Positions 1 to 64,000 of a stretch of 64,000 nucleotides of DNA are shown here, piece after piece; within the stretch, counting starts at the first letter, position 1; every line of letters starts with the position of its first letter. The translations under genes were made by a program, and so were the position numbers. The notes below the pieces were generated by a model. It did not search any database, was not told the origin of the DNA, and saw only the letters and a list, made by a program, of their open reading frames with translations. This stretch comes from a plasmid. Location: NCBI RefSeq assembly GCF_053078305.1, contig NZ_CP166875.1. One strand, written 5' to 3'.

Positions 1-582
1 AGTCACAAATTTTACATTATCTTGATGTGTTTTTTTCTCCTGTTTATTAGTCTCTTTAGGTGACAGGAGTATGGTTAGAATGCTAAATGCACCCATTACA
101 ATAAATATTACATTCCAGTTATAATAATCAAGTATTAATGCTCCGGCCAGAGGTGCTATTAATGGTATTATCGCACTTGTTGATGATATGTCAGAAAGTG
201 CTCTTTTTAGCTTTAGTGGTGGAAAAGACTCTTTAGCAATGGCTTTTGATATTACAGGTCCGGCACCTGCACCTATTGCCTGTAGAATTCTACCCAAAAG
301 AAGCATATTTAAATCATTGGCCATAAAACATACAATACTGCCAATAAGAAATATAATTAAGCATATAGTCATTACGCGTACTTTTCCGAAATAATCACCT
401 ATGGTTCCTGATATCAGTTGACTAAATGCAAATACAATAAGAAATCCACTAATACTTAGTTGAATTAATGAGTAGTCAGCATGAAATGCTTTCTGTAGTT
501 CTGGTAACGCAGGCACAATCATGTCAGTTGATAATGCCGATAATGATGCAGCAAGAACAAGGTAAATATATAGTTTTGTCAT
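1..582 (-). CDS. MFS-type transporter, N-terminal part (gene continues beyond window start)
   Basis: Uninterrupted reverse-strand frame from ATG at 580-582 (AGGGA Shine-Dalgarno upstream) to position 1; translation MTKLYIYLVLAASLSALSTDMIVPALPELQ... is strongly hydrophobic with several predicted TM helices, typical of major-facilitator transporters. Not in ORF track because no stop in window. Confidence 0.5.
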   Translation of the reverse strand, partial: MTKLYIYLVLAASLSALSTDMIVPALPELQKAFHADYSLIQLSISGFLIVFAFSQLISGTIGDYFGKVRVMTICLIIFLIGSIVCFMANDLNMLLLGRILQAIGAGAGPVISKAIAKESFPPLKLKRALSDISSTSAIIPLIAPLAGALILDYYNWNVIFIVMGAFSILTILLSPKETNKQEKKTHQDNVKFVT

Positions 583-979
583 AATTAATCCCTGATAAAA
601 ATATTCTTATTTATCATATTTAAAATGCTTACGCCATCGGTATGTTTTATATTTTGAGATAGCACTACGATAGTGTTTGAGTAGAAACTAATGGGTACTC
701 CCAGATGCATATTCAGGTTGATGGAAGGGGGTAAAAATCCCCGTGCTGAACCTTCCATCCGGAGGGAGGAAACTTATCATTTTAACCTGTTCGTCCGTCG
801 GAATAGTCGAAATCGATCGCGCATCGCTTTTGTGAATAGTTATGCAAGTACCTGAAAACGATTCTGACGCATTTTTTCGGTTTAGCCTGGGGTTTCCTTG
901 TCTTTTTGCGTTTTTGCGTCAGAACGCGTATGAGAGCGTTTCAGCGGTACGTACAATTAAGGGATTATGGTAAATCCCC

Positions 980-1408
980 TTACTGTCTGCCCTCGTATCC
1001 ATCGAGATAAACCGCAGAAATGGTGTCTGCCATTAGTTTCATTTTTTTCGGCGACGGCATATCGCTGTTTGTGTATTTTCTGCCAGCAAAGGTTGTTGTG
1101 CTCCGGAGTGAGTGAAAAAATTTTTCTGAGTGGAATTCTTTTATACGTTGCTGTGCCGTTTCTGCTGATACTCCGGCTGCTTTGTCTTTCACCCCCATAT
1201 CCCGGAACTGCTGAAAGAACGGGAGCATCATACGTATGGTGTCTGCTTTCTGGGTGTAGAAGTTAGGATCAAATCCATCATCTGAAGCATAAACATAATG
1301 CCGGGTATGTCGTTCCAGGCTGGTCTTTGGTGTGCATCCTGTAAGAACGATTGTTGCTGTTATCAGAGGTATCAGAAGCAGCCTGGCAACGGCAGATCTC
1401 ATAAACAT
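980..1408 (-). CDS. putative lipoprotein
   Basis: 142-aa ORF with N-terminal signal peptide and lipobox LTGC (MFMRSAVARLLLIPLITATIVLTGC). Confidence 0.4.
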   Translation of the reverse strand: MFMRSAVARLLLIPLITATIVLTGCTPKTSLERHTRHYVYASDDGFDPNFYTQKADTIRMMLPFFQQFRDMGVKDKAAGVSAETAQQRIKEFHSEKFFHSLRSTTTFAGRKYTNSDMPSPKKMKLMADTISAVYLDGYEGRQ

Positions 1409-1522
1409 CTCCTTGCGTTTTTAATCTTGATACTCAGGGAGTTATATTTCCGAAGAGTATCTCTTATCATACGTCGGTTTACCCCAATGTGATTTGATGG
1501 TCAATGAGTCAGGAATAATCCC

Positions 1523-1801
1523 GTGAAAAAATGTGTGCCAGTCCTGCTTTTTAGTGTTCTTTCTGCTTCGGTTGCCAGTCATGCGGACAGCAATGTTTTT
1601 CAACAAAAGGCCGAGAAGACAAAAAATGGCATTGTTGCGGATGTTAATGCCAGACAGAAAATGTTCAGTAACAGACTGAAGATACAACTTCAGATCGATG
1701 AGTTGAGGGCATCTCTGGCTGGCACCAGAGATGCCCAAAAAAGAGAGGATTTGCGTAAAAAACTGGAGTCTCTGGAGCGGCAAAAGAAATCCTTACGCTG
1801 A
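1523..1801 (+). CDS. small secreted protein, function unknown
   Basis: 92-aa ORF with N-terminal signal peptide (MKKCVPVLLFSVLSASVASHA) followed by a charged, coiled-coil-like C-terminus. Confidence 0.3.
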   Translation: MKKCVPVLLFSVLSASVASHADSNVFQQKAEKTKNGIVADVNARQKMFSNRLKIQLQIDELRASLAGTRDAQKREDLRKKLESLERQKKSLR

Positions 1802-2083
1802 TGGGGGCGTATTTTCCCCGGTTTCTTCCATAACCTTTTTACCGTTCAGATATTTACGGGCGAGGCGAATGCGTCTTGCCTGGTATACCGCCGAGTAAGC
1901 CTGGGTGGGATTCACACCGTTACTGATTTCACTGACCACATGGCGCTGATCAGCCAGTGTCAGCGTGTAAACCTGTTTCTGGATGAGGTCACGGGCTTTG
2001 TCATGCTCATATCCGGCAGCAACAAGGGTGTCGAGAAGTCGTTTGTCTGTTTTGTTCAGTTTATGGCGGGGTGATTTGCTCAC
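1793..2083 (-). CDS. hypothetical protein
   Basis: 96-aa ORF, basic and hydrophilic; no recognisable motif. Confidence 0.25.
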   Translation of the reverse strand: MSKSPRHKLNKTDKRLLDTLVAAGYEHDKARDLIQKQVYTLTLADQRHVVSEISNGVNPTQAYSAVYQARRIRLARKYLNGKKVMEETGENTPPSA

Positions 2084-2214
2084 ATCGTTCTCCGTTTTTC
2101 ATGATCCAACAGTTTTATATCTCATCCTGATTTGCTCCGGTGTTCTGTTTCGACGTTCTCAATGCCTGCCTCCCCATAGTGTGATCCTTATTGCAAAAAT
2201 GAAAATCCATGCTC

Positions 2215-2277
2215 TTGACATGGACAATGGTGAGTAGTAGGTTTTTCTGTACATAAAACCAGTGGTTATATGTACAG
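2215..2277 (+). promoter_or_regulatory. SOS-regulated colicin promoter with tandem LexA boxes
   Basis: Perfect -35 TTGACA at 2215-2220; sequence CTGTACATAAAACCAGTGGTTATATGTACAG (2247-2277) matches the paired overlapping LexA operators (CTGT-N8-ACAG) typical of colicin promoters; AAGAGG Shine-Dalgarno before ATG 2322. Confidence 0.55.
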
Positions 2278-2321
2278 TGTGTTGTTTTTAATTTATTGTT
2301 TTAATTATCAAAGAGGAATTT

Positions 2322-3818
2322 ATGGCTAAAGAACTAAGTGGATATGGCCCAACTGCTGGTGAGTCTATGGGGGGAACAGGGGCGAATCTGAATCAGCAAG
2401 GTGGAAATAATAATAGTAATAGTGGGGTTCACTGGGGTGGTGGTTCAGGCTCTGGTAATGGAGGTGGTGAACATGGAAGTCAGACGGGGTGGGGATGGAG
2501 TAAAACCAATAATCCGGATGTGCCGCCTTATGTTGATGATAATGGGCAGGTGCGCATTACCATTACAAATGGTCTGGTAAAAACGCCTGTATATGGAGTT
2601 CCTGAGGCTGGCGGAAATAGTGATGTTCAGGGGGGCTATATTCCTGAAAATCCTAATGATGAAGTTGCTCGTAAGTGGGATAAAAACAACTTACCGCGAG
2701 AGATTGATGTGAGTATCGATGGTTTTAAATATCGTGTAACGCTTAATGATAATGGTAGAGCTATCGGTATTCTTCGAACAGGTGTCCGTCCTTACGTAGG
2801 GAGTGAAAAAGCTAAGGCGGGTATTATGGAAAAAATCAATCATAAAACACCTGAGGAGATATATGAGGCGTTAGGTTTTAATAAAGATGAATCTCAGCGG
2901 CAGGAAAAAGCAAAACAACAGGCTGAAGATGCGTGGGATCGTTTGCCTCCTAATGTGAGAAAATTTGATGTTGATGTTGAACAGTTCCACTATTTAGTGG
3001 TGCTTGATGATTATGGTAATGTTTTATCTGTAACTAGAACAGCTGTTCGTCCTTATGTAGGGAGTGAAAAAGCTAAGGCTGGTATTATGGATAAAGTCGA
3101 CCATAAGACCCCGGAAGAGATATACGAGGCATTAGGATTTAATAATGAAGAGCCTCAACGACAGAATCAAGCTAAAAAAGCTGCTTATGATGTATTTTAT
3201 TCTTTCAGTATGAACCGTGACCGGATTCAGAGTGATGTGCTAAATAAAGCAGCTGAACTTATATCTGATATGGGTAACAAGATCGGTGATTATCTTGGTG
3301 AATCTTATAAGTCGTTAGCAAGAGAAATTGCTGATGATATCAAAAATTTCCAGGGGAAAACCATCCGTAGCTACGATGATGCAATGGAGTCATTAAATAA
3401 AATTTTGTCTAATCCTAGTTTTAAAGTTAACAGAGCAGACCGTGATGCACTGGTGAACGCCTGGCGAAGTCGTGATGCTCAGGATATAGCAAATAAACTG
3501 GGGAATATCAGTAAGGCTTTCAAAGCTGCCGATGTAATTATGAAGATTGAGAAGGTCAAGGAGAAAAGCATCGAGGGATATGAAACTGGAAACTGGGGGC
3601 CGCTGATGTTGGAGGTTGAGTCTTGGGTTCTCAGTGGTATGGCCGCAAGCGTTGCCATGACATTGCTTAGTGCTATAATTGGATCATTCACACTACCGGC
3701 GTTAGCATTAACTGCAATAAATATTGCAGGTATTATGGGAATTAGTTACCTTGCATCATATATTGATGCAAGTGTGGCTGAAAAAATAAATAATAAATTG
3801 GTTCATTTTACTCATTGA
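2322..3818 (+). CDS. csa: pore-forming colicin, colicin S4-like
   Basis: 498 aa. Gly-rich N-terminal translocation domain (GGTGANLNQQGGNNNSNSGVHWGGGSGSGNGGGEHGS), internally duplicated central segment (TGVRPYVGSEKAKAGIM.K..HKTPEEIYEALGFN occurs twice), C-terminal A-type pore domain with hydrophobic hairpin (GYETGNWGPLMLEVESWVLSGMAASVAMTLLSAIIGSF...). Length and duplicated receptor domain fit colicin S4 as recalled; not verified by search. Confidence 0.85.
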   Translation: MAKELSGYGPTAGESMGGTGANLNQQGGNNNSNSGVHWGGGSGSGNGGGEHGSQTGWGWSKTNNPDVPPYVDDNGQVRITITNGLVKTPVYGVPEAGGNSDVQGGYIPENPNDEVARKWDKNNLPREIDVSIDGFKYRVTLNDNGRAIGILRTGVRPYVGSEKAKAGIMEKINHKTPEEIYEALGFNKDESQRQEKAKQQAEDAWDRLPPNVRKFDVDVEQFHYLVVLDDYGNVLSVTRTAVRPYVGSEKAKAGIMDKVDHKTPEEIYEALGFNNEEPQRQNQAKKAAYDVFYSFSMNRDRIQSDVLNKAAELISDMGNKIGDYLGESYKSLAREIADDIKNFQGKTIRSYDDAMESLNKILSNPSFKVNRADRDALVNAWRSRDAQDIANKLGNISKAFKAADVIMKIEKVKEKSIEGYETGNWGPLMLEVESWVLSGMAASVAMTLLSAIIGSFTLPALALTAINIAGIMGISYLASYIDASVAEKINNKLVHFTH

Positions 3819-3840
3819 TAGAAAAAGAGAGGTGATCATA

Positions 3841-4374
3841 TCACTTCTCTTTAAACGACCTATAGGAACCAATACAAAACCAAAAATACAAATATGAGAA
3901 TATAAAAATAATGGAATGTAAGCTAATGTAAAAAAACGATAGGAGGATTATATTTACAGACATCAGTTTTAGCATTTTTGCAGAACTGGTTAGCTCCGTA
4001 TCAGCAAATAAAAAAGCATATATTAAGATAGCATAAAAAAAAGTGAAAAAAATATTTATTTTCAGTAGTTGCCATGGAGATTTATCATTTTTTAATCTAA
4101 GATTTTTACATGTGTTTAAAAATAAAAGAATGGCAGTGAAAGGAGCTGTTTTTACATACAGACTCAATGTTTTGCTAAATACTGGGGTGTTTTGTGAGTA
4201 TATGGCAGGTAGGTCATTTGCTCTCAATGCTATATAGTTTAATATATTGGATGTTGGATTGTGGATATATATAATGATTATTGAGAACATTGGGATTAGT
4301 GAAATTATAAGGAAGTAAAACATCTTTGTTGCTATTTTATTTCCTTTGTCTGTTTGGTGGTGTTTATTTATCAT
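3841..4374 (-). CDS. csi: colicin immunity protein (A-type, polytopic membrane)
   Basis: 177-aa ORF convergent with and immediately downstream of the colicin gene; four hydrophobic segments; size typical of A-type pore-colicin immunity proteins; AT-rich. Confidence 0.7.
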   Translation of the reverse strand: MINKHHQTDKGNKIATKMFYFLIISLIPMFSIIIIYIHNPTSNILNYIALRANDLPAIYSQNTPVFSKTLSLYVKTAPFTAILLFLNTCKNLRLKNDKSPWQLLKINIFFTFFYAILIYAFLFADTELTSSAKMLKLMSVNIILLSFFYISLHSIIFIFSYLYFWFCIGSYRSFKEK

Positions 4375-4425
4375 CTGTTTACCTGTAAATTTATTATATT
4401 AAAGATTTTGATGAATGGCTATGGT

Positions 4426-4716
4426 TTATTTTCTCTTTAGAGAGTAATATATGAAACTTGGCAATCCTACTGGGATTGCCATTAATAAATAGAACAATGC
4501 AGATAACTTGCATAAGTACCAGGGCTCTTTTTTTAACTTTGTATTTTCTTTGATATATCTAGATATGGTTAATTTAGAGTATGGATATAGCAATACATAT
4601 ATTGACGATATAAAGATAAATAACAAAGGAGTGTTATCAGTGTCGTTAAATATTAAAATAAGAATCCATGGTATAAGTGATTCAGGTAAATTATGTAGGT
4701 AGTATTTTAAATGCAT
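4426..4716 (-). CDS. small polytopic membrane protein, possible second (E1/K-type) colicin immunity protein
   Basis: 96-aa ORF with about three hydrophobic segments, same orientation as the immunity gene, lying between it and the lysis gene; size matches E1/K-type immunity proteins. Confidence 0.35.
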   Translation of the reverse strand: MHLKYYLHNLPESLIPWILILIFNDTDNTPLLFIFISSIYVLLYPYSKLTISRYIKENTKLKKEPWYLCKLSALFYLLMAIPVGLPSFIYYSLKRK

Positions 4717-4745
4717 AAGTATTTTTACTTTTGTCGGAAAGGGAT

Positions 4746-4877
4746 ATGAAAATAATAATTTTTCTAATTAAAATATTATTCTTGTCAGGATGTCAAGCAA
4801 ACTATATTCGTGATGTACAATGAGGAACCGTTGCGTCATCTTCGTCTTCTGAACTGACGGGGATCGCGGTTCAGTAG
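4746..4877 (+). pseudogene. csl: colicin lysis lipoprotein gene interrupted by in-frame TGA
   Basis: ATG 4746 encodes [25 protein letters not shown] (lipobox LSGC), then TGA at 4821-4823, then in the same frame [18 protein letters not shown] and TAG at 4875-4877. The stop sits where colicin lysis proteins have the first Gly of the conserved ...[12 protein letters not shown]... motif. Confidence 0.6.
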
Positions 4878-5076
4878 AAAAGATCAAAGGATCTCTTGAG
4901 ATGGGGTCCCAAGCCGGAAACCTGGATTTTTCCGCTGGATTTTTCCGCGACCAGTAACGGCGTGGGGTGTCACATAAATGACCGATTGAGTGACTGTCAC
5001 TGAAACAACGATTTCTACATCAGATTTCGTCACATAACCCGTCACCTATTGGGGTCAGTTTGGATATAGAGAATTA

Positions 5077-5114
5077 GGGGGCTGGCGCTCAGTGGAACGA
5101 AAACTCACGTTAAG
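5077..5114. repeat. Tn3-family 38-bp terminal inverted repeat
   Basis: GGGGGCTGGCGCTCAGTGGAACGAAAACTCACGTTAAG, near-identical to the Tn3 terminal IR as recalled (about 36/38). Confidence 0.6.
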
Positions 5115-5468
5115 CAATGTTTTCTTCCTCCGATGCCTCTTTTTGCCCTTTAGTCACCAGTTCTGCCAGCGTGAAGGAATATGGCCGAGCATATTGATGT
5201 GTCCGTGGCAAAGTGGTGAGAGGCGTGCGATATCTTCATCATTCACGATTTCCCCCTGTGCCCTGAAATGGTCCAGGGCAGCCTGCATATAAATAGTGTT
5301 CCATAATACGACGGCGTTAGTCACCAGCCCCAGTGCGCCCAGTTGATCTTCTTGACCATCGGTATATCGCTTTCTTATCTCACCTTTCTGACCGTGACAG
5401 ATAGCTCTGGCAACGGCATGGCGACTTTCTCCCCGGTTAAGTTGGGTCAGGATGCGCCAGCGGTAACG
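5110..5468 (-). pseudogene. tnpA: Tn3-family transposase, 3'-terminal fragment (truncated and frameshifted)
   Basis: Reverse-strand translation gives ...RYRWRILTQLNRGESRHAVARAICHGQKGEIRKRYTDGQEDQLGALGLVTNAVVLWNTIYMQAALDH...LSPLCHGHINMLGH, then after a 1-nt frameshift ...YSFTLAELVTKG...EENIA-stop ending inside the IR. Only about 119 codons remain. Confidence 0.55.
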
Positions 5469-5492
5469 GTGATTTCATATTGAAGATAACTG

Positions 5493-5513
5493 TTGTACAA
5501 TTTAATTGTACAA
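5493..5513 (+). promoter_or_regulatory. palindromic operator / promoter upstream of phd-doc
   Basis: Inverted repeat TTGTACAAT..ATTGTACAA containing a TACAAT -10-like hexamer, about 20 bp upstream of the phd start. Confidence 0.4.
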
Positions 5514-5530
5514 CTCAAAGAGGAAGCACT

Positions 5531-5755
5531 ATGTTTACATGTAACTATAGCCATGCTCGCGATAACCTGGCCTCGTTGCTCGAGCTGGCGGTTGATGAAA
5601 ATCAGCCTGTTGAGATTCAGCGCCGTAAAGGTGGCGCGGCTGTACTGGTTGATAAAGACGCTTTTGAACGATACCGTAAAGCGGCTCTTGATGCTGAGTT
5701 TGCTGAGATCATGCAAAGTCATGGGACGGCCTATACGGAGCTTTCTAAGCGATGA
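5531..5755 (+). CDS. phd: Phd/YefM-family antitoxin
   Basis: ATG 5531 with AAAGAGGAAG Shine-Dalgarno; small acidic protein MFTCNYSHARDNLASLLELAVDENQPVEIQRRKGGAAVLV...; stop overlaps the doc start (ATGA at 5752-5755). Confidence 0.75.
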   Translation: MFTCNYSHARDNLASLLELAVDENQPVEIQRRKGGAAVLVDKDAFERYRKAALDAEFAEIMQSHGTAYTELSKR

Positions 5756-6138
5756 AATTCGTTAGTTCACAGGAAATGATTGAGTTTCATGACCGCTTGA
5801 TTTCGCGTGATGGTGGCGTGGCGGGTATGCCAGAACCCGGTCGCGCTGACGCGATCATTCATCGTGTTTTGAACATGTATCATTATGAAGGTGTGACAGA
5901 TATTATGGATCTGGCTGCCGTGTATTTAGTTGCTATTGCTCGTGGTCACATTTTCAACGATGCAAATAAGCGAACAGCCTTGTTTGTTGCACAGGTTTTT
6001 TTAAAACGGAATGGTATACATATTATTAGTTCGCGTATTTCGTTTGATGAAATGCAAATTATCGCTTTGAATGCTGCAACAGGAGAATATAACTGGAAGA
6101 TGGTTTCTGACCATCTTAAAGCCATTATTTTAAATTAG
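5752..6138 (+). CDS. doc: Doc (death-on-curing) toxin, Fic/Doc family
   Basis: 128 aa with the Fic/Doc motif HIFNDANKRTA; translationally coupled to phd. Confidence 0.85.
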   Translation: MKFVSSQEMIEFHDRLISRDGGVAGMPEPGRADAIIHRVLNMYHYEGVTDIMDLAAVYLVAIARGHIFNDANKRTALFVAQVFLKRNGIHIISSRISFDEMQIIALNAATGEYNWKMVSDHLKAIILN

Positions 6139-6709
6139 ATATAGATATCCAATCAGCAGCATTTTACAATCTACTGAGCAATGTAAAAATCATATATCTT
6201 TTTGCTATATAATTTCTGGCGTATGTGCTCAATTCAGACCTGACACTTTTCCGCTTCCTCGCCCACTCGCTCACTACGTTCGGTCGCTGGGGCTGCGGCG
6301 AGCGTTTGTAAGTTTTCTCCAATACTGACGACGTGCTTCCTAGGACAATGAGTCTCTCAGAATCGGTTTCTCGAAGTGACGAGCGATCAGAATGGAGACA
6401 AATAAATTCGGGAAACGAACCTTCACGGTAAGTTTTGTCACATTTATCATCCCTAAACATGAGAATTATCACCAAAACTAACCACCCAACAAACAGCAGC
6501 GCCGGGAGCAGCATTATAAAATCATGTACAGTGTTGCGTAACGACATGATAAGTTCTCAATATGCTCTTTACCAGATTATACCAGTGATACTTTAACGCA
6601 CCATCATTAATGCTAATGTATGCATACATTAGCATTAACATGCTGACAGCAACAAGCGGCGGATTTACGTCTGGATAACGTAAATGATTGCGGTATACAG
6701 GCCAGGCGG

Positions 6710-7558
6710 TCAGATTTTCAGCCGTGCCTGTTCCTGCAGCAGTTCCAGATGATATGTAGCAATAGCGTTTACCACCCCTGCCGTCATCCGTGCGTCGGCG
6801 ATCGCTGAGTGTGCCTGCCCTTCCCAGGTCAGTCCGGCCTGGCTGGCAGCACAGGCCAGTGAAATCGTGCCATAGCGGTTGGTGGCCCCATAATATCCTG
6901 CAGCCAGCTCCATCGCACAATATACCGTCAGTTCTTCCAGCCAGTCAGCCGGATCGCTATGTGCGGCAGCAGTCTGTTTCAGAATGCGGATATCGAACCG
7001 GGCATTAAAGATAATTACTGGTCGGTCCCCGATTGCATGCCGCAGTTGCCGCGCCACATCTGTCCATGATGGTGCGCCGCAGAGTGCCTGCTCACTGATA
7101 CCATGCACGGCGGCGGCCTGCGCCCCGATGGCGACCGTGGGCTTCAGCCTGGTTTCAAACACCACCTGACCGGCCGCATCGGTCAGGCCGATTTCCAGGG
7201 CTTCCGAGGTATTATCCAGTCCTGTCGTTTCAGTATCCAGAAAGAGTGGTGCCAGACTCAGCCAGTCATATGCCTGCCGTGCCATCCGGCCACTGGTGCT
7301 GTTTAGTCGGGATAAAACGGAAAGCCGCTGGCCAGCCAGCTGTTGTTTACTCGTCAGAGGGCGTTTCTCACGCATCGGAACACAATCTGCAATTCGGTAT
7401 ACAGCGAACCTGCCACCATAAGTATTTTTATACCACTTAACCGGCTCAGCACCGGGGGCTGGCTTCATTCTGAATTCATCGCGCAGACGTCCTTTCGAGA
7501 AACACCTGTCTTCGGCAATCGCCTGCGCACGTCTGGTGACCAGCTCATCATTATTCAT
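6710..7558 (-). CDS. DEDDh 3'-5' exonuclease (DnaQ-like) with about 100-aa N-terminal extension
   Basis: 282 aa; Exo I motif FLDTETTGL, Exo II IIFNARFDIRIL, Exo III HSAIADARM; same strand and 45 bp downstream of the RelE/ParE-like toxin gene. Confidence 0.75.
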   Translation of the reverse strand: MNNDELVTRRAQAIAEDRCFSKGRLRDEFRMKPAPGAEPVKWYKNTYGGRFAVYRIADCVPMREKRPLTSKQQLAGQRLSVLSRLNSTSGRMARQAYDWLSLAPLFLDTETTGLDNTSEALEIGLTDAAGQVVFETRLKPTVAIGAQAAAVHGISEQALCGAPSWTDVARQLRHAIGDRPVIIFNARFDIRILKQTAAAHSDPADWLEELTVYCAMELAAGYYGATNRYGTISLACAASQAGLTWEGQAHSAIADARMTAGVVNAIATYHLELLQEQARLKI

Positions 7559-7603
7559 GGTTCTTGCATCTCCGTCAGACGTTTTTATATCCGGACAGCC
7601 CCT

Positions 7604-7885
7604 CTATGGCCACTTCTGTGCAGTATGCAATACTCGCAGGATATACACTTTTCCCCACTGGCTGTCGACCTCATAAACCAGAACAAAATGCGGGTGAATA
7701 ACCAGTTCCCGGGTACCTTCCACACGACCGTTGCGGCCTTTATACGGCTGCCCGGCCAGGCTGCTGGCTGAATAACCAATCCGTTCGTCCAGTTCAATGG
7801 CAGCCATCAGGTTCTGCTCCGCAATGTACTCACGAATGCGCTTCCTGTCCTGGCTGGCCAGCATGGTCCAGAATATCTCCATCAT
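7604..7885 (-). CDS. RelE/ParE-family toxin
   Basis: 93 aa; C-terminal ...HFVLVYEVDSQWGKVYILRVLHTAQ typical of the RelE/ParE fold; start overlaps the upstream antitoxin stop by 4 nt. Confidence 0.75.
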   Translation of the reverse strand: MMEIFWTMLASQDRKRIREYIAEQNLMAAIELDERIGYSASSLAGQPYKGRNGRVEGTRELVIHPHFVLVYEVDSQWGKVYILRVLHTAQKWP

Positions 7886-8151
7886 TTACCGGCAACCTTC
7901 CTGCTCATTTCATCCCGCCATGCTGCAGCAGAGGATTCGACCATGTCATGGGGAAGCACATCGCCGTGCTCGAGTTGCTGACGTCCTGCCGCAACCTGGT
8001 CACGGAACCAGGTATTATGCTGCCGTTCAACGGTCTGGCGCATAAAATCCCGGATTAACTGGGAGCCATTACGGTCCATGCTTTTTGCAGCGGCCATAAA
8101 AGCATCCTTCAGTTCAGCGTCGATTCTTAAACTCATATTAACCTGTGCCAT
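7882..8151 (-). CDS. RelB/ParD-family antitoxin (ribbon-helix-helix)
   Basis: 89 aa; N-terminal RHH signature MSLRIDAELKDAFMAAAKSMDRNGSQLIRDFM; first gene of the operon. Confidence 0.7.
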   Translation of the reverse strand: MAQVNMSLRIDAELKDAFMAAAKSMDRNGSQLIRDFMRQTVERQHNTWFRDQVAAGRQQLEHGDVLPHDMVESSAAAWRDEMSRKVAGK

Positions 8152-8874
8152 TTATCACCTCGTCATTACTACGTATATACACAGTATATAACGATTCAGA
8201 TATCGTCACCAGGATATGCCGCGCCAGCGGCATGGAAGGCGGCGCTCTGTTGTTTCATATGATACCGGAGTAAAACCGCCGAAGCCCGGCGTAAGCCGGT
8301 ACTGATTGATAGATTTCACCTTACCCACCCCCATCCCTGCCAGACCATACCCACTTTCAGCCATGAGAGAGCTTCTGTGCGCGGTCGGAGTGGTCCCGAC
8401 GAGGGTTTACCCGAAGTCGGGGCGTATCTCCGCGTTAGCGGGCCGTCAGGGCCGCTTACGAGCGTGTATTCAACACTTCCAGCGAGAAGACTGACAGCGA
8501 TGATGCTATTTAGTTACAACATTCATAATTAAAAGCGATGTTGTTCCCGCCCTTCGGGCGGGGGCGGCCTCGCTTTTCAGTTATGAGAGGTGAGCACGGT
8601 GCTGCGTTTGTGTGGTGTTTTTATTCCTGATGTCTTTTTGCTGTGGTTTCAGAACGGTGAGGTTCGGGGCCCGCGCGTTAGCGTGGGAGGTGCATATTTG
8701 CTTGTCCACAGGACAGGCACTGAATAGGTTTTCTTTTCAAATGGAAGTAATTAAGTAGTTTAAAGGAAATACAGTACTGGGGTTTAAAAGAAACATTGCA
8801 CCCTGTAACGCCTGCGGCTGGCGCTTTATAGCATTAACGGTTGTAATCTTACGGAGAAGTCCCTTGCAGTTAAA

Positions 8875-8883
8875 TGTGGATAA
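8875..8883. promoter_or_regulatory. DnaA box in putative oriR downstream of repA
   Basis: TGTGGATAA (complement of TTATCCACA) about 180 bp downstream of the repA stop, where RepA1-type replicons place their origin. Confidence 0.35.
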
Positions 8884-9058
8884 ACAGAATTCCCCGTCTG
8901 TGAGACGTGTTTTGCGTGAAAAACAGGGGGAGCAAGGCGAGCCGGAAGGCAGATGATGAGGCTGTTTTTTGTGTGCTGTGCTGCTTTTTTGTGCGTCGCC
9001 GGGCTTCAGACGTGCGGAAGCCTCCGGCGCAGGCCGGATTATTCAGATGAGGTCAAAC

Positions 9059-9931
9059 TCAGGGTGAGGCTGTGGCCAGCCGTGTGTAGTTGTTGTTCCG
9101 CGACATTATCATGCGTTCCTTCACGCGACGGTCGATTTCGCGCTTCACGGCCTCCAGGCTTCCCCGGAAACGCCCTTCCGCGATTTCACGTGTCAGCTGC
9201 CGTTTCACCAGGGTGACAATGTCCTGACGGGTCCTGCCTGCATCGCGGCGCGCACGGGCACGTTTCATGCCGTGGGACTTAAGCTCTGCCTGATAACTGC
9301 GGAAACGCTCGCGCACAAAACGCCAGGCTCTCGCTATCAGTTCATCCATACCCAGCGCATCCAGCCCCTGCTTTTTGCGCAGCTTGTTTTCCCATTCCAC
9401 GCGGCTGCGGCGTGCGGAAGCCACTGCCTCTTCTGAGATATCAAGTGAGTCAAACAGTGCCGGCGTGAACGTGATGTCGGTCGGGATGTTACAGCCAATT
9501 GTCGGGTCGTATTCCGTCTGGTAGGTTATCAGCCCCAGCTCAGACAGGAACTTCAGGGCACGGGTGGCACGGGTGATGGAGAGTTTCCCGGCCTCAGACT
9601 CCGTCGCCAGTCCGCACTCAATGGCCAGCGTGGTGATGGAGCACTGGACGCGGTTGGCCAGCGGATCGTAGTGGAAACACAGCCCCTGCAGCAGCGCATC
9701 AATCGCCCGGCGGCGCAGCACCGGCGGCATACGCCGGCGCAGGCCGCGCGAACGGGCATACGCCACATGCGCGGCAAAATCAAAACGGGAGGTGAAGCCC
9801 ACCGCCTTTTCCATCAGTTTTTCGCAGAACTTCAGCGTCCCGGCATCTTCACGGGGTGTGAAGACCGGATTCGGGTTCTTTACCTGACGGTATGTGCTTT
9901 CAGTAAATGAGGTCTGGTTCAGGGCCGCCAC
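9059..9931 (-). CDS. repA: RepA1-type replication initiator (IncFII / I-complex family)
   Basis: 290 aa; ...[99 protein letters not shown]... closely matches IncFII RepA1 as recalled; start codon uncertain (GTG in ORF track). Confidence 0.85.
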
Positions 9932-10130
9932 AAGCTGTCGCTTATGGCGGAAACAGAATGCCGTGCGTTAATGCACTGCGAAGGGTTGAATCTCTGGTAC
10001 GGTTTCATATATACTTATCCCGTATTCTGTGAGGCCCCCATTATCTTTCTCTGATTCCGCCAAGTTTCGTGGAAAGATGATGGGGGTTTTCCTTTATGGC
10101 CTTCTGAAACTTTTTTCAGCCTTCCGGCCC
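9932..10130 (-). promoter_or_regulatory. repA leader / antisense-RNA control region (inferred)
   Basis: Region upstream of repA on the coding strand; contains 5'-TTGGCG-3' on the repA mRNA strand (window 10057-10062), the loop hexanucleotide used in antisense-RNA control of I-complex/IncFII replicons. No copB/repA2 ORF upstream. Confidence 0.35.
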
Positions 10131-10633
10131 CGGCAAACTGCCGTCGTTTCTGCCATACATCCTGAATGCCTTATGGCGCATTCTGCCGTTTTCTGGCTTT
10201 CCGGACCGCGAGGATCCCAAAAGCCACTGAATAACGATCCGCAATATACCCCTTTTCCACCGCTTTGAAAAGCCGACACGATTTCTCTGATTTACCAGGC
10301 CTCTCATTAACCACCTAAAAAACGTCGTTTTTTTGAACTATGTCAAAAAAATAGACAATTCCACAAACGATCTTTTATGCTGTGTTTTTCATCATTTTTA
10401 GTAGAAGAGATCGCCTAAAATTTTTAAACGATCTAATCCTCCAGACACCGCACACAAATCAGCATAATATGCTGCTTTATCAAATATAACGATCTATTTA
10501 ACTGCTTATCTTCACTCTTGCCACAGATACATCCTTATGTAATATATTTGCCAGCCATTAATCCTGTTTGCAGGAGTTGTCGGTTTTCGCCCGCCTCGAA
10601 ACCGTCCACAAGGCTTACAAGAGTGCGTAAATC

Positions 10634-11275
10634 ATGTGCCTGTCAGAACTGCAGGCCGGGCTGAACGAGGGTCAGCCGCTGTTTCCGACACATGCTTTAT
10701 GTATTCGCCGTTCACAACAACATCGAAGCCCCTCTGCGGGGATCGATTTTCGCGGAGCGTTCCGGATTTTGAATATCAGTGAATTACATCAACGCAACTG
10801 GTATCTGGCTCAGTACATCCCTGCCGGCAAAAACCGCGAACATCTCTTTTCCTGGCTTTCCGAACAACACGTCCTTCCCTGGACACCCCTGATACTGAAA
10901 AAGGTCCGCCGCACGGATAAAGTCTGTGGTTACCGTCGACATATACACGCCGTGTTTCCCGGTTACTTTTTCCTGAAAGCAGACCCCGAACGCCACAGCT
11001 TCACTCACCTTCGCCGTCACAGTGCCTTTCTGGACTTCGTGAAAATGGCCGGTGAAATCAAAACCGTCAGGGAGGATATCGTTCAGTCTTTGATGAAAGT
11101 GTACCCGGATCCTGCGCTCAATCCGGCAGCCAGGGAGGAGCTGGATGCTGCCTCCACCCTCTGGCTGACAAAAGCGCGTTACCAGTACCTCCTCCGGCTT
11201 GATGCACAGCCTCTGCCGGAGTCGAGGATCGCCCTGCTCCTGCACCTGGTATCTGATGACGGAGCGTTGACATGA
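10634..11275 (+). CDS. NusG/RfaH-like (NGN domain) protein, possible transcription antiterminator
   Basis: Segment NWYLAQY...LPWTPLILKKVRRTDKVCGYRRHIHAVFPGYFFLKADPE...FLDFVKMAG parallels the RfaH/NusG NGN domain (FPNYLFVEFDPE); no clear KOW domain; start uncertain. Confidence 0.45.
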   Translation: MCLSELQAGLNEGQPLFPTHALCIRRSQQHRSPSAGIDFRGAFRILNISELHQRNWYLAQYIPAGKNREHLFSWLSEQHVLPWTPLILKKVRRTDKVCGYRRHIHAVFPGYFFLKADPERHSFTHLRRHSAFLDFVKMAGEIKTVREDIVQSLMKVYPDPALNPAAREELDAASTLWLTKARYQYLLRLDAQPLPESRIALLLHLVSDDGALT

Positions 11276-11415
11276 AAATTGCTGTCTTAATTTGACGACT
11301 TTTCCCGGCCTTTATGGCCGGGATTTTTTTCCCTTCTGTTTCCACAATGCCCGGCACCGGTGACACCTGAGGGTGTACGGAGAGCGGCTGTCGGGCATTT
11401 TTTCAGGACGCCTTT

Positions 11416-12081
11416 ATGACCATTCTATCCCAGGAAAACCCTGTCATTCTGTTACTGGAGAATATGCTCGAAGCACTCTCCACCGCCCCGGACAACATAA
11501 ACAACGAACGGCGTCGCCGGCGTTACCTGCTGAACTGGCTTGACACTGCCCGTCAGATGCGCGAGTTCAGAGGAATGGCTGAAGAGTTCACTACCCTGCG
11601 AAAACTGCTGGCCACCAATTCAGACATACCGGTAGCAAACACCCTGAAATCACTGCTGGAAAGTGGCAATAACGCAGCATTATACGACCTGTACCGCTTC
11701 CGCTCGGCTCTTTCCGCGTGCAGAAGTCTGGGATGGCAGATTGGCACGTGCGCATGGAACGACCAGCTGCTGAGTGAGACACTTTCCCGTGCGCAAACAG
11801 GTAAACGTCATATCCTGCAGCTGAACAGTACCAGAGACACCTTTTCCACCACGGGCAGAATGCTCAGACCGGTGGCATTTTCATTAATTCATCCGGCATC
11901 CCTCGAATCTTCAGAAGTGGAAGAGATATTCCGGGATGAAGGTTTTATACTCGCGCACGGACGCGAATGCAGCCTGAACGGCAGCGGCAGAAACATGCTG
12001 TCACGCATTCTTCATGTGGGGCATTCAGGTTTACCGAAAGCCGAATGGGGCATAGATCACAGCAATCACCTGTTACACTGA
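11416..12081 (+). CDS. hypothetical protein
   Basis: 221-aa ORF, no recognisable motif. Confidence 0.3.
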   Translation: MTILSQENPVILLLENMLEALSTAPDNINNERRRRRYLLNWLDTARQMREFRGMAEEFTTLRKLLATNSDIPVANTLKSLLESGNNAALYDLYRFRSALSACRSLGWQIGTCAWNDQLLSETLSRAQTGKRHILQLNSTRDTFSTTGRMLRPVAFSLIHPASLESSEVEEIFRDEGFILAHGRECSLNGSGRNMLSRILHVGHSGLPKAEWGIDHSNHLLH

Positions 12082-12347
12082 AATACCGGGACAGCCACAA
12101 CGGCAGCCACTCTCCGCTGACTTTTTTTCGCAAATCGCGGTTTGCTGATGTGGATGTCCCATTTTTTATTATCCGTCCTCTCCGGTTGTCATAAAGCGCA
12201 TTCCGGCGTGAGGCTTCTGTTGTTATCATCCCCTCCTGCAGACATCCCCTTGTCTTCTGATGACTGACGATATGCTTCTTCTGACAATTAAAGAAGCGGA
12301 AGCTTCACGCCATAATGTTGTTTGACTGACCTGCCACAGGAGGAAAA

Positions 12348-12968
12348 ATGACACTGACGTTACTTACCGCGTATAACGCACCCTATCTGGCAGCCCTGAC
12401 TTTTGTTCTGCTTACTGGTATCGCTGAACTTATCGCCCTGCTCTGCGGACACTCCCTCTCTTCAGCTATGGATACACCTGATTTACCGGAGGGGCTGACA
12501 GGAGAGGCGCTGGACTGGCTGAACATCGGACGGATCCCCCTGCTGATCGTCCTCTGTATACTGGCAGGTTTTTTTGGTATATCCGGCATTCTCCTGCAGG
12601 GTCTTATTATTCATCTGCTGCAGGCTCCTGCCCCGAACATTCTCCTTGCACCACTTTGCCTGCTGCTGACATGTCCTCTCGTACACCGCACCGGCAGACT
12701 GATTGCCCCCTGGTTACCCCGTGATGAAACAACGGCGCTCACCGAGGAGGCATTCATCGGGTGTATGGCCACCATCACCGGTTATCACGCAGTGGCGGGT
12801 TCCCCCTGTGAAGGTCGCTTCACAGACCGCTTTGGGCAGGTTCATTACCTGTTGCTGGAGCCGGAGGCCGGGAAAGAATTCAGACGAGGAGACAAAGTGA
12901 TTATTGTCTGCCGTCTTTCCGGTTCCCGCTGGCTGGGCGAACTGAATCCCTGGCCGGATGTTCTTTAA
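12348..12968 (+). CDS. yqiJ: NfeD-like membrane protein (YqiJ-like)
   Basis: 206 aa; N-terminal TM helices plus C-terminal soluble domain (...GQVHYLLLEPEAGKEFRRGDKVIIVCRLSGSRWLGEL); upstream of an SPFH/flotillin gene as in the yqiJ-yqiK pair. Confidence 0.55.
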   Translation: MTLTLLTAYNAPYLAALTFVLLTGIAELIALLCGHSLSSAMDTPDLPEGLTGEALDWLNIGRIPLLIVLCILAGFFGISGILLQGLIIHLLQAPAPNILLAPLCLLLTCPLVHRTGRLIAPWLPRDETTALTEEAFIGCMATITGYHAVAGSPCEGRFTDRFGQVHYLLLEPEAGKEFRRGDKVIIVCRLSGSRWLGELNPWPDVL

Positions 12969-12971
12969 TCC

Positions 12972-12979
12972 CGACATAT
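12972..12979. repeat. 8-bp target-site duplication (left) of IS66 element
   Basis: CGACATAT immediately left of the IS terminus; identical copy at 15513-15520. Confidence 0.7.
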
Positions 12980-13009
12980 GTAAGCGTCAACGGAGCACCG
13001 TATTGACGC

Positions 13010-14623
13010 TTATTTATTGGTGAGTACTACGTTCCATGGCAGGAGTTCATCAACTCGGTTGGAAGGCCATTCTGGCAGTACGCTCAGGATATGGCGCAGA
13101 TACGCTTCCGGATCGATACCGTTCAGACGGCAGGTGCCGATCAGCCCGTACAACAGTGCTCCACGCTCGCCGCCGTGATCGCTGCCAAAGAACATAAAGT
13201 TTTTCTTTCCGAGACAGACTGCACGAAGCGCTCTTTCCGCAGCATTATTATCCGCCTCCGCCAGACCGTCATCACTGTAATAACAGAGGGCATCCCACTG
13301 ATTCAGTACATAGCTGAACGCTTCGCCCAGTCTGGATTTTTTCGACAGCGTACCATTCTTCTCCACCATCCATTCATGCAGTGACGTCAGTAACACTTTG
13401 CTTCGCTGCTGCCTGACGGCAAGACGCTCTGACTCCGGTAATCCCCGTATTTCATCCTCGATGGCGTACAGTTCACTGATTCGCTTCAGGGCTTCTTCTG
13501 CCGTCGCACTTTTGCTGCTGATGTATACATCGTGGATTTTTCGCCGGGCATGGGCCCAGCACGCAACTTCTGTCAGTGCACCACCTTCACGTTCTGCACT
13601 GAACAGCCGATCGTAACCGCTGAACGCATCCGCCTGCAGGATACCCCGGAAGGGACGAAGGTGTTGTACCGGATGTTTTCCCTGCCTGTCTGGTGAGTAG
13701 GCGAACCAGACCGCCGGTGGCTCTGATGAGCCCGCATTCCGGTCATCCCGGACATACGTCCAGATGCGTCCTGTTTTTGCCTTTTTTCTGCCCGCTGCCA
13801 GCACTTTTACTGGTGTGTCGTCAGTGTGAACCTTGCGGGTGTTCATCACGTAACGGTACAGGGTATCATTCAGCAGAGTCATTAACTGACAACATGCGTC
13901 AACCCAGTTGGAGAGTAATGCCCGGCTCAGTTCGATGCCCTGGCGGGCAAAGATTTCACTCTGACGATACAGTGGCAGGTGTTCGCAGTATTTTCCCGTT
14001 AACACGCGGGCAAGTAATCCGGAGCCCGCGATGCCGCGCTCTATCGGGCGGGACGGCGCTGGCGCTTCAACTATACAGTCACATTTTGTACAGGCTTTTT
14101 TTACCCGAACAGTGCGGATCACTTTCAGGGCGCTACTCACCAGTTCCAGCTGCTCAGCACTGACTTCCCCCAGATAATCCAGCTCACTGCCACACTCCGG
14201 GCAACAACTTTCTTCAGGCTCCAGACGGTGTATTTCACGGGGAAGATGTGCCGGTAACGGACGACGATGACGTGACTGTCGCAACTGGCGGGGAACCTGC
14301 GGGTCATCCTCACGCCCACTGTAACGATCGCTTTCCTGTTCGCGTTGTTTCAGTTGGGCCTCAGCCTGTTCAACCTCACGCTGCAGTTTTTCAGAACGGG
14401 TACCGAACAACATCCGGCGCAGTTTTTCTATCTGGGCCCTCAGATGTTCTATTTCCCGCTCCTCCTCTTCGATCTTTTCCTCGGCACGTGCCAGTGCAGA
14501 GCGCAGGAAGGCCTCCGTCTCTTCAACCAGACTCAGTTGCTGATCTTTCTGACGGAGGGCTTCAGCCTGCTCAGAGAGCAGCCTTTCCAGCTCAGTGATA
14601 CGAATGAGGTATTTCCGACTCAT
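13010..14623 (-). CDS. tnpC: IS66-family transposase (TnpC)
   Basis: 537 aa with N-terminal coiled-coil / leucine zipper, Cys-rich zinc-finger (CCPECGSELDY...CTKCDC) and a long catalytic region typical of IS66 transposases. Confidence 0.9.
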   Translation of the reverse strand: MSRKYLIRITELERLLSEQAEALRQKDQQLSLVEETEAFLRSALARAEEKIEEEEREIEHLRAQIEKLRRMLFGTRSEKLQREVEQAEAQLKQREQESDRYSGREDDPQVPRQLRQSRHRRPLPAHLPREIHRLEPEESCCPECGSELDYLGEVSAEQLELVSSALKVIRTVRVKKACTKCDCIVEAPAPSRPIERGIAGSGLLARVLTGKYCEHLPLYRQSEIFARQGIELSRALLSNWVDACCQLMTLLNDTLYRYVMNTRKVHTDDTPVKVLAAGRKKAKTGRIWTYVRDDRNAGSSEPPAVWFAYSPDRQGKHPVQHLRPFRGILQADAFSGYDRLFSAEREGGALTEVACWAHARRKIHDVYISSKSATAEEALKRISELYAIEDEIRGLPESERLAVRQQRSKVLLTSLHEWMVEKNGTLSKKSRLGEAFSYVLNQWDALCYYSDDGLAEADNNAAERALRAVCLGKKNFMFFGSDHGGERGALLYGLIGTCRLNGIDPEAYLRHILSVLPEWPSNRVDELLPWNVVLTNK

Positions 14624-14653
14624 GACCGTTTTTATAATCCGGCCATGACATTT

Positions 14654-15004
14654 TTACAACATTGTCAGTGCATTAAGGCGGGATGTTTTGGGCTGACGCC
14701 AGTCCAGTTTATCGAGGAGCATTGCCAGCTGCGAGCGGGTAATGGATACCTTACCGTCACGCACCGCAGGCCAGATAAACTGGCCTTCCTCCAGACGTTT
14801 GGTGAACAGGCACAGACCATCAGCATCAGCCCACAGAATTTTAATCGTGTCACCCCGTCGGCCGCGAAAGATAAACAGGTGACCGGAGAAGGGGTTCTCA
14901 TCCAGCACATGTTGTACCTGTTCTCCCAGACCGTTGAAGGATTTACGCATATCAGTAACGCCGGCAACCAGCCAGATTCGAGTGCCTGATGGGAGCGAGA
15001 TCAT
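14654..15004 (-). CDS. tnpB: IS66 Orf2 (TnpB) accessory protein
   Basis: 116 aa, MISLPSGTRIWLVAGVTDMRKSFNGLGEQV..., the conserved IS66 Orf2. Confidence 0.85.
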   Translation of the reverse strand: MISLPSGTRIWLVAGVTDMRKSFNGLGEQVQHVLDENPFSGHLFIFRGRRGDTIKILWADADGLCLFTKRLEEGQFIWPAVRDGKVSITRSQLAMLLDKLDWRQPKTSRLNALTML

Positions 15005-15426
15005 CGTCCCCTCCCGGTCAGTTCACGGATCAACACCGTGAGCAGCTCTGGTGAAGGATTTTCCAGCGTCATGTTACCGTGGCGGAACTCAACTTTACAG
15101 GAACTGGCACTGACTGTGCTTTGTGAAGGAGTGGATAAAAGCGGAGTAAGAGCCGCCACAGGCTCTTTCTGCTCATCAGGCGTTATCTCAACAGGTAATA
15201 ATTCAACGCCAGCGCCAGAAGAGGTTGTTACCGGAAGACGCCGCGATATACGCCCTTCGTTCTGCCAGAGCCTGAGCCATTTGAACAGGAGGTTATCATT
15301 GATATCGTGTTCCCGGGCAATACGGGCAACAGAGGCTCCTGGTTGTGAAGCCAGTTTAACCATTTGAAGTTTAAACTCATTTGAAAATGATCTGCGGGGT
15401 TCTGAGGATAATATTTTCTGTTCCAT
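15001..15426 (-). CDS. tnpA: IS66 Orf1 (TnpA) HTH protein
   Basis: 141 aa with HTH (FSNEFKLQMVKLASQPGASVARIAREHDINDNLLFKWLR); stop overlaps the Orf2 start. Confidence 0.8.
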   Translation of the reverse strand: MEQKILSSEPRRSFSNEFKLQMVKLASQPGASVARIAREHDINDNLLFKWLRLWQNEGRISRRLPVTTSSGAGVELLPVEITPDEQKEPVAALTPLLSTPSQSTVSASSCKVEFRHGNMTLENPSPELLTVLIRELTGRGR

Positions 15427-15512
15427 AACAGGTGTCCACTAGTTGAAAAGGTGGGCACCTACGTTACCAATACTGGCTTAATGGCTACATACGGCGGTCA
15501 GTTTACGCTTAC

Positions 15513-15520
15513 CGACATAT
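15513..15520. repeat. 8-bp target-site duplication (right) of IS66 element
   Basis: CGACATAT, identical to 12972-12979. Confidence 0.7.
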
Positions 15521-15535
15521 ACAGAGGTTCTCACT

Positions 15536-17230
15536 ATGTTTAATCTTCCGGGATGGTTGTTTACCGTTATTTCGCTGGTCCTCACCCTGTTCGTTATCGG
15601 GCTGATATTTGCCCGCCTGTACCGTCGGGCATCGGCAGAGCAGGCCTTTGTCCGCACAGGTCTGGGAGGCCAAAAAGTGGTAATGAGTGGCGGTGCAATT
15701 GTTATGCCCATTTTTCACGAAACAATTCCCGTCAACATGAACACCCTGAAGCTGGAAGTCAGTCGTGCAGCGGCTGAAAGTCTCATTACCCGCGACCGCA
15801 TGCGTGTTGATGTTGCCGTTGCCTTTTTTCTTCGGGTAAAACCATCAGCCGAAGGAATATCCACTGCAGCCCAGACGCTGGGACAACGCACGCTCACACC
15901 TGAAGATCTGCGTAGTCTGGTCGAGGATAAATTTGTTGATGCCCTGCGGGCCACGGCGGCCAGAATGAGCATGCAGGATTTACAGGATGCCCGCGAGAAC
16001 TTTGTTCAGGGTGTGCAGAACACCGTTGCGGAAGACTTATCCAAAAACGGTCTGGAGCTTGAAAGTGTGTCGCTGACAAGTTTCAACCAGACTGCACGGG
16101 AACATTTTAATCCTGACAATGCCTTTGATGCTGAAGGCCTGACCCTTCTGACCCAGGAAACAGAACGTCGTCGCCGCGAACGTAACGAAGTTGAGCAGGA
16201 TGTTGAAGTGGCCATCAGGGAAAAAAACCGGGATGCACTCTCCCGACGTCTGGAGATTGAACAGCAGGAAGCCTTCATGACTCTGGAGCAACAACAACGG
16301 GTAAAAACCCGTACGGCAGAGCAGAGTGCCAGTATTGCTGCTATTGAAGCTGAACGACGTCGTGAAGCAGAATCCGCGAGAATTCTGGCTGAACGTAAGA
16401 TAGAGGAAGCCGAAATCGAACGACAGCAGATAGTGCGTACCCGCCAGGTCGAAGCCGAACGGGAAGTGGCCATACGGGAAATTGAGCAACAGCAGGCAAC
16501 CGAAATCGCCAGCCAGGCCAGAGCCATTGCCGTGGCTGCAAAATCGGAAGAGCAGTCACAGGCAGAAGCCCGGGCAAGTAAAGCACTGGCTGAAGCCGTA
16601 CAGGCCCAGCAGGATGTGGAAACCACCCGCCAGACTGCGGAGGCCGACCGTACCAAACAGGTTGCCCTGATTGCTGCTGCTCAGGAAGCTGAAACGAAAG
16701 CGGTTGAACTGACGGTTCGCGCACAGGCTGAAAAAGAAGCAGCCGAACTCCAGGCAGCAGCAATTATTGAACTGGCGGAGGCCACCCGTCAGAAAGGTCT
16801 GGCAGAAGCAGAAGCACAGCGCGCACTGAACGATGCCATTAACGTGCTTTCGGATGAGCAGACCAGCCTCCGCTTCCGTCTTGCCCTGCTGGATGCATTA
16901 CCTGCCGTCATAGAGAAGTCCACAGAACCAATGAAATCCATTGACGGCATTAAAATCATTCAGGTGGATGGCCTGAATGGCGGTGTTACCCGTGGTAAAA
17001 CAGCAACAACCGACATAAGTGGCGGAAATCTCGCTGAACAGGCGGTAACCGCCGCTCTGGCTTACCGTACACAGGCTCCGCTCATCGACTCCCTGCTGAA
17101 GGAGGTGGGGTTATCCGGTGAAGGACTTACAGCCCTGACACGTCCACTGGTCATGCCAGCCCCGGAAAAGGTCCCGGATGTCAGCGAACCGGTAACCGCT
17201 CCGGATAACTCAGAACCACAACAGGTTTAA
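15536..17230 (+). CDS. yqiK: flotillin-like SPFH/band-7 protein (YqiK-like)
   Basis: 564 aa; N-terminal TM anchor, SPFH domain, then long Ala/Glu/Gln-rich coiled-coil (AEAERRREAESARILAERKIEEAEIERQQIV...); AGAGG Shine-Dalgarno before ATG 15536. Confidence 0.75.
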   Translation: MFNLPGWLFTVISLVLTLFVIGLIFARLYRRASAEQAFVRTGLGGQKVVMSGGAIVMPIFHETIPVNMNTLKLEVSRAAAESLITRDRMRVDVAVAFFLRVKPSAEGISTAAQTLGQRTLTPEDLRSLVEDKFVDALRATAARMSMQDLQDARENFVQGVQNTVAEDLSKNGLELESVSLTSFNQTAREHFNPDNAFDAEGLTLLTQETERRRRERNEVEQDVEVAIREKNRDALSRRLEIEQQEAFMTLEQQQRVKTRTAEQSASIAAIEAERRREAESARILAERKIEEAEIERQQIVRTRQVEAEREVAIREIEQQQATEIASQARAIAVAAKSEEQSQAEARASKALAEAVQAQQDVETTRQTAEADRTKQVALIAAAQEAETKAVELTVRAQAEKEAAELQAAAIIELAEATRQKGLAEAEAQRALNDAINVLSDEQTSLRFRLALLDALPAVIEKSTEPMKSIDGIKIIQVDGLNGGVTRGKTATTDISGGNLAEQAVTAALAYRTQAPLIDSLLKEVGLSGEGLTALTRPLVMPAPEKVPDVSEPVTAPDNSEPQQV

Positions 17231-17235
17231 TCCCC

Positions 17236-17553
17236 GTGCCGGAATTTTTCCGGCATCTTTTTCACAAAGAATGCCCTCACGGGATATTCTGGTTTAAAAG
17301 AGGATTGAAAATGTCCGCAGAAAAATTCAGAGTTGTCATATACACCAATACATGTGAAAAGAAAGTCAGTTATATTCCTGCAACAGAAGATATAAACATC
17401 GCTATAATGCCATTTCAGACGGCAGACAATGGCTTAATTATTGTGTGTCAGAACTCCCGTATAATACGACGCAAAGAGCGTATACCCGGAAGCAGCTGTG
17501 AATGGAAAGATGTGACATTAGCACTAAAATCCAGAAACCGCGTTCAGTTATAG
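17236..17553 (+). CDS. hypothetical protein
   Basis: 105-aa ORF between yqiK and the pil operon; start may be the internal Met (MSAEKF...). Confidence 0.25.
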   Translation: MPEFFRHLFHKECPHGIFWFKRGLKMSAEKFRVVIYTNTCEKKVSYIPATEDINIAIMPFQTADNGLIIVCQNSRIIRRKERIPGSSCEWKDVTLALKSRNRVQL

Positions 17554-17648
17554 CCTGACAGCCTGCTTTTTATCCCTCAGAAAAGGGGGATAAAAATTAA
17601 ATATTTCACAACCGAGATATTTTTCAGGAATGCAGATTATTTTATGTT

Positions 17649-18005
17649 ATGACCAACAGAGAAACAGGCATGAGAACAATCACAACGCGTGAACAATTAT
17701 TAATTAATGGGAGAGTCCACGAAAGAATCGCCACACATATAGTTACAGGAGCTCATGGGTATGAAACGCTTTGCACAAATGGCTATAACGTCAGATACAA
17801 CAAGGCGCAGCAACTGGTTGAAAGCTGCGAAAAAATAGCTGAAGGCAAACTACCTGTTACCTGTCCTGTCTGTTTCGCCATATGGCAGGATGTACACAGG
17901 TTCACCCACGTTGACTTTGACACACAATCGGGGAAAAGTGATTTTATTGATACCTGCCATTCGGAGATCATAACCGGAAATGTTTCAATAACAGGCAAGA
18001 AATAA
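17649..18005 (+). CDS. hypothetical Cys-rich protein
   Basis: 118-aa ORF (CPVCF...C..E) directly upstream of pilL. Confidence 0.25.
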   Translation: MTNRETGMRTITTREQLLINGRVHERIATHIVTGAHGYETLCTNGYNVRYNKAQQLVESCEKIAEGKLPVTCPVCFAIWQDVHRFTHVDFDTQSGKSDFIDTCHSEIITGNVSITGKK

Positions 18006-18161
18006 AATAATGCTCCAGTTCTGAAATGCAATTCACTCTTATAATCCCCCCACGAACATGAACGTTCATTATCAATAACCCGATGAAATGATATTCATCT
18101 GAAGGCCAGTTACCCGCCACCTGTCTTATACCGTAACCCGTAATATACCGGATTTTATTCT

Positions 18162-19232
18162 ATGCAAAAAAAATCACTTACACTCCTTCTGCCGTCATTA
18201 CTCAGCGGCTGTACGGCATTTAATGCCACGCCTGTTCCTGACACCACACCTCCGGCTCTGGTGTTCGTCGACGGACAAATTCGCGAAAGCGCTGCCATTA
18301 TCGCCCATACGCAAAAACGTCTGCTTCCGCCACCGGTGACCCGCCCTGTGACGCCGCCCCGCCCGACAACAACAGCGACGCCCACAACCGCAGTCAGCAG
18401 CCAGAGTACCGCACTGCCTCCCCGCCCGCTCCTTCAGGCCACACAGCTGCCCGCACTGGTTATGACCGGTAAACCCGGTCAGTCATCCGTCGTTTATTTA
18501 CGTGAGGCACGTCAGCGCTCCGTCAGTGACTGGATACGCCAGTTGCTGCCACCCGGCTGGCAGTTCCGGCAACAGAACGCTGCCATACCGGCACTGAACA
18601 AACGCCTCCCCGTCTGGTCCGTTAATGACCAGTGGCACCGGGCACTGAATACTCTGCTGACCGGGCAGCAACTGTACGGACATATGGACTGGAACAGGAA
18701 AATACTGACTGTCACGACCACTGCAGCACCGCCTGTTGACCTCACGGCACCGCAGGGTTCACAGAAAACAGCGGACACACCACGTAATCCGTTCAGGAGC
18801 ACAACCGGAACAGCGGCAGACCAGGCACAGGTACCACCTGCCGTCAGCGCTTCCCGGGTTCAGAGCACAACAGGGACATCCGGTACATCTGCGCCCCGCA
18901 CAACCACGCCAGCCCCAGTGGTCACGAAACCGGTAGCGCCACCACCACAGAAGGTCACACCGCCACGGCAGTGGAAAATGGAAAAAGGGACCACGCTGAA
19001 GGACGGACTGGCCCGCTGGACGTCGTCCGAAAAATGCCCCCACGGCACCTGGACGCTGCGCTGGGAAACGCCCGTTAACTACAGTATCGATGCCCCTCTG
19101 GTTTTCACCGGCAGTTTCCGCCAGGCGCTGGAACAGCTCTTCGCACTCTACACCCCGGTGGAAAAACCGCTGTATGCCCGGACCAGCACTGCACAATGTC
19201 TGCTGCGGGTGACAGATCGTCCACAGGAATAA
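18162..19232 (+). CDS. pilL: thin-pilus lipoprotein PilL
   Basis: 356 aa; signal peptide plus lipobox LLSGC; Pro/Thr-rich linkers; first gene of a pilL-pilV order matching the R64 thin-pilus operon as recalled. Confidence 0.7.
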   Translation: MQKKSLTLLLPSLLSGCTAFNATPVPDTTPPALVFVDGQIRESAAIIAHTQKRLLPPPVTRPVTPPRPTTTATPTTAVSSQSTALPPRPLLQATQLPALVMTGKPGQSSVVYLREARQRSVSDWIRQLLPPGWQFRQQNAAIPALNKRLPVWSVNDQWHRALNTLLTGQQLYGHMDWNRKILTVTTTAAPPVDLTAPQGSQKTADTPRNPFRSTTGTAADQAQVPPAVSASRVQSTTGTSGTSAPRTTTPAPVVTKPVAPPPQKVTPPRQWKMEKGTTLKDGLARWTSSEKCPHGTWTLRWETPVNYSIDAPLVFTGSFRQALEQLFALYTPVEKPLYARTSTAQCLLRVTDRPQE

Positions 19233-19236
19233 CCTT

Positions 19237-19674
19237 ATGGGCTGGTTCATCGTGTTCATCATGGTCATCACGACCACAGGCAATTTCTGGTTCACCAGTC
19301 AGCTCTCCCGCAGCGAACACCGTCATCAGGCCGCAGAAAACACACAACAGGCAGCAACGTTCATTCGTTATATGAACGCCATCAATGATTACCTGCATCA
19401 GCATCCGGAACGACGGACAGCCGGAGGGCGGCTGACATCCGCTCAGCTCGGGATTCCCGGGACGGATACCGTCAGTCATATCATCAGCCAGCAACGTGTT
19501 TTTGTCTGGGCTACAGAAACCCCGGGCCTGATGGCCGCGCTCAGGGAACAGAGTAATGACTCTGCTCTGCTCGGCAGGGTGGAAAACGGCCGACTGCTGG
19601 ACACAGCCGGCAGAGCGCTTTCCGTCACACTTCCGTCAGTGATCCCCGATCACGTCATCCTCTGGATGAATTAG
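19237..19674 (+). CDS. pilM: thin-pilus biogenesis protein PilM
   Basis: 145 aa with N-terminal TM anchor; position in operon. Confidence 0.55.
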   Translation: MGWFIVFIMVITTTGNFWFTSQLSRSEHRHQAAENTQQAATFIRYMNAINDYLHQHPERRTAGGRLTSAQLGIPGTDTVSHIISQQRVFVWATETPGLMAALREQSNDSALLGRVENGRLLDTAGRALSVTLPSVIPDHVILWMN

Positions 19675-19704
19675 TCACGAATCTGAATAAATCACGGATC
19701 TCCC

Positions 19705-21324
19705 ATGAATAAAAAAATTCTTGCCATTATGATTGCCGCCGCTCTGTTACAGGGCTGTGCCAGTTACAGACAGCTTGAGAGCACAAGAAAGGAAGCCGTT
19801 GCGGAACAACAACGGGCACGGGAAATGATGTCTGATCTGCGAACCCGGACGCCGGTTGTTAAGGAATCCTCACGACAATGGATCAATCCCCGTCCGGTCA
19901 TGGATAAAAACACCGGCAAAACCGTTCCCGGTTGTCCCATTGTCATTCATACCCGTCAGAGCATCACCCTTCAGCAGGTGGTTCAGCGGATCACGGAAAG
20001 CTGCCATATTCCGGTACGGATCACACCTGATGTACTGACATACCTGAATACATCCACAACCGGCAGCACACAACAAATCCAGGGCGCATTACCCCCACCG
20101 GATGCGAGCGGCATGGTTCCCCTTGCCGCCATTGGCGCATCTGACACGCCACCATCCCGTCTGCCGGGAAATACCGCAGCACTGTCTGAACTGAATGCCT
20201 CCGGCCTGACGACCCTGCTGAATGCGGTCTCCTCCCGTCTCGGTATATCCTGGCGCTATGACGGCTCGCATATCATCTTCTATTATCTCGAGACACAGAC
20301 CTTCCCCATCACCTATATGGACAGTCAGGTGGCCTATAACGCCACTGTGGTCAGCGGCACCATGTCCTCAAACGGCTCATCAGGAGGCAGTGCATCAGAT
20401 GCCATTTCCGGTGATGCCAGCAATACCCAGACCACCACCGTGGATATGAAGTCTGCGCTGTATCAGGATGTGAAAAATGCGGTCACATCAATGCTGACCC
20501 CGGGTATCGGACGCATGTTCATGTCCACGGGCTTTATCACCGTCACAGATAATCCACAGGTTCTGGAAACGGTCCGGGCATTCATTGAAAAACGCAATGA
20601 AGAGATGAAACGTCAGGTGGTGCTGAATGTGGAAATTCTGAGTATCCGGAAAACCCGCAATGAGCAGGCCGGTATCGACTGGAACGCAGTCTTCAGCGAC
20701 AGAACGCTGGGACTGAGTCTCGGCAGCACATTCACCAGTGCAGCCAGTGATGCCATCACAGGTGGTGTTTCCATTGTGGACGGTAAACTCACCGGTTCAA
20801 AAGCCTTCCTGAAAGCATTGTCTTCCCAGGGGGATGTCAGTGTGGTGACCCAGAACTCTGCCGTCACCAAAAACCTGACGCCGGTGCCAATGCAGATCGC
20901 CAATCAGCAAAGTTACATCGAGAGTGTGACGACGGATACCACAGCCAATGTCGGCTCATCCACCTCTCTGAATGCGGCCACCATCACCACCGGTTTTAAC
21001 ATGACCCTTCTGCCGTTCATTCTCCCGGACTCACAGACACTGCAGTTGCTCTATTCCATGAGTCTCTCCGACAAACCGGTTATTGAGAATTATGAGAGCG
21101 GTGGAAGTAAAGCCCAGCTGCCGAATGTGGATCTGAAAACCATCAATCAGACCGTGGATCTGAAATCCGGGCAGACGGTCATTATCAGTGGCTTCCAGCA
21201 GTCAGGACGTCGCAGCGGAAAACAGGGTGTAGGTACGCCGGGATTCTTCGGTCTTGGCGGTGGGATCAACAGTGAAAACGACGACACCATTCTCGTGGTG
21301 CTGATCACGCCCAATATCATCTGA
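19705..21324 (+). CDS. pilN: type IVb pilus secretin lipoprotein PilN
   Basis: 539 aa; lipoprotein signal (LLQGCAS); C-terminal secretin-like region ending ...GTPGFFGLGGGINSENDDTILVVLITPNII. Confidence 0.8.
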   Translation: MNKKILAIMIAAALLQGCASYRQLESTRKEAVAEQQRAREMMSDLRTRTPVVKESSRQWINPRPVMDKNTGKTVPGCPIVIHTRQSITLQQVVQRITESCHIPVRITPDVLTYLNTSTTGSTQQIQGALPPPDASGMVPLAAIGASDTPPSRLPGNTAALSELNASGLTTLLNAVSSRLGISWRYDGSHIIFYYLETQTFPITYMDSQVAYNATVVSGTMSSNGSSGGSASDAISGDASNTQTTTVDMKSALYQDVKNAVTSMLTPGIGRMFMSTGFITVTDNPQVLETVRAFIEKRNEEMKRQVVLNVEILSIRKTRNEQAGIDWNAVFSDRTLGLSLGSTFTSAASDAITGGVSIVDGKLTGSKAFLKALSSQGDVSVVTQNSAVTKNLTPVPMQIANQQSYIESVTTDTTANVGSSTSLNAATITTGFNMTLLPFILPDSQTLQLLYSMSLSDKPVIENYESGGSKAQLPNVDLKTINQTVDLKSGQTVIISGFQQSGRRSGKQGVGTPGFFGLGGGINSENDDTILVVLITPNII

Positions 21325-21344
21325 TTTGCACAAGGAGGACGATC

Positions 21345-22640
21345 GTGACGGATATTTCACCGACAGGGCGGCAGGTGTTTCCGCTGACGGCAGGGCGCAA
21401 TGTGTTTCTGGCCGGTCTGGAATGGAAAACACTGCCCTCACAGTACCGGCATGCCCGCGACTTTGCCCGGGCACAGAAAGCCGACCTTTTCCTGGCCTGT
21501 CAGTATCTCAGTAATGAAGATGCCGATACCCACACCATGGTAGCCACTGTCAGTCGCCGCATACTGCCCGGAAAACCCCGTCAGTGCTTCTCCCTCGCCC
21601 TGCTGATCCTGCCACTGCTTGAACATGGCGGCTATGCCATCACGGAACTGACGTTACCCGGAGAAACACCGCGCTATAGCTTTGTTTCCGTTGTCGACGG
21701 TGTTCTCGTCAGTGACCTGGTGGGAAGCGGGGAAGAGGTTCGGGAAGCCCGGGATACCTTTCTTTCCATCAACACCGAACCAACTCAGGGCTGGATACAC
21801 TATGCACCGGCGGCATTTTCAGCAGGCGATCAGAATCAGCACCTGCCGCTGGCCTCCCTGACTGGCTCTGGTAAACATCCGGCTGCCGCACGCCTGAATC
21901 CGGTATCCCGGGGACCGCAGTTCATCACTGTCTCTCTGATCATCGCCCTTCTCGGCACTGCATGGTACGGCTGGCAGTATTATGAACGCTGGCAGACAGA
22001 AAAAGCCGCGCAGGCAGCGGTTGCCCGACAGGCCACAGAGGAACGAATCACTCCCCCCTGGCCCGGACTCCCTGAAACAGACGCGTTCATCCGGGGATGT
22101 GCTGATATATGGACTTCACTGCCACTGTCTGCTGCCGGATGGCGTTATTCGCTGGCAGAATGCTCGACTGACGGTGGCAGCGGCAATCTTCGCGCATCGT
22201 ACACCAATACTGCGGGCGCGACAGTGACTGACTTCATCCGGCGCATCAGTGATATGACAGACAGCCGACCGTTTATTGTGATGCCGGAAGGAAAGACCGG
22301 CGGCATTGGCCTGCCGGTCACCTTCCGGCTGTCTGAAAACGCCGTCACAGTTGATGCACTACCGGAAACCGCTGTCCTGCAGGAACGACTGACCTCGCTG
22401 GCTCAGTCAATGCAACTGAAACTGGACTGGCAGGAAGTTAATAACAGCCTCACTGATGAGAACGGACAGATCATTCAGCCCCCATGGAAAGAGTATGACC
22501 TTCAGATGCAGACCACACTCCCTGCACACCATCTGGCTGAACGCCTGAAAGAGCCTTCTGTCCGTTTTATCTCTGTCACACGGCAACTGGAGAACGGTCG
22601 TTTCCACTATCAATTTACAGGTAAATATTATGCCCGATAA
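21345..22640 (+). CDS. pilO: thin-pilus biogenesis protein PilO
   Basis: 431 aa with one internal TM segment; position in operon. Confidence 0.55.
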   Translation: MTDISPTGRQVFPLTAGRNVFLAGLEWKTLPSQYRHARDFARAQKADLFLACQYLSNEDADTHTMVATVSRRILPGKPRQCFSLALLILPLLEHGGYAITELTLPGETPRYSFVSVVDGVLVSDLVGSGEEVREARDTFLSINTEPTQGWIHYAPAAFSAGDQNQHLPLASLTGSGKHPAAARLNPVSRGPQFITVSLIIALLGTAWYGWQYYERWQTEKAAQAAVARQATEERITPPWPGLPETDAFIRGCADIWTSLPLSAAGWRYSLAECSTDGGSGNLRASYTNTAGATVTDFIRRISDMTDSRPFIVMPEGKTGGIGLPVTFRLSENAVTVDALPETAVLQERLTSLAQSMQLKLDWQEVNNSLTDENGQIIQPPWKEYDLQMQTTLPAHHLAERLKEPSVRFISVTRQLENGRFHYQFTGKYYAR

Positions 22641-23082
22641 AGCCAAAACCCTTCTGTTTTCAGTCCTGCTGTTACCGGCCACGGCAATGGCCACAACCGG
22701 AAATGCAGAGCAACAGAACACACAGCAAATAAGGATTGAACAGATACAGGAAGAGACAGCCCTGTATGAAGCTATGCTGGCGAGAGAGAAGATCCGCCAT
22801 GAACTGCGAACACTTGAGCAGGGCGTTCCCGCAGAGGCCGGACGTCAGCAGGAAAGCATTTCCGCAGTTACAACAAATGTACAGGCATTACCATCCCCCC
22901 GCCTGACAGCAATATTCGGTGTTCATCCTCAGCTGACTGCCCGGATAGAACTTCCGGGGGGAAGCATCTCCGATGTGAAGGCGGGCCAGAACATCCCCGG
23001 AACCACTTATCACGTGGAAAAAATCACGCCGGACAGTGTGGTGCTGGAACAGTCTGGCACCAGAAAAACCCTGCGACCATGA
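22630..23082 (+). CDS. pilP: thin-pilus biogenesis protein PilP
   Basis: 150 aa with signal peptide; start overlaps pilO stop. Confidence 0.5.
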   Translation: MPDKAKTLLFSVLLLPATAMATTGNAEQQNTQQIRIEQIQEETALYEAMLAREKIRHELRTLEQGVPAEAGRQQESISAVTTNVQALPSPRLTAIFGVHPQLTARIELPGGSISDVKAGQNIPGTTYHVEKITPDSVVLEQSGTRKTLRP

Positions 23083-23166
23083 GACCGGCCGCCGTAACTG
23101 GCGGCTGTCAAAAATAAAAGGATGAAAGACATATTTTCCGGGCACCGCTGCCCGTAAGGAGGCTTT

Positions 23167-24675
23167 ATGCTGGATCCAGCAGACCTGCCGCCGGATGACA
23201 TTCTGGATTATGTGGCCATCGACACCGATAACGCCGGACAACTGCGGATCAGGGTTGTTGAGGGAAAAAAACATCTGCGTGCCGTCCAGGAATATCTGAC
23301 CCGCCTTCGCGCACGCTATCAGGGGCGTGTGGGAGACTTTGAGTTCACCACGCTGGATGTGATAGCCCGCCTCAGACAGGACGCCACAACGACAGGCGAT
23401 GAAAACGCTATTAACCCGATACAGCAGAAAATGCTCGGCTATATCCGCCATTCTGCCTCCCTTGGTGCCTCCGACCTTCATATGACGCCAGGGCGGGACA
23501 ACACAGACTTCACCTATGTGGAAGCCCGGGTTCATGGCGAACTGGAAGTGCTCGATATCCTCCGGAAAGAAGAAGGTCTGGAATTACTGGGGGCTACCTA
23601 TTCCGGCATGACGGATGTCATCAAGGGCACACAATTTGATCCCGGGGTTCCACAGGACGCACGTCTCTCTGAACAGTACCTGAAACTGGCTGGCCTGTTT
23701 GGCGCACGCTACTCCCACTACCCCTGCGTGGGAGGCCTCTATGCTGTTCTCCGTCTGATCAAGGATGACAGCCAGCAAATCCCGACCTTCAGTATGCTGG
23801 GTTATCACCCGGATCAGGAGTGCACCCTGCGCCGTATCCTGCAACGCCCTGAAGGCATTATCACCCTCTCTGGCCCCACCGGCTCGGGAAAATCCACCAC
23901 GCTGAGAACCGCCTCTGCGGCATACCTTGAACAATACGGCTTCAACAACACCGGCGGTATTCTTCTGCCACGGCGCAGGTTGTTCACGATTGAATCCCCG
24001 CCGGAAGGCCGTATCCCCGGAGCAATTCAGACAGCCGTTATGGATACCACCCGGGGCTGGGTGGACTCCATCAAGTCAGCACTGCGTCTTGATCCTGACA
24101 GCATCCTGAACGGTGAAATCCGCGATCACGATTCCGCCATTACGGCAATAAAAGCCGCCATGACCGGGCATCTGATGCTGACCACCATCCATGCGAACGA
24201 CCCGATTAACATCCTCGAACGCCTTGAGATGGAGGGTGTTCAGGCCAGGATGATTGCAGACCCGCAGTTGTTCATCGGACTGCTCAGTCAGCGTCTGGTT
24301 CAGCTGATATGTCCCCACTGTCGTCATCCATGGAATGACGTAGCATCCAGTCGTACAAAGGATGAGCGACATCTGGTGGAAACCTTCTGTAATGCTGATG
24401 CGGTATATCTGAGAAACCATGAAGGCTGTCCACACTGCTGGCGTGGTGTCACAGGGCGTACAGTGATTGCAGAAGTCATCTCTCCTGACGCCAGATTTTT
24501 TCAGTTATACCGGGAAAAAGGCCGTATCGAAGCCAAAACCTACTGGCACAGGGAACTGGGCGGAATGACGCGTAATCAGCATCTGCTGGGAAAAATCAAC
24601 AGCGGACTGGTTGACCCTCTGGCGGCCCATTACATCTCTCCCATTGATGAGGACAGCTATACGCTGCTGCGCTGA
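23167..24675 (+). CDS. pilQ: type IV pilus assembly ATPase PilQ (GspE/PilB family)
   Basis: 502 aa; Walker A GPTGSGKST, Asp box and Cys-x-x-Cys tetracysteine motif (CPHCRH...CPHC). Confidence 0.85.
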   Translation: MLDPADLPPDDILDYVAIDTDNAGQLRIRVVEGKKHLRAVQEYLTRLRARYQGRVGDFEFTTLDVIARLRQDATTTGDENAINPIQQKMLGYIRHSASLGASDLHMTPGRDNTDFTYVEARVHGELEVLDILRKEEGLELLGATYSGMTDVIKGTQFDPGVPQDARLSEQYLKLAGLFGARYSHYPCVGGLYAVLRLIKDDSQQIPTFSMLGYHPDQECTLRRILQRPEGIITLSGPTGSGKSTTLRTASAAYLEQYGFNNTGGILLPRRRLFTIESPPEGRIPGAIQTAVMDTTRGWVDSIKSALRLDPDSILNGEIRDHDSAITAIKAAMTGHLMLTTIHANDPINILERLEMEGVQARMIADPQLFIGLLSQRLVQLICPHCRHPWNDVASSRTKDERHLVETFCNADAVYLRNHEGCPHCWRGVTGRTVIAEVISPDARFFQLYREKGRIEAKTYWHRELGGMTRNQHLLGKINSGLVDPLAAHYISPIDEDSYTLLR

Positions 24676-24676
24676 T

Positions 24677-25777
24677 ATGAAATTTCTGGAAAAACTCAAC
24701 AGTACTGAACTGGATCTGTCTGCCCTGAACAGCTGGACAGCCAGAAAAACCTTCGGTCTTAAGCGTGCCGAGTTCTATGAGTCCCTCGGCGGAATGATAC
24801 GTGACGGAACGCCGTCACTGCGCGCCCTGGAGTTTATCTGTAATGTCGAAACTGACTTTGGCACCCGAAAAGGAACATCCGGCATGTACTTTCTGGCCAG
24901 AGAATGTATTGCCTCCCTGAAAGCCAGCGGTATGCTGTCGGGGGCCCTGCCCACATGGGTTCCCCCGGAAGAAGCGGCACTGATCAGGAACGGTGAAGAA
25001 CGCGGGAACATCGCCGAAGCCCTGTTCCAGGTCGCAAAAACCATGAAAGCACGGCGGGAAATGGTGAGCAGTCTCATCACACTCTGTCTTTATCCCCTTC
25101 TGCTGCTTTCACTCTGTGTGGAGAATATGTACAACGCACATACCCGCCTCATCCCCATTGTCAGCGCTTTTGCACCGGAGGAGAAATGGTCATTCCAGAT
25201 GAAAGTCCTTGCAGCCATGTCAGAGCTTGTCATCGGCTATGGTCTGTGGATCAGTGGTGCCATCATCACGCTTGTCATCATCATCCGCTTCTCACTCAGT
25301 CGCTATACCGGCCCGGGACGCAGGCTTCTTGACAAACTGCCACCATGGTCGCTCTATCAGACTTTTCATGGTGTGAATTATCTGTTCAGCATATCGTCAA
25401 TGCTGCAGATAAATATTCCGCTTTCACAGGCGCTGCTCAGAATTGAAAAAAGTGCAGAGCATAATAAATGGTTAAAGGAGAGAATTCAGGCAATAAGAAA
25501 AAATGTATTATCCGGTCAGAATCTGGCCACCGCCATGCGCAATTCTGACTATGATTTTCCTTCAAAAATATGCATCAATAAACTTCTCTTAAATTCTGAA
25601 AGGGAAGACAGCGTATCTGCAATGAATACCTATGCCGGACAGTGGCTGGAAGATGCAAAAAATAGCGTCAGAAAAAGTGGATTAATTATCACCGGTATTT
25701 CAGGAGGTTTTGTATTCTTTTTTATTCTTAACATGATTAGCGCGATATACAGTATCAGCGATATGCTCAAGCAATAA
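24677..25777 (+). CDS. pilR: type IV pilus inner-membrane platform protein PilR (GspF/PilC family)
   Basis: About 366 aa from ATG 24677 (just after the pilQ stop); polytopic membrane protein; the ORF-track start at 24611 overlaps pilQ. Confidence 0.75.
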   Translation: MKFLEKLNSTELDLSALNSWTARKTFGLKRAEFYESLGGMIRDGTPSLRALEFICNVETDFGTRKGTSGMYFLARECIASLKASGMLSGALPTWVPPEEAALIRNGEERGNIAEALFQVAKTMKARREMVSSLITLCLYPLLLLSLCVENMYNAHTRLIPIVSAFAPEEKWSFQMKVLAAMSELVIGYGLWISGAIITLVIIIRFSLSRYTGPGRRLLDKLPPWSLYQTFHGVNYLFSISSMLQINIPLSQALLRIEKSAEHNKWLKERIQAIRKNVLSGQNLATAMRNSDYDFPSKICINKLLLNSEREDSVSAMNTYAGQWLEDAKNSVRKSGLIITGISGGFVFFFILNMISAIYSISDMLKQ

Positions 25778-25850
25778 TACCTGCCGTCACACTAAAACGC
25801 CCTTCAATATACTTTCATTAACGTAATAACCATTAATACAGGAGTCATAT

Positions 25851-26387
25851 ATGAACTTCAGAGCACGTCTGTCTTCTTATTTTTCTTTAAAAAAAGATAA
25901 AGAAGATGATAAAGGTTTAACATTATTAGAAATTGCCGGCGCAATGATTATCATCGCAATAGTTGTCGCGCTCGCGATGAGCCAGATGTCCAGCACAATG
26001 GCCTCCAGTGACAACCAGCGCGAACTGAAAAACCTGCAGACAATTGCAACCAAAATGAAGCAATACAAGTTCCAGGGAAGATATACCGGAACGGATTATA
26101 TCAAAACCCTGACGGAAAGCGGTGCATTGCCTGCTGATATGATTGCAGGAGGCAACAAAGCCAAAAACGCATGGGGTGGTGATGTCACGATTGCTGCCAC
26201 AGCAGACAAATATGGCTACATTATCACCAGTAATAATGTTCCTAAAACAAACTGTGTTGAGCTGATTAACAGCCTGCGCAGTTCGTCCATATTTACCAAA
26301 ATTATGAACACAGCCCCGAACACGGTGGATCCCGTTACCGTCTGCAGTAGCGATAAAAACAATATCAAGCTGGAAACCAACAGCTAA
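25851..26387 (+). CDS. pilS: type IVb prepilin PilS (major thin-pilus subunit)
   Basis: 178 aa; long basic leader ending ...DDKG followed by LTLLEIAGAMIIIAIVVALA with Glu at +5. Confidence 0.8.
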   Translation: MNFRARLSSYFSLKKDKEDDKGLTLLEIAGAMIIIAIVVALAMSQMSSTMASSDNQRELKNLQTIATKMKQYKFQGRYTGTDYIKTLTESGALPADMIAGGNKAKNAWGGDVTIAATADKYGYIITSNNVPKTNCVELINSLRSSSIFTKIMNTAPNTVDPVTVCSSDKNNIKLETNS

Positions 26388-26440
26388 TGCCCTGCCACAC
26401 AGCACTCCCTCCGGGGTGCTGTTTCCCGGAGCACATAATC

Positions 26441-26914
26441 ATGAAATGGTTTTATCTCTCATCTCTTTTCTTATTCTGTCTCCCGGCGACTGCCGCCGTA
26501 AACAGTAACACACTGGATAGCTGCTTTATTCAGGCAGGAAAACGTTACTCCATCGATCCCGGACTACTGAAAGTAATTGCCCGTAAAGAAAGCAGCCTGA
26601 ATCCCCGGGCCATCAATCATAACAGAAATGCCAGCGGAAAAATTATCAGCACAGATTATGGCCTGATGCAGATTAATTCCACACATATTCCCGGACTGAA
26701 AAGAATGGGAATTATCCGAAGTGAAAATGAACTGCTCAGTAATGTTTGCCTGAATATACAGACAGGTGCATGGATCCTTGCCCGGCATTTTCAGCAGTGT
26801 GGTGTGAACTGGGAGTGTCTCGGTAGCTACAACGCCGGATTTAATAAAAATAACACTCACCGCAGAATGAAATATGCCCGGCTGATTTATGCCGCATATA
26901 TGCAGGGACGTTAA
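26441..26914 (+). CDS. pilT: lytic transglycosylase PilT (SLT domain)
   Basis: Signal peptide then SLT motifs ...RKESSLNPRAIN...DYGLMQINSTHI; start taken at ATG 26441. Confidence 0.8.
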   Translation: MKWFYLSSLFLFCLPATAAVNSNTLDSCFIQAGKRYSIDPGLLKVIARKESSLNPRAINHNRNASGKIISTDYGLMQINSTHIPGLKRMGIIRSENELLSNVCLNIQTGAWILARHFQQCGVNWECLGSYNAGFNKNNTHRRMKYARLIYAAYMQGR

Positions 26915-26932
26915 TAACGGAGAATACGAGCC

Positions 26933-27568
26933 ATGTTCCTCATCATCTTACTCGTGATCTCCGCTACGCTGACCATACAGTTACTTGCCATCAGAGTGGC
27001 CGGACATTATCTCATGCAGGTGCATACCCTCCGGCTTCCACGTCACCTCTCCCTGCTCTGTGTTGTTCTGGCACTCACCGCCACCATTACGCACATCATC
27101 CGGGGGACAGACATTACCGGACTTTGCTTTCTGTTGCTGATGGCAGGCTGCATGACACTGATGACACTAACTGACGCAACCTCCTGCCGTCTTCCCCGTC
27201 CCTTCACCCTCACATTCCTGATGCTGGGTGTGGCGTTTCGTTTATGGCAGGGCGATGCTGCTATTGCGCTTGCCTGTGCTCTGTTCTGGTTTCTCCTGTT
27301 ATATCTCCTGAGGCGCTACACCTCATACCGCAAGGGAGTGGAGACGCTGGGACTGGGGGACGTGTTTCTGATTGCAGGTGTGGCCATGTGGTCATCTGCC
27401 AACAGCACTCCGTGGATCATCGGTATTGCCGCCACCGGCACCATGGTCTGTATGTCGCTGTTCCCGCGCAGTAATACAGGGGCCGCTATCCCATTTGGTC
27501 CGTTTATCTGTGCATCACTGTACATTTTCACTTTTTTTCCTGGTGCCATTTTTCACACCGGAGGGTAA
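26933..27568 (+). CDS. pilU: prepilin peptidase PilU (A24 family)
   Basis: 211-aa polytopic protein with GLGDVFL and PFGP motifs. Confidence 0.8.
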   Translation: MFLIILLVISATLTIQLLAIRVAGHYLMQVHTLRLPRHLSLLCVVLALTATITHIIRGTDITGLCFLLLMAGCMTLMTLTDATSCRLPRPFTLTFLMLGVAFRLWQGDAAIALACALFWFLLLYLLRRYTSYRKGVETLGLGDVFLIAGVAMWSSANSTPWIIGIAATGTMVCMSLFPRSNTGAAIPFGPFICASLYIFTFFPGAIFHTGG

Positions 27569-27572
27569 CACC

Positions 27573-28937
27573 ATGCAAAAAGACGACGATAAAGGTTTTG
27601 TTCTGTTTGAAATTCTGGCCGGACTGATTGTGATCGGTATCGCCACACCAATGATTTATTCAGAAATTGAAAACTGGCTGAATGAGCAGCTTTACCAGAG
27701 TGCTGCATATCATGCAGATGCCTACAATACCGCAGCCAGAAACTATATTGCCGACAACAATGCCCGTCTGCATAGCGGCAGCCTTCCGGCAAATTTCACG
27801 GCTGATGATCTGATTCGTCAGGGATATCTGAAACAGGGGTTTAACCATTCTCCGTTTGGTCAGAGTTATATCACCGGTATCCGCCGTAACCAGACCACCG
27901 GGCGTCTGGAAGCCCTGACCTGCTCAACTGGAGGGCAGACAATCAAAGAAGAAGGGCTGCGTAGTGTGGCGGGTCAGTTGCCGGGGCTGGGTGGATTTAT
28001 CAGCAAAAACGGAACGGCAACAGGCGCATTCGGAGCCTGGACAGATAAACCGGGAGACTACGGACTTACCTGTTCGACAGGTCACATCGCCGTCGTCATG
28101 AGCGGTGATGACCTGCAGGAAAGTGACCGTCTCTACCGTTTTCAGGTAGCAGGTCGTCCTGAACTGAATCAGATGCATACTGCAATAAATATGGGCGGGA
28201 ATAACATAAACAACACCGGCAATATCAATGGTCAGAGTGCCACACTGAAAGGTGATATTACGAGTGAAGACGGCTGGCTAATCACCAGAAACAATAAGGG
28301 ATGGATGAATATCACACATGGTGGTGGATTCACCATGACGGACAGCCAGTGGATACGCGCGGTTAATGGCAAAGGCATCACAACCACCGGGGAAATCAAA
28401 GGGGGGAAAGTCAGTGGTGGTACAGTCCGGTCTGACGGTCGTCTTTCAACCGGGGAGTATTTACAGCTTGATAAAACAGCTACGGCAGGCACAAAGTGTT
28501 CACCGGACGGACTTGTAGGCCGCACCAGTACAGGGGCCATACTTTCGTGCCAATCCGGTATGTGGGCAGGTTTTGAATCCTACCCTGTCGGAAGCCCTAT
28601 ACCGTGGCCATCAGCCACCCCTCCACAAGGCTACCTGGTGATGAACGGGCAGTCATTTTCATGTTCCCGGTATCCTCAGCTTGCCCGTGCTTATCCCGGG
28701 TGTAAGCTGCCGGATTTGCGCGGTGTTTTTATCCGTGGCTGGGACAACGGACGTGGGCTGGATGGAGATCGGAACAGACATCTCCTGAGTTATCAGGCCG
28801 ATCAATCCGGTGTCTATCATGAGCGTGGGGGATGGCTGAAAGGGCATCACAGCGGTATGCCTTACTGGGCCCAGGGAAGCACAACGGAAATGCGCCCCAA
28901 AAACATTGCCTTTAACTACATCGTCAAAGCAAGCTGA
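27573..28937 (+). CDS. pilV: minor pilin / adhesin PilV (shufflon-variable C-terminus)
   Basis: ATG 27573 with GGAGGG Shine-Dalgarno; prepilin-like leader MQKDDDKG followed by FVLFEILAGLIVIGIA; constant region ends at the 19-bp sfx repeat at 28547-28565. Confidence 0.8.
   Translation: MQKDDDKGFVLFEILAGLIVIGIATPMIYSEIENWLNEQLYQSAAYHADAYNTAARNYIADNNARLHSGSLPANFTADDLIRQGYLKQGFNHSPFGQSYITGIRRNQTTGRLEALTCSTGGQTIKEEGLRSVAGQLPGLGGFISKNGTATGAFGAWTDKPGDYGLTCSTGHIAVVMSGDDLQESDRLYRFQVAGRPELNQMHTAINMGGNNINNTGNINGQSATLKGDITSEDGWLITRNNKGWMNITHGGGFTMTDSQWIRAVNGKGITTTGEIKGGKVSGGTVRSDGRLSTGEYLQLDKTATAGTKCSPDGLVGRTSTGAILSCQSGMWAGFESYPVGSPIPWPSATPPQGYLVMNGQSFSCSRYPQLARAYPGCKLPDLRGVFIRGWDNGRGLDGDRNRHLLSYQADQSGVYHERGGWLKGHHSGMPYWAQGSTTEMRPKNIAFNYIVKAS
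28547..28565 (+). repeat. shufflon 19-bp recombination site (sfx) inside pilV
   Basis: GTGCCAATCCGGTATGTGG; inverted copies at 29183-29201 and 29471-29489. Confidence 0.8.
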
Positions 28938-28942
28938 TGCAT

Positions 28943-29182
28943 TTAAGGCGTATTAACTTTTAACTTACAGCAACGTATTTTGACCCAGACCATGCTTCCC
29001 GAATACCCCGGTTTACCTCTGTACGCTCTGAATCCTGCCGCACCATAGCCTGCTTTGCCGTCACAGACGGCAAAGCCGTTTGAGCCACTACCCCAGTTCG
29101 CATAAACCGGTTTTCTGGAGTCTTCTTCTGCGTCATAACAGGCCGAATAATCAAAAACCAGTGCATCGCTGATATTATTCTT
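28943..29182 (-). other. alternative pilV C-terminal coding segment (shufflon segment, currently inverted)
   Basis: Reading the reverse strand from sfx 29183-29201 in the pilV codon phase gives an open frame CQSGVWKNNISDALVFDYSACYDAEEDSRKPVYANWGSGSNGFAVCDGKAGYGAAGF... ending at TAA (28943-28945). Confidence 0.5.
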
Positions 29183-29201
29183 CCAGACACCGGATTGGCA
29201 C
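29183..29201 (-). repeat. shufflon 19-bp recombination site (sfx)
   Basis: Reverse complement GTGCCAATCCGGTGTCTGG; inverted relative to 28547-28565. Confidence 0.8.
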
Positions 29202-29224
29202 GCTGGCTACTGCCTGACGCTTAA

Positions 29225-29470
29225 TTAAATACCGGCCCCAGGTATATTGAGACACGTAACAGATATCGTTCCACCTGACTCATAATTACCCCACGCATAA
29301 TTATTGACATACCAGACATTATTTTTATCGGAATAAACCTGCTGAAAACCACCGAAAGGAGAACCATTAAGATACGTCCATGCACAATATGCATGGACAC
29401 CAAGTCTGAAATTACGAATATTTTTTCCGATGTTATAGGTCTGCGTTGTGAATTTAATTTCAGTTGACCG
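29225..29470 (-). other. second alternative pilV C-terminal coding segment (shufflon)
   Basis: Reverse-strand frame in phase with sfx 29471-29489 encodes [91 protein letters not shown]. Confidence 0.5.
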
Positions 29471-29489
29471 CCAGACACCGGATTGGCAC
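29471..29489 (-). repeat. shufflon 19-bp recombination site (sfx) adjacent to rci
   Basis: Reverse complement GTGCCAATCCGGTGTCTGG, identical to the copy at 29183-29201. Confidence 0.8.
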
Positions 29490-29551
29490 GAAAGTATTGC
29501 ATTTCTGTATCCAGCCTCCTACCTTCCCCGTTTTTATCGTGGAAGGCAGAT

Positions 29552-30721
29552 ATGTTTCAAAAAAACAAAACTCGCAAAATGTCCCTCAGCCGGGCACTGG
29601 ACAAATACCTGAAGACTGTTTCCGTCCATAAAAAAGGTCATCTGCAGGAGTTTTATCGCGTCAATGTGATTAAACGTCACCCTATGGCCGATCGCTATAT
29701 GGATGAAATCACTACCATTGATATCGCCAGTTACCGGGATCAGCGTTTAGCTCAAATTAACCCACGAACAGGGCGTCAAATCACCGGAAATACCGTCCGT
29801 CTTGAACTTGCCCTTTTATCATCATTATTCAATATCGCCCGTGTGGAATGGGGAACATGCCGTATGAATCCTGTTGAACTGGTCCGAAAACCGAAAATCA
29901 GTAATGGCCGCGACCGCCGACTGACTTCTGGTGAAGAACGCCGCCTTTCCCGCTATTTCAGGGACAAAAATCCGCAGCTCTACGTTATCTTCCATCTGGC
30001 TCTGGAAACAGCAATGCGCCAGGGAGAAATTCTCTCATTACGCTGGGAACACCTCGATTTGCAGCACGGCGTGGCGCATCTTCCTGAAACGAAAAATGGC
30101 TCACCACGCGATGTCCCACTCTCCCGGAAAGCACGTAACTACCTGCAAATTCTGCCACAACAGATAAACGGCAATGTGTTCAGTTACACCTCGTCCGGTT
30201 TCAAAAGCGCCTGGCGTACCACTCTTCTGGATCTGAAAATAGAAAATCTGCATTTTCACGATCTCCGCCATGAGGCCATCAGCCGTTTGTTCGAGCTCGG
30301 CACACTGAACGTTATGGAGATTGCAGCCATTTCCGGTCACCGCTCCCTGAACATGTTGAAACGGTACACACATCTCCGGGCATATCACCTGGTCAGTAAA
30401 CTCGATGCAAGGCGTAAACAGACCAGCAAAATTTCCCCTTATTTTGTTCCCTACCCTGCAACTGTCAGAAACAGAAACGGAGTGTTCATTGTGACACTGC
30501 ACGATTTCGACCTTGAAAGCCGTGCTGAAACCCGGGAACTGGCAATATCTCACGCCAGCGTATTGTTGCTGCGCGCACTGGCCCAGGCTGCTCAGCGGGG
30601 TGAACGCGTCCCCACACCAGGCGAGCTACCCGCAAACATTGATGAACGGGTCATGATTTGTCCGTTAACAAACAGCCAGTTCATGACAAAAGCGAACAGT
30701 ATTTTCATATCCTCCTCCTGA
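29552..30721 (+). CDS. rci: shufflon-specific tyrosine recombinase Rci
   Basis: Tyrosine-recombinase motifs (...[20 protein letters not shown]..., [17 protein letters not shown], ...LKRYTHL); located just past the last sfx repeat; start taken at ATG 29552 (GGAAGG Shine-Dalgarno). Confidence 0.85.
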
Positions 30722-30732
30722 ACAAATAATTT

Positions 30733-31053
30733 TTGTTCAAAATTAACGCTATGAGACCCTTTATGAAACACTTATCCTCCCGTGCAGCCACTGCGGATAA
30801 TAATCGTATCGTAACAATTGAAGACGTTTACACAATCGCATTCTCGCAACCAATTCACACCGAATCAGCGTTGGGGCAAAGGTGGATGTTGATCCATACT
30901 GGTGAATATGAAAGTGCCAGCGATGCAAAACGCTTCCTTGATACGCTCGTCACCGGGCACTGTGCTTGCATGGTAACACCATCACCTGTTCTGGATCATG
31001 ACACCTGGCTGCGTATCCGCCTGCTGATGGGCGAGATAAGGGATGCCAAATAA
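30733..31053 (+). CDS. hypothetical protein (traE position of I-type transfer region)
   Basis: 106-aa ORF directly after rci. Confidence 0.3.
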   Translation: MFKINAMRPFMKHLSSRAATADNNRIVTIEDVYTIAFSQPIHTESALGQRWMLIHTGEYESASDAKRFLDTLVTGHCACMVTPSPVLDHDTWLRIRLLMGEIRDAK

Positions 31054-31144
31054 ACATTCATGGCCCCAACACATAAAAATAACGCCGGGGACTCTGGCAG
31101 AGGTACCATTCTTTTTACATAGAGCCAATATATAAACAACTTTT

Positions 31145-31465
31145 CTATGATAATATCTTTATCATGTTATAAATAATTGCCCCCTCAGCAGAAAGGGCCC
31201 AAATAGAAAAAGCAAAAATCCTTATAAAAATATTCTTTACAAGCGTTCCTATATACAAACAAACTATATAAACCAGCCAGAACAGAATGACTGCAAAAGA
31301 AACACACACGGCCCCCATAAAAATAAATGTCATCGAATCCCATGGTTTCACCAGTACAACCGGAACCATGGCTGCCAGAACAATAAGAGCAGCATTACCC
31401 AACAGCGTCTCTCGAATAATATCCCTTATAATCTCCAGTTTTTCTTTATGCTGTTTAATTTTCAT
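31145..31465 (-). CDS. small polytopic membrane protein, opposite strand
   Basis: 106-aa AT-rich ORF with three hydrophobic segments, antisense to the transfer operon. Confidence 0.3.
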   Translation of the reverse strand: MKIKQHKEKLEIIRDIIRETLLGNAALIVLAAMVPVVLVKPWDSMTFIFMGAVCVSFAVILFWLVYIVCLYIGTLVKNIFIRIFAFSIWALSAEGAIIYNMIKILS

Positions 31466-31724
31466 ACGAACCTCGTTGATTTCATCCCGAAAAGGAAAAG
31501 ATTATATAACGAAATACTTTCAATCTCCTGACTCCGTCTGCTCTGCAGCATAATGCCAGACCAGCGGCATGCTAAATCACGTCCTGTCCGAATCCTTTTC
31601 ATTCACGCTTAAAACAGAGTTAAAAGCACTCTTGAAACACACTCGATCATAACGATCGAAATAACTCGTTTCCGTTCAGTAAACACGCTCTTTAGACTTA
31701 ACATATGAACCGCACGGAGGTGAA

Positions 31725-32546
31725 ATGAAACCCAACAGCACAGGCATTGCTGCCCGCATGATGCTCTCCATTGACAGGGCCCGGATTAGCGAAGCTCTGC
31801 TCAATAACCGCCAGTTGCAGTCCACTCCCCTGCAGATCCGTTATCCGCAGGGCGTCAGAGAAGCACTCGGAATAATGAGCGAGCAACTCTCCCTTTCTGT
31901 ATCCGACCTGACGCGTATCCTGGTCGAAGATGCATTAACTGAAATGTTTCTCCCGGCTGAAAACATCGTTCACCGTCTTATCTGCCGGACAGAACACATC
32001 ATGCAGGCACATGATGTCTGCGTAACAACGATGACAACGTTACTGGCTCCCTGGAATATCCGTCCTGCCGTTTTCCGTGACCCGGACAAACTCGCAGATT
32101 ATCTGACAGGAGAGATTCTGACGGCTCTGGCTGACTGGTTTTATCTCAACCCGGAATGGCTGAACGGCAGGGTACGTTATCCTTTAAGCCGTGCCGGTGA
32201 GTGGCCAGCAACACAGGATGCGTTCTGCCAGCTTATTTCAGCCAGCGATAATGTGGATATTATTCTCTGGCACAGTTTTCCTTTTGCCGGTGTTCATTCA
32301 CAGGAATATTGCGGTGTACTGTTCCGCAAGAAAAAAGAAATTAATAAAGCCATCATTTATCCTGTACTTTCTTTATCACCTGTAAGAATGAATAAGGAAA
32401 AAGAAAACTGGTTTCACACTGCCCGCAATTTATATGCAAAGACATCCGTCCGGACCGTAACGCTTCGTCCGGCACAGGCAGAATATCTGATGACAGGAAA
32501 AATATTACCTGCTGAGTTATTCAGTATACCGTTATTACCCTGGTAA
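31725..32546 (+). CDS. conjugal transfer protein, function unknown
   Basis: 273-aa ORF in the tra gene array. Confidence 0.35.
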   Translation: MKPNSTGIAARMMLSIDRARISEALLNNRQLQSTPLQIRYPQGVREALGIMSEQLSLSVSDLTRILVEDALTEMFLPAENIVHRLICRTEHIMQAHDVCVTTMTTLLAPWNIRPAVFRDPDKLADYLTGEILTALADWFYLNPEWLNGRVRYPLSRAGEWPATQDAFCQLISASDNVDIILWHSFPFAGVHSQEYCGVLFRKKKEINKAIIYPVLSLSPVRMNKEKENWFHTARNLYAKTSVRTVTLRPAQAEYLMTGKILPAELFSIPLLPW

Positions 32547-32635
32547 TAACGCAGAGAAAAAACCAATAAATTTTTAATGGCACAGTCGTGTCATACCGTT
32601 GCTGTACCCAAAACACCTCAAACCAGGAAACTGAA

Positions 32636-33838
32636 ATGATGATGAATATGCACATTACCCGAACTCTCATCGCATCTGCTGTTTTATTTTCCTTTAATTC
32701 AACAGCCGCAACTTCATATTTTGAAGCCCGCAATGATGCAATGGGGGGAACCGGGGTAGCCTCCTCTCACTACGGTGTGGCACCTCTGGCAAACCCGGCC
32801 CTGCTGACAAAAGCCGGTCCGGAAGATGACTTCAGTCTTCTGCTTCCGTCCGTTGGTGGGCAATTGTCCGATCCGGGTAATATCAGTGACAACGCAGACA
32901 AAATCAGTGATGACTGGAAAGCCTTTGATCGTGCCATCGACAGTCAGAGCAACGTGTCGCAGACTGCTGCACGTCTGAAGACGCGACTTCAGGACTTCCG
33001 TCACACACATGCTGACGCACAGGTGGGAACATCTGCTGTGGCGACTCTTCCCGGTGACACCCTCGCTGCCGCTCTGATGCTGAAAAGCTACGGTACGATC
33101 AGTGTCGACGGTAAAGTCAGTGATGCCGACCTGAACTATCTGGAAAGCATTGCAAACAGTAACGGTCAGGATGTGGATAAAGACAGACTGACCTCTCAGG
33201 CTTTTGCCCGTGCCGCACTGGTCACCGATGTGGGTATTGCTCTGGCTACTGAACTGGAAACGGCCGGACAAAAGTGGTCTCTGGGCTTCACACCAAAATT
33301 CCAGCGTGTTGACCTGTTTAACTACAACGTGCTGGTTAAAAATTACGACAGCAGCGCTTTCAAAGGCGACCGTTACCACAACACCAGAAACGGCATTAAC
33401 GCTGATATCGGGGCCAGCATGGACCTGGATGACAACTGGACACTGGGTCTGGTCGCACAGAACCTGCTCCCCCGCAGTATTGAGACAAAGGAAGTGAACG
33501 GTGTCACAGAAACTTTCAGGATCCGCCCGCAGGTGACTGCCGGTGTCTCCTGGCACAACGACATGTTCACTACAGCACTGGATGTTGACCTGACCCCGGC
33601 CAGTGGCTTCACATCAGACAGTAAACGTCAGTTTGCTGCCATTGGTGCTGAATTTAATGCCTGGAAATGGGCACAGTTACGTGCAGGCTACCGCCAGAAT
33701 CTGGCCAGCAATGATGGCAGTGCGTTCACCGCCGGGCTGGGTATCTCACCATTTGATGTCGTCCATATTGATGTGGCGGGTATAGCAGGCACAGACAACA
33801 ACTACGGTGCCGTTGCACAACTGCAGTTCACATTCTGA
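32636..33838 (+). CDS. outer-membrane beta-barrel-like transfer protein
   Basis: Start at ATG 32636 (AGGAAA Shine-Dalgarno); signal peptide; C-terminus ...AVAQLQFTF ends in Phe with alternating hydrophobic pattern typical of outer-membrane barrels. Confidence 0.45.
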   Translation: MMMNMHITRTLIASAVLFSFNSTAATSYFEARNDAMGGTGVASSHYGVAPLANPALLTKAGPEDDFSLLLPSVGGQLSDPGNISDNADKISDDWKAFDRAIDSQSNVSQTAARLKTRLQDFRHTHADAQVGTSAVATLPGDTLAAALMLKSYGTISVDGKVSDADLNYLESIANSNGQDVDKDRLTSQAFARAALVTDVGIALATELETAGQKWSLGFTPKFQRVDLFNYNVLVKNYDSSAFKGDRYHNTRNGINADIGASMDLDDNWTLGLVAQNLLPRSIETKEVNGVTETFRIRPQVTAGVSWHNDMFTTALDVDLTPASGFTSDSKRQFAAIGAEFNAWKWAQLRAGYRQNLASNDGSAFTAGLGISPFDVVHIDVAGIAGTDNNYGAVAQLQFTF

Positions 33839-34196
33839 TCATCTCTGCCCCGGTACTGACCGGGGTATCCAGACCTGCATCCTCGCGTTTTCCGACCATC
33901 AAACGACACAGCCAGACCTGTAGTGCTGCCTCTGATCTGGCTGTTATCTGACATATCATTTTCGCATGAGGAAATGCATGTTTAACAAAAATAAAACGCA
34001 TATCGAAAACAAAGCCTTTATGGTGGAACCGTTCCGGGATCCGACAGCTAACGAATGTAATGTCGTGATAGCAAACGATATTTGTATCCGGGTAGCACTG
34101 TCTCCCTCTGAGGTGCTCCAGCCATTCAGCAAAAACACGAACCAGTAAATCCTCCCCACAACGCTTTCTTCTTTCACTGCTCAGGAAAAATACACC

Positions 34197-34649
34197 ATGA
34201 ACCGTATGATACCTGCGGGATGTCTCGCCGTACTCTGCCTGAACGGCTGCCATCTCCCCCCGGATAATACAGCTCCGACCAGAAAGTATGGTGCTGCCTC
34301 TGATGTCGCCGTCGCCCGGCATGCGCAGTATCAGCTATGGGGGCAGGGAATTTACTCTGCAGCCCTTCCGGAGCGTCAGTCCGGCGGCAGTCTGAAGGCT
34401 CACAGCGACCGTGTTTCCTTTGACTGGGAAGGCGATGCCCTGGAATTGCTCAACGAACTGGCCCGTCTGCGCGGCCAGCAGTTCAGCTACAGCGGCGTCC
34501 GTCTCCCCTTACCCGTCTCACTGCACGTCCGCGACATGACCTTTGCTGATGTCCTTCGTATCACTGAAGCCCAGACTGCCTGGCGGGCAACACTCTCGCA
34601 GTCAGCCGGGCGTTTACATCTGTCTTTTATGACGCCGGAGAAAAAATGA
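34197..34649 (+). CDS. traH: small transfer lipoprotein (DotD/TraH-like by size and position)
   Basis: 150 aa, signal peptide plus lipobox LNGC; the name is by analogy with R64 gene order only. Confidence 0.45.
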   Translation: MNRMIPAGCLAVLCLNGCHLPPDNTAPTRKYGAASDVAVARHAQYQLWGQGIYSAALPERQSGGSLKAHSDRVSFDWEGDALELLNELARLRGQQFSYSGVRLPLPVSLHVRDMTFADVLRITEAQTAWRATLSQSAGRLHLSFMTPEKK

Positions 34650-35482
34650 AAACACACCTGTGTCTCCTGCTGTCTGCTCTCCTGCTTACAGGCTGTGCCG
34701 GACAGCATCACCGTTCTTCTGCCGTCATGACAGAAAACGCACCGCCCCCGGATATCCGTGCATGGCTGACGCCCTCCGGAAACCAGGATGATGGTATTTC
34801 AGATACCCGTCGTCAGATGCTCACGGATGCCGGCAGAACGCTGGGATTCCGTGGTGGAAAAGCACAGCGCTCATGGGAACTGATTCAGGCACTGAATGCC
34901 CGGGAAAGTACCCTGAATGCCCTGTATGATTTCCGGCCTCTCATCAGCAAGGAAGGCTGGCTGCCTCCTGTTATCGATGAAGCGCAGGATGTTGCACACA
35001 TCAGACCGGACCAGATAAGAACAGCCTCCCGTGTCTGGACCATCCTCCGCCCGGAACGCTTTGTCAGTAATCCACCTGGATGGCGTGACTGGCTGCTGAA
35101 AGGACTCTCAACCACCGCCACACCAGGCACTGAAGGCCGGGTTGTGCCGGAAGACCGGGCACAACGCAGACTATGGGAAAACGCCTTACGTCAGGGATGG
35201 CAGGAAGGGCGCCTCAACGCAGATCTCACACTGGAAGCTAATCAGAAGCGCCTGACCCGTGATTACCGGGGCATGATGCTTTACGCCCTTCTGTGGCGTC
35301 AGGGCATGATCACACGTCCAGATGTCACAGAGCAGATGCAGACGGTTACCGGCAACGGGCAAAAACTCATCACTGGCGATCGCGTCCGCCGCCTGAAAAC
35401 ACATGCTGAATTTACGCTGCAGAAATCGCGCTGGCGCCCTCTTGTCAGCACCGAAGGAGAGAAAAATGATATCACCAGATGA
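34646..35482 (+). CDS. traI: transfer lipoprotein (DotC/TraI-like by size and position)
   Basis: 278 aa, lipobox LLTGC; start overlaps previous stop. Confidence 0.45.
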   Translation: MKTHLCLLLSALLLTGCAGQHHRSSAVMTENAPPPDIRAWLTPSGNQDDGISDTRRQMLTDAGRTLGFRGGKAQRSWELIQALNARESTLNALYDFRPLISKEGWLPPVIDEAQDVAHIRPDQIRTASRVWTILRPERFVSNPPGWRDWLLKGLSTTATPGTEGRVVPEDRAQRRLWENALRQGWQEGRLNADLTLEANQKRLTRDYRGMMLYALLWRQGMITRPDVTEQMQTVTGNGQKLITGDRVRRLKTHAEFTLQKSRWRPLVSTEGEKNDITR

Positions 35483-36614
35483 CTTCGGTACCTTCCCCTT
35501 CTCCCGTTTTACGGCAGAAGAGTTTCGCCATTTTTTTGCCTGGTGTGCCCGCCACCGCGTCAGTGATATTGATCTGACCGGCGGTTCACCGGTATCCGTC
35601 AGTCGCTTTGGACGGCGGGTTCGCTCATCCGTAAATCCCCTTCCGTCTTCCATCATGATGGCACTGAGTGATGAGCTGTTTGGGCGGGAGGTTCTTCCCC
35701 GGGTTCTGTCAGGTCATCCCGTGGATCGTACCATTCAGGTCAGCGGAGATGCCTCCGGCCGCTATGGCCTGCAGCGAGGTCAGCGTGTTCGCCTGCGCTG
35801 CCACCTGATACAGGGAACATCGGCAACAGAAGAAAAAGCCATTTCCGTCACCATGCGGGTGATCCCGTCAGATATTCCGGACATCCTCACTATGAATATT
35901 GAACCGGATCTGCTGGATGCCATGCTCAGAAAAACCGGCCTGGGCTTCATCTGCGGAGAAACCGGCTCCGGGAAATCCACACTGGCGGCGGCACTGTATC
36001 GCCACATTCTGAAAAATTTCCCCGATCGCAAAATAGTGACCTATGAAGATCCGGTGGAATACATTCTGGGCGGAGAGAATGACCTTCTGCCTCCCCATCA
36101 GGCCGAAATCGGGCGCGATGTGGAAAGTTTTGCTGCAGGACTTCGCTCTGCCGTTCGCCGTAATCCGGACATCATTGGTATCGGTGAAATCAGGGATTAT
36201 GAAACAGCAGATGCCGCAGTCCAGGCGGGTAATACCGGACACTTTTGTATCGGCACCATGCACACAAAATCACCCGGAGAAACCTTTGCCCGCCTGCTGG
36301 GATTGTTTCCTCCTGAAATCAGGGATTCGATGGCTGCAGCCACGCTTTCCCTCGTACAGTTCATTCTGGTGCAGGTACTGGTCAGAACAAATGACGGCGG
36401 CAGGCAGGCTGTCCGGGAATACATCGTCATAACTGACGAACTGCGCAATACGCTCTCCGGACAATCCCATGCAACATGGGGACATTACATTGACGAAATC
36501 ATTCGTCAGGAAAAACGGCGGATAAGGGATCAGGTTCTGACCATGTATCAGAACGACCGCATTGAGAAATCAGAAGCAGCGCTCTTCATCCCGGCCGGAG
36601 AGTTCCCCCGATGA
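35466..36614 (+). CDS. traJ: T4SS secretion ATPase (VirB11/DotB/TraJ family)
   Basis: Walker A GETGSGKST, Asp box IGEIRDYETA and His box ...GHFCIGTMHT; start at ATG 35466 with GGAGA Shine-Dalgarno, overlapping the preceding gene. Confidence 0.85.
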   Translation: MISPDDFGTFPFSRFTAEEFRHFFAWCARHRVSDIDLTGGSPVSVSRFGRRVRSSVNPLPSSIMMALSDELFGREVLPRVLSGHPVDRTIQVSGDASGRYGLQRGQRVRLRCHLIQGTSATEEKAISVTMRVIPSDIPDILTMNIEPDLLDAMLRKTGLGFICGETGSGKSTLAAALYRHILKNFPDRKIVTYEDPVEYILGGENDLLPPHQAEIGRDVESFAAGLRSAVRRNPDIIGIGEIRDYETADAAVQAGNTGHFCIGTMHTKSPGETFARLLGLFPPEIRDSMAAATLSLVQFILVQVLVRTNDGGRQAVREYIVITDELRNTLSGQSHATWGHYIDEIIRQEKRRIRDQVLTMYQNDRIEKSEAALFIPAGEFPR

Positions 36615-36901
36615 AACGCGAAGGCTTCTGGCGGGATGTAACACCACCGCTCAACATTTATGGTGTCCCCCTGCCGTTTACCATGATTTACCTGCTGTTG
36701 TTTCCGTATCCGTCAAAAACGACATTCTGGGTGTGCAGCGGCATTCTGCTGTTTTTTATGCTCCTGGGATATTCCGGCTGGACAGTCCGCACCCTCTGTA
36801 TACGTCTGTACAGCCTGCTTCAGGGTAAGCAGGCATCGGGACGTCCCTGGTGGTACCGACACCGCACAGAATTACCCCGTGAATGGCACGGACCAGAATA
36901 G
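36611..36901 (+). CDS. small integral-membrane transfer protein (TraK position)
   Basis: 96 aa with two hydrophobic segments; start overlaps the traJ stop. Confidence 0.4.
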   Translation: MKREGFWRDVTPPLNIYGVPLPFTMIYLLLFPYPSKTTFWVCSGILLFFMLLGYSGWTVRTLCIRLYSLLQGKQASGRPWWYRHRTELPREWHGPE

Positions 36902-36964
36902 CCCTCTTTTGTCCATCATCCCGGCGTATCACAACGCCCTCATATTTAATCCCCGGAGAACGAC

Positions 36965-39900
36965 ATGAAGTCCAGATATCGTACCTGGCTTGCTGTCCCG
37001 CCTGAGGAGACAGAAGCCGTAAAAAATGCAGTCCCCCCGTTAAATGGCCGCAAAGCTGTCGCATGGGATCCAGAAAAAAAACTCTGGTATGCCCGGGCGG
37101 GTACCGAACTTTCACTGCTGGAGCGCTGGTTACCCCGGCCGCAGGAACTGTCGATGGATGCCGGCGATCCGGTCACCGAATTTGCTCAGGTCCTGGAAAA
37201 CGCCGGACTGGTTATTCAGGGATTGCCACAGATGGATGGCGCCATACACAGAGTCGCCACCCGGGATGACAAAAAAGGGGCCAAAAGTGGCGCATACAAG
37301 GCCTATCTTGATGGGCGCCCCGCCGGCTGGTACCGCGACTACCGGAGCGCCGATGACAGTCCCACAAACTGGGTATTTTCCGGCGGAGAACAACACGATC
37401 CTCTGGCCAGACTGCATCTGCGGGCATTCGCTCAGCAACAGCGCGATGATAACGCACGTAAACTGCAGCAACAGTACAACAAACAGGCCCGGTATGCCCG
37501 CTCCTATATTAACCAGTTACCACAGGCAACAGAGCATGAATACCTGACCCGAAAAGGGATCCTTGCCGCACCGGGCGTCCGTCTGAATAACAAGAATGAA
37601 CTCGTCATCCCTTTCAGTAACAGCCGGGGAGAAATACGTTCATACCAGCGTATTCCTGTCACCGGCGGGAAGGATGCCCGCATTCTGAAAGACTCAGAGA
37701 AAACCGGTAACTGGTTCACCTTCGGAACCCCGGAAAATGGCCGTCCCCTGTTATTTGCGGAAGGTTACGCAACTGCAGCCTCCCTGCACGAAGCCACCGG
37801 CCTTCCGGTTCTGATGACAGTTGATGCCGGCAATATGATTGACGTGGCAGAAAATGCCCGCCAAATCTGGACTGACAGCCCCTTTGTCTTCTGTGCCGAC
37901 AACGACCATCAACGGAAAATTAACAAAGGTGTTTCAAGTGCCCAAAAAGCTGCCGCAAGCACGCATGGCGAAGTCATTATTCCGGCCTTTACGGAGGCGG
38001 AAAAAGCACAGGGACTGACCGATTTCAATGACCTGGACGCCAGCAGGGGACGAGACGCCTTTCAGCGAGCCATGAACGCACAGTTAGAATATATCGGTAT
38101 CCCCACGCCCAACAATGACACTACTGACCGCCGTGAAGCTATCGTGATCGGCAACCTGATATTCACACCGGTAAAAGATGAGAAGCCACAAGTGTACCCT
38201 GAAAACAGACAGAGCACAGCCCCTGAACCGGCAGTGTCGGAACAGAATCATCCTTATGACATCCCTGCAGAAGAGACAGACAATCAGGCATATGAAGATG
38301 ACTATGCAGCATATGCATCCCTGCAGTCGGTAACTGCAGGGACAGCCTCCCCGAATGAACCGCAGGTGAATGCTGTTTCTGCCATTGACAGCAACGCAAA
38401 GAATACCTCTGCCGCCACCACTGACGACCGAAATGTATTAGCACAAGAACCCAATGCTGACGCCACAGTTACGACCACGGCTCACGACACCGGCACAGCA
38501 GAAACAGATTCACCTTCTGAACCTGCAGAGATTCAGCCAGTGCAGCAGGCCAGTCCTGAACCATCGGCTAAAGATAAACCACAGGAGAACGTAGTGTCTG
38601 CTACTGATAATGACGCAGAGAACACCTCTTCCGCCACCACTGCCCTCCGGAGTTACGACACACCGGAAACATCCGTCTCCGACGCAACCGGGACACAGCA
38701 CACCGCCACAACGCAACCTGAAGAACCACAGCAGGTCTCCATGGGCAGCGCTGACGACTGGAGCGCATTTGCGGAAGACCTCAATGCTGATGCTCCGGGG
38801 AATGCCACTGTTCACAGCACCGACAACGCGGAGACAAAGACACTTTCTGAACCTGCCGGGATGCAGCCTGTTCAACAGGCAACCCCTGAACCAACGGAAG
38901 AAAATAAACCTCAGGAAGAGGGCGTTATGTCTGCCACTGATACAGGTGAAGAGAGTGCCGCTGCCGCTATCGATGACGACCTGGACACAGTTGCGGAAGA
39001 CCTCAATGCTGATGTTACTGTGATGACCACAGCTCACCACACCGATACAGCAGAAACAGCCTCACCTTCTGAACCTGCAGAAATTCAGCCCGTACAGCAG
39101 GCAACCCCTGAACCAACGGCAGAAGATAAACCGAAGGAAGAGCGTCCAGTGTCTGCCACTGAGACCAGCACAGCGAATGAAACAGCCCGCCCTGAAACAG
39201 CATCGCTTTTCAGCCGCCTGCGCCGTTTTCTGACCGGTGGAAAATCACGTACCGCCGAACCTCCCGTTATTCAGGAGAACAAGCTTACGGAGGCCGAAAC
39301 TGCGACAGAGGCCGCAGCACCACCGTCACCACCTGAAACCAGCCCGGAAGACACATCGTCAGCAGAACCGGACACGATTATCTTTGCGCCCCGCCGGCCC
39401 AACAGTCCGCAGCGGCACAACCTGGACGAGATTATTAAAAATCTTACATACGATGAGTTACCCGACAATACTGCGCTCTGCCGCGTCGACGGCGAACCGG
39501 CATTCCTGGATAAACTCAACCGTCTGGAAATGGTGGATGGTGCCAGCACTGATGACAAAAAGGTCCTGGCTGCCCTTGCTGTGGCCACCAACTTCTATGG
39601 CGGCGTTATCGAGCTGACCGGCAGTGATGCCTTTAAACAAAAAGCCATGCAGCTGATTGTCGAATATGACATCAAGGTTCGCATGAAACTCCCGGTCCAG
39701 AGGGCTGCGCTGGAAAAACTCCGCCAGGAGAAAGGGATGGCGCATGATGCCATCGTCACCCACAGACCCACGCCGGAACTCAACCGCCTGTCACCGGAAG
39801 AGACAACAATGGCACAACCGGCCCCCCCTGTGTCACCGAAAGCAGAAACAGAGCAAACTGCAGGCAGTACGGCTGAAACACCGCATCCGGAAGCGCCGGT

Positions 39901-40981
39901 CACGGCAAAAGCTGAAGCCCCCCGGGCCGGCACACCGGAACAACCAGCCGCCCCGTCATCGTCAGCAGGAAACGTCGCTGTCAGTGCACAGCCACAGCAA
40001 CCCGACACACCGGAGGAAGAGCCCCCCGGCAAACTCAGACCCGGTGAAAGTGTGACTGCCGTCCTGACAAACTACGGAGAAAAAGAGTATGCGCCCGGAA
40101 AAGGGCGCTGCTTTTTTGTGGAGCTCACCAACCGCAGTGGCAAACGGGAATACTGGGGAAACGGCCTGGAAGAACTGGTCAAAAACCACCAGAAAGGCAA
40201 CCCCGTCACACTGACGCTGCAGGCGAGAGAAACATTCCGGCTGTCCGGTGAAACACGGGATCGTATCCGTAATATCTGGGCCATGACTCCTGTCAGTAAC
40301 GGCATTACCGTCGATAATGACCATCCTCATGCTGGTCAGCATATCCTGGATTTTCCGATGGCAACATTCAGCCAGGTGATGTTACAGATGCAACAACACT
40401 GGCCACAGATAATGCAGGAAGTTCGCTCCCCCAAAAATCCTCCCAATAATCTGTACATTGGTGAAGACAGGCAACCTGCATCAGCACCTCAGGATCAATC
40501 AATGCGACTCCCCCTCGCTGGTAATGCCCCCAATGAACTGATACCAGCCATCGCCTCTGCCGATAAGGACAATCGTCAGTTGAATCTTCTGCTGGTCCAC
40601 AGCGCAGATGATCATCTGCAGGGCGTGGTCCGCCTGAACGGCACCCTTTACCCGGCACTGGCCACCCCGTCAGCTGACAACCGTCAGCTGGTCATCAATG
40701 CCCTGACGGATAACGGTCTGCAGTTTGCCGGTTACGGTGAAGCTGTTAACCATGATGAGAATAATCATCAGCGTCCGTCCCCACAAATAATGCAGTTTCA
40801 CCTGAAGCAACAGGACTCCCCGTTGTTTGCCGCCATCCACAAACCGGAAGAGCAACCGGACAAGCTTTTCCGCTCTCTGGGTTTTGAGCAGACCTGGAAA
40901 GAGTGGTCTGACAGCCAAAAGGCGGAGGACAGGCAGGAAAAAACTCTGCAACAGGCACAATCCCACAGCCCCGGCCGATGA
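36965..40981 (+). CDS. sog: conjugative DNA primase, Sog-like (TOPRIM domain plus long repetitive acidic linker)
   Basis: 1338 aa; N-terminal TOPRIM signature (LLFAEGYATAASLHE...VDAGNM...FCADNDH...GLTDFNDL); central Pro/Glu/Thr-rich region with about 80-bp imperfect tandem repeats encoding SPSEPAEIQPVQQA.PEP....KP. Confidence 0.8.
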   Translation: MKSRYRTWLAVPPEETEAVKNAVPPLNGRKAVAWDPEKKLWYARAGTELSLLERWLPRPQELSMDAGDPVTEFAQVLENAGLVIQGLPQMDGAIHRVATRDDKKGAKSGAYKAYLDGRPAGWYRDYRSADDSPTNWVFSGGEQHDPLARLHLRAFAQQQRDDNARKLQQQYNKQARYARSYINQLPQATEHEYLTRKGILAAPGVRLNNKNELVIPFSNSRGEIRSYQRIPVTGGKDARILKDSEKTGNWFTFGTPENGRPLLFAEGYATAASLHEATGLPVLMTVDAGNMIDVAENARQIWTDSPFVFCADNDHQRKINKGVSSAQKAAASTHGEVIIPAFTEAEKAQGLTDFNDLDASRGRDAFQRAMNAQLEYIGIPTPNNDTTDRREAIVIGNLIFTPVKDEKPQVYPENRQSTAPEPAVSEQNHPYDIPAEETDNQAYEDDYAAYASLQSVTAGTASPNEPQVNAVSAIDSNAKNTSAATTDDRNVLAQEPNADATVTTTAHDTGTAETDSPSEPAEIQPVQQASPEPSAKDKPQENVVSATDNDAENTSSATTALRSYDTPETSVSDATGTQHTATTQPEEPQQVSMGSADDWSAFAEDLNADAPGNATVHSTDNAETKTLSEPAGMQPVQQATPEPTEENKPQEEGVMSATDTGEESAAAAIDDDLDTVAEDLNADVTVMTTAHHTDTAETASPSEPAEIQPVQQATPEPTAEDKPKEERPVSATETSTANETARPETASLFSRLRRFLTGGKSRTAEPPVIQENKLTEAETATEAAAPPSPPETSPEDTSSAEPDTIIFAPRRPNSPQRHNLDEIIKNLTYDELPDNTALCRVDGEPAFLDKLNRLEMVDGASTDDKKVLAALAVATNFYGGVIELTGSDAFKQKAMQLIVEYDIKVRMKLPVQRAALEKLRQEKGMAHDAIVTHRPTPELNRLSPEETTMAQPAPPVSPKAETEQTAGSTAETPHPEAPVTAKAEAPRAGTPEQPAAPSSSAGNVAVSAQPQQPDTPEEEPPGKLRPGESVTAVLTNYGEKEYAPGKGRCFFVELTNRSGKREYWGNGLEELVKNHQKGNPVTLTLQARETFRLSGETRDRIRNIWAMTPVSNGITVDNDHPHAGQHILDFPMATFSQVMLQMQQHWPQIMQEVRSPKNPPNNLYIGEDRQPASAPQDQSMRLPLAGNAPNELIPAIASADKDNRQLNLLLVHSADDHLQGVVRLNGTLYPALATPSADNRQLVINALTDNGLQFAGYGEAVNHDENNHQRPSPQIMQFHLKQQDSPLFAAIHKPEEQPDKLFRSLGFEQTWKEWSDSQKAEDRQEKTLQQAQSHSPGR

Positions 40982-40997
40982 GCCGGTAAGGACGACC

Positions 40998-41348
40998 ATG
41001 AACATGAAAAAAACGCTGCTGGTCATACTGACCGGCATCACCCTGGCATCACCGGTGGCAGGTGCCGCCACCTGCCGGGCGGGGGCCGCTGCCGAAGCCG
41101 GCAGCAAAGCAGCCTGGGAGCGGGCGCGCACAGCCAGCCAGGCATGGTCACAGCGAGAAAACGACGTCGCCTCCTCCCTGCAGTCCTGCCTGTCCCGCAT
41201 TAAGGACGTCAGCATCACTCTTCCGCAATTCCCCAGTCTGGACAAAATCCTTCGCGATCTGGAAAACCAGGTCTGTGATGCCGTCGTGGATCGGGTGAAT
41301 GAACATCTGCCGGGGAATATCGACCCCTGGAAAGACTATAACCTCTGA
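40998..41348 (+). CDS. secreted transfer protein (TraL position)
   Basis: Start at ATG 40998 (AAGGA Shine-Dalgarno); signal peptide MNMKKTLLVILTGITLASPVAGAA; the ORF-track N-terminus overlaps the sog 3' end. Confidence 0.4.
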   Translation: MNMKKTLLVILTGITLASPVAGAATCRAGAAAEAGSKAAWERARTASQAWSQRENDVASSLQSCLSRIKDVSITLPQFPSLDKILRDLENQVCDAVVDRVNEHLPGNIDPWKDYNL

Positions 41349-41359
41349 ACAGGAGCCCC

Positions 41360-42055
41360 ATGAGCGAAGCACACCCCACATCCCCTGTCTCTCCGGAAAC
41401 AGATAACAGCGGAGATATTTATAAACAAACGCTCAGTACCATTGCACAGTCAGAACAACGGGCCGCACTGGTTCCCGGACTTGTCAGGGCCTTGCTGTGT
41501 AGCAGCGCAGCTCTCGTCATCAGTCTGACCGGCAATATCATACAGTACTGGCATAACAGCAACGTAACGCGTGAATACTTTGCCACCGACAATGGCCGGC
41601 TGGTCCGCCTGGCCCCCACCAGTCAGCCAGCCTGGAGTCAGAGCGACGTCATGACGTTTGGCAGCATGACGCTGAGCGAAGCTTTTAATCTGGATTTTGT
41701 CCACTACAGGAAACAAATCACGACACTGGCCCCCCGCTTTTCCGAAGCCGGTTTTGCCGGCTATGTGAATGCTCTTCAGGCCTCCAACATTCTGGACACC
41801 ATTAAAAAGGAGAAATTTAACCTCACGGCCACCATCGGGGCCGGCACGCTGGTGAATCAGGGCCAGATGGAAAACGGCATCTGGTTCTGGAAATTCCAGT
41901 ATCCGGTCAGGATGCGTCTGGTCGGTCAGAGCAGCACCCGCCCCGAGCAGGCCTTCACCTTTGAAATCACTGTCCGGCGCGTTGACCCACGAATCAAACC
42001 CGGCGGCATGGAAATCAGCCAGATGGTTTCCCGTAACGCCGCATCAGGAACCTGA
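41360..42055 (+). CDS. membrane-anchored transfer protein (TraM position; IcmL/DotI-like)
   Basis: 231 aa with one N-terminal TM helix. Confidence 0.4.
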   Translation: MSEAHPTSPVSPETDNSGDIYKQTLSTIAQSEQRAALVPGLVRALLCSSAALVISLTGNIIQYWHNSNVTREYFATDNGRLVRLAPTSQPAWSQSDVMTFGSMTLSEAFNLDFVHYRKQITTLAPRFSEAGFAGYVNALQASNILDTIKKEKFNLTATIGAGTLVNQGQMENGIWFWKFQYPVRMRLVGQSSTRPEQAFTFEITVRRVDPRIKPGGMEISQMVSRNAASGT

Positions 42056-42065
42056 GACTCATATC

Positions 42066-43040
42066 ATGCAAATACATCATCTTCTTGGCGCACTGCTTAT
42101 TGTGTGCGGCACTGTCACGGCTGCAGATAACCCGAGCTGGCAGAACGCACGAACCCCACAGGCTGGCGGAAAGACAGGACAGGCTCCCGGGAACGCCCCC
42201 GCAGGCGGCCCCCCGCCTGCCACACAACTCACAGGCCCCCTGCCGCCACCTGCCTCTCCCCTTGTTCAGGAAGCCGCATCACTGGATTCCCCCCTGAATG
42301 CAGGTGAAATTCGGGAACTGCGGGGACGAATGGCCGATAACGAACGGGCCATCAGCGCACCTGTCACCAGTGTGGTGCCCCGTATCAGCTCCCTCACAGT
42401 AAATCTGTCACCCGGGGCCAGTCTGCCGCTTGTCCGAACCGCACTGCATAACGTCAGCGTGGTAACGTTCACGGACATCAACGGCTCCCCGTGGCCTCAG
42501 TCGGATCCGCCTTATAACGCGGCACCCGGTCACTTTGATGTGCAGTTCAACGGCAATATGGTCTCCGTCACTCCCCTGCGCGCCTGGGCTGCAGGGAATG
42601 TAACGGTCTACCTCAAAGGACTGTCTGTACCGGTCATTCTGAATATCACCAGTGGTGAAACCGACACCAATACCCTGAGTCAGGAGATCGACAGCCGTCT
42701 GGATCTGCGCATTCCCCGTCAGGGACCTGTCAGTCCTGTGGTAGCCGTACCATCAGAGAAGATTGCCCTGCATGATGCCACCCTGCAGGCCTTTCTGGAC
42801 GGTGTTCCTCCCGATGATCCCACCGTGCGTCGGCTGAAATTCTCCGGAAATGTTCCGGACACCACCATCTGGCAGCACGGCGATGATCTGCTCGTGCGAT
42901 CGCGGGCCATGCTGCGGGATGAATTTGAACAGACGCTGGCATCTGCTGACGGTACGCGTCTGTGGAAACTGCCGGTGACTCCCTTACTCACCTTCTCCGT
43001 GAATGGTCAGTCCATTCACGTCACCCCTGAACTGGAGTAA
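42066..43040 (+). CDS. secreted transfer protein (TraN position)
   Basis: Start at ATG 42066; signal peptide MQIHHLLGALLIVCGTVTAA, then a Pro/Gly-rich linker. Confidence 0.45.
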   Translation: MQIHHLLGALLIVCGTVTAADNPSWQNARTPQAGGKTGQAPGNAPAGGPPPATQLTGPLPPPASPLVQEAASLDSPLNAGEIRELRGRMADNERAISAPVTSVVPRISSLTVNLSPGASLPLVRTALHNVSVVTFTDINGSPWPQSDPPYNAAPGHFDVQFNGNMVSVTPLRAWAAGNVTVYLKGLSVPVILNITSGETDTNTLSQEIDSRLDLRIPRQGPVSPVVAVPSEKIALHDATLQAFLDGVPPDDPTVRRLKFSGNVPDTTIWQHGDDLLVRSRAMLRDEFEQTLASADGTRLWKLPVTPLLTFSVNGQSIHVTPELE

Positions 43041-43043
43041 ATC

Positions 43044-44375
43044 ATGAGCGCAGAACAGGACACAGCCGCAAAGTCCGGCAAAAAACTGTCAGCCCTGCTG
43101 GTTCTCGGGGGCGTGATTATCATCGGGGGCGGATACCTGCTGCTCACCTGGCTTTCCCCCGAAAACAGCGCATCGCTCTCGTCAGTCAATATCAACAGCA
43201 CGACAACAGGCAGCGGGCGGACCGTGGTGGAGTCACAGCACTACCGGGATTTACTGCGTGCTGACAATGAGCGCGGGGCCGCAGAAGCATTACGTAATAA
43301 CCAGACGTTCATCGCCAGTCTGCCCAGGGGACTGGATACTGATCACGGAAAGAATCAAAGTAGGGATACTCAGCCTGCTGACCAGGCCGAGGGTTCTGGT
43401 CAACCATCAACGCCCCCTCAGGCAGATCAAACAGCCCGGGAAAAACAGCGGGAAGCGTTACAAAAACTGCTTGCCCGCATCAACACACAGCATCCTGACG
43501 CCCGCCCCCCGGTAGTGGCGGCTGCAATGTGGGGTACCACTGGTGCTCCCGGGATAAGCTCACACGCCTCACCACCCGGTACCGGCACATCACCACAACC
43601 ACGTCTGCAGGAGGCCAGTCTGGCAACCCCGGCAGCTCGTACAGGGATACAGCTGATACCGGCACTGACCCGCGTACCTGCCTTCATTGATACGGAAGTG
43701 GACTCTGACAATGCTGTCTCCCGCGTGGTGGCCTCCGTACCTGCCGGCCCATGGGCCGGGGCAGTCCTCTACAGCCAGGACGCCAGACTCGCCGGCAAGG
43801 GAATGGATATCCACTTTGACCGGATGATGTGGCGGGGCATGTTTCTGAAAGTCAATGCATATGCCCTGAATGAACATACCGGCATGTCATCCGTGGCCAG
43901 CGACGTGAACCACCGCTGGTTTAAGCATATCGTTCTGCCGTCTGTGCTCGGTGGGGTGGGCAGTGTCGGAAGTCTTTACAAAGACGCCAACACACAGGTC
44001 ATTCAGGGAAACTACGGCAGCATTACCGGCAGGGTGGGAATGCCTGATGGCGAGGCGCTGGCTGGCGTCATTGCAGGCGGCATGGCCGAACGGGGCAGTC
44101 AGTTGCTGACCCGCCAGGCGGAGAGCGAACCTTACCGGCAGGTGACAGTGTCACGCGGAGAGGTTGTCTCCATTCTGTTTGTTGAGCCGGTCATGAGCAA
44201 CGATATCAGTCCCCCCTCCTCCGGCACTGCCCCTTCTGTGCCACCGCCCTCCGGACGCCCGCTCACCCAGGAAGAAGCAGAGCGTCAGGCGTCTGACAGG
44301 ATCCAGGCAGCTGTCATGCGTAAACAGAACGAAATGCGGCAACGTTACGGAATACAACAGGAAAGTCATCCATGA
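43044..44375 (+). CDS. traO: VirB10/DotG-like transfer protein (TraO position)
   Basis: 443 aa; N-terminal TM anchor, Pro/Gln-rich periplasmic linker, Gly-rich C-terminal domain; name by position. Confidence 0.45.
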   Translation: MSAEQDTAAKSGKKLSALLVLGGVIIIGGGYLLLTWLSPENSASLSSVNINSTTTGSGRTVVESQHYRDLLRADNERGAAEALRNNQTFIASLPRGLDTDHGKNQSRDTQPADQAEGSGQPSTPPQADQTAREKQREALQKLLARINTQHPDARPPVVAAAMWGTTGAPGISSHASPPGTGTSPQPRLQEASLATPAARTGIQLIPALTRVPAFIDTEVDSDNAVSRVVASVPAGPWAGAVLYSQDARLAGKGMDIHFDRMMWRGMFLKVNAYALNEHTGMSSVASDVNHRWFKHIVLPSVLGGVGSVGSLYKDANTQVIQGNYGSITGRVGMPDGEALAGVIAGGMAERGSQLLTRQAESEPYRQVTVSRGEVVSILFVEPVMSNDISPPSSGTAPSVPPPSGRPLTQEEAERQASDRIQAAVMRKQNEMRQRYGIQQESHP

Positions 44376-45085
44376 AAAACGAACATGAAGATCCCGGCAG
44401 TTTTGGCGAAACAACGACACCGGCATCCGGCAAATCCTTCCTGAAACGCCAGTATATGGGATACAGCCTGCCAGTCTGGGCCGGCTGTGTCCTCATCATC
44501 CTGGCCGCAGTCTGGTACAAGTTTCTGCGGACACCCTCAGAGCCCCCTGCAGATGCAGGCTTCGCTGTCACACCGCCCGCAGCCGAAAGCTGGGCAGAGC
44601 CCATGCCCATGACGGAGACCGGGAGCGGAAACACCATGTCCGCGCCTCCTGTCTCCCCACAGGCAGACATGCAGCAGCTTGCCCGTGACCTGAAAGCAGA
44701 GCTGGACAGGCGGGATGAGGAAATCCGACGTACCCTGACCATGCTGAAAGAGAGCATCACAACCCTTGGCGACACCATACGGAAAGATGAGGCCTGGGCA
44801 CAGGAAACCCGTCAGTTGCTTGATGAAACCCGTAAGCAGGTGCATGCCCTGCAGATGCAGGGACCACTGCAAATCCCGACCGGGAATAACGGCCAGTCAA
44901 CGAAAACCCCGCCTTCCCGCCTGCAGGGCATGCAAATCATGTCGGTGGAAAAAGGAATGGCCTGGATCCGCTGGCAGGGTAGCGCCTGGGCAGTACGGGA
45001 AGGTGACAGGCTGGGGAATATCACCATCACCCGGATTGAACCGTCCAGCCGCTCAGTCATCACCTCTGCCGGTACATTACGATGA
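44372..45085 (+). CDS. membrane-anchored transfer protein (TraP position)
   Basis: 237 aa, single TM segment, coiled-coil region; start overlaps previous stop. Confidence 0.4.
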   Translation: MKNEHEDPGSFGETTTPASGKSFLKRQYMGYSLPVWAGCVLIILAAVWYKFLRTPSEPPADAGFAVTPPAAESWAEPMPMTETGSGNTMSAPPVSPQADMQQLARDLKAELDRRDEEIRRTLTMLKESITTLGDTIRKDEAWAQETRQLLDETRKQVHALQMQGPLQIPTGNNGQSTKTPPSRLQGMQIMSVEKGMAWIRWQGSAWAVREGDRLGNITITRIEPSSRSVITSAGTLR

Positions 45086-45612
45086 TGAGCATTGATGCCC
45101 TGACAGCCATAGAGAACTTTGCCAGCGGTATATTCAGTGCAGGCATGGAGTTTCTCTTCACCTGGGGAGAGCTGCTGGGGATTATCGGCCTGATTGGTCA
45201 TCTGATGCGTGCCCGGGCTGAAGGGCGTCACAGTATGGGACCGGGAAAATTTATCGCCGGTATCGTCATCTGCGGCATGCTGGTCGCCCTGCCATCCTTC
45301 ATCAATGCCGGGGGTACCCAGATGGGATTCAGGGCAGATTCCTTCGGCCCTATCGCTTATGTACAACCAACCACCTTTGGTGCCGCTGCCGGTGCCGCCA
45401 ATGCCATGCTCTCACTGGTAAAACTGGCCGGAGTGGGGTTTGCCATGAACGGCATTTCCATCTGGCGTAAATCCCTGCTGGACGGGCATACCGCCCTGAG
45501 CAGCAGTGAGTCCATCAGCAAAGGAAACGTCAAGTTTGTTGCCGGCGTTCTGCTGGTTTTTATCGATCGCGTCATCGATGCCTCTCTGGCGAGTCTTGGT
45601 CTCGCCTTCTGA
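45082..45612 (+). CDS. integral-membrane transfer protein (TraQ position)
   Basis: 176 aa, several hydrophobic segments; overlapping start/stop. Confidence 0.4.
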   Translation: MMSIDALTAIENFASGIFSAGMEFLFTWGELLGIIGLIGHLMRARAEGRHSMGPGKFIAGIVICGMLVALPSFINAGGTQMGFRADSFGPIAYVQPTTFGAAAGAANAMLSLVKLAGVGFAMNGISIWRKSLLDGHTALSSSESISKGNVKFVAGVLLVFIDRVIDASLASLGLAF

Positions 45613-45658
45613 TCCACATCCTTTTTCAGTAATTCAGTCTGTTAGTTAAGGAGACTAT

Positions 45659-46057
45659 ATGTCACGATTCCGTGCCATGGCGGCGCGTCTGTGCGCTGCA
45701 TTTATTTATGTTCAGTTATGCCTGGTGGCCTGCCGTGATCGGCTGATACGCCTGTTACTTCTGCTTCCCGTGATACTGCTGCCCCACACAGCGATGGCAA
45801 ACACCCTATTCGATATGATCAAAACCGTTGGCGATGGTGCAAAAGGCTCCAGCAGTTCATTTGTGGCTATCGGTCAGGTTATTGGCCTGGTGCTCTTTAT
45901 CGGCGGCCTGCTTGGCCTCAAACAAATCGGTAAAAAACCCGGTGCCGGGCTGGCCTGCCTGCTGTCAATTCTGGTCGGCCTCTGCCTTGCCGTCGTACCG
46001 GAACTGATGGGTAGCGGACAGAAAACGCTCGGTCTTTCTCCGGTTTCAATCAGTTAA
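45659..46057 (+). CDS. small integral-membrane transfer protein (TraR position)
   Basis: 132 aa with hydrophobic segments. Confidence 0.4.
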   Translation: MSRFRAMAARLCAAFIYVQLCLVACRDRLIRLLLLLPVILLPHTAMANTLFDMIKTVGDGAKGSSSSFVAIGQVIGLVLFIGGLLGLKQIGKKPGAGLACLLSILVGLCLAVVPELMGSGQKTLGLSPVSIS

Positions 46058-46113
46058 TCCGCAAAGGCACCGGGAAACCGGTGCCGTCTTCACACAATGA
46101 GGAGGACCAGACC

Positions 46114-46365
46114 ATGTCCTGTGAGCTGCCCCCTTTCACCCTGCTCAGAACAGAGCACGGCAACGTGATTGCCCGCGACAACCGGGATAATCAGGAGTTT
46201 GTGTTTGCAGAATGTTATTCCACCGCCATCGCAGCACTGATTCTGGCTGCCGTCACCCTGTATACAGAGAGAAAAACGTATGAACAAAACACCGCCACTC
46301 ATCGCCCCGGTCCGGGAACGCTGGCTTTTCCCGCTCCCGCAACCGGACACGGTATTCAGCGGTGA
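46114..46365 (+). CDS. small membrane protein (TraS position)
   Basis: ATG 46114 with strong GGAGGA Shine-Dalgarno; one TM segment; its 3' end overlaps the next ORF by about 86 nt. Confidence 0.3.
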   Translation: MSCELPPFTLLRTEHGNVIARDNRDNQEFVFAECYSTAIAALILAAVTLYTERKTYEQNTATHRPGPGTLAFPAPATGHGIQR

Positions 46366-47098
46366 ATCCCTGCTGCCACCACCAGTGCTCTCAACACCCG
46401 GACGCTGTCCCTGCTGTCGCAGGACCGTCACTCACCGCTTCATTCTGGAGGATTCATGGCCATTACAGCAGATGGCTGACACCTGCCGGGATACGGTCGT
46501 CCTGCTGGAAAAAAACCTCACCCGGGTGATGCGCCTGAAAAAACATCCGGTACCGGAAAATGCTGACGAAAAAAAGAAACACACCCGAACCCTGCAGGAT
46601 GCGGAGCGGTCCCTGGCACAGGCCCGCCTGTCGGCCAGGCGACTGGCCCTGCGTCATGTGGAAAAGTCACAAATCGTCACAACAGATGCACTCAGCGAAA
46701 ATGAAAGTGAACTGCTGCAGCCGGAAGGCCCGCCCTTTCATCTCTGTGCCTTCTGCCACGCCTGGCACTGCCTGAACGGCTACGCTGCCGCACAGGGGGT
46801 GATGGTCTGGCTCCCTGATTTGCATCCGGCCTCGGTAGTTGCTCTCAATGCACGGGCACTGAAGGAAATTTTCAGCGATGAGCGTAAGCGAGTCAGACAG
46901 GGACGGGCCGTACTGAATGCCCTGGTACAGAACCGCCTGGCCGTTGAGGAGAAATTTCGCACCTGGCGTCCGGCGGATTTTGCTGATGCACTGCGCCGCT
47001 GGCCGCCGGCACAGCGTAAAACGTTGAGGGAGAAAATGGACGGGGTGGCGCTCATTCTGCTGCCGGATTCGTTTCCTGACAAAAAGTACGTCATGTGA
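46280..47098 (+). CDS. Cys-rich transfer protein (TraT position)
   Basis: 272 aa with CPCC and CAFCHAWHC cysteine clusters; start uncertain (could be ATG 46469). Confidence 0.4.
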   Translation: MNKTPPLIAPVRERWLFPLPQPDTVFSGESLLPPPVLSTPGRCPCCRRTVTHRFILEDSWPLQQMADTCRDTVVLLEKNLTRVMRLKKHPVPENADEKKKHTRTLQDAERSLAQARLSARRLALRHVEKSQIVTTDALSENESELLQPEGPPFHLCAFCHAWHCLNGYAAAQGVMVWLPDLHPASVVALNARALKEIFSDERKRVRQGRAVLNALVQNRLAVEEKFRTWRPADFADALRRWPPAQRKTLREKMDGVALILLPDSFPDKKYVM

Positions 47099-47156
47099 CA
47101 CACACCGGTACCGATGACATTCTGCCGGCACACATTCAACTTACAGAGGAACAAAA

Positions 47157-47516
47157 ATGGATACACACTCTGCCGGATATCAGTTCACTGCAGATTCATT
47201 CCGGCGTTTTATTATACGGACGCTGACTGACAATATTCCGCCTGACGGAGATGAAAAAGAAATTGCCCGGTTCATTCTCCGCCACCCGGCATTTAACGGC
47301 GGCTGGCTGCTCTTTCTGGCTGCAGAAATTCATGAAAGATCCCGTACCCATAAAAGCATCACCGTCACAGTGAGCGTCGATAACTATCTCTCATGGATGG
47401 ATATTGCCGTATCCGGTCTCCCGGAATTACCGGATATGCCCTTCTGTGATTTTTTCATTCGCCGCCAGCAGTTTATCTATCCGGGTGTGCCCCCGACAAA
47501 ATCAGGAGAAGAATGA
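47157..47516 (+). CDS. hypothetical protein
   Basis: 119-aa ORF in the tra array. Confidence 0.3.
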   Translation: MDTHSAGYQFTADSFRRFIIRTLTDNIPPDGDEKEIARFILRHPAFNGGWLLFLAAEIHERSRTHKSITVTVSVDNYLSWMDIAVSGLPELPDMPFCDFFIRRQQFIYPGVPPTKSGEE

Positions 47517-47896
47517 TGAAAATTCACCGCATATCCCCGGAGATGCTTATAACACTCATCCACGCACACCTGGCCGGAAAAACTGACAGTACCGCCAAAG
47601 AAGAGCACCGGCTACTCCGTCGTTTCCTGCGGGATGATGACGGCAGGCTGGCCGGCGTACTGCTGAATATTGCCGGAATACTTCAGTTCAACAGGGAATT
47701 AAGTGCGCGGCATAATTATCCGGCCACACCCCTGACTGAATTTTCATTAAGGAAACGGGGAAAACAACTTCATCTCTGTCTCTGCAGTCTCCGTTTCTTT
47801 TATATTCCTCCGGTATTTATACAAAACAAAAGAAGAAAATCTATTGTTGTACATCTTAATAAGATCACTTATAAACAAACCCATTCAATACGCTGA
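47513..47896 (+). CDS. hypothetical protein, 3' end replaced by AT-rich insertion
   Basis: 127-aa ORF whose first ~75 codons have normal GC while the 3' part runs into AT-rich DNA (from ~47740). Confidence 0.3.
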   Translation: MMKIHRISPEMLITLIHAHLAGKTDSTAKEEHRLLRRFLRDDDGRLAGVLLNIAGILQFNRELSARHNYPATPLTEFSLRKRGKQLHLCLCSLRFFYIPPVFIQNKRRKSIVVHLNKITYKQTHSIR

Positions 47897-48414
47897 CGAA
47901 GTGATTCATACTGATTATACTCATCTTTGCCTATATGTTTTTTAAGCGTATTAACAATATCATATTGAGGATGTCCTGAATTGTCAGTATACAGTGTTGT
48001 TGCAGGAAGGACTGCATAATCTGATATTTCACAACCTGTATACAGTTCTTTGTCAGTTCGGCAGGAATGGCAAAGAGAAAGACATGTATACAGGTCTGTG
48101 TTTTCTGCCTCCTCAGGAGATAACCACGACACATATTGCAAATCATCTGTATCAGGATAACAATTTTCTTCCTGAACCTGAACTCTGAAAATATAGAAAA
48201 ATAATTCATCTTTTGAAAGGCATGCTATTTTATTCCCCCAATGCACCGCATTATCAAGTTGATCCGATAAATAAATCCATCCTGGTGTCGTCTCTAACGA
48301 CCAGCATATAACAGAAGGAGCATCAGTTCTTATTTTCCCATCTTTTATTATTTGCAGACCTCTGCTCATTGTTGTCGCATGAAAAAGATTTAATATTTTA
48401 TTTTCAGCCTTCAC
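47869..48414 (-). CDS. opposite-strand protein in AT-rich cassette; possible ADP-ribosyltransferase-fold enzyme
   Basis: 181-aa ORF; N-terminal LFHATTMSRGLQIIKDGKI resembles the H-G/A-T motif region of Tpt1/KptA-type and ART-fold proteins (weak, from memory). Confidence 0.45.
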   Translation of the reverse strand: MKAENKILNLFHATTMSRGLQIIKDGKIRTDAPSVICWSLETTPGWIYLSDQLDNAVHWGNKIACLSKDELFFYIFRVQVQEENCYPDTDDLQYVSWLSPEEAENTDLYTCLSLCHSCRTDKELYTGCEISDYAVLPATTLYTDNSGHPQYDIVNTLKKHIGKDEYNQYESLRQRIEWVCL

Positions 48415-48483
48415 TCTATTTCCTCATTTCCCAAGAAACATATTAAAAACGGAAAACATTACACATAACCTGGAGGACAAATC

Positions 48484-48576
48484 ATGACTTTAAATTTCCC
48501 TGCCGGGGAAACTACACTATTCTCAGCAAAAAACATCCTGACAGCAATACTCACTCTGCACAACTTACACGCATAG
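48484..48576 (+). CDS. 30-codon small ORF with strong RBS upstream of the traU-like gene
   Basis: GGAGGA Shine-Dalgarno 8 nt before ATG 48484; MTLNFPAGETTLFSAKNILTAILTLHNLHA-stop; not in ORF track (<60 aa). Confidence 0.2.
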   Translation: MTLNFPAGETTLFSAKNILTAILTLHNLHA

Positions 48577-48614
48577 CGTTCCCATTTGAATACAGTTGCA
48601 GCCCGCGATTTATT

Positions 48615-51600
48615 TTGTCTTCCGGAGCCACCTCTGCCATGAATATCAACCGCATTATTTTTGCCATTGAAGACTGTATCAGTACCCTGTCACGGTATTC
48701 CGTTTCCGCATTCTTCCCCGATTACTGTGATCTGCACACCGTCATCGGTCTGGACCAGCAGGACCGCGAACGCCGCCCCTGGCTGAAAGCCCCCTACATT
48801 GCCACCACAAAACAGGGGTATTACCTTTCCGTCTTTGAAATCAGCGGTGCCCTGAAAGAAATGGATGAAAACCCGGACCTGACAGCCCCCGGCACACTGG
48901 AATCACTGATTACAGCGCTGGCAGAGCGAATGAACACTGCCTATAAAAACACCGGTCACAAAATCAGTTTTGTTTTCGAACGCGATCCGGAGCGTGGAAG
49001 GGATGAAATCGAAGCCATGCTCTTACCCCAGCGAAAATCCATCGCACGCACGGGGATCCTGCTTCAGGACGTTCTGGATGAAAAAGTCACCACGCTCACC
49101 CCCTGGCTTGTCCGGGAACGCTGCTGGCTGACCGTCTGGAGCTCTGAAGAACTGCTGAGCCGGACCGATCGCAAGGACCACCAGACCCGTATCAGGAAAC
49201 TCGCTGAACACGCTCCGCCAGCCCGATTTGCGCAGGATCCATGGCGCTGGACACTTTCCGCACTCAAAATACGGCATGACGCCTTTCTGGACACGCTGGA
49301 GCAGGCCCTGACACATGATTCTGATGGTCTGCTGGTTCGCCTGATGGATATTCATGAAGTGGGACGGGAAATCCGCCGTCAACTGGAGCGCAACAGCACA
49401 CCTGCAGTATGGCAGCCTCATCTGCCTGAAGATGCCCGTCCTGCCGGCTGGCGACAGGGCGAGGATACCTCTGTATTCCACGCACCGTCGCTGAATCTGC
49501 AGTTATTCACCACACAGCCTGAAACACACGGCAGCCTGATAAAGGCCGGTGACCTCTGGCACGGTATGGTCGCCATTACCCTGCCACCCCAGAATCTGCG
49601 GACATTCAACCAGCTGGTCAGGGATGTGCCCCGCGCAATCCCCTGGCGTATCCGGATGGATCTGATGCCCGGCGGCATGAAGGCGCTTGGGGTCAAGAAA
49701 ACCCTGCTGACCTACAGCAGCTTTATTTCCCCTCTCCGGCCCATGTATGACTCGGTGATGATGCTGAATGACATCAACAAACATGATCCGGTCTGTATCA
49801 TGACCATTGTTGCCACCACATGGGGAAACAGCCGGGAAGTCTGTACCCGCAACCAGGCTCTCCTGAAATCTGCGCTGGAAGGCTGGGGAGTATGCGGCAC
49901 CACCACCACCTTCGGTGATCCGAGACGTGCCTGGGTGAACACGGTTCTGGCGGCCTCCCACGGTTCCGGTCCAGTCCCCCTTTACCCGCCCCTTTCACAC
50001 GCCCTTTCCCTGTTTCCCCTGAACAGGGCCGGCTCTGTCTGGCGGGGACAGGGAAATCTGATGATGCACACCGAAGACGGCTCTGCATGGGAGGTCGCGC
50101 TGGCATCGTCACAACAGAACAAGCACACGGAACTGACGCCCGGCGCACCCGGTCTGGGCAAATCGGTACTCATCAACGCACTGTCGGAGATCCAGATAGC
50201 CTCAGCCCAGAAGAACCTGCCTTTCATTGCCTATATCGACAAGGGATTCAGTGCACAGGGACTGGTACAGCTTATCCGTGACAGCCTGCCGGAGCAGAGA
50301 AAGGACGAAGCCGTGGGGATCATTCTGAGCAATGATCCGGAACACACCCGTAACCTGTTTGATGTGATGTACGGTGCTAAAAAACCCGCCACCCCGGAAA
50401 AGAACTTCATGGTATCTGTACTCTGCGCACTGTGCGTGGATACCGGCACCGGTCAGCCCTGTAATCCCGGTGACACCCGGCAAATCATAAGCAACCTGGT
50501 GGATCTGGCCTTCAGGGAGTATGGCGAAAACAACCCCAGACTGTACCGTGCAGGAACAGAGCCCCTTGTGGATCTCGCCCTGGAAGAGAGTGGCATCGCA
50601 GAACAACATGACGCTGGATGGTGGAATGCTGCCACCTGGTTTGAAATCAGGGACATGCTGCATATGGCTGGCAATATCCCCGCAGCCCAGCGGGCACACT
50701 ACCAGGCCATGCCCCTGCTGGCTGAAATGTCCGCCCTGCTGGGACAGCCATCCATCCGGGATGTGTTCGGCACAGTTCAGCGCGATAACTCAGCAGAATT
50801 GTTACTGGACTACATCCGCCGTGCCCTCGATCAGGGACACAGTGACTACCCGATGATGTCCGGCTGTACCCAGTTTATGCTCAGCCCCGACACCCGCGTC
50901 GTGGCCGTTGATCTGAACAATGTGGCCGGTGACAAGACACCTGCCGGGCGTCTGCGCACCGGCATCATGTACCTGCTGGCAGGACAAATCGCCGGAGGGG
51001 ATTTTGTCCTGCCGCAGTATCAGGAGGAAATACGGAAAAATCTCGACCCACGCTACCATGAGGTGATTTTCCGCCGCATTGAACAGCTTGATCAGGAGGT
51101 CAAGACCAAAGTCTATGACGAACTGCACAATGCAAAAGGGATCAATTTCATCTGGGAAGCCCTGGACACCCAGGAGCTGGAGCAGCGTAAGTTCGGGATA
51201 CGCACAGTGCTGAGCACCCAGCTATTGCAGGACTATCCACCGGCAGTTCTCAAATCCGCCAACACCCTCTGGTTGCTGCGTTACCGCCCTGACGAAATTC
51301 CGTTTCTGCGGGATAATTTTGGTGTCCCTGAAGTCACCCTGCGGCGCTTCCTGAAAATGCCGGAAGGGGCTGCACCGGATGGCAGCGGTGTCCCGGTACT
51401 GGCGGTGTTCCGTGTAAAAAACGGTACGCTGGCCCGGATCCTGAAATTCACTCTCGGTCCACTGGAGCTGTGGGCACTGAATTCCTCACCCAAAGACAGC
51501 GCCCTGAGACGTGCGCTGACGCAGGAGCTCGGGTCACTGCGGGCACGCCAGATCCTGGCAGAAAACTTTCCCCGTGGTTCAGCCACCTCACTGATAGAAC

Positions 51601-51683
51601 ACCGCGCCCGTACACATGACAGTGAAAACGTCATCCATGATCTGGCTGCGGAACTCATCCGTAAGCAGGGATATCACCTCTGA
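48615..51683 (+). CDS. traU: large T4SS ATPase (TraU / DotO-IcmB-like)
   Basis: 1022 aa; Walker A-like TPGAPGLGKSVLINAL; size and position match TraU of I-type systems. Confidence 0.75.
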   Translation: MSSGATSAMNINRIIFAIEDCISTLSRYSVSAFFPDYCDLHTVIGLDQQDRERRPWLKAPYIATTKQGYYLSVFEISGALKEMDENPDLTAPGTLESLITALAERMNTAYKNTGHKISFVFERDPERGRDEIEAMLLPQRKSIARTGILLQDVLDEKVTTLTPWLVRERCWLTVWSSEELLSRTDRKDHQTRIRKLAEHAPPARFAQDPWRWTLSALKIRHDAFLDTLEQALTHDSDGLLVRLMDIHEVGREIRRQLERNSTPAVWQPHLPEDARPAGWRQGEDTSVFHAPSLNLQLFTTQPETHGSLIKAGDLWHGMVAITLPPQNLRTFNQLVRDVPRAIPWRIRMDLMPGGMKALGVKKTLLTYSSFISPLRPMYDSVMMLNDINKHDPVCIMTIVATTWGNSREVCTRNQALLKSALEGWGVCGTTTTFGDPRRAWVNTVLAASHGSGPVPLYPPLSHALSLFPLNRAGSVWRGQGNLMMHTEDGSAWEVALASSQQNKHTELTPGAPGLGKSVLINALSEIQIASAQKNLPFIAYIDKGFSAQGLVQLIRDSLPEQRKDEAVGIILSNDPEHTRNLFDVMYGAKKPATPEKNFMVSVLCALCVDTGTGQPCNPGDTRQIISNLVDLAFREYGENNPRLYRAGTEPLVDLALEESGIAEQHDAGWWNAATWFEIRDMLHMAGNIPAAQRAHYQAMPLLAEMSALLGQPSIRDVFGTVQRDNSAELLLDYIRRALDQGHSDYPMMSGCTQFMLSPDTRVVAVDLNNVAGDKTPAGRLRTGIMYLLAGQIAGGDFVLPQYQEEIRKNLDPRYHEVIFRRIEQLDQEVKTKVYDELHNAKGINFIWEALDTQELEQRKFGIRTVLSTQLLQDYPPAVLKSANTLWLLRYRPDEIPFLRDNFGVPEVTLRRFLKMPEGAAPDGSGVPVLAVFRVKNGTLARILKFTLGPLELWALNSSPKDSALRRALTQELGSLRARQILAENFPRGSATSLIEHRARTHDSENVIHDLAAELIRKQGYHL

Positions 51684-52300
51684 TGTACAGCATACACATC
51701 ACTCCCCGCTGCCGGCGTCCTGCACGGGGACAGGTCTTCCTGAAAACGCTGCGCGTGGACGGTGACAGTTTCAGCTTCACCCTGCCGTCCGCCTGCTTCA
51801 CGCTGCGTCCCTCCCCCAATCCCCGGGTCATTTTCGCCAGTGACAGACGGGCTGACGGGGAAATGAGTGGCGTTCGCCTGGCTCTGCCCGGAGAGACAGG
51901 CACGCTGATAACAACGGCCACCTGGCAGGTCAACGTGCCGGAGCGGCCTCCTTTTGATATACAGCATGTCATTCACTGGCTCCTGCCCTCGCCTCTCACG
52001 GCGCTGATGTCCGACAACACCTGGCTGTGGCCGGATAGCCCCGGCACACCGGCACTGACGGCGGGAGACTGGCCGGTAATGGAAACCGATACCCCGACGC
52101 TGAAACGCGTGAAGCGTCGTACCTTCACGCTCATCGATAACCGCAACCGTCAGGGATGGATCACCCGTCGCTTCCAGTGCTTCCCGCTGGCTCCGCTGCC
52201 GGAATCACACAGTCACCGCGTACCAGACATCCTGTATCCCCTGAAAACGGAGAAAAAAGAATGCAAAGACAACCAGCAACCACACTGCTTGCACTCCTGA
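51683..52300 (+). CDS. transfer protein (TraV position)
   Basis: 205-aa ORF; 3' end overlaps the next gene. Confidence 0.4.
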   Translation: MYSIHITPRCRRPARGQVFLKTLRVDGDSFSFTLPSACFTLRPSPNPRVIFASDRRADGEMSGVRLALPGETGTLITTATWQVNVPERPPFDIQHVIHWLLPSPLTALMSDNTWLWPDSPGTPALTAGDWPVMETDTPTLKRVKRRTFTLIDNRNRQGWITRRFQCFPLAPLPESHSHRVPDILYPLKTEKKECKDNQQPHCLHS

Positions 52301-53466
52301 TAGGCTGTACGGTTATCCCGTCCACCCACGCCTATCCTGTGACCGTAGTGGCCAGCCAGCCTGTCACCACACAAATCATGCCGGAGCTGGCCGCCATTCA
52401 GGGCGTGATGGCAGAGATGGTCCGTATGCAGACAGCCACCGGCACAGCCATCAACCAGAGTTCAGAGAAGCTGGCCTCTGTCATCGCACAGGATGGGCAG
52501 GCCACCCGTCAGCAGATGATATTCAGTAATGAAACCCGCCGGCTTGAGGAAGCCCGGAAGAGCTTCAGCGTGCCGGACTCCATCTGCAGTGAATCCGCCT
52601 CCGGAGTTGCAGCTGAAAGTCGCCGTGCAGCAGCGTCTGCGGCTGCACGTCTGAGTCAGGGAGGAGGCGTCAGCAGTAAACCCATCCGTGAACGTCTCTC
52701 CCGGGCAGCAGACTCACCAACCCGCGAGGCATATGACAGTGCAGGCATTCATGCCGGTTACTGCACGGAAGCTGAATATGCCCGCTTTGGCGGAACCGAT
52801 GTCTGCCCTGCCGTGGGCGAGCTGCCGGGCGGAGACAGCCAGGTGCGATCGCTCTATCAGGGTGCAGGCACAGCAGATAGCCCTGCCGCCCTCACCTGGG
52901 ATCAGAAACAGATTGATGCTGCCACGGCTTACATGAAAAACACCGCCAGACCGTCAGCGGGTCGTGCCCCGGGGAAAGGTGAAGTGGGAACACAGACCGG
53001 GCGCACGTATGTGGGCCTGCAGAATGAATACAACGGCATCATCGATGCCGCTTCTCATCCGCAACTGTCACTGATAGCTGACAGCACCCCTAATGAGGCC
53101 ACCCGTGGAGCGCTGACTGAAGCCCTGCAGTCACCATCCGCTGCGGCATATTTTGACCGGACCGCATCATCAGAGGCCCGCACCCGTGGTCACATGAGCC
53201 AGCGGGAGTTTGAGGCCTTTGAAGCCGGCAGACGCTATGCAAACACCGACTGGCAGCAGGATCTGCAGGGCATGGAAGGCGATAACCTTCTCCGTGAACT
53301 GCTGCGCACTACCGCCCTGCTGAACTGGCAGATGAACGACCTGAAAGAGCAGATACGCCAGGGTAATGTTATCGCCGGGCAGCAGCTGGCACTGGCGGCA
53401 CGACAGTATTACGGACAGCGTCTCGGTGAACTGTCACAGGCCATGAGCCAGGGGAGCGTAAGATGA
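52261..53466 (+). CDS. transfer lipoprotein (TraW position)
   Basis: Start at ATG 52261; signal peptide plus lipobox LLIGC (MQRQPATTLLALLIGC). Confidence 0.45.
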   Translation: MQRQPATTLLALLIGCTVIPSTHAYPVTVVASQPVTTQIMPELAAIQGVMAEMVRMQTATGTAINQSSEKLASVIAQDGQATRQQMIFSNETRRLEEARKSFSVPDSICSESASGVAAESRRAAASAAARLSQGGGVSSKPIRERLSRAADSPTREAYDSAGIHAGYCTEAEYARFGGTDVCPAVGELPGGDSQVRSLYQGAGTADSPAALTWDQKQIDAATAYMKNTARPSAGRAPGKGEVGTQTGRTYVGLQNEYNGIIDAASHPQLSLIADSTPNEATRGALTEALQSPSAAAYFDRTASSEARTRGHMSQREFEAFEAGRRYANTDWQQDLQGMEGDNLLRELLRTTALLNWQMNDLKEQIRQGNVIAGQQLALAARQYYGQRLGELSQAMSQGSVR

Positions 53467-54032
53467 AAGACGACAACAGCACCGACAAAAAAAAACCGGC
53501 CCCCCGTCTCCGCCGCATCGGTGACATCGGGATAAACCTGTTCGCACCACTGGCAGAAACCCGGTGGATGCTGCGCAGCTGCCACCATATGCTGGGCCAG
53601 CATAAAACGCGCCTGAAGCGCCTCATGCCCGACCGGCAACCGGAGAGTCCGGTCTGTATGACCTGGGAAGAAGCCGTCAGGGCCAGCGGCCTTACGGTCA
53701 ACGAACTGGATCGGCGTCTGCGACGTCGCAGGATGTTCTGGCGGACAGGATTCTGGCTGATGATGATACCGGTACTTCTGCTGTGCGGCATGGCCCTTGC
53801 TGCCACAGCGCTTCCGGCCATCACCCTGATACGTATACTGGCCTGCCTGTTACTGATGAGTGCCATTGCAGCACTGTGTGCCTCAAAAACCCTGATTGTG
53901 TCATACCGCCTCTGGCAACTGAATGAACGGCGGGTCAGCGAGGACGAACAGGGCACCTTCCCCGATTACCTGCAGGCCCGGCACGGCTGGAAACAGGCCA
54001 CATGGCTGGCCATTACCCACCGGCAGTACTGA
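53463..54032 (+). CDS. integral-membrane transfer protein (TraX position)
   Basis: 189 aa with two long hydrophobic segments; overlapping start/stop. Confidence 0.4.
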   Translation: MKDDNSTDKKKPAPRLRRIGDIGINLFAPLAETRWMLRSCHHMLGQHKTRLKRLMPDRQPESPVCMTWEEAVRASGLTVNELDRRLRRRRMFWRTGFWLMMIPVLLLCGMALAATALPAITLIRILACLLLMSAIAALCASKTLIVSYRLWQLNERRVSEDEQGTFPDYLQARHGWKQATWLAITHRQY

Positions 54033-54104
54033 CCGTCCGGTCTGCAATTCCTTTTCCTCATTCCGGAGGCTGATGCCCTGCATCCCTTCGGTTCCGGAGT
54101 TATC

Positions 54105-56270
54105 GTGAAAATCATACCCAGAGCACTGAGTGCGGGTCTGGCGCTGGCTGCCGTACCTGCACAGGCATTCGTCACCTATCAGGACATTGTGAGCGCCGCC
54201 ACCAATCCGGATGACCTGTCGCGCCAGGCACTGGTCACCATTTTTGGCGACGTGGTCACAAATCCCCTGACAGCCAGCAGCAACACCATTATCGGCAACC
54301 TGTTCATGGTGTTTAACGCAATTATCGCCATTATGGGGATAGTCTGGTTCCTGTTTATTGGAATCCGCCATGTTGTCCGCACCGGCCACCAGGGCAATGT
54401 CTTTAACAACGGGCGGGACGTCGTCGGAATGCTCAGTATTGTGAGCGGTTTTATGATGATTGTGCCCACCGCTTCCGGCTGGAGCCTGGCACAACTGGTC
54501 ATGCTCTGGGGCGCATCCATCATGGGCATTGGTTCCGCCAATATCATGGTTCAGACGGCTGCAGAAAACATCGCTGAAGGCTATTCAATGACCGTACAGC
54601 CAGTTCATGTCTCCACCCGCACGGCAGCACGGGGAATACTGGAGATGGCGCTGTGCAAACACGCCATGAATGCAGGCCTCGATGACTTTAACCGTACTGC
54701 CCGTTCATCAACGCCCCCCATGAGCGAATCCTCACGGACAGAGAACGGCAGGTATACCATCACCGTTTCAAATGGCAGTGCCACCTGCGGTAGTGTGAGT
54801 CTCTCCGTAAAAGGGAATGGCAGCAACAACCAGTCCGCACTGGACTATTTTTTCAATCCCTTCATTGAAACGGAGTATCAGGGTGTCCTGACGGCACAAC
54901 GCTCCGCCATGGATACCATGCTCCGTGACCTGGACAGCGCAGCACAGGAATTTGTGTCAGCGTACCGGACCCGACGCGACACGGGTAACGGCAACCTGCC
55001 GGATATTGAAAGCCGTATTCAGAAGGCTGCCAACAGGTATGAAGAAACGGTGCAGAAGGCGTTGCCAACAGATAACGCAGAAACTGAGCGCAGGGAGCAG
55101 CTGAAATCCTACCTGACCACCTACGGCTGGGTTGCCCTGGGGGCCTGGTACCAGACCTTTGCCACTGCCAACCAGCGACTGGCAGAACTGGCCGACCGTG
55201 CCCCCACTGTGAGTGGAGTTTCATCGCAGGGCGAAGCAGGGGATACTGAATTCCTGAAGGAAGTAAAAGGAGCTTACCAGGCACAGTTGCAAAACTCACC
55301 ATATACACCTGCACTGGGAACAGCCACCTCCGCCAGTGAATACCAGGCATCTAATACACAGAATCCTCAATCAGCCCTGTTAGAGTTCATAGGGCCAGGG
55401 TTAACTCGATTTTCAAATAAAGTAGCAACCATACATTCAGGAACAGGAACAACGAGTCAGCAGGCAAATCCTCTGCTGAAAATGAAGGACATTGGTGATT
55501 ACACCATGGTCACAACCGAAACCATCTGGGCGGGTTATACCACTGTCAGGGTGCTTTCAACTGCCGGCAGCAACTCCGTTTTTGGCCGACTGGTCAATGC
55601 CGTCAGCGGCTTATCTGATGCCGCAAAGGCTTTTCTGGAAGCCTCCGCACCACCACTCTACTTCCTGCTGTTTTTGCTGTTCTGTGCCGGTTTTTCGTTG
55701 TCCATTTACCTGCCGTTTATCCCGTTTATCTTCTGGATGACCGGCATCGGCAACTGGATAGTCAGCGTACTGATTGGATGCGCCGCCGGCCCCCTGTGGG
55801 CCGCAACCCACCTGGGAACAAGTCAGGACAGAGGAAGTCGGGCCGCTTACGGTTACATCTACCTGATAGACAGCATGATCAGGCCTCTGTTGATGGTGTT
55901 CGGGTTCTTTTTTGCATCGGTCGCCATCGTGGCTGGCGGCACCATACTGAATGCTCTGTACGCTGCAGCACTAATGAATGTCCAGATAAATTCTGTGACG
56001 GGCGTGTTCAGCATGGCGGGATTTTTGATGATTTATGCCCGCGCCTGTACCACACTGGTTGCGGGCGTTTTTGCACTTCAGGCTTATCTGCCAGACCATG
56101 TGATTAATTTTCTGGGCGGACGTGATGGCGTTAATATGCTGGGGAATATGGTTTCTTCCGTCAAAGATATTATTGCCGGCGGAAACACCAATATACGCAG
56201 AACACCTGGCGTTCGTGAAGATAAACTGAAAAATATTAATAGAGATGATAAGGACGGAATAAAACAATAG
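54105..56270 (+). CDS. traY: large polytopic inner-membrane transfer protein (TraY / DotA-like)
   Basis: 721 aa, GTG start, signal peptide, several hydrophobic blocks; size and position match TraY. Confidence 0.6.
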   Translation: MKIIPRALSAGLALAAVPAQAFVTYQDIVSAATNPDDLSRQALVTIFGDVVTNPLTASSNTIIGNLFMVFNAIIAIMGIVWFLFIGIRHVVRTGHQGNVFNNGRDVVGMLSIVSGFMMIVPTASGWSLAQLVMLWGASIMGIGSANIMVQTAAENIAEGYSMTVQPVHVSTRTAARGILEMALCKHAMNAGLDDFNRTARSSTPPMSESSRTENGRYTITVSNGSATCGSVSLSVKGNGSNNQSALDYFFNPFIETEYQGVLTAQRSAMDTMLRDLDSAAQEFVSAYRTRRDTGNGNLPDIESRIQKAANRYEETVQKALPTDNAETERREQLKSYLTTYGWVALGAWYQTFATANQRLAELADRAPTVSGVSSQGEAGDTEFLKEVKGAYQAQLQNSPYTPALGTATSASEYQASNTQNPQSALLEFIGPGLTRFSNKVATIHSGTGTTSQQANPLLKMKDIGDYTMVTTETIWAGYTTVRVLSTAGSNSVFGRLVNAVSGLSDAAKAFLEASAPPLYFLLFLLFCAGFSLSIYLPFIPFIFWMTGIGNWIVSVLIGCAAGPLWAATHLGTSQDRGSRAAYGYIYLIDSMIRPLLMVFGFFFASVAIVAGGTILNALYAAALMNVQINSVTGVFSMAGFLMIYARACTTLVAGVFALQAYLPDHVINFLGGRDGVNMLGNMVSSVKDIIAGGNTNIRRTPGVREDKLKNINRDDKDGIKQ

Positions 56271-56340
56271 AGTACAAAACAGTATTGCCATATTCACCTG
56301 AAGAGTTTAAAATATATTCAGGTGAATATGGAGGTTTATT

Positions 56341-56991
56341 ATGAACAAAACGAAAAGCAGATATCCTTCCTGGTGGGCATATTACCACTTGGCCCGCAAC
56401 GCTTATTTCTTATTAGGAATACCGTGTTTACTTTTATACTCAGCCGCTTATACATCAGATTTATTAGATGATAATCTAAGACATTCAACAAGCCTTTTTA
56501 TTTTGGCATATGGATGTTATTTTCTTCTTTTTATTCCCCCACTCTGGCTATATCTGAGAACTAAGGCAAAGAAAAAGAAAATCCTACAGGTTGTTAAGAA
56601 GATAAAAGAAAGCAGTCCCTTTGCGCCGACCAGCGATTACGAGCAACTGTCATTCTCGAAGAGTTGCTATTTCGGGATCGACATTAAAAACGGCACCATG
56701 CTGTATGTGCGCATTTACCCAAACAATGTCATGGATGTGATTGGTCTGGATATTCACAACTTCACCCGAACAGTTGCTGAAGACGGCAAGCTGGAAATCC
56801 ACACCACCTATGTGAGTCTGCCGATGATCCCTCTTGAAATCTCCGGCATCTCAGCAAGGACGCTGGCCAACACCATGCACACCATGGCTGCACGTGGATA
56901 TGAGTACAAGGAACGTTTCCCACAGATGATCCGGTATCGGGTTAAAGAGTGGGAAAAAGTTGCCGGTGTTCCTGTTGCAGAAGTATTTTGA
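56341..56991 (+). CDS. excA: entry-exclusion protein ExcA-like
   Basis: 216 aa with N-terminal TM helices, directly after the traY-like gene as in IncI plasmids; 5' half AT-rich. Confidence 0.5.
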   Translation: MNKTKSRYPSWWAYYHLARNAYFLLGIPCLLLYSAAYTSDLLDDNLRHSTSLFILAYGCYFLLFIPPLWLYLRTKAKKKKILQVVKKIKESSPFAPTSDYEQLSFSKSCYFGIDIKNGTMLYVRIYPNNVMDVIGLDIHNFTRTVAEDGKLEIHTTYVSLPMIPLEISGISARTLANTMHTMAARGYEYKERFPQMIRYRVKEWEKVAGVPVAEVF

Positions 56992-57023
56992 GGTAGCTAT
57001 CAACTGTTAGACGATAATCCGTC

Positions 57024-57056
57024 AGCCGGTTTTCTCTGAACCGGCTTTTTCTTTTC
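57024..57056 (+). terminator. rho-independent terminator after the transfer operon
   Basis: Perfect 8-bp stem AGCCGGTT / AACCGGCT with 7-nt loop followed by TTTTTCTTTT. Confidence 0.5.
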
Positions 57057-57176
57057 AGGCAGAATGCCTGTCTGCCGTCTATCTCAGGACGCCGCATGGA
57101 GTCTCTATGTTTTCCCCACAAATTCTTAGCACTGTCTTGCCCACTGTAGACAAAATCAATACAATTCTGCATATCA

Positions 57177-57195
57177 GTTATCTATAAAAGATAAC
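57177..57195. promoter_or_regulatory. palindromic operator-like site upstream of the 527-aa gene
   Basis: GTTATCT-ATAAA-AGATAAC, perfect 7-bp inverted repeat about 70 bp upstream of ATG 57265 in AT-rich DNA. Confidence 0.35.
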
Positions 57196-57264
57196 AATAT
57201 CATTATAAATAATTATCATATCCACACACTCAAGGCAGTACCTAGAAAACATAAAGATAAAATC

Positions 57265-58848
57265 ATGTCTACCCGCAGCAATTTTCCAGCACGACATGGT
57301 ACTCCATGGAATACTGAAGAGTTACAGCGTCTTCTCGTATCCATAGCGGAGGGCGTCTCGCTAAAAAAACTTACTCAAACACATCAACGATCGTCCGGGG
57401 GAATACGTGGAGCAATCAAACGCCTGCTTCCTTCTGAGTTTCTTGAGTTCAACGATATAAACACGGTGAATGATCTCAGCAATTACTTCAACAAGATTCC
57501 TCGCCAAGAACACAATAGTATCATCAATAATTTAATATCATTGAGCACTGCAAAAACAATTGCTCATGATAAAGTTGAAATACAAAAGAATAGTTTTAAA
57601 CAAAATACCCCACTCCCCCTCTGCCAACCCAATACAGATTTTAAAGATTATATAGCCGATGAACATGATGTCATTATGCTAATTCATTCTGCTATCGAAA
57701 GTTTATCTAATAAACGACATCAATATATTCTTCTAATGCGACTCGGCACAGATGATTCACCTCATTCTCTGGCAGATATTGCCGTCAAATTAGGAATTTC
57801 CCGTGAAAGGGTAAGACAACTTCAGGAACGAGCCCTTGGCTTACTAGCTGCTAAATCTCGCTATGAAGGGACACCTGGAGCTTGCCTTAAAGCCCTTATT
57901 AACTCAATAGGTAATTCACCATATGATATAGCAGTATGGATTTATCGTATTGTTCATCGGGATTTCGTTACATCCTCTGACTTAGCCGCCAAATTCATTA
58001 TTTTTACCGCAGGCATTCCTAAAGCAAGACGAGATGAAATAAAAAGTTCGCTCTCATTAATATCACAATTACAAAAGCAGAGGTTACGTGAACGAAGAGC
58101 AGAATTAGCACACGCTCGCGCTCAGGAAAGAGCCCGAATCAAGAAAGAAAGAGTTGAGTTCATATTCAGTAAATGGCTAGACAATACACATTGGCCAAAA
58201 TATATCGCACCTCCTCCCCCCGTAGAACAGCTATGTTCACAGAGAGCGGTTAATGATACTGACATATCTGGATTCTTTTACTCTCAAAAATTAGGTCGTA
58301 CAGTCCAGTACGAATCAGGGCTTGAGTTTAAAATAATGAATCTATTAGAATGTTGCGATCAGGTTCTTTTCTATCAAGAACAACCATTTTCTATTCCATA
58401 TTGTTTTAAAAACAAATCAAAAAAATACTATCCAGATTTACTCATTGCGACAGTTGATGGTCGGTGCCTACTTATGGAAGTGAAGCCAACAGACCGAATG
58501 ACCTTGAGTCTCACGAGAATAAAAAGTAATGCAGGTCGCAAATGGGCACATACTCGAGGATGGGGATGGTTGGTCATTAGTGATAGGTTCTCGTTACGTC
58601 AGCTGGAAGAACATGCCATCTCAACAAACACATGGAAACTTATAGAGGCTGAACTGAAAACATCAAGGATTTTAGCATGGCGTGAAATGATGGAGTTACG
58701 TACACGATACGAGATTCATCGTTTAGATCTTATTGCATATATCATTCAGTCTGGTGCTGAAGTGGATAACTTTTATCGAATTACCCCGAAAATATCTAAT
58801 AATACATCTAACCAGAGACAACTAAATGAGAGCGACTGTCATAATTGA
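57265..58848 (+). CDS. multidomain protein: N-terminal HTH, sigma-70 region-4-like HTH, C-terminal PD-(D/E)xK nuclease-like domain
   Basis: 527 aa, AT-rich. Residues ~10-50 HTH-like (WNTEELQRLLVSIAEGVSLKKL); ~150-210 sigma region-4 pattern (HQYILLMRLGTDDSPHSLADIAVKLGISRERVRQLQERALGLL); C-terminus has E...PD-x13-E-x-K (GLEFKI...YYPDLLIATVDGRCLLMEVKP). Confidence 0.6.
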   Translation: MSTRSNFPARHGTPWNTEELQRLLVSIAEGVSLKKLTQTHQRSSGGIRGAIKRLLPSEFLEFNDINTVNDLSNYFNKIPRQEHNSIINNLISLSTAKTIAHDKVEIQKNSFKQNTPLPLCQPNTDFKDYIADEHDVIMLIHSAIESLSNKRHQYILLMRLGTDDSPHSLADIAVKLGISRERVRQLQERALGLLAAKSRYEGTPGACLKALINSIGNSPYDIAVWIYRIVHRDFVTSSDLAAKFIIFTAGIPKARRDEIKSSLSLISQLQKQRLRERRAELAHARAQERARIKKERVEFIFSKWLDNTHWPKYIAPPPPVEQLCSQRAVNDTDISGFFYSQKLGRTVQYESGLEFKIMNLLECCDQVLFYQEQPFSIPYCFKNKSKKYYPDLLIATVDGRCLLMEVKPTDRMTLSLTRIKSNAGRKWAHTRGWGWLVISDRFSLRQLEEHAISTNTWKLIEAELKTSRILAWREMMELRTRYEIHRLDLIAYIIQSGAEVDNFYRITPKISNNTSNQRQLNESDCHN

Positions 58849-59467
58849 TGACGCACAGGACGGAAAAAATAATAGCTGCCGGACAGCAGCAACCAGCAGT
58901 CGTCCGGTAAAAAAGACAAACAAGGCGCATTGAGGTCAGCCTTCGCAACAATCCGGCGGCAGATTCTCTACCGCCGTGTTGCCCGTTAACGTTTAACTTC
59001 GTAGGCTAACGTTGCCACAAGCACCGTATTTCCCTGCTCGATACGAAATCCGCAAAGCGAATCCCTCACCATCCAGACAAAACACAGTATCGTCACACAG
59101 ACGACGATTAACATCATTAAAAACGTTCGTTGTGGCATCGCAGCCCCTCCATTGCCTTTCGGCCGTCATCGGGCTACTATAATGTTGTTGAGGCATTACA
59201 GTGGGCCCTGGGTTGATTGATAAAAAAATCGCCTGGGGCTTTCTGCTACATGCCGTCCACAAAACGCTTTCGGCATACAGCCTCAAGCGCCCGCCGCTAT
59301 TCTAATCGTTTTCCAGTCCGCCACAATCCTTTTCATGCCACCACGTATTTTGTGTCAGGGACAGAAATAAAGCCGGAAAGTGACTACGTGTGCACACATC
59401 TGTTTTCCGGGCTGCAGGCATCGTGTTATTTTCTGAAATGCAAAATAATAAAAAACAAGGACACATC

Positions 59468-59710
59468 ATGAAGGATGAAATACACAGTACCAGCATTAAC
59501 CCGGATGTTGTTGAGCAGTTTCTGGCCCTTATGAACACACATTGTAAATCCTCAGAAGAGGCACTCGCCATGCTGAGTACGCTTTGTTACAACCTGATGA
59601 TGACATGCGGTATCCATTCCATGGACAGCCAGATGCTCAATGGGCATGGGATATCCATGCAACTTCAGGGGATTGATATTGCCGAAAGGCCAGGCAAGAA
59701 TATTCACTAA
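59468..59710 (+). CDS. small hypothetical protein
   Basis: 80 aa from ATG 59468 (AAGGA Shine-Dalgarno); first of four consecutive small same-strand ORFs. Confidence 0.3.
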   Translation: MKDEIHSTSINPDVVEQFLALMNTHCKSSEEALAMLSTLCYNLMMTCGIHSMDSQMLNGHGISMQLQGIDIAERPGKNIH

Positions 59711-60009
59711 CCTGAACAGGGTCTGAAAACGCTGATTTTTCAGCGTCTCTGCAGGCTAAAACTGATGATGTAATGACAACAAAATTTCTGCGTTTGTACC
59801 CCACCGATGAAAAAGACAAAAACTCACACCGGGCTTCTCATCATTAAAGATAAAACCCGACGTGTCAGCCTCTACGAAACGCCAACGGCATGGTGTATCA
59901 GGGGGCAGGAGTGCTACAGCAAAAGTACAGGACGCCGCTGTGGCAGCCACGACAGTCTGAGCAGACTGCGCCTGGACAGCATTAAGCCTGTTGAATGAGT
60001 GGTGGCACC

Positions 60010-60378
60010 ATGAAAGATAACAACACAACCTCCACCCCAGAAGCCTGGAAAATGCGTTTTCTGGCCAACGGGACATCCGGCACATGGTTTTACACTGACG
60101 ACATTGCAGTCACTGACGCGTGGCTTCGCGCGCACCCGGATGATGTGGAGGTTATCCCTCTCTGCCGGATACAGCCCCGCCAGCATTCCCATGAACAACA
60201 TATTGAAGAACTCCGCGCAGCCCTGGCCCGGATGCTCCATATGCATCATATGATGCTGGAAACCACACATTACCGGGAAAATATCACCGATGCCCGTTGT
60301 ATCCGTGAAATGCATGAAGCGCCATTACAGGCGCTCAATATTCTGTCCAGATACCCGCATAAAAAGGACGAGGTGTGA
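60010..60378 (+). CDS. small hypothetical protein
   Basis: 122 aa from ATG 60010 (GGTGG Shine-Dalgarno); His-rich (HMHHMMLETTH). Confidence 0.3.
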   Translation: MKDNNTTSTPEAWKMRFLANGTSGTWFYTDDIAVTDAWLRAHPDDVEVIPLCRIQPRQHSHEQHIEELRAALARMLHMHHMMLETTHYRENITDARCIREMHEAPLQALNILSRYPHKKDEV

Positions 60379-60381
60379 CGC

Positions 60382-60597
60382 ATGTGGCTACTGATTTTCT
60401 GGCTTTCATCGCCCTTTAATGTCTCTTCCGGTGATGCCCGTCAGCCCACACTGGCGGTGCACAGCCAGGCCTTTCATACCGAACGGGCCTGCCGCGATGC
60501 ATTGCGCGCCATTAAAAAGGAGAATGTTGGCGAATTTTCTCTGCGGGGCGTTTGTGTTTCTGACGGAAATACGAAGGAGGAGGCTGAGAGCTCATGA
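60382..60597 (+). CDS. small hypothetical protein with N-terminal hydrophobic segment
   Basis: 71 aa; begins 4 nt after the previous stop; MWLLIFWLSSPF hydrophobic N-terminus. Confidence 0.3.
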   Translation: MWLLIFWLSSPFNVSSGDARQPTLAVHSQAFHTERACRDALRAIKKENVGEFSLRGVCVSDGNTKEEAESS

Positions 60598-60845
60598 CGG
60601 ATATTACTGACAGACATACACTTCGCCGTATGTCCTGGTCGGAACTCATCACGGCAGGACAGGAAGCAGAATTTCAGCATGATTACGAGCGTGCCAGAAT
60701 AGTGTGGTCATTCGCCTTACATGTTGCAACAACCACGATTAACAAAAATCTGGCCATAGCTCATATTCGACGCTGCGATACTTTGTTGCATAAATCAAAG
60801 GCTGTACCCGGAAACAACCCGTGTGGTTCCGGTCAGCGAGTCTGA
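60594..60845 (+). CDS. small hypothetical protein
   Basis: 83 aa; ATGA overlap with the previous gene. Confidence 0.3.
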   Translation: MTDITDRHTLRRMSWSELITAGQEAEFQHDYERARIVWSFALHVATTTINKNLAIAHIRRCDTLLHKSKAVPGNNPCGSGQRV

Positions 60846-61475
60846 GACCTCAACATCCCGGGTGATGATTGTCATTCCGGACTGACGCAGCCGCTGCACA
60901 TCTGCGGCAATACGTTGAATACCAAGCCAGAACAGACCATCCAGCGCGGTGACAATTAACCCGCTTTCCAGCGCCAGTTTCAGCCGTGCTGTCGGGGCTT
61001 TAACCTGCCCGGCTATATCAGTGAAACAACGCGTCGTCATGCCATAGCTGTCCGCCCGCCGTATTCGCGTCGCAAGACTGTAACTGAAGCTATCCGGCAC
61101 GCCGGATAAGTCATTCTGCAGACTGTATACACATCCCCGCTGCCGCTCATTGAATACAACTTTTTTCTGGCTGAGCTGCCATTCCCGCCGCACGCTGTCA
61201 ATCATCTGCGGTGTCCGGGTTAACAGCAGACGAAACGGCAGTTCAAAACTGGTCACATAATCAACATTAAGTAAGGCAATCCGCAGCCGCTCCCTGGCTC
61301 CTGCTCCGGTATCACGGCATTCACGCATGACATCTTCCCACTGGCGCATCAGTCGCGGTGACTCATTCCTGGCCCTGAACTGATATTTCTCAATCTGATA
61401 ATCAATATGTTCCTGCATACCGTCACCGGATATCTGTTGCCGTATCATCACGGATATCAGCGTACTGGAATTCAT
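60795..61475 (-). CDS. hypothetical protein
   Basis: 226-aa ORF convergent with the small-gene array; no recognisable motif. Confidence 0.35.
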   Translation of the reverse strand: MNSSTLISVMIRQQISGDGMQEHIDYQIEKYQFRARNESPRLMRQWEDVMRECRDTGAGARERLRIALLNVDYVTSFELPFRLLLTRTPQMIDSVRREWQLSQKKVVFNERQRGCVYSLQNDLSGVPDSFSYSLATRIRRADSYGMTTRCFTDIAGQVKAPTARLKLALESGLIVTALDGLFWLGIQRIAADVQRLRQSGMTIITRDVEVSDSLTGTTRVVSGYSL

Positions 61476-61577
61476 GCCCTGCGTGAAGTATCACACTGCC
61501 AAAAAAAACACACCTGAACGTTATTATTTCGCAATATTAATTGCACCTGTTTTCATAAATAAAAAGGAGACGATGAA

Positions 61578-62045
61578 ATGATAAAATATATCTTTTCACT
61601 CACCATTATTTTTTCCGCTTCTCTCTGTGCTGCACAGATTCAGGGGCACGTCATCCGCGTTCTTGATGGTGATACGCTGGAAATATTACAGGACAAAAAG
61701 CCTGTCAGGGTCCGTCTGGCTAATATTGATGCACCGGAAAAGAAACAGCCCTTTGGACGCTGGTCAGCCACTCAGCTGAAGGACCTGGTGGCCGGAAAGC
61801 CCGTAACCGTGCAATACGCGCAGACAGACAGGTATGGCCGTATTCTCGGCCGGGTCTATACCGCTGACGGCACAGAAGCAAATCGCTGGCAGGTCCGTAA
61901 CGGCGCTGCCTGGGTGTACCCGGACTACAATAATGACTATACTCTCCCGCCGCTCCAGCGTGATGCCCGCGCCCTGAAGCGGGGATTATGGGCAGATAAA
62001 AATCCGGTACCACCATGGACCTGGAGAAAACAGAATAAGAAATAA
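61578..62045 (+). CDS. nuc: secreted staphylococcal-nuclease-like (SNase) endonuclease
   Basis: 155 aa; signal peptide, then SNase pattern ...VIRVLDGDTLEI...VRVRLANIDAPE...YGRILGRVY... Confidence 0.75.
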   Translation: MIKYIFSLTIIFSASLCAAQIQGHVIRVLDGDTLEILQDKKPVRVRLANIDAPEKKQPFGRWSATQLKDLVAGKPVTVQYAQTDRYGRILGRVYTADGTEANRWQVRNGAAWVYPDYNNDYTLPPLQRDARALKRGLWADKNPVPPWTWRKQNKK

Positions 62046-62195
62046 TTATTTGCTGATATGAAGAAAAAAACCATTTCAAAGAAAATAAATGGCAAAAATA
62101 CAGCATGGAAAAAAATTGCCATTTTTACCGCCGCGTTATTTTTAATATTTGCTGTCTGCTGGTCGTAATAAGCAGAATAACAGAAAGGTGTAAAA

Positions 62196-62372
62196 ATGAA
62201 CCTGGTTGATGCATTTGTCACTAAAGTGATATCCGGACCGTATGAAGAATACGGAAAATGGTGGGTGGATGTAGAATATATTTCCTGGGGAGTTCCGGGT
62301 AAAAGCCGGCTCATGTTTGACTCACGGGAACAGGCACAGGAAGTGCAGGAAGGTTTTCGATTTTTAACCTGA
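62196..62372 (+). CDS. small hydrophilic protein (58 aa), part of repeated module
   Basis: ATG 62196 with AAAGGTG Shine-Dalgarno; MNLVDAFVTKVISGPYEEYGKWWVDVEYISWGVPGKSRLMFDSREQAQEVQEGFRFLT; followed by hairpin GGGCAGAAGGCGGTGACCCTCTGCCC; a truncated paralog lies at 62958-63062. Confidence 0.3.
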   Translation: MNLVDAFVTKVISGPYEEYGKWWVDVEYISWGVPGKSRLMFDSREQAQEVQEGFRFLT

Positions 62373-62434
62373 GCATATTTTGTTAAAGGGCAGAAGGCGG
62401 TGACCCTCTGCCCTTAAGTACGTTTCCGGGATTA

Positions 62435-62530
62435 TCAGTCAACCAGTTCCCGGATCAGTTCCAGGAGAGCTATCACTGCGTTAGCCACAGCAACAACCGC
62501 CCTGAGAACGATGATTAACAGGTTAATCAT
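62435..62530 (-). CDS. 31-aa hydrophobic peptide, type I toxin-like (TisB/ZorO-like), copy 1
   Basis: Reverse-strand ATG (62528-62530) preceded by GGAG Shine-Dalgarno; MINLLIIVLRAVVAVANAVIALLELIRELVD; near-identical copy at 63119-63214. Confidence 0.45.
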   Translation of the reverse strand: MINLLIIVLRAVVAVANAVIALLELIRELVD

Positions 62531-62755
62531 CCGCTTCTCCATCAATGGAGAAAGAACACCGTGGTTTGCCCTTACATTGCCTGTCGCCACGTTTTCTATA
62601 GTGTCAGTTATAGACAGTTCTTCTCCGGCCAGAGCACCAAAACCAGCACCACCTGATGTTTTGGCCAGGACTTGCAACCTGTTCATCCCGGTGAACGATA
62701 TGCCGGAAAGAACGTGCCTCAAAGCTGACACACCGAGTATATACTTATACTGTGC

Positions 62756-62784
62756 TTGCAGAAATATTATTTCAGCCGTATTAT
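62756..62784 (+). promoter_or_regulatory. sigma-70-like promoter for a short plus-strand transcript upstream (on the coding strand) of toxin copy 1
   Basis: TTGCAG -35 (62756-62761), 17-bp spacer, TATTAT -10 (62779-62784); about 90 nt downstream is an A-run / hairpin / T-run element (62844-62877). Confidence 0.35.
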
Positions 62785-62957
62785 TTCATAGTCAGTTATA
62801 GGCAGTTATCTTCCGGTCAGGGCTACCAACTTCGATCCGGAATCGCAAAAAAACCGGCCTCACCAGTCGGTTTTTTTGCGTCTGTACCTCCTCCCCGGAC
62901 AGCAGTTCTCTCACTCCCGTTGAATATTTCCTGTTGAATTTTACGAAAATACGGCAA

Positions 62958-63062
62958 ATGGGAGATATCGAATATATTTCCTTGGGTGTAGTCGGTAAAA
63001 ACCAGCTCATGTTTGACTCACAGAAACAGGCTCTGGAAGTACAGAAAGTAATCTGTCCGTAG
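62958..63062 (+). CDS. truncated paralog of the 58-aa small protein (34 aa)
   Basis: MGDIEYISLGVVGKNQLMFDSQKQALEVQKVICP, similar to residues 25-55 of the 62196 ORF; weak RBS, possibly degenerate. Confidence 0.2.
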   Translation: MGDIEYISLGVVGKNQLMFDSQKQALEVQKVICP

Positions 63063-63118
63063 ATTATTAAAGGGCAGAGGGCGGTGACCCTCTGCCCTTA
63101 AGTACGTTTCCGGGATTA

Positions 63119-63214
63119 TCAGTCAACCAGTTCCCGGATCAGTTCCAGGAGAGCTATCACTGCGTTAGCCACAGCAACAACCGCCCTGAGAACGATGATT
63201 AACAGGTTAATCAT
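63119..63214 (-). CDS. 31-aa hydrophobic peptide, type I toxin-like, copy 2
   Basis: Same peptide as 62435-62530 (MINLLIIVLRAVVAVANAVIALLELIRELVD); flanking about 150 bp also duplicated. Confidence 0.45.
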   Translation of the reverse strand: MINLLIIVLRAVVAVANAVIALLELIRELVD

Positions 63215-63748
63215 CCGTTTCTCCATCAATGGAGGAAATCACTGTTGTTTACTCTTACATTGCCTGTCACAACAGCTCTTTCATTGTTAGCTGAAAAGAG
63301 ACTTCCTCCGGCCAGAGCACCAGACGCAGCACCACCTGTTTGTCCGGCCAGGTCTTTGAATAGCACAGATCCATAGTCCCGATGGATTGATGCGAAGGTA
63401 AGTCTCCAGACAAGGCTAACTTGCTGATTATACTTGTTTCAGGCGATATCGCTACTCCCGGAACAATAGACTGTAACGAACAGATTGCGATCAGGTGAAT
63501 ATAACGATATTCTGGTAACGTTAGTTGAAAAGAGACTTCCCCCGGGCCAGAGCCACCCACTCTCCCTGGGATCGCAAAAAAGCCGGCCTCACCAGTCGGC
63601 TTTTTTGTGCCTGTCTCTCACCACCTTCTGCTGTTCCTGTGAAAATGCCCTGCTGAATTCAGCCCTGCCCGGTCATTACCGGCGATTGTTCGCATTAATT
63701 CCACTCAGCCTCATCCCGAAATTTATCTATTTATCGATGGAGGAATCC

Positions 63749-64000
63749 TCGTGTCTTACCAACACTCCCCCACAACAGAAGACCCGATGAACATATGGTA
63801 TATCGTTGGCACCATATGTCTGCTCTTTGCGCTTCTCATCTGGCTCTTTTTACCCGACATCGTCTTTGCCACCTGCCTGATCCTGCACACAATGTGGGGG
63901 ATGACTGACTGGGGGCCTTTTCACCATTTTGCCGCCCCCCGTTACAACCTGCTGGCCATCACTGCTAACAACGCGGCAACCATCACTTTCGGCCAGTGGC
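63749..64000 (+). CDS. membrane protein, N-terminal part (continues beyond window end)
   Basis: Open frame from GTG 63749 (GGAGGA Shine-Dalgarno) or ATG 63787 to the window end; MNIWYIVGTICLLFALLIWLFLPDIVFATCLILHTMWGM... hydrophobic. Confidence 0.3.

Follow-up and report, generated by a model that had tools for sequence, protein, structure and literature searches.

Shufflons determine which bacteria come within reach of the resistance and virulence plasmids of the I-complex, whether in liquid or in the gut. They are also a known source of assembly errors. In R64 and TP114 the PilV tail sets recipient specificity in liquid mating; the tails of R64 are reported to bind the lipopolysaccharide (LPS, core sugars) of the recipient, and in TP114 deletion of rci locks the shufflon (PMC9045228); mechanism and function in relatives are also described in PMC5350095 and PMC3377399. 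Near-identical IncK2 and IncK1 (pCT) plasmids, which differ mainly in the shufflon, carry between 2 and 8 sfx sites (PMC5350095, PMC3377399, PMC4083329). Venturini et al. (2013) described the shufflon of the IncZ plasmids pO26-CRL125 (EHEC O26) and pO111-CRL115 (aEPEC O111) (PMC3817090), and Milman et al. (2023) reported a fusion of PilV to a phage tail collar as a target of programmed inversion (UCP91044.1 in CP084655.1; PMC9881135).

Here we analyzed a 64,000-nucleotide stretch of plasmid DNA, hereafter the window. It very probably contains a small and active shufflon, carried by a conjugative plasmid of type IncK2/Z (I-complex), in which the exchangeable PilV tail would serve as the pilus-tip adhesin that sets the recipients. 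This type of shufflon is already known, and the very element in the window was published in 2013 and is annotated; no new principle is involved. The plasmid family that carries it is common in STEC O26/O111 and in livestock E. coli.

pilV and the plasmid backbone

The constant region of pilV (27573..28546, plus strand) encodes a prepilin leader (MQKDDDKG, followed by FVLFE) and a Shufflon_N domain. Residues 34-329 of PilV match Pfam Shufflon_N (PF04917, E 1e-61 and 5e-45), and the protein is 42% identical to R64 PilV over 369 aa. NCBIfam scans of PilV and of the two silent tails returned no matches. Over this region the window is 100% identical to many E. coli plasmids, and the RefSeq label reads “shufflon system ... 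PilV”. According to the PGAP annotation of the identical plasmids, pilV closes the type IVb thin-pilus operon pilI-pilV, which is complete and has traE-traJ as neighbors. These plasmids are typed IncK2/Z, MOBP and MPF_I, and the window contains a repZ pseudoknot (PK-repZ) at 9944-10094.

Array layout and sfx sites

The array is delimited by three sfx sites. The first, sfx1 (28547-28565, plus strand, GTGCCAATCCGGTATGTGG), consists of the 7-bp core GTGCCAA and a 12-bp right arm. It sits in the pilV reading frame where the constant region ends, and encodes (S)CQSGMW. The other two, sfx2 (29183-29201) and sfx3 (29471-29489), are both on the minus strand with the sequence GTGCCAATCCGGTGTCTGG, and each heads a 3′ end in phase with pilV; sfx3 forms the end of the shufflon nearest rci. 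The preliminary description, which had placed a 19-bp repeat once in pilV and twice in inverted orientation downstream, was therefore accurate. It had overlooked that sfx2, inverted relative to sfx1, is direct relative to sfx3, and that sfx1 and sfx3 are part of a longer, 30-nt inverted repeat (28536-28565 / 29471-29500, 90%), which arises as the left flank of sfx3 is a second copy of the AILS codons of pilV.

The sfx2 and sfx3 sites are perfect 20-nt copies of each other with differing left arms, and each differs from sfx1 at two positions, both within the known variable triplet. The core GTGCCAA and the right arm TCCGGTNNNTGG match the pattern GTGCCAATCCGGTNNNTGG exactly at all three sites, and the same pattern recovers the 7 sites of R64 (reference record NC_005014, which is without the pilVA-D′ names). 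The arrangement of core and arm is as in R64, TP114 and IncK2 (PMC9045228, PMC5350095). No further copy was found in the 64 kb at up to 3 mismatches, 100 shuffles of the sequence yielded 0 matches, and the conserved 13-nt part of the site is confined to the positions of sfx1, sfx2 and sfx3. A scan of 28400-29700 for promoters and terminators gave counts no higher than those of shuffled sequence. We considered a vestigial back-to-back sfx beside sfx2 (29202-29228) and rejected it, with about 5 bases matching the paired sites of R64.

Both members of the direct pair sfx2 and sfx3 are retained in more than 40 plasmids, and the interval from sfx2 to sfx3 is exactly absent from 96%-identical relatives, by deletion or insertion. 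Gyohda et al. (2006) reportedly found that shufflons undergo inversions only, with no deletion between direct sfx sites, owing to site asymmetry.

The three tails

Tail 1, which is fused to pilV in the window, spans 28566..28937 on the plus strand and encodes 123 aa followed by a stop. Its homologues are the C-terminal tips of phage side tail fibers, and it matches Pfam Collar (PF07484, E 7e-12) and PHROG 523 and 3100 (E 1e-42 and 1e-40), as well as 707 phage records. Compared with the last 152 aa of the Stf protein of phage HK106, it shows 44% identity, and the alignment reaches the final residue. It is longer than tails 2 and 3 and different in kind, which the preliminary description had missed. 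Tail 1 contains a 13-nt sfx-like stretch at 28803-28815; a composite origin of the tail, with this stretch as a relic site, is unlikely, as the alignment with phage Stf C-termini covers the tail over its full length.

The two remaining tails are silent. Tail 2 (28943..29182, minus strand) is convergent with tail 1 and comprises 79 aa beyond sfx2, ending in ...IRCCKLKVNTP, whereas tail 3 (29225..29470, minus strand) lies in a single-ORF segment and comprises 81 aa beyond sfx3. Counted with their stops, these are the open frames of 80 and 82 codons that the preliminary description had read leftwards from the inverted sites; read in the phase of pilV from the Cys encoded by sfx, they extend to 85 aa (tail 2) and 87 aa (tail 3). 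The frame of tail 2 has a stop 2 codons upstream of sfx2 and no start codon after it, and the frame of tail 3 likewise follows an upstream stop and lacks a start codon. With an in-frame upstream stop and no start codon in either of these promoterless tails, only the fused tail is made.

A PHROGs search of tails 2 and 3 gave no matches, and we therefore consider them not phage-like. One PilV tail of R64 is 85% identical to tail 3. The tails had been characterized as rich in Gly, Tyr and Trp, which is correct for the two aromatic residues (Tyr 6.5-8.6% in the three tails vs 3.1% in the constant region; Trp 2.5-3.7% vs 1.5%) and incorrect for Gly, which makes up 12-13% of the tails and 14.5% of the constant region.

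The recombinase Rci

The rci gene (29552-30721, plus strand) encodes an intact, shufflon-specific tyrosine recombinase of 389 aa. The protein contains a Phage_integrase domain (PF00589, E 2e-24) and is 75% identical to R64 Rci over 373 aa, including the Rci-specific domain in the C-terminal stretch of about 85 aa, and shares with it the motifs MRQGE, HDLRH and GH...Y. Because an NCBIfam scan of Rci produced only sub-threshold, Xer-like matches, the identification rests on Pfam and the comparison with R64. The adjoining tyrosine recombinase announced in the preliminary description is thus present, and with it all structural elements of the small multiple-inversion system that it had proposed, each of them intact. 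By analogy with R64, Rci is the probable catalyst of the inversions.

Inversion isomers in public plasmids

We constructed the four arrangements attainable by inversion and searched for them in public plasmids, approximating through assemblies the detection of inversion isomers in a population that had been suggested earlier. Three of the four are present at 100% identity. The arrangement of the window (state 0) occurs in about 37 plasmids at an identity of at least 99.4% over the full length. Recombination of sfx1 with sfx3 (state 2) is represented by 6 plasmids at 100% identity, in all of which tail 3 is joined to pilV, and recombination of sfx1 with sfx2 (state 1) by NZ_CP074980.1 at 100%, as well as by CP027379 at 95.7%. 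Tail 2 is joined to pilV, itself at 100% identity, in NZ_CP074980.1, and also in pECOED-type relatives. State 3, with tail 3 fused and the distal segment re-inverted, was absent from the plasmids and complete E. coli genomes searched. State 1 is the rarest of the observed states among the near-identical plasmids, with a single record, compared with 6 in state 2 and 37 in state 0; sfx2 could be a poorer partner, or the rarity could reflect sampling and clonality. The same Rci protein, WP_000486835.1, is encoded by plasmids of all three observed states.

The plasmids CP057335 and CP057341 are both 119,787 bp long and come from one farm sample. Over 17,543 bp their sole difference is a precise inversion of 959 bp with the repeats at its boundaries (sfx1 × sfx3), and the variable triplets ATG and GTC travel with the cassette, as predicted by a model with crossover in the core. 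Since this pair from the same farm differs by an exact inversion, the switch is active in nature, as seen in public plasmids of this family. An assembled shufflon may represent the consensus artifact of a mixed population, which would itself imply switching.

Proposed mechanism and alternative explanations

The layout of the DNA and the occurrence of inversions are direct observations, from which we propose the following model. The pilV gene consists of a constant part up to sfx1 and an exchangeable 3′ end, and Rci would join sfx1 with either of the oppositely oriented sites, sfx2 or sfx3. Crossover is expected within the 7-bp core GTGCCAA, such that the 12-bp right arm moves with the cassette. 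Recombination between sfx1 and sfx2 would invert a 617-bp segment with tails 1 and 2 and fuse tail 2 to pilV, while recombination between sfx1 and sfx3 would invert the entire array (905 bp between the repeats) and fuse tail 3. After the latter event, sfx2 and the distal site would face each other, allowing for a fourth arrangement in which tail 3 is still expressed. The array could thereby adopt four arrangements and encode PilV in three forms, of 454, 410 and 412 aa. By analogy with R64, pCT and TP114, the fused tail may act as a pilus-tip adhesin for surface structures of the recipient, and would in this way decide which recipients mate efficiently in liquid. Recipient specificity set by the tail in liquid mating is what these relatives suggest for the window, through the homology of tail 3 to an R64 tail and of tail 1 to phage receptor-binding tips.

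We weighed two alternatives to this model. That the array is a frozen relic, derived from a shufflon, in which inversion has ceased in this plasmid lineage and the observed arrangement is fixed, would accommodate the predominance of the window's arrangement (37/44 near-identical plasmids) and the reduction of the array to 3 sfx sites vs 7 in R64, and inactive shufflons have been reported for some I-complex plasmids (PMC3377399). Against it stand an intact rci whose product is identical across three different arrangements, the perfect 20-nt identity of sfx2 and sfx3, and the plasmids from the same sample that differ by a precise inversion alone; we give a frozen array almost no credence.

It is also conceivable that the inversions are real and that their main role lies in host adhesion, self-aggregation or biofilm formation, for instance through a changed or lowered output of PilV. 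Such a route has been put forward for the pil/rci locus in the chromosome of Salmonella Typhi. Venturini et al. compare this shufflon with those of S. Typhi and S. Hadar ICESe4, which have a single segment, and give its rci as 92% identical to an ICESe4 gene (PMC3817090); the authors of the pCT study speculate on adhesion and biofilm (PMC3377399). Related shufflons are, moreover, present in E. coli chromosomes, and the plasmids that host the array occur frequently in STEC and aEPEC. The locus, however, is embedded in a conjugative pil/tra backbone that is complete, tail 3 closely resembles an R64 tail (85% identity), of a kind reported to bind recipient LPS (PMC9045228), and a phage receptor-binding tip such as tail 1 fits the recognition of bacterial surfaces. 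We regard a main role in adhesion as very unlikely, and favor the active shufflon that sets the recipients of the conjugative plasmid.

A plausible though still tentative extension of this favored model is that tail 1 is the receptor-binding tip of a phage side tail fiber grafted onto the pilus adhesin, with the plasmid family switching among one tip of phage origin and two classical PilV tips. If true, plasmid and phage would compete for, or share, a receptor on the recipient, and the plasmid would do so without the tail-fiber assembly chaperone that phages encode beside such tips. That the tail most commonly fused to pilV in assemblies is a phage tail-fiber tip suggests that the receptors of phages and of plasmid transfer could overlap.

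Comparison with known shufflons

The element shares with the R64/ColIb-P9 shufflons of IncI1 (Komano 1999) the 7-bp core, the 12-bp right arm and the site at the border between the constant and variable parts of pilV (CQSG.W). R64 also contains a one-ORF segment bounded by sfx sites of the same orientation, beside a two-ORF segment (9243+, 9572+, 10127-). The R64 shufflon is larger, with 7 sfx sites, 4 segments and 7 tails compared with 3 sites and 3 tails in the window, and the variable triplets differ (ACC, CGG, ACT and ACG in the R64 record; ATG and GTC here). Tails 1 and 2 are without an R64 counterpart. The IncK2 and IncK1 (pCT) shufflons share the plasmid complex and the core site, but have other cassettes and the repeat types tcg, atc, gtg and ttg, none of which is seen in the window's element (PMC5350095, PMC3377399, PMC4083329).

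In IncK2/Z plasmids of the pECOED type, two sfx sites enclose tails 1 and 2, at 96% identity, and in a gapless alignment this array corresponds to that of the window minus the exact interval from sfx2 to sfx3. Such single-segment shufflons (pECOED and, according to PMC3817090, those of S. Typhi and S. Hadar ICESe4) are without the tail 3 cassette and yield only two forms of PilV.

Essentially the same element as in the window is found in pO26-CRL125/pO111-CRL115, with 99.5% identity over a 1543-bp test stretch, the same arrangement and the same three sfx sites. Venturini et al., who termed the tail 3 segment B-homologous, published it as one invertible segment bearing two tails, whereas the record contains three sites and three tails (PMC3817090). 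The published description therefore needs revision, as the element has three sites, three tails and four states. This revised cassette count, and the activity read from public data, are of modest practical value.

The fusion reported by Milman et al. shares, by its description, a Shufflon_N constant part and a Collar (PF07484) tail exchanged by inversion (PMC9881135). It belongs to another locus and organism record, whereas the collar tail of the window is one among three cassettes and sits on an E. coli plasmid that is widespread.

Shufflon architecture and plasmid setting

The array is organized around three 19-bp sfx sites: sfx1 at 28547-28565 (+, GTGCCAATCCGGTATGTGG), in frame within pilV (27573-28937), and two copies of a second 19-mer, GTGCCAATCCGGTGTCTGG, namely sfx2 at 29183-29201 (-) and sfx3 at 29471-29489 (-). 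The preliminary description had placed one repeat in pilV and two inverted copies downstream, and these are exactly the sites present: no further copy with up to 3 mismatches occurs across the 64-kb window, shuffled sequences gave zero matches, and the conserved 13-mer of sfx falls at the same three positions only. Over 20 nt, sfx2 and sfx3 have the same sequence, and they are oriented as direct repeats. Since the AILS codons of pilV recur in the left flank of sfx3, sfx1 and sfx3 are embedded in a longer, 30-nt inverted repeat.

The order of elements is constant pilV, sfx1(+), segment X, sfx2(-), segment Y, sfx3(-), 62 bp and rci. Segment X (617 bp, between sfx1 and sfx2) contains tail 1 in forward and tail 2 in reverse orientation, 5 bp apart, while segment Y (269 bp, between sfx2 and sfx3) contains tail 3 only, in reverse. 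PilV residues 34-329 form the Pfam Shufflon_N domain, and the expressed tail is tail 1 (28566-28937, +). Reading the - strand in pilV phase from sfx2 and sfx3 confirmed the inverted frames noticed earlier: they are open for 85 and 87 aa from Cys, corresponding to 80 and 82 codons past the repeat, stop included. No start codon is present in tail 2 or tail 3, and a stop in the same frame closely precedes each of them; they can therefore be expressed only once fused to pilV. The tails had also been described as rich in Gly, Tyr and Trp. Tyr and Trp, along with Cys, are indeed higher than in the PilV constant region, but the composition comparison revealed no enrichment of Gly.

The adjacent tyrosine recombinase proved intact. 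The rci gene (29552-30721) encodes a Phage_integrase-domain protein that shares 75% identity with R64 Rci across 373 aa, a span including the recombinase motifs and the C-terminal extension. Given this identity to a purified enzyme, and given that deletion of rci locks the arrangement in TP114 (PMC9045228), Rci is probably the inversion catalyst. The 62-bp gap between sfx3 and rci (29490-29551) contains an inverted repeat, CCTTCC-N13-GGAAGG, at 29519-29543, just 5' of the rci ATG; the terminator scan made no call there.

Over the 3.1-kb pilV-rci stretch, about 20 E. coli plasmids match the window at 100% identity. A complete thin-pilus operon, pilI to pilV with named genes including pilM, pilO2 and pilP, lies upstream, and traE-traJ genes follow the shufflon. 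The Rfam pseudoknot PK-repZ of the repZ regulatory region, at 9944-10094 (-; 166.7 bits), marks the I-complex replicon of the plasmid. Elsewhere, an Rfam sok antitoxin RNA at 59136-59292 (-; 124.7 bits) indicates a hok/sok-type post-segregational killing locus, and the antisense RNA AgrB is a marginal match at 62792-62879 (+; 47.7 bits, gathering score 40).

Predicted arrangements and natural isomers

Assuming crossover within the 7-bp core, as in R64 and TP114 (PMC9045228, PMC5350095), inversions would allow four arrangements. In state 0, that of the window, tail 1 would be expressed in a PilV of 454 aa; sfx1 x sfx2 inversion would yield state 1, with tail 2 (410 aa), and sfx1 x sfx3 inversion state 2, with tail 3 (412 aa). 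In state 3, X would be re-inverted at the distal position, with tail 3 still expressed.

We searched the four predicted 1543-bp sequences in PLSDB, and two of them also in all complete E. coli genomes. Thirty-seven plasmids carry state 0 full length and in one piece (≥99.4% identity), and six carry state 2 at 100% identity. State 1 reached at best 95.7% in PLSDB (CP027379) and matched at 100% in one RefSeq E. coli plasmid, p12690-3 (NZ_CP074980.1), where PGAP annotates tail 1, now inverted, as an incomplete 'phage tail protein'. State 3 had no match in PLSDB or complete E. coli genomes.

The clearest case of inversion among public plasmids is the pair pRHB29-C23_2 (CP057335) and pRHB29-C18_2 (CP057341), each of 119,787 bp and from one shared pooled sheep-faeces sample. 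Across 17,543 bp they are identical save for an exactly reverse-complemented 959-bp interval bounded by the extended repeat, and the right-arm triplets ATG and GTC move together with the cassettes. This natural equivalent of the isomer search proposed earlier shows inversion in nature at the level of the plasmid lineage, not of the source strain itself. Sites, in-phase silent cassettes and natural isomers with exact breakpoints thus support the multiple-inversion system of the preliminary description.

Relatives with other arrays

About 12 IncK2/Z plasmids at ~96% identity, including pECOED, have two sfx sites only, with tails 1 and 2, and both orientations occur among them; in pECOED (NC_011754.1, array at 3301-3955 of the record used) the tail 3 cassette is absent. 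State 1 minus the exact core-to-core sfx2-sfx3 interval aligns with pECOED without gaps (1255 nt, 96.0%), and tail 3 was therefore gained or lost as a cassette with its ends exactly at sfx sites. This exact gain or loss stands despite the reported lack of Rci recombination between direct repeats: Gyohda et al. 2006 (cited in PMC5430464) are said to have found that Rci makes no deletion between direct sfx sites, which fits the retention of both sfx2 and sfx3 in >40 plasmids.

Units of pilV, shufflon and rci that are 90-93% related, with pil and traF neighbours, also occur in E. coli chromosomes, namely that of strain G8 (NZ_CP060057.1, 5298-8572 of the record used) and NZ_CM129862.1, presumably as an integrated conjugative element or integrated plasmid. 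Frameshifts break pilV inside tail 1 in pMRY16-002_3 (NZ_AP017613.1, 1501-2765) and alter the C-terminal end of tail 2 in CP027379.1 (3300-3560; ...GKPGIREAWSGSKYVAVS), which suggests relaxed selection on individual tails, or sequencing errors.

Origin of the tails

Tail 1 differs in kind from tails 2 and 3. In Pfam it is assigned a Collar domain (E 7e-12); tail-fibre families in PHROG score E ≤1e-40 against it, and its sequence matches 707 phage records. Over its whole length it is homologous to the C-terminal end of side tail fibres from phages. The alignment to HK106 Stf (44%) covers the last 152 residues, up to the C-terminal ...RP(K/R)NIAFNYIV(K/R)AS, with the middle shortened. In phages, a tail-fibre assembly gene follows such tips; none is annotated near pilV in an identical plasmid. 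A Shufflon_N-Collar fusion as inversion target was called new in 2023 at a different locus, with the suggestion that the Collar part is a phage domain repurposed for recipient recognition (PMC9881135).

Within tail 1, CAATCCGGTGTCT at 28803-28815 (+) reproduces 13 nt from the middle of sfx2/sfx3 without a mismatch. It lies where the phage-Stf-like domain is variable, in its middle part, and encodes DQSGVY versus CQSGVW at sfx, the flanks differing (GATC for GTGC, TAT for TGG). A chance 13-mer match within 3.3 kb is unlikely; the copy may be what is left of a former site, the product of gene conversion, or a coincidence.

One of the R64 tails (site 9216- in the R64 record) shares 85% identity with tail 3, which Venturini et al. 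refer to as the 'B-homologous segment'. For tail 2, neither the R64 tails nor PHROGs or NCBIfam gave a significant match; it ends in a Cys pair, and the R64 tails examined likewise have Cys near their C-termini.

Function and comparison with known shufflons

By analogy with R64, whose tails bind particular sugars of the LPS core (PMC9045228), the PilV tail would act as a tip adhesin selecting recipients in liquid mating. That the array is a frozen relic which no longer inverts is unlikely, as the natural isomers speak against it. A main role in adhesion or aggregation instead of mating is likewise unlikely or at most secondary, with recipient selection better suiting both the conjugative setting and the phage-tip tail.

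Shufflons are textbook systems, known from R64 (Komano 1999), pCT, IncK2 plasmids and the IncI2 plasmids R721 and TP114. The local topology is that of R64, where a one-ORF segment with same-orientation sfx sites lies beside a two-ORF segment (9243+, 9572+ and 10127- in its record), and RefSeq already names the gene shufflon PilV. The same shufflon has been published from pO26-CRL125 and pO111-CRL115, where it was described as having 'a single invertible segment' and 'two possible PilV C-termini' and called 'a unique shufflon' (PMC3817090). The pO26-CRL125 record (NC_022996.1, 1801-2742) has three sfx sites, as in the window, and three tails. Because both kinds of inversion, sfx1 x sfx2 and sfx1 x sfx3, are found in nature, that account is incomplete. 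The shufflon is thus a known member of a known system with its cassette count corrected; this correction and the apparently phage-derived tail are minor points, a refinement and no discovery.

Follow-up and report, generated by a model that had tools for sequence, protein, structure and literature searches.

An unannotated relative of F plasmid ArtA encoded against the transfer genes between rci and traE of an I-complex plasmid

The rci–traE region

The DNA analysed here, referred to as the window, is a stretch of 64,000 nucleotides from the plasmid contig NZ_CP166875.1. It gives matches of 100% identity to IncK2/Z and related I-complex plasmids with an MPF_I transfer system. The genes that surround the locus of interest all lie on the plus strand and include pilV with a shufflon, rci, a 96-aa ORF (orf96), traE, traF, traH, traI, and traJ. 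According to the ORF listing and the annotation, rci occupies positions 29483-30721 (+) and traE occupies positions 31725-32546 (+). Sfx-like inverted repeats of 20-30 nt (90% complementary) are located at 28536-28565, 29183-29202, and 29471-29500. These repeats sit within and downstream of the 3' end of pilV and are consistent with an active-type shufflon beside rci.

One ORF in this region runs in the opposite direction. It spans 31145-31465 on the minus strand, starts with ATG, and encodes 106 amino acids plus a stop codon (MKIKQHKEKLEIIRDIIRETLLGNAALIVLAAMVPVVLVKPWDSMTFIFMGAVCVSFAVILFWLVYIVCLYIGTLVKNIFIRIFAFSIWALSAEGAIIYNMIKILS). PGAP labels the product as a "hypothetical protein" (WP_000695052.1). 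The G+C content of the ORF is 36.1% versus 51.0% for the whole window and 48-52% for rci, traE, and traF. A first-pass annotation of this DNA had described the ORF as AT-rich, on the opposite strand, and coding for a protein with three hydrophobic segments, and the ORF listing, the G+C content, and Kyte-Doolittle windows all bear this out. It had also placed the ORF between two plus-strand genes of the tra array. This is correct for the strand and for traE, but the left neighbour is the hypothetical orf96 and not a named tra gene. The ORF is assigned here as an artA-like coding sequence based on the frame itself, homology, dN/dS, three predicted helices, and a charge count. An overlapping plus-strand ORF at 31287-31553 (88 aa) was rejected as it is unsupported and the minus-strand frame is the conserved one.

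The artA-like gene (-) and orf96 (+) make up the contents of a variable accessory slot (30722-31581) that extends from the stop codon of rci to the conserved leader of traE, with a left boundary that is approximate (alignment A2). The backbone leader before traE (31582-31724, +) follows. In the same alignment the sequence is near-invariant from about this point to the ATG of traE, and the leader (~140 bp) is kept in all of the I-complex plasmids compared, with or without an insert. A palindrome, CTCGATCATAACGATCGA, is located within the leader at 31642-31660. It could be an operator or an element of the rci terminator.

orf96 (30763-31053, +; PGAP CDS WP_000681898.1) codes for a soluble hypothetical protein and is convergent with the artA-like gene. 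The protein has no hydrophobic segments and no family matches in Pfam or NCBIfam. Its one similarity, to the C-terminal domain of NikR, is faint and non-significant (E 0.088). orf96 is found in ~200 PLSDB plasmids in variants that are 59-100% identical, independent of the presence of ArtA. It was rejected as a functional partner of the artA-like gene because its product is soluble and because pMS15236B has an ArtA-like gene without orf96 while pPK8275 has orf96 without an ArtA-like gene.

Relationship to F plasmid ArtA

F ArtA (WP_000415566.1) is a protein of 104 aa whose gene, flanked by trbA and traQ, is on the opposite strand from the tra operon. BLASTP aligns the window protein with F ArtA at 35% identity over 91 aa (E 4e-11), and a tblastn search of PLSDB (7.3 Gb of plasmids) with the window protein reaches F-type artA loci at E 3e-5. 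The route to the F plasmid was a truncated relative that is labelled "toxin ArtA". The window protein and F ArtA have the N-terminal motif KEKLEIIRNIIRE(S/T)LLGNAA in common, and their N-terminal stretches are near-identical (KEKLEIIRNIIRESLLGNAA in F ArtA and KEKLEIIRDIIRETLLGNAA in the window protein). The first-pass annotation had proposed a homologue search. Relatives were indeed found, and the homology to F plasmid artA, which that annotation had missed, is the main point of the present analysis.

The ArtA family is small, as a joint profile of both groups retrieves only 44 clusters at E ≤ 1e-3 among 1.84 billion representative proteins. A search of 5.8 billion proteins returned only E. 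coli-type relatives, namely the same allele and full-length alleles of 111 aa and 112 aa that are 48-51% identical to the window protein. In PLSDB, cluster P0137 matched only 5 Klebsiella plasmids, cluster P0140 matched only the I-complex alleles, and cluster P0150 had no match.

The signature of the family is (L/F)ExIR(N/D)IIR(E/D)(S/T)LLGN ahead of three hydrophobic helices, in proteins ~100-120 aa long, and the window protein carries it (alignments A1 and A3). R14, I16, R18, G23, and W63 are at least 90% conserved in 22 diverse members. In most members helix 2, in which W63 lies, ends with Y-x-x-E-L, and helix 3 contains a Trp and a polar residue (E, Q, or N). All of the signature residues are kept in the window allele. 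The ORF shares the placement of the family as well, since it lies in a transfer cluster on the strand opposite to rci, orf96, traE, and traF. It is very probable that the ORF is a member of the ArtA family with a membrane nature. On sequence grounds, the gene is a new and unannotated member, in an MPF_I plasmid, of a known but uncharacterised family.

Evidence for a real gene

The length of the ORF alone is not evidence for a gene because chance alone gives the window many open frames this long. The chance of a stop-free run of 106 codons is ~5e-4 at 36% GC and 7e-3 at 51% GC, and the window has many longer antisense ORFs that are spurious. It is the homology and the substitution pattern that make the artA-like ORF more than a chance frame. 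When codons 1-30 of the window gene are compared with those of the 111-aa and 112-aa alleles (the sister alleles), pS is 0.47, pN is 0.05, and dN/dS is 0.07. Compared with F artA, the same codons have a pS of 0.78 for the window gene (0.93 for the two sister alleles) and a pN of 0.19, and the synonymous sites are saturated. The combination of a low pN with a high or saturated pS indicates that the N-terminus is conserved as a protein and not as DNA or RNA. Judged by these values, the first 30 codons are under strong purifying selection at the protein level. The remainder of the protein has a dN/dS of 0.4-0.55 and is faster-evolving yet still hydrophobic. The near-identity of the ~130 plasmid copies is a separate matter, as it is due to recent common descent and not to selection.

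In view of its homologues and of the way its codons have changed, the artA-like ORF is a real small membrane-protein gene on a separate strand. The antisense membrane-protein gene that the first-pass annotation saw in the transfer region is therefore upheld by homology and purifying selection. The case named there against it, that the region is simply an AT-rich intergenic spacer, fails because there are homologues and selection at the protein level.

Expression signals

A Shine-Dalgarno sequence, GAGG, can be read 5 nt upstream of the ATG (31471-31474, -), and F artA has GAGG with the identical 5-nt spacing. A lenient scan found a candidate -10 element, TATAAT, 35 nt upstream of the ATG (31501-31506, -). 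The candidate -35 region that goes with it is poor (AGGAGA at 31524-31529, -), and both sister alleles have TATCAT at the aligned -10 position. In F artA the sequence is TTTACA-18-TAATAT, which ends 32 nt before the ATG. No minus-strand promoter was found by a strict consensus scan, therefore the TATAAT remains a candidate only. The first-pass annotation had pointed to the reverse strand near 31466-31520 for promoter and ribosome-binding site signals. The GAGG and the TATAAT were found on inspection, but a good -35 element and a promoter that satisfies the strict scan were not.

Promoter activity and translation were reportedly shown for F artA by Wu and Ippen-Ihler in 1989. Like F artA, the artA-like gene would probably be transcribed from its own reverse-strand promoter. 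Expression from such a promoter would be uncoupled from transcription of the transfer genes and possibly opposed by it. The scan found no plus-strand terminator-like site between orf96 and traE, therefore transcription of the transfer strand could run antisense across the artA-like gene. A G+C-rich, terminator-like hairpin, GCCCTTTCTGCTGAGGGGGC, was found by the scan on the minus strand at 31179-31198, inside the 3' end of the coding sequence. Its tail, AATTATTTAT, is a weak T-run and its significance is doubtful. No RNA family in Rfam matched positions 30500-31900 at E ≤ 1.

Predicted structure and topology

Kyte-Doolittle windows place the hydrophobic stretches of the window protein at residues ~21-39, 45-72, and 79-100. 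The AlphaFold2 model has three helices (residues 2-39, 44-75, and 79-105) with a mean pLDDT of 77.8. There are 8 Lys and Arg residues on the N-terminus and loop 2 versus 2 on loop 1 and the C-terminus. This distribution predicts an N-in topology in which the N-terminal helix and the loop between helices 2 and 3 are cytoplasmic. The window protein is thus predicted to be an inner-membrane protein with three transmembrane helices and its N-terminus inside. The conserved N-terminal helix (residues ~7-26) is amphipathic with a hydrophobic moment of 0.4-0.5, and a Glu residue, E94, is found within helix 3. With an N-in topology the conserved motifs would be on the cytoplasmic face, and the variable parts would be in the membrane and the periplasm. 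The helices and the periplasmic parts do differ widely among the alleles. A Foldseek search of the model against the PDB returned only generic helical bundles (best E 1.4, none at E ≤ 0.001), and a profile search against PDB sequences returned only designed or unrelated helices.

Sister alleles and the convergent partner

The contents of the slot vary among related plasmids. In an IncI-gamma/K1 plasmid the slot is empty and only 212 bp long. The slot of pPK8275 holds orf93 and a gene for a lipoprotein of 181 aa. This predicted lipoprotein (L003:1911-2456, +) has a signal sequence that ends in the lipobox LSGC, has no family match, and takes the place of the ArtA-like gene in this slot in some IncK2/Z plasmids. 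The slot of pA16EC0070-1 holds orf93, a membrane ORF of 94 aa, and the 111-aa allele, and that of pMS15236B holds a membrane ORF of ~93 aa and the 112-aa allele. The 111-aa and 112-aa alleles (clusters P0022 and P0020, respectively) have the same slot, strand, and upstream region as the window gene. Their first ~30 residues are nearly identical to those of the window protein, whereas the overall identity is 48-51%.

Both sister alleles have a convergent, unannotated membrane ORF of ~93 aa but the window does not. This ORF is located at L002:2017-2301 (+) and at ~3290-3570 of L008 (transfer strand), codes for 93-94 aa, and overlaps the stop codon of the artA-like gene. The two versions share 52% identity (tblastn E 5e-27), and the ORF has been called as a gene in only a few database records. 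The arrangement in the sister plasmids mirrors that of trbA and artA in F. In the window, the 91 bp between the stop codon of orf96 and that of the artA-like gene contain no ORF, and there is no TrbA-like partner. About 380 bp are missing relative to pA16EC0070-1, and the C-terminus of the window protein is 5-6 residues shorter than those of the sister alleles. The window copy appears to be a 'solo' ArtA that has lost its usual convergent partner. A mechanism based on the pair can therefore not apply to it as such.

Outside the I-complex, genomic context was recovered for eleven members, with nine distant ones in addition to F and pRHB41. The ArtA-like gene is the sole backwards gene of a long, otherwise one-directional transfer operon in F and pRHB41, and likewise in five metagenomic F-type tra operons and one NCBI assembly. 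Its position in the operon differs, as it can be by traQ or trbB, by traV, or between trbI and the traW/traU region. One member is backwards in a non-tra operon (DUF4222, DUF5406, NfeD, Band_7, and a methyltransferase). Another member, on a short contig, is convergent with its neighbour and all of the other called genes are on the opposite strand. The context of one member is uninformative as its contig is <1 kb. The member from cluster P0135 is co-directional with its neighbours in a repA/parA region with no tra genes nearby, thus the anti-tra orientation is not universal. All three I-complex alleles are backwards between rci and traE.

In F and in 8/8 of the distant backwards contexts, the convergent gene codes for a TrbA-like partner, a small polytopic membrane protein (85-146 aa, 2-5 hydrophobic segments). 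The 3' ends of the artA-like gene and the partner gene often overlap by a few bases. The partners have weak sequence similarity to each other. The presence of a convergent TrbA-like partner is a regularity seen in the present comparison and not a published criterion. It fits the finding that trbA, trbG, and artA co-occur in F-like plasmids (PMC5102898). In the same study artA is outside the set of genes listed as essential for F transfer (PMC5102898).

A hypervariable island

The DNA of pA16EC0070-1 and pMS15236B is at least 90% identical outside the cassette and 35-60% identical over the C-terminal two-thirds of both convergent genes. The hypervariable island is sharply bounded (~2100-2520 of L002 compared with L008). 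Direct repeats flank the inserts at two loci. At a distant locus (L009) the trbA-like/artA-like module lies between two 81-bp direct copies of the traV start (83% identity; 5805-5885 and 6696-6776), and in pA16EC0070-1 the copies on either side of orf93 are 87 bp long and come from the rci 3' end (92% identity; L002:1405-1491 and 1915-2001). These flanking repeats suggest that the cassettes arrived by recombination with duplication.

The flank duplications at two insertion sites, together with an island centred on the convergent 3' ends, have led to a speculative proposal. ArtA and the TrbA-like protein might be a cognate pair carried on a mobile, co-diverging membrane cassette that inserts specifically, and in the anti-operon direction, in transfer operons of the unrelated types MPF_F and MPF_I. 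The proposal is more likely wrong than right by a wide measure. If it is true, the pair would serve, for example, in immunity, exclusion, or addiction coupled to conjugation, the collision of operon and cassette transcription would govern expression, and the solo ArtA of the window would be the orphan half of a pair.

The same divergence could also be read as specificity. It has been known that TraS and ExcA-type specificity genes have a comparable pattern of allelic divergence, and here alleles of 48-51% identity lie in backbones of 90% identity or more, and the island of 35-60% DNA identity has sharp edges. A constitutive ArtA would then guard plasmid-bearing cells against redundant conjugation, pilus-specific phage, or a pore-forming bacteriocin, with the allelic diversity providing the specificity. 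Independent transcription would permit expression under tra repression, the alternative cargo of the slot is a lipoprotein, another envelope protein, and the colicin immunity proteins of the E1/Ia type resemble ArtA in size and three-helix build. However, the best-conserved parts of ArtA are cytoplasmic and not periplasmic, where incoming agents are met, similarity to exclusion, immunity, or defence families was not found, and the F artA mutants of Kathir and Ippen-Ihler (1991) reportedly have no transfer or phage-sensitivity phenotype. An exclusion or immunity-like role is therefore regarded as unlikely.

Prevalence and variants

Matches to the artA-like gene are present in 170/5426 complete E. 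coli genomes (~3%), and 143/5426 have this allele at full length. The matching places are on plasmids in 174 of 178 cases and on the chromosome in 4 of 178. The window allele is the commonest of the three, with 131 of the 175 PLSDB matches at 90% or more.

Both the F-type and the I-type group contain many ArtA variants with truncations, frameshifts, or internal deletions. The abundant variants (clusters P0092, P0068, P0061, and P0028) include a 73-aa form that is found on 375 contigs. Forms of 91 aa and 97 aa have in-frame deletions in helix 2, and a frameshifted 71-aa form of the 112-aa allele is found on 26 contigs. The frequency of broken variants fits a dispensable or costly accessory gene. 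Because the slot is empty or otherwise filled in sister plasmids and broken variants are common, the artA-like gene of the window is, as far as the plasmid comparison goes, accessory cargo of the rci–traE slot.

Another reading is that the window gene is in decay or carried along neutrally, one half left over from a trbA-like/artA-like cassette and without function in this plasmid. The deletion of the partner gene, the loss of 5-6 residues from the C-terminus, the sister plasmids that have no artA-like gene, and the truncated members of the family would all agree with this. It is nevertheless very unlikely in light of the intact frame, the ribosome-binding site and candidate -10 element that have been kept, the full set of signature residues, and the standing of the window allele as the commonest of the three both in PLSDB and among the E. 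coli genomes.

Possible functions

To our knowledge, F artA, a gene of the best-studied conjugative plasmid, has stood as an orphan since 1989, and no function has been assigned to it in more than 30 years. Profile libraries, a structure library, and the searchable literature gave no function assignment for the ArtA family. Pfam, NCBIfam, PADLOC, and PHROGs had no significant match to the window protein, F ArtA, or the distant members. PADLOC returned no matches, and the best PHROG (E 0.078) is a family without an assigned function. Exclusion proteins (TraS, ExcA, and Eex) were not matched in Pfam or NCBIfam at E ≤ 1, and colicin immunity proteins were not matched in Pfam at E ≤ 1. There is also no linkage to a colicin gene among the immediate neighbours, which are only rci, orf96, and traE. 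The first-pass annotation had considered small antisense membrane proteins of this kind as candidates for exclusion or toxin-like functions. Neither function finds support, as there are no family matches, no antisense RNA in Rfam, and a size unlike that of type I toxins.

Many NCBI and UniRef records of F-type ArtA (e.g., L007:2501-2815) carry the label "toxin ArtA", and the RefSeq record for F reads "protein ArtA". No experimental basis for the label was found in the full-text literature searched. It may come from a name collision with the ADP-ribosylating toxin ArtA of Salmonella. The other matches to "ArtA" in the literature, which are the Salmonella ArtAB toxin, the ArtA of S. aureus pSK41, and an artificial ArT/ArA system, were rejected as a basis for the label.

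The many database records with this name are one reason to consider that ArtA could act in toxicity or addiction, such that ArtA harms the membrane when made in excess and is restrained either by the convergent TrbA-like gene or by antisense transcription from the transfer strand. The 3' ends of the convergent genes abut or overlap, which brings to mind type I toxin-antitoxin loci of the 3'-overlapping kind. Helix 3 contains a polar residue in most members, and the frequent frameshifted and internally deleted variants could mean that the gene is costly. However, the literature searched in full text lends no support to toxicity, the RefSeq name for F is neutral, and Rfam found no RNA. A protein of 106 aa with three helices is far larger than the known type I toxins, and the persistence of the window allele without a partner in ~130 plasmids is hard to square with a protein antidote. 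A toxin or addiction role is thus considered quite unlikely.

It is proposed instead that ArtA modulates the envelope or the mating apparatus without being essential. Its place would be the inner membrane, where it would probably form an oligomer or, if a TrbA-like protein is present, a pair with that protein, and its conserved cytoplasmic face would be the working surface. ArtA would not be part of the DNA-transfer machinery. Kathir and Ippen-Ihler reportedly found in 1991 that insertion mutants of F artA are still transfer-proficient and have no phage-sensitivity phenotype. The functional part of this account, a modulator that acts through its cytoplasmic face, is held with low confidence. 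The account as a whole, in which the identity of the gene and the functional proposal are blended, is held to be somewhat more probable than not.

For plasmid biology at large the result is incremental. It does mean that unannotated relatives of artA occur in I-complex resistance and virulence plasmids, that the window gene can be annotated as a member of the ArtA family, and that the "toxin ArtA" label calls for caution. The comparison provides several handles on ArtA, including the conserved cytoplasmic motif, the polar residue of helix 3, and the natural 'solo' and 'paired' alleles. The anti-operon orientation, the convergent membrane partner, and the hypervariable island are the parts that are worth following up.

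Comparison with known systems

TraS, ExcA, and the E1/Ia colicin immunity proteins are, like ArtA, small AT-rich polytopic inner-membrane proteins of conjugative or colicin plasmids with strong allelic divergence. Sequence similarity between these proteins and ArtA was not detected, however, and the conserved residues of ArtA are cytoplasmic rather than periplasmic. The partners of these systems (traG, traY, or a colicin gene) are also not implicated for ArtA.

The type I toxins Hok, TisB, and TxpA are hydrophobic like ArtA, and read-through of the transfer strand would be antisense to the artA-like gene. Type I toxins are usually <60 aa with a single helix and a cis antisense RNA, and the window protein does not have this form. 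ArtA is two to four times larger than Hok, TisB, and TxpA, has three helices, and is not associated with a known antisense RNA family.

The closest known system is F ArtA itself. The two genes are found in different host systems, as F artA belongs to an MPF_F system and the window gene to an MPF_I system (IncK2/Z), where it is beside the shufflon recombinase gene rci and traE. F artA faces a convergent TrbA-like partner but the artA-like gene of the window has none. The helices of the two proteins are highly diverged, and the polar residue of helix 3 is Asn in F ArtA and Glu in the window protein. What the two have in common is a near-identical N-terminal motif, the same length class, the three-helix build, the spacing of the GAGG sequence, and a backwards position within a transfer cluster.

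Follow-up and report, generated by a model that had tools for sequence, protein, structure and literature searches.

Identity and Context of the sog Gene

The window, by which we mean the whole 64,000-nucleotide stretch of plasmid DNA analyzed, carries a long open reading frame for a homologue of the Sog protein of R64. The gene and the domains recognized in its product are as follows.

36965..40981, + strand: sog homologue, a SogL-type plasmid DNA primase of 1338 aa (open reading frame and homology to R64 Sog)
aa 6-57 of the window Sog, + strand: DUF5710 (Pfam)
37754..38056, + strand: Toprim primase domain, aa 264-364 (Pfam Toprim_3, E 3.5e-5; 24.6 bits, slightly under the 27.2-bit cut-off)
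37760-37777, + strand: EGYATA motif, aa 266-271, inside the Toprim match (identical in R64 at aa 268-273)
39482..39730, + strand: LPD7 domain, aa 840-922, the first folded domain past the linker (Pfam PF18821, E 2.3e-11; 44 bits against a 27-bit cut-off)

The coding sequence at 36965..40981 is 100% identical in NZ_AP017613.1 and in 22 other complete E. coli plasmids among the matches listed, and MOB-suite types NZ_AP017613.1 as IncK2/Z, MOBP, and MPF_I. RefSeq names the sog homologue coding sequences either "LPD7 domain-containing protein" or "DNA primase". A single blastp HSP aligns aa 3-1338 of the window protein with aa 5-1255 of R64 Sog at 52.9% identity. On NZ_AP017613.1, sog is flanked by traJ and a small traK-like gene on one side and by DotI/IcmL and DotH/IcmK on the other, and comparison of its annotation with R64 gives the same traJ-traK-sog-traL/M order, within an MPF_I type IVB transfer operon. 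Because 53% identity to R64 Sog extends over the full length, the EGYATA motif lies within the Toprim match, and the traJ-traK-sog-traL/M synteny is kept, we assign the gene as a Sog homologue. The plasmid is an I-complex plasmid of E. coli, typed IncK2/Z, and the gene is its sog primase. The preliminary description had called it a Sog-like primase gene, and the full-length identity, the motif, and the transfer-operon synteny bear this out. The PF18821 score exceeds the Pfam gathering score, which places the product among LPD7-containing polyvalent proteins.

Architecture of the Repeat Array

Between the Toprim and LPD7 domains, the reading frame passes through a repeat array with the following parts.

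38375..38593, + strand: repeat unit U1, short type, 73 codons, 219 nt (core 38510-38563; unit HMM score 127.9)
38594..38926, + strand: repeat unit U2, long type, 111 codons, 333 nt (core 38840-38893; unit HMM score 105.9)
38642-38752, + strand: insertion of 37 codons in U2 (unit alignment)
38927..39148, + strand: repeat unit U3, short type, 74 codons, 222 nt (core 39062-39115; unit HMM score 130.4)
39149..39205, + strand: truncated fourth unit head, VSATETSTANETARPETAS (VSATE...), which closes the array (head-element family and alignment)

These are three contiguous, in-frame repeats of about 74 codons, and their similarity is far above chance. U1-U3 abut head to tail in frame, and their lengths of 219, 333, and 222 nt are all multiples of three. 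A repeat search found a 30-nt head element four times (38374, 38593, 38926, and 39148) and, spaced 330 and 222 apart, three copies of 209 nt with 64-76% identity. Tandem Repeats Finder reports a period of 222 with 1.9 copies, 79% matches, and a score of 534. The longest exact match between any two units of the window is 24 nt.

The best-conserved part of each unit is its core, which reads SPSEPAEIQPVQQASPEP at 38510-38563, TLSEPAGMQPVQQATPEP at 38840-38893, and SPSEPAEIQPVQQATPEP at 39062-39115. These are the three motif copies that the preliminary description had placed near 38512, 38843, and 39062, and its spacing of about 220-330 bp agrees with the 330 and 222 of the repeat search. Its further reading of the locus as tandem repeats of about 80 bp was right as to tandem repetition and wrong as to size, in that the unit measures 219-333 nt and the 80-bp motif corresponds to the core only. 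The cores themselves are not tandem copies; it is the whole 219-, 333-, and 222-nt units that abut. The array also begins at 38375, 85 nt further upstream than the 38460 given there.

A self dot-plot had been proposed for 38400-39250. Run over 38200-39300, it yields 333 windows in which 22 or more of 30 positions match, and these all fall on diagonals 552, 222, 330, and 219. Codon-shuffled versions of the same interval (n = 200) average 0.32 matching windows and never exceed 8. Because the shuffles yield next to no such windows against 333 observed, the array is not a product of composition bias, and the repeats go far beyond what shuffled composition provides.

Composition and Predicted Disorder of the Linker

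The array lies within a longer low-complexity segment, which is followed by a short helix.

38165..39199, + strand: acidic low-complexity linker, aa 401-745 (345 aa), containing the array (composition, charge-hydropathy, and AlphaFold2)
39209..39232, + strand: FSRLRRFL, a short, basic, amphipathic helix immediately following the array (AlphaFold2 helix, model residues 370-377)

Most residues of the low-complexity region are Ala, Thr, Glu, Asp, Pro, or Ser. The linker (aa 401-745) holds 69 Asp and Glu residues against 14 Lys and Arg, for a net charge of -55; within the 258 residues of the repeat array, 53 are acidic and 10 basic, for a net charge of -43. The mean hydropathy of the linker, 0.392, falls below the charge-hydropathy boundary of 0.471, which predicts an unfolded chain. 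The array sits in an acidic linker rich in Ala, Thr, Glu, Asp, and Pro, between the TOPRIM domain at aa 264-364 and LPD7 at aa 840-922; an acidic linker rich in Pro, Thr, and Glu between the TOPRIM and C-terminal domains had been proposed.

An AlphaFold2 model of aa 380-960 gives the linker a pLDDT of about 30-35 and no secondary structure, from a shallow alignment of 5 sequences. In the same run the LPD7 region reaches a pLDDT of 50-77 with defined alpha/beta elements. The low linker pLDDT is weaker evidence of disorder than it appears, because the alignment has 5 sequences and the LPD7 control itself reaches only 50-77. The position of the FSRLRRFL helix is conserved in R64, which has SSFLDKARGFFTRKK there. 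The array has no match in Pfam, NCBIfam, PDB, or Rfam (NCBIfam and PDB were queried with the whole protein), and an Rfam scan of 38000-39500 at E <= 1 found nothing. Taken with the model, the composition suggests that the array probably encodes an acidic, unstructured spacer between Toprim and LPD7.

A folded repeat domain (Ig-like or a beta-solenoid) was considered and rejected on the pLDDT of about 30, the lack of a family match, and the charge-hydropathy prediction of an unfolded chain. Two overlapping open reading frames, one antisense at 38510-39040 (176 aa) and one in the +2 frame at 38610-39023, were likewise rejected as genes; neither has a family match, and both are taken as by-products of composition.

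A Candidate SogS Start Upstream of the Array

For the IncI1 plasmid pESBL, SogL and SogS coordinates are available (PMC4288162), sogS having been added there on the basis of its identity to R64. Mapped on the R64 translation, the pESBL SogS start is M412, and the protein and codon alignment brings one codon of the window into register with it.

38192..38194, + strand: GTG codon 410, aligned with the annotated IncI1 SogS start (R64 M412)

The aligned codon is GTG here, and the same position is ATG in alleles L006-L009. The Shine-Dalgarno match of GTG 410 is weak, at -2.7 kcal/mol. By the alignment, codon 410 is the putative SogS start in this plasmid. The repeat array lies downstream of this codon, and translation restart there, if used, would place the spacer in both SogL and SogS.

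Copy-Number Variation among Relatives

We compared repeat number among homologous Sog proteins with a unit HMM built from U1-U3 and run on the best 120 homologue clusters. The unit HMM was used in place of a regular-expression count of the core motif, which had missed divergent units. Homologues carry one, two, three, or four units, and protein length is quantized to match.

One unit: a 1154-aa protein
Two units: proteins of 1261-1267 and 1302 aa
Three units: proteins of 1335-1355 aa, plus one of 1296 aa
Four units: proteins of 1405, 1458, and 1463 aa

Two proteins lie outside these length bands, one of 1165 aa with two units and one of 1248 aa with three, and both are N-terminally truncated or partial. 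The reading frame is open throughout in 120 of 120 homologues and in 8 of 8 DNA alleles. Both parts of the earlier suggestion on this point were borne out, namely that repeat number varies among sog homologues and that it changes the length of the linker.

Seven arrangements of short and long units were seen: short-long-short (the type of the window, and the commonest), short-long, long-short, short-short, short alone, short-long-long-short, and short-short-long-short. HMM-based architectures were preferred here to a regular-expression segmentation, which misclassified some proteins; the HMM labels in turn give long-short alleles as short-short, the HMM envelope omitting the long head. For allele L010, in which weak extra HMM matches confuse units 2 and 3, the architecture is that given by Tandem Repeats Finder. 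No distribution was drawn from tblastn places per record, which undercount units (CP088437.1 has 2 places and 3 HMM units).

Both fewer and more units than in the window occur on complete plasmids. CP070395.1 has two units, the second of them a hybrid, and NZ_OQ534116.1 has a 1463-aa coding sequence with 4 units in which the long unit is duplicated, with a 360-nt period at 88% matches. Units also correspond by position across alleles; for instance, unit 2 of P0003 shares 91-96% identity with unit 3 of P0100 and of P0079. Since units are orthologous by position, the array is old and reshuffled and not a recent amplification.

Deletion Junctions

Three DNA alleles, L003, L004, and L005, have flanks 94.4-100% identical to the window and differ from it by single-crossover, in-register hybrids of two units. 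L003 is a U2/U3 hybrid with the switch inside a 22-nt identity block, CAGGCAACCCCTGAACCAACGG. L004 is a U1/U2 hybrid with the switch inside CCGCCACCACTG, and its flanks are 100% and 99.3% identical to the window. L005 is a U1/U3 hybrid that switches inside ACAGCAGAAACAG, leaving a single unit. The crossover identity blocks span 12-22 nt, and two of the three are only 12-13 nt long.

Short-read assemblies supplied two of these junctions and a metagenome assembly the third. The hybrids are not de Bruijn collapses at k >= 31, because the longest exact match between units is only 24 nt and so falls short of the k-mers of the assemblers in question. P0005 and P0118 were each found on several contigs, and the single-unit allele on five.

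Copy change by slipped-strand or recombinational events had been suggested beforehand, and the junctions are clean in-register hybrids of the kind that either process predicts. RecA-dependent recombination in E. coli requires roughly 23-27 bp of identity. The two junctions whose blocks measure just 12-13 nt are therefore more likely to have arisen by RecA-independent replication slippage or template switching, while homologous recombination would be possible at blocks of 22-24 nt. Sequence comparison alone does not discriminate between slippage and RecA-dependent recombination. In the mechanism we propose, neighboring units would mispair and cross over within identity blocks of 12-24 nt, and each event would add or remove whole units with the frame kept. 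Replication slippage or template switching would be the most likely path overall, with homologous recombination possible at the longest blocks.

Age, Selection, and Stability of the Units

Paralogous cores within the window differ by a dS of 0.44-0.89 with dN/dS of 0.21-0.53, the value for U1-U3 being 0.21. Because core dS is high and dN/dS is below 1, the duplications are old and the constraint acts on the peptide and not on the DNA. When the window is compared with four other alleles, the repeats show a dN/dS of 0.44-0.53; the corresponding range for the Toprim, LPD7, and C-terminal regions is 0.13-0.36. Across 13 diverse units, core positions E49, P50, A51, E62, K68, and E71 never change, and change is rare at Q54, P55, and V56. 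These substitution patterns indicate that constraint on the repeats is relaxed yet present, a moderate purifying selection on the protein that is strongest in the core SEPAxxQPVQQATPEP...DKPQEE.

The three-unit allele is 100% identical in at least 23 complete plasmids, with pigs, cattle, sheep, humans, and shellfish as sources; over the array, identity reaches at least 99% in 63 PLSDB records. The protein cluster of the three-unit allele counts 2310 sequences; for the three deletion alleles looked up, the number of contigs is 1-9. Copy-number events are rare on these counts, which argue against a fast switch.

Lineage Restriction and Relation to Known Systems

In PLSDB, 1785 plasmids match the sog gene and 444 match the array, by DNA query or unit peptide. 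When a profile of 13 diverse units was run on 1.84 billion representative proteins, it matched 13 of them, namely 12 Sog proteins or fragments, some of them frameshifted, and one spurious repetitive protein; outside Sog, this search found no unit beyond that spurious match. Judged by these databases, the repeat unit is restricted to the IncB/O/K/Z branch of I-complex plasmids.

Sog of R64/ColIb-P9 resembles the window Sog in its EGYATA-containing Toprim domain, DUF5710, LPD7, traK-traL position, and acidic linker of similar length rich in Pro, Ser, Thr, and Glu. The R64 linker (aa ~412-720), however, shows no internal repeats on self-comparison and no match to the unit HMM. It contains a 23-aa segment, TDTAEPAVRDEPTPQQPVQSTSP, in single copy just before the conserved basic helix, the same position as the core. 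As a homologue of the core this segment is no more than a weak lead, with 12 of 23 residues identical and z of 0.9-2.6 against composition-preserving shuffles, which is not significant. R64 also carries a nuclease gene between traK and sog, which the window plasmid lacks.

SogL of R64 is cited as a transferred early-function protein (PMC5512222), and transfer is known for Sog of ColIb-P9/R64; the window Sog, which the preliminary description took as likely exported to recipients, may be transferred as well. Like the LPD polyvalent proteins described by Iyer et al. 2017 (PMC5512222), it is multidomain, carries LPD7, and is plasmid-encoded. The text of that paper mentions neither LPD7 by name nor a Sog repeat array, and the tandem units match none of the LPD domains described. 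TraC of the IncP plasmid RP4 is a plasmid primase transferred in conjugation (PMC5512222) and shares with the window Sog a Toprim domain. There is no indication of a similar array in TraC, and apart from the spurious match the unit profile found only Sog sequences among the 1.84 billion proteins. Our literature search, whose reach ended short of the original sog sequence papers, returned no description of the repeat array. The Sog family is well known, and the array is an in-frame coding VNTR in a linker predicted to be disordered.

Among exported or surface proteins of bacteria, the alpha C protein of group B streptococci has in-frame tandem repeats of 246 nt with copy-number variation. Proteins of this type and Sog are alike in having head-to-tail units that are multiples of three, in-register gain and loss, and quantized length. 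The Sog units, in contrast to alpha C-type repeats, are old and 64-79% identical, so that events are rare, and Sog is a DNA-processing enzyme, reportedly delivered to a recipient bacterium, and not an antigen under immune selection.

Interpretation of the Array

The explanation we favor, and hold to be quite probable, is that a variable in-frame array of old units of about 74 codons serves Sog as a length-tolerant, flexible, acidic tether, with occasional copy change of the slippage type. The spacer would separate the N-terminal Toprim primase from LPD7 and the C-terminal part, with one unit type carrying an insertion of 37-46 codons. That Sog tolerates from one to four units suggests that the array acts mainly as such a tether.

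The conservation of the core raises the question of a more specific role. It might be a short linear motif, either one rich in Glu that the type IVB coupling complex recognizes or one that binds a recipient factor, in which case unit number would tune the export or action of Sog. In its favor, the core is far better conserved than the rest of the unit across the 13 diverse units, the U1-U3 core dN/dS of 0.21 is low, and R64 has the weakly similar TDTAEPAVRDEPTPQQPVQSTSP before its conserved basic helix. The R64 likeness does not stand out from shuffles, however, and single-unit alleles exist on five contigs; R64 Sog has no repeats and yet is transferred according to the literature; and no described family matches. 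A linear motif of this kind is in our view unlikely. We give slightly less credence still to the core SEPAxxQPVQQATPEP...DKPQEE being a multivalent motif, an acidic coupling signal or a decoy or binding site in the recipient, that is amplified here and single or absent in IncI1. In that case, how much Sog is delivered, or how active it is, would be adjusted as units are gained or lost.

The array could also be a contingency locus, a programmed high-frequency switch of Sog length, as close relatives differ in copy number and several independent junction types exist. Against this, units that share 64-79% identity, and no exact match longer than 24 nt, are a poor slippage substrate, and all variants are in frame, which leaves no on/off switching. 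The three-unit allele is moreover unchanged across at least 23 complete plasmids, with near-identical copies in the 63 PLSDB records, and the contrast of 2310 cluster sequences to 1-9 contigs per deletion allele points the same way. Because one three-unit allele is identical across so many plasmids, a programmed high-frequency switch is disfavored, and we consider it very improbable. A simple-sequence phase-variable locus, with near-identical units of 1-9 nt whose slippage shifts the frame or alters promoter spacing, was rejected outright, the units being 219-333 nt long and 64-79% identical, with the frame kept.

We regard as equally improbable that the repeats act as DNA or RNA elements, such as iterons, an internal promoter or ribosome binding site, or structured RNA, for example by giving nested Sog isoforms from starts at unit boundaries. 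The sequence does place AGGAG or GGAAGAG, which resemble Shine-Dalgarno sites, ahead of GTG or ATG at 38594, 38927, and 39149, and among the gene's 40 in-frame start candidates these three boundaries rank 1st, 3rd, and 5th. The purine-rich stretch, however, consists of the codons of the conserved KPQEE peptide, and the internal boundaries are not start codons in L006-L009, in which only the GTG of the last boundary is kept. Since start codons are not conserved in divergent alleles, unit-boundary internal starts were rejected as the main explanation. The inter-unit dS of 0.44-0.89 with dN/dS below 1 indicates conservation at the protein level, and Rfam gave no match. That there are no true repeats, only composition bias or an assembly artifact in a region of low complexity, is excluded for practical purposes by the codon shuffles, by unit HMM scores of 106-130 bits, and by the recurrence of one and the same sequence in numerous complete plasmids that were assembled independently.

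With one to four copies in related plasmids, the array amounts to an ordinary length polymorphism, real but no new mechanism, and its practical value is modest. The gene that it affects is a core transfer gene of resistance and virulence plasmids of the IncB/O/K/Z type. The variation shows that the acidic spacer of a protein reported as translocated withstands a roughly three-fold change in length, and this tolerance limits models that demand a fixed distance from the primase to the C-terminal part. Should the core instead be a recognition motif, the natural alleles with one to four units would offer a ready dosage series. For annotation, a sog allele with a length between about 1154 and 1463 aa is to be read as a natural variant and not as a misassembly or pseudogene. 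The array explains the inconsistent sog gene names given by annotation pipelines, and it can be used as a typing marker.

Mosaic Structure of sog Alleles

We compared the window sog gene (36965-40981) with four divergent alleles (L006-L009) and found that dS swings from 0.0 to 0.55 between adjoining gene segments. The L006 allele has a dS of 0 relative to the window across aa 401-470, and L009 likewise shows a dS of 0 in aa 928-1025, yet 0.55 in the adjoining C-terminus. These jumps in dS from one segment to the next indicate that the sog alleles are recombinant mosaics.

Candidate Internal Translation Starts

The codon aligned with the annotated start of the short product, SogS, of IncI1 plasmids (Met412, R64 numbering) is GTG in the window (38192-38194) and ATG in L006-L009. 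The Shine–Dalgarno match 5' of this putative start is weak and identical in all five alleles. SogS output from the window allele may therefore be unlike that of the ATG alleles.

Further start-like signals, consisting of AGGAG or GGAAGAG followed 5-7 nt on by an in-frame GTG or ATG, are present at every boundary of the repeat units (38594, 38927, and 39149). These candidates rank first, third, and fifth among 40 in-frame candidates in sog. Only the last one, past the final unit at 39149, is kept in the divergent alleles.

Sequence Features Surrounding the Array

Two elements lie downstream of the array within sog, and two additional ORFs overlap it:

39209-39232, basic amphipathic helix FSRLRRFL, directly 3' of the array (helix by AlphaFold2 prediction)
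39746-40039 (aa 928-1025), second low-complexity stretch, Pro/Ala/Glu/Thr-rich, between the LPD7 domain and the C-terminal region
38510-39040, - strand, antisense ORF of 176 aa
38610-39023, +2-frame ORF of 137 aa

From the end of the acidic linker to LPD7, nothing but the FSRLRRFL helix is conserved; R64 Sog carries FLDKARGFFTRKK at the matching position, indicating positional conservation. In the scans performed, no internal repeats turned up within the aa 928-1025 stretch. Neither overlapping ORF has a family match, and both are probably by-products of biased composition.

Several public "proteins" matching the repeat unit (including P0126 and P0130) are fragmentary or frameshifted translations of the array, which suggests that this region is error-prone in public data, at either sequencing or assembly.

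Upstream, sog lies directly 3' of a traK-like gene (junction at ~36900-36965), whereas in R64 the phospholipase D family nuclease gene nuc sits between traK and sog (L002:40341-40997).

Follow-up and report, generated by a model that had tools for sequence, protein, structure and literature searches.

The transfer genes traS and traT overlap by 86 nt in the window, the term used here for the whole stretch of plasmid DNA that was analysed (64,000 nt). They are very probably two separate genes: traT starts from ATG 46280, traS has lost its stop codon in the B/O/K/Z group of plasmids, and the C-terminal tail of TraS that results is unconstrained. The overlap does not stem from a sequencing error in the window, and it looks like a real yet incidental, harmless by-product of the lost traS stop codon. 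An earlier note on this DNA had described an 83-aa ORF with a strong ribosome-binding site (ATG 46114, end 46365) and a 272-aa ORF that can start at 46280 in another frame, with an overlap of about 86 nt. This observation was confirmed, the overlap being exactly 86 nt (46280–46365), and the first interpretation given with it was partly supported. The suggestion of a genuine or programmed overlap holds insofar as the overlap physically exists and has become fixed in the lineage; programming is not supported, as the overlap is lineage-specific and bears no sign of selection in the traS frame. The label of traS/traT positions was correct, since GenBank and RefSeq records of 100% identical DNA name the two ORFs TraS and TraT. 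The layout of the junction is as follows.

46114–46365, plus strand: traS, from ATG 46114 to TGA 46363–46365, 83 aa (ORF list and raw sequence).
46280–47098, plus strand: traT, from ATG 46280, 272 aa, a predicted DotN/IcmJ-fold protein, in the +1 frame relative to traS.
46280–46365, plus strand: traS/traT overlap, 86 nt, in which traT codons 1–29 coincide with traS codons 56–83 and the stop codon.

The plasmid carrying this locus belongs to the I-complex (IncK2/Z, B/O-like). DNA 100% identical to the locus was found by megablast against PLSDB in many conjugative plasmids of E. coli, typed as IncK2/Z, MOBP and MPF_I. These records annotate traQ, traR (DUF6750), a TraT of 272 aa and, as TraS or "hypothetical protein", the 83-aa ORF; the 86-nt overlap has already been drawn by PGAP, and both ORFs are already present in RefSeq. 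A blastn search returned 444 plasmid records that match the junction with coverage of at least 80% of the query and 90–100% identity, and these records constitute the B/O/K/Z group as understood here. About 1,400 IncI1-type records match the junction at about 69% identity.

The traS/traT junction was inspected in eight lineages. Wherever traS is present, traT is read in the +1 frame relative to it. Outside B/O/K/Z, the traS stop is a TAA formed by a codon pair of the type xxT AAR within traT codons 4–8, and the overlaps are short: 17 nt in IncI1 L003, L010 and L005, 23 nt in L017 and 14 nt in L008 and L020, with TraS proteins of 62–64 aa in these relatives. In three further lineages, L009, L018 and L019, traS is absent, and traT, with the same N-terminus and a good Shine-Dalgarno (SD) sequence, directly follows traR. 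Conservation of the long overlap across lineages was thus not found, the overlap being 14–23 nt in four other lineages and traS being absent in three. The plasmids of the IncI1 group (R64, ColIb-P9, pESBL type) have the same gene order traQ-traR-traS-traT as the window, and in both the traT frame is +1 relative to traS and traT opens with an ATG that falls within the end of traS. The IncI1 TraS, however, has 62 aa and ends with a TAA 17 nt into traT, TraT has 266 aa, and traU comes immediately next. In the window, TraS has 83 aa, the overlap is 86 nt long, TraT is longer by six N-terminal codons, its SD is weaker, and three additional ORFs part traT from traU.

The difference between the lineages lies at the traT start. 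The first ten or so codons of traT are poorly conserved, and in B/O/K/Z they differ from those of the relatives and are accompanied by the six extra codons. They contain AAC AAA or AAA AAG instead of xxT AAR, the traS frame receives no stop, and traS runs on to a TGA within GGT GAA, traT codons 28–29. The ancestral state would be the one that IncI1 and several other lineages retain, with the TAA of traS embedded in traT codons 4–8 and an overlap of 14–23 nt. Divergence of the traT start in B/O/K/Z would have removed the embedded stop, because the diverged sequence holds no xxT AAR. Ribosomes translating traS would then stay in the +2 frame of traT until they meet the next chance stop, which is the TGA in GGT GAA. 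The additional 26 or so TraS residues would form an unconstrained, probably disordered tail carried as a neutral passenger, and the sequence evolution of the overlap would be governed by traT alone.

After loss of the stop, an open traS frame of 86 nt or more is expected in about 27–28% of cases, according to the stop density in this frame and to synonymous resampling of the traT codons; the length of the overlap therefore requires no special explanation. The 83-codon traS ORF and its stop were retained, and the junction was free of indels, in all 13 of the 13 haplotypes that cover the traS stop. Stop loss that lengthens an upstream gene at its 3' end gives rise to a recognised class of long co-directional overlaps (Palleja et al. 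2008, PMC2478687); in the model of Fonseca et al. (2014, PMC3887535), which the junction also fits, such overlaps arise most often by 3'-elongation. By the classification of Palleja et al. (PMC2478687), the junction matches category iii: the genes are co-directional, the overlap exceeds 60 nt, the upstream gene is extended at its 3' end and the downstream gene has normal length. Unlike the typical case, the extension is not a one-off sequencing or annotation error and occurs in every B/O/K/Z haplotype examined (13). It is a well-documented instance of a known overlap class, and nothing suggests a new mechanism.

Substitutions were compared among about eight distinct haplotypes (complete plasmids and metagenome contigs) differing by no more than 5%. 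Events were counted as distinct site changes; the sample is small, with 14 events in the overlap. The counts were distributed as follows.

46114–46279, traS only, traS frame: 6 synonymous and 3 non-synonymous changes; 1, 1 and 7 at codon positions 1, 2 and 3; 0.054 events per nt.
46280–46362, overlap, traS frame: 1 synonymous and 13 non-synonymous changes; 0.17 events per nt.
46280–46362, overlap, traT frame: 8 synonymous and 6 non-synonymous changes; 3, 2 and 9 at codon positions 1, 2 and 3; 0.17 events per nt.
46366–47095, traT only, traT frame: 44 synonymous and 21 non-synonymous changes; 13, 8 and 44 at codon positions 1, 2 and 3; 0.089 events per nt.

The two frames differ inside the overlap (Fisher p = 0.013), and the traS frame differs between the overlap and the traS-only part (Fisher p = 0.005), whereas the traT ratio in the overlap is no different from that in the rest of traT (Fisher p = 0.54). 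No other stretch of the region is as variable as the overlap; its density of changes exceeds that of both flanks, which is the opposite of what a double constraint predicts. In this small sample, purifying selection in both frames of the overlap was not seen. The traS stop and positions 46330–46366 were invariant in the sample; this fits a constraint from the TraT PLPQPDTVFSGE motif, and the end of TraS may be constrained as well. On the whole, the substitution evidence is supportive of an unconstrained tail. The independent short-read assemblies L021–L023 all end at one point inside the overlap (about 46291 of the window), which suggests branching of the assembly graph between co-resident or recombinant variants of I-complex plasmids.

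The signals preceding the two genes are listed below.

46066–46087, plus strand: GC-rich stem-loop, GGCACCGG-GAAA-CCGGTGCC, between the traR stop, which it directly follows, and traS.
46100–46105, plus strand: traS Shine-Dalgarno sequence AGGAGG, 8 nt before ATG 46114.
46267–46271, plus strand: SD-like GAGAG of traT, weak, with an A-rich 8-nt spacer before ATG 46280.

For traS, the duplex with the anti-SD has an energy of -12.3 kcal/mol at ATG 46114 versus -5.1 kcal/mol at the alternative start GTG 46081, which falls inside the stem-loop. For traT, the pairing was -3.6 kcal/mol at ATG 46280, +1.4 kcal/mol at GTG 46385 and -1.5 kcal/mol at ATG 46472, and the value of -3.6 kcal/mol is the weakest among the traT homologues compared (others from -5.8 to -11.5). 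Folding predicts no structure for the region of the traT start (z = +1.57), and a promoter and terminator scan of the junction gave nothing beyond the shuffle expectation. The stem-loop has a fold energy of -18.3 kcal/mol (z = -2.9) and a weakly U-rich tail. Stem-loops of different sequence occupy the equivalent place in IncI1 L003 (1109–1135), Pectobacterium L008 (about 648–671) and the traS-less L019 (about 862–889); the structure after traR is conserved and the sequence is not. This element may be an intra-operon attenuator or an element of mRNA stability.

Among the other explanations, the best surviving one, though improbable, is that the long overlap is functional, either through a role of the TraS tail as a young overprinted peptide or through tuning of the TraT output by coupling or occlusion. 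It draws on the contrast between the very strong SD of traS and that of traT, the weakest of its family, on the retention of the 83-codon ORF with its stop in all 13 haplotypes, and on Tn-seq of the IncI1 plasmid pESBL, in which traS and traT were both scored as required for transfer (PMC4288162). The latter result may mean that TraS is weightier than the R64 data suggest, or may reflect polarity on traT. One version, in which the stop loss was co-opted so that ribosomes that start strongly on traS and cross the weak traT ribosome-binding site and the first 29 traT codons set the TraS:TraT ratio by occlusion or coupling, or in which the new Pro/Gly-rich tail is a functional young overprinted peptide, has a slim chance of being right. 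These proposals are opposed by the substitutions, 13 of the 14 in the overlap being non-synonymous in the traS frame and variation exceeding that of the flanks, and by the tail itself, which is predicted to be disordered (AlphaFold pLDDT below 50 for residues 63–83). Moreover, the long overlap is missing from all other lineages, some of which are without traS, and the unstructured traT start would need no unmasking.

The geometry bears on coupling as well. In the relatives, with the stop 14–23 nt past the traT ATG, the spacing would permit termination-reinitiation, which calls for an upstream stop within a few to about 25 nt of the downstream start; here 83 nt separate the ATG from the traS stop that follows it, and for this reason termination-reinitiation coupling is unlikely in the window. 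RNA folding around the traT start gave no occluding structure that traS translation would have to open, and coupling through mRNA unfolding is therefore not indicated. Given the weak traT SD, a dependence on traS translation could make the overlap functionally relevant. Under the preferred reading, an incidental overlap after stop loss, traS would be strongly initiated at ATG 46114 (-12.3 kcal/mol) and translated through to 46365, yielding a small accessory protein. Initiation of traT would be independent, at 46280, from the weak GAGAG in an A-rich leader predicted to be unstructured, and translation of traS may assist it. We infer that both ORFs are translated as drawn, that the TraS tail is functionless and that traT is initiated via its own weak SD.

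A second alternative, that traS is a decaying or non-expressed remnant and traT the sole functional gene, so that the overlap would be purely notional, is improbable as well. Passages of PMC4288162 and PMC6112013 cite traS as dispensable and traT as essential in R64. The gene is also missing from several related transfer regions and unannotated in some records. No significant family match was found for TraS or for TraT in the Pfam, NCBIfam and PADLOC scans, and the fold search with the TraS model returned no meaningful match (best E about 1). The core of TraS nevertheless shows the marks of a maintained gene. Within the lineage, its codons 6–51 carry 5 synonymous and 0 non-synonymous changes, and the consensus AGGAGG and the ATG have been kept. 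The family has a conserved core of about 50 residues, with 19 invariant positions in 20 sequences and 54–65% identity across lineages. AlphaFold modelled residues 1–55 with confidence as four beta-strands and a helix (pLDDT 81–92 for residues 1–50).

The layout of TraS follows the same division, with a conserved core at about residues 1–51 and a lineage-specific read-through tail at about residues 56–83. The core is 66% identical to IncI1 TraS over residues 8–51 (E = 8e-20), and homologues outside B/O/K/Z (55–65 aa) stop where the tail of the window TraS begins. Judged by these alignments, the core is assigned to the IncI-type TraS family and the C-terminus is taken as a lineage-specific extension. 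In size, the window TraS departs from the IncI type (55–65 aa, TAA 14–23 nt into traT), having 83 aa, a TGA and 86 nt of overlap. A cluster of 59-aa "TraS" sequences (P0078) was considered as a natural premature-stop variant and rejected, the sequences being contig ends.

The existence of the overlap depends on where traT begins. If translation began past it, at GTG 46385 (TraT Val36) or at the internal in-frame ATG, the two genes would not overlap; such a late start is very unlikely. The earlier note had placed the internal ATG at 46469, which is wrong; its actual position is 46472. The features concerned are the following.

46472–46474, plus strand: internal in-frame ATG, TraT Met65, rejected as the start codon.
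46406–46417 and 46745–46756, plus strand: the CxxC pairs C43/C46 and C156/C159 of TraT, invariant in 46 sequences.

The database search found 70 TraT homologues, most of them bearing the name TraT, and 46 full-length ones, down to 44% identity, were aligned. The IncI1 TraT (266 aa) aligns with the window TraT from residue 11, with 61% identity over 261 of 272 residues (E = 2e-123). Seven residues before Met65 are invariant in the 46 sequences, namely P20, D23, G41, C43, C46, S59 and L62, and seven further N-terminal positions are at least 90% conserved; P20 and D23 fall within the overlap. A start at 46472 was rejected, as it would lose all 14 of these, including the C43/C46 pair, together with the WLxPLPxPD motif. 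Inspection of the sequence between 46280 and the codon of the conserved W15 gave no alternative ATG, GTG or TTG. In the traS-less lineages, the homologues begin at the equivalent position behind a good SD, and residues 11–60 are modelled at pLDDT 84–93 as part of the fold. A late start does have some annotation on its side: the equivalent of 46472 is annotated in L025 and L027, gene callers shorten traT on L011 and L012, and the SD at 46280 is weak. The conserved N-terminal residues, the lack of a nearer alternative start and the best anti-SD pairing at 46280 are nonetheless the reasons for which the later start was rejected. The suggestion that the second gene starts at the internal ATG is refuted by the conserved residues upstream of Met65, and in the alignment the homologues did not begin there. 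Some RefSeq records with near-identical DNA do annotate the internal start, and we consider these annotations to be mis-calls. The N-terminal TraT peptide expected from the ATG 46280 start is MNKTPPLIAPVR.

Least likely of all is a frameshift, whether a sequencing error or a real mutation that split one gene or a programmed +1 event yielding a TraS-TraT fusion: fused TraS-TraT proteins occur in databases (P0080, P0082, P0069) and A-runs lie near the junction, but in the fused proteins a further A-run carries a second frame error or segments are scrambled, and the assemblies from which they derive are error-prone, complete plasmid records have no indel at the junction, no slippery site conserved between lineages was found, and every lineage examined has either traT alone or both ORFs with traT at +1, which disposes of the idea of one gene split by a frameshift. 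The fused or odd-length TraS and TraT proteins (P0068, P0069, P0080–P0083, P0006, P0055) were rejected as frame errors at A-runs. The intact homologues were all either separate TraS and TraT proteins or TraT alone.

In Legionella pneumophila, DotN (IcmJ) is one of the subunits that make up the type IV coupling complex of the Dot/Icm system. The AlphaFold2 model of TraT, built on the homologue alignment, has a mean pLDDT of 91.5 and a fold that matches DotN (PDB 5X1H, 5X42, 6SZ9), with 17% identity in the structural alignment. TraT differs from DotN in an additional long helical hairpin (residues 60–123). PDB sequence and profile searches with TraT returned chance matches only, and the relation to DotN is visible only at the fold level. 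By its model, TraT is a DotN/IcmJ-fold subunit, presumably belonging to the type IV coupling complex. Together, the residues C43, C46, C156 and C159 resemble a Cys4 metal site, and a start at 46472 would take away half of this putative site. The protein has the properties of an IncI-type TraT, i.e. R64-type homology over its full length, the DotN fold and the operon position, traT lying after traR (and traS where present) and before traU, as in the identical-DNA and IncI1 records. A literature statement equating R64 TraT with DotN was not found; the only comparison found concerns Orf38 of IncL/M plasmids and DotN. The IncL/M plasmids carry orf38 in place of traS-traT (PMC6112013), and a preprint likens orf38 to DotN by structure (10.1101/2025.01.23.634512). 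The DotN fold of TraT agrees with this likeness, and so do the tblastn matches of the C-terminal half of TraT at 30–32% in Klebsiella plasmids.

The main value of these results concerns annotation, as RefSeq records of the same DNA disagree, with three traT starts and two traS starts between them. Some records start traT at 46280, and L025 and L027 use the equivalent of 46472 despite the intact upstream ORF. In pHUSEC411like, the A-run at 46569 has lost 1 nt, which truncates traT. The start of traS is placed at GTG 46081 in one record, and the gene is unannotated in another. Near-identical DNA is also annotated differently among the RefSeq records L001, L024, L026, L028 and L029, the records L025 and L027, and the records L004 and L007. 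Gene callers applied to metagenomes routinely shorten traT to avoid the overlap. The comparative evidence places traT at ATG 46280 and traS at ATG 46114, and the 46280 start preserves the N-terminal CxxC pair and the WLxPLPxPD motif of TraT. The junction is also a clean, population-fixed case of a co-directional overlap of more than 60 nt formed by loss of a stop codon, and such overlaps are usually dismissed as annotation errors.

Two further observations concern the neighbouring transfer genes. TraQ (45082–45612) and TraR (45659–46057) each match Pfam DUF6750 (E = 2e-10 and 1e-23, respectively), and traQ and traR therefore appear to be paralogues. Between traT and traU (47157–48414), three additional ORFs are found, of 119 aa and 127 aa on the plus strand and of 181 aa on the minus strand, with no Pfam, NCBIfam or PADLOC matches for any of the three. 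The minus-strand ORF sits in an island of 34–41% GC versus 53–60% in the flanks, with a GC trough at 47800–48700. The three-ORF block is missing in IncI1 and in some B/O/K/Z relatives (L004, L006), and for this reason the traT-traU interval appears to be a hot-spot for the insertion of variable cargo within the transfer operon.
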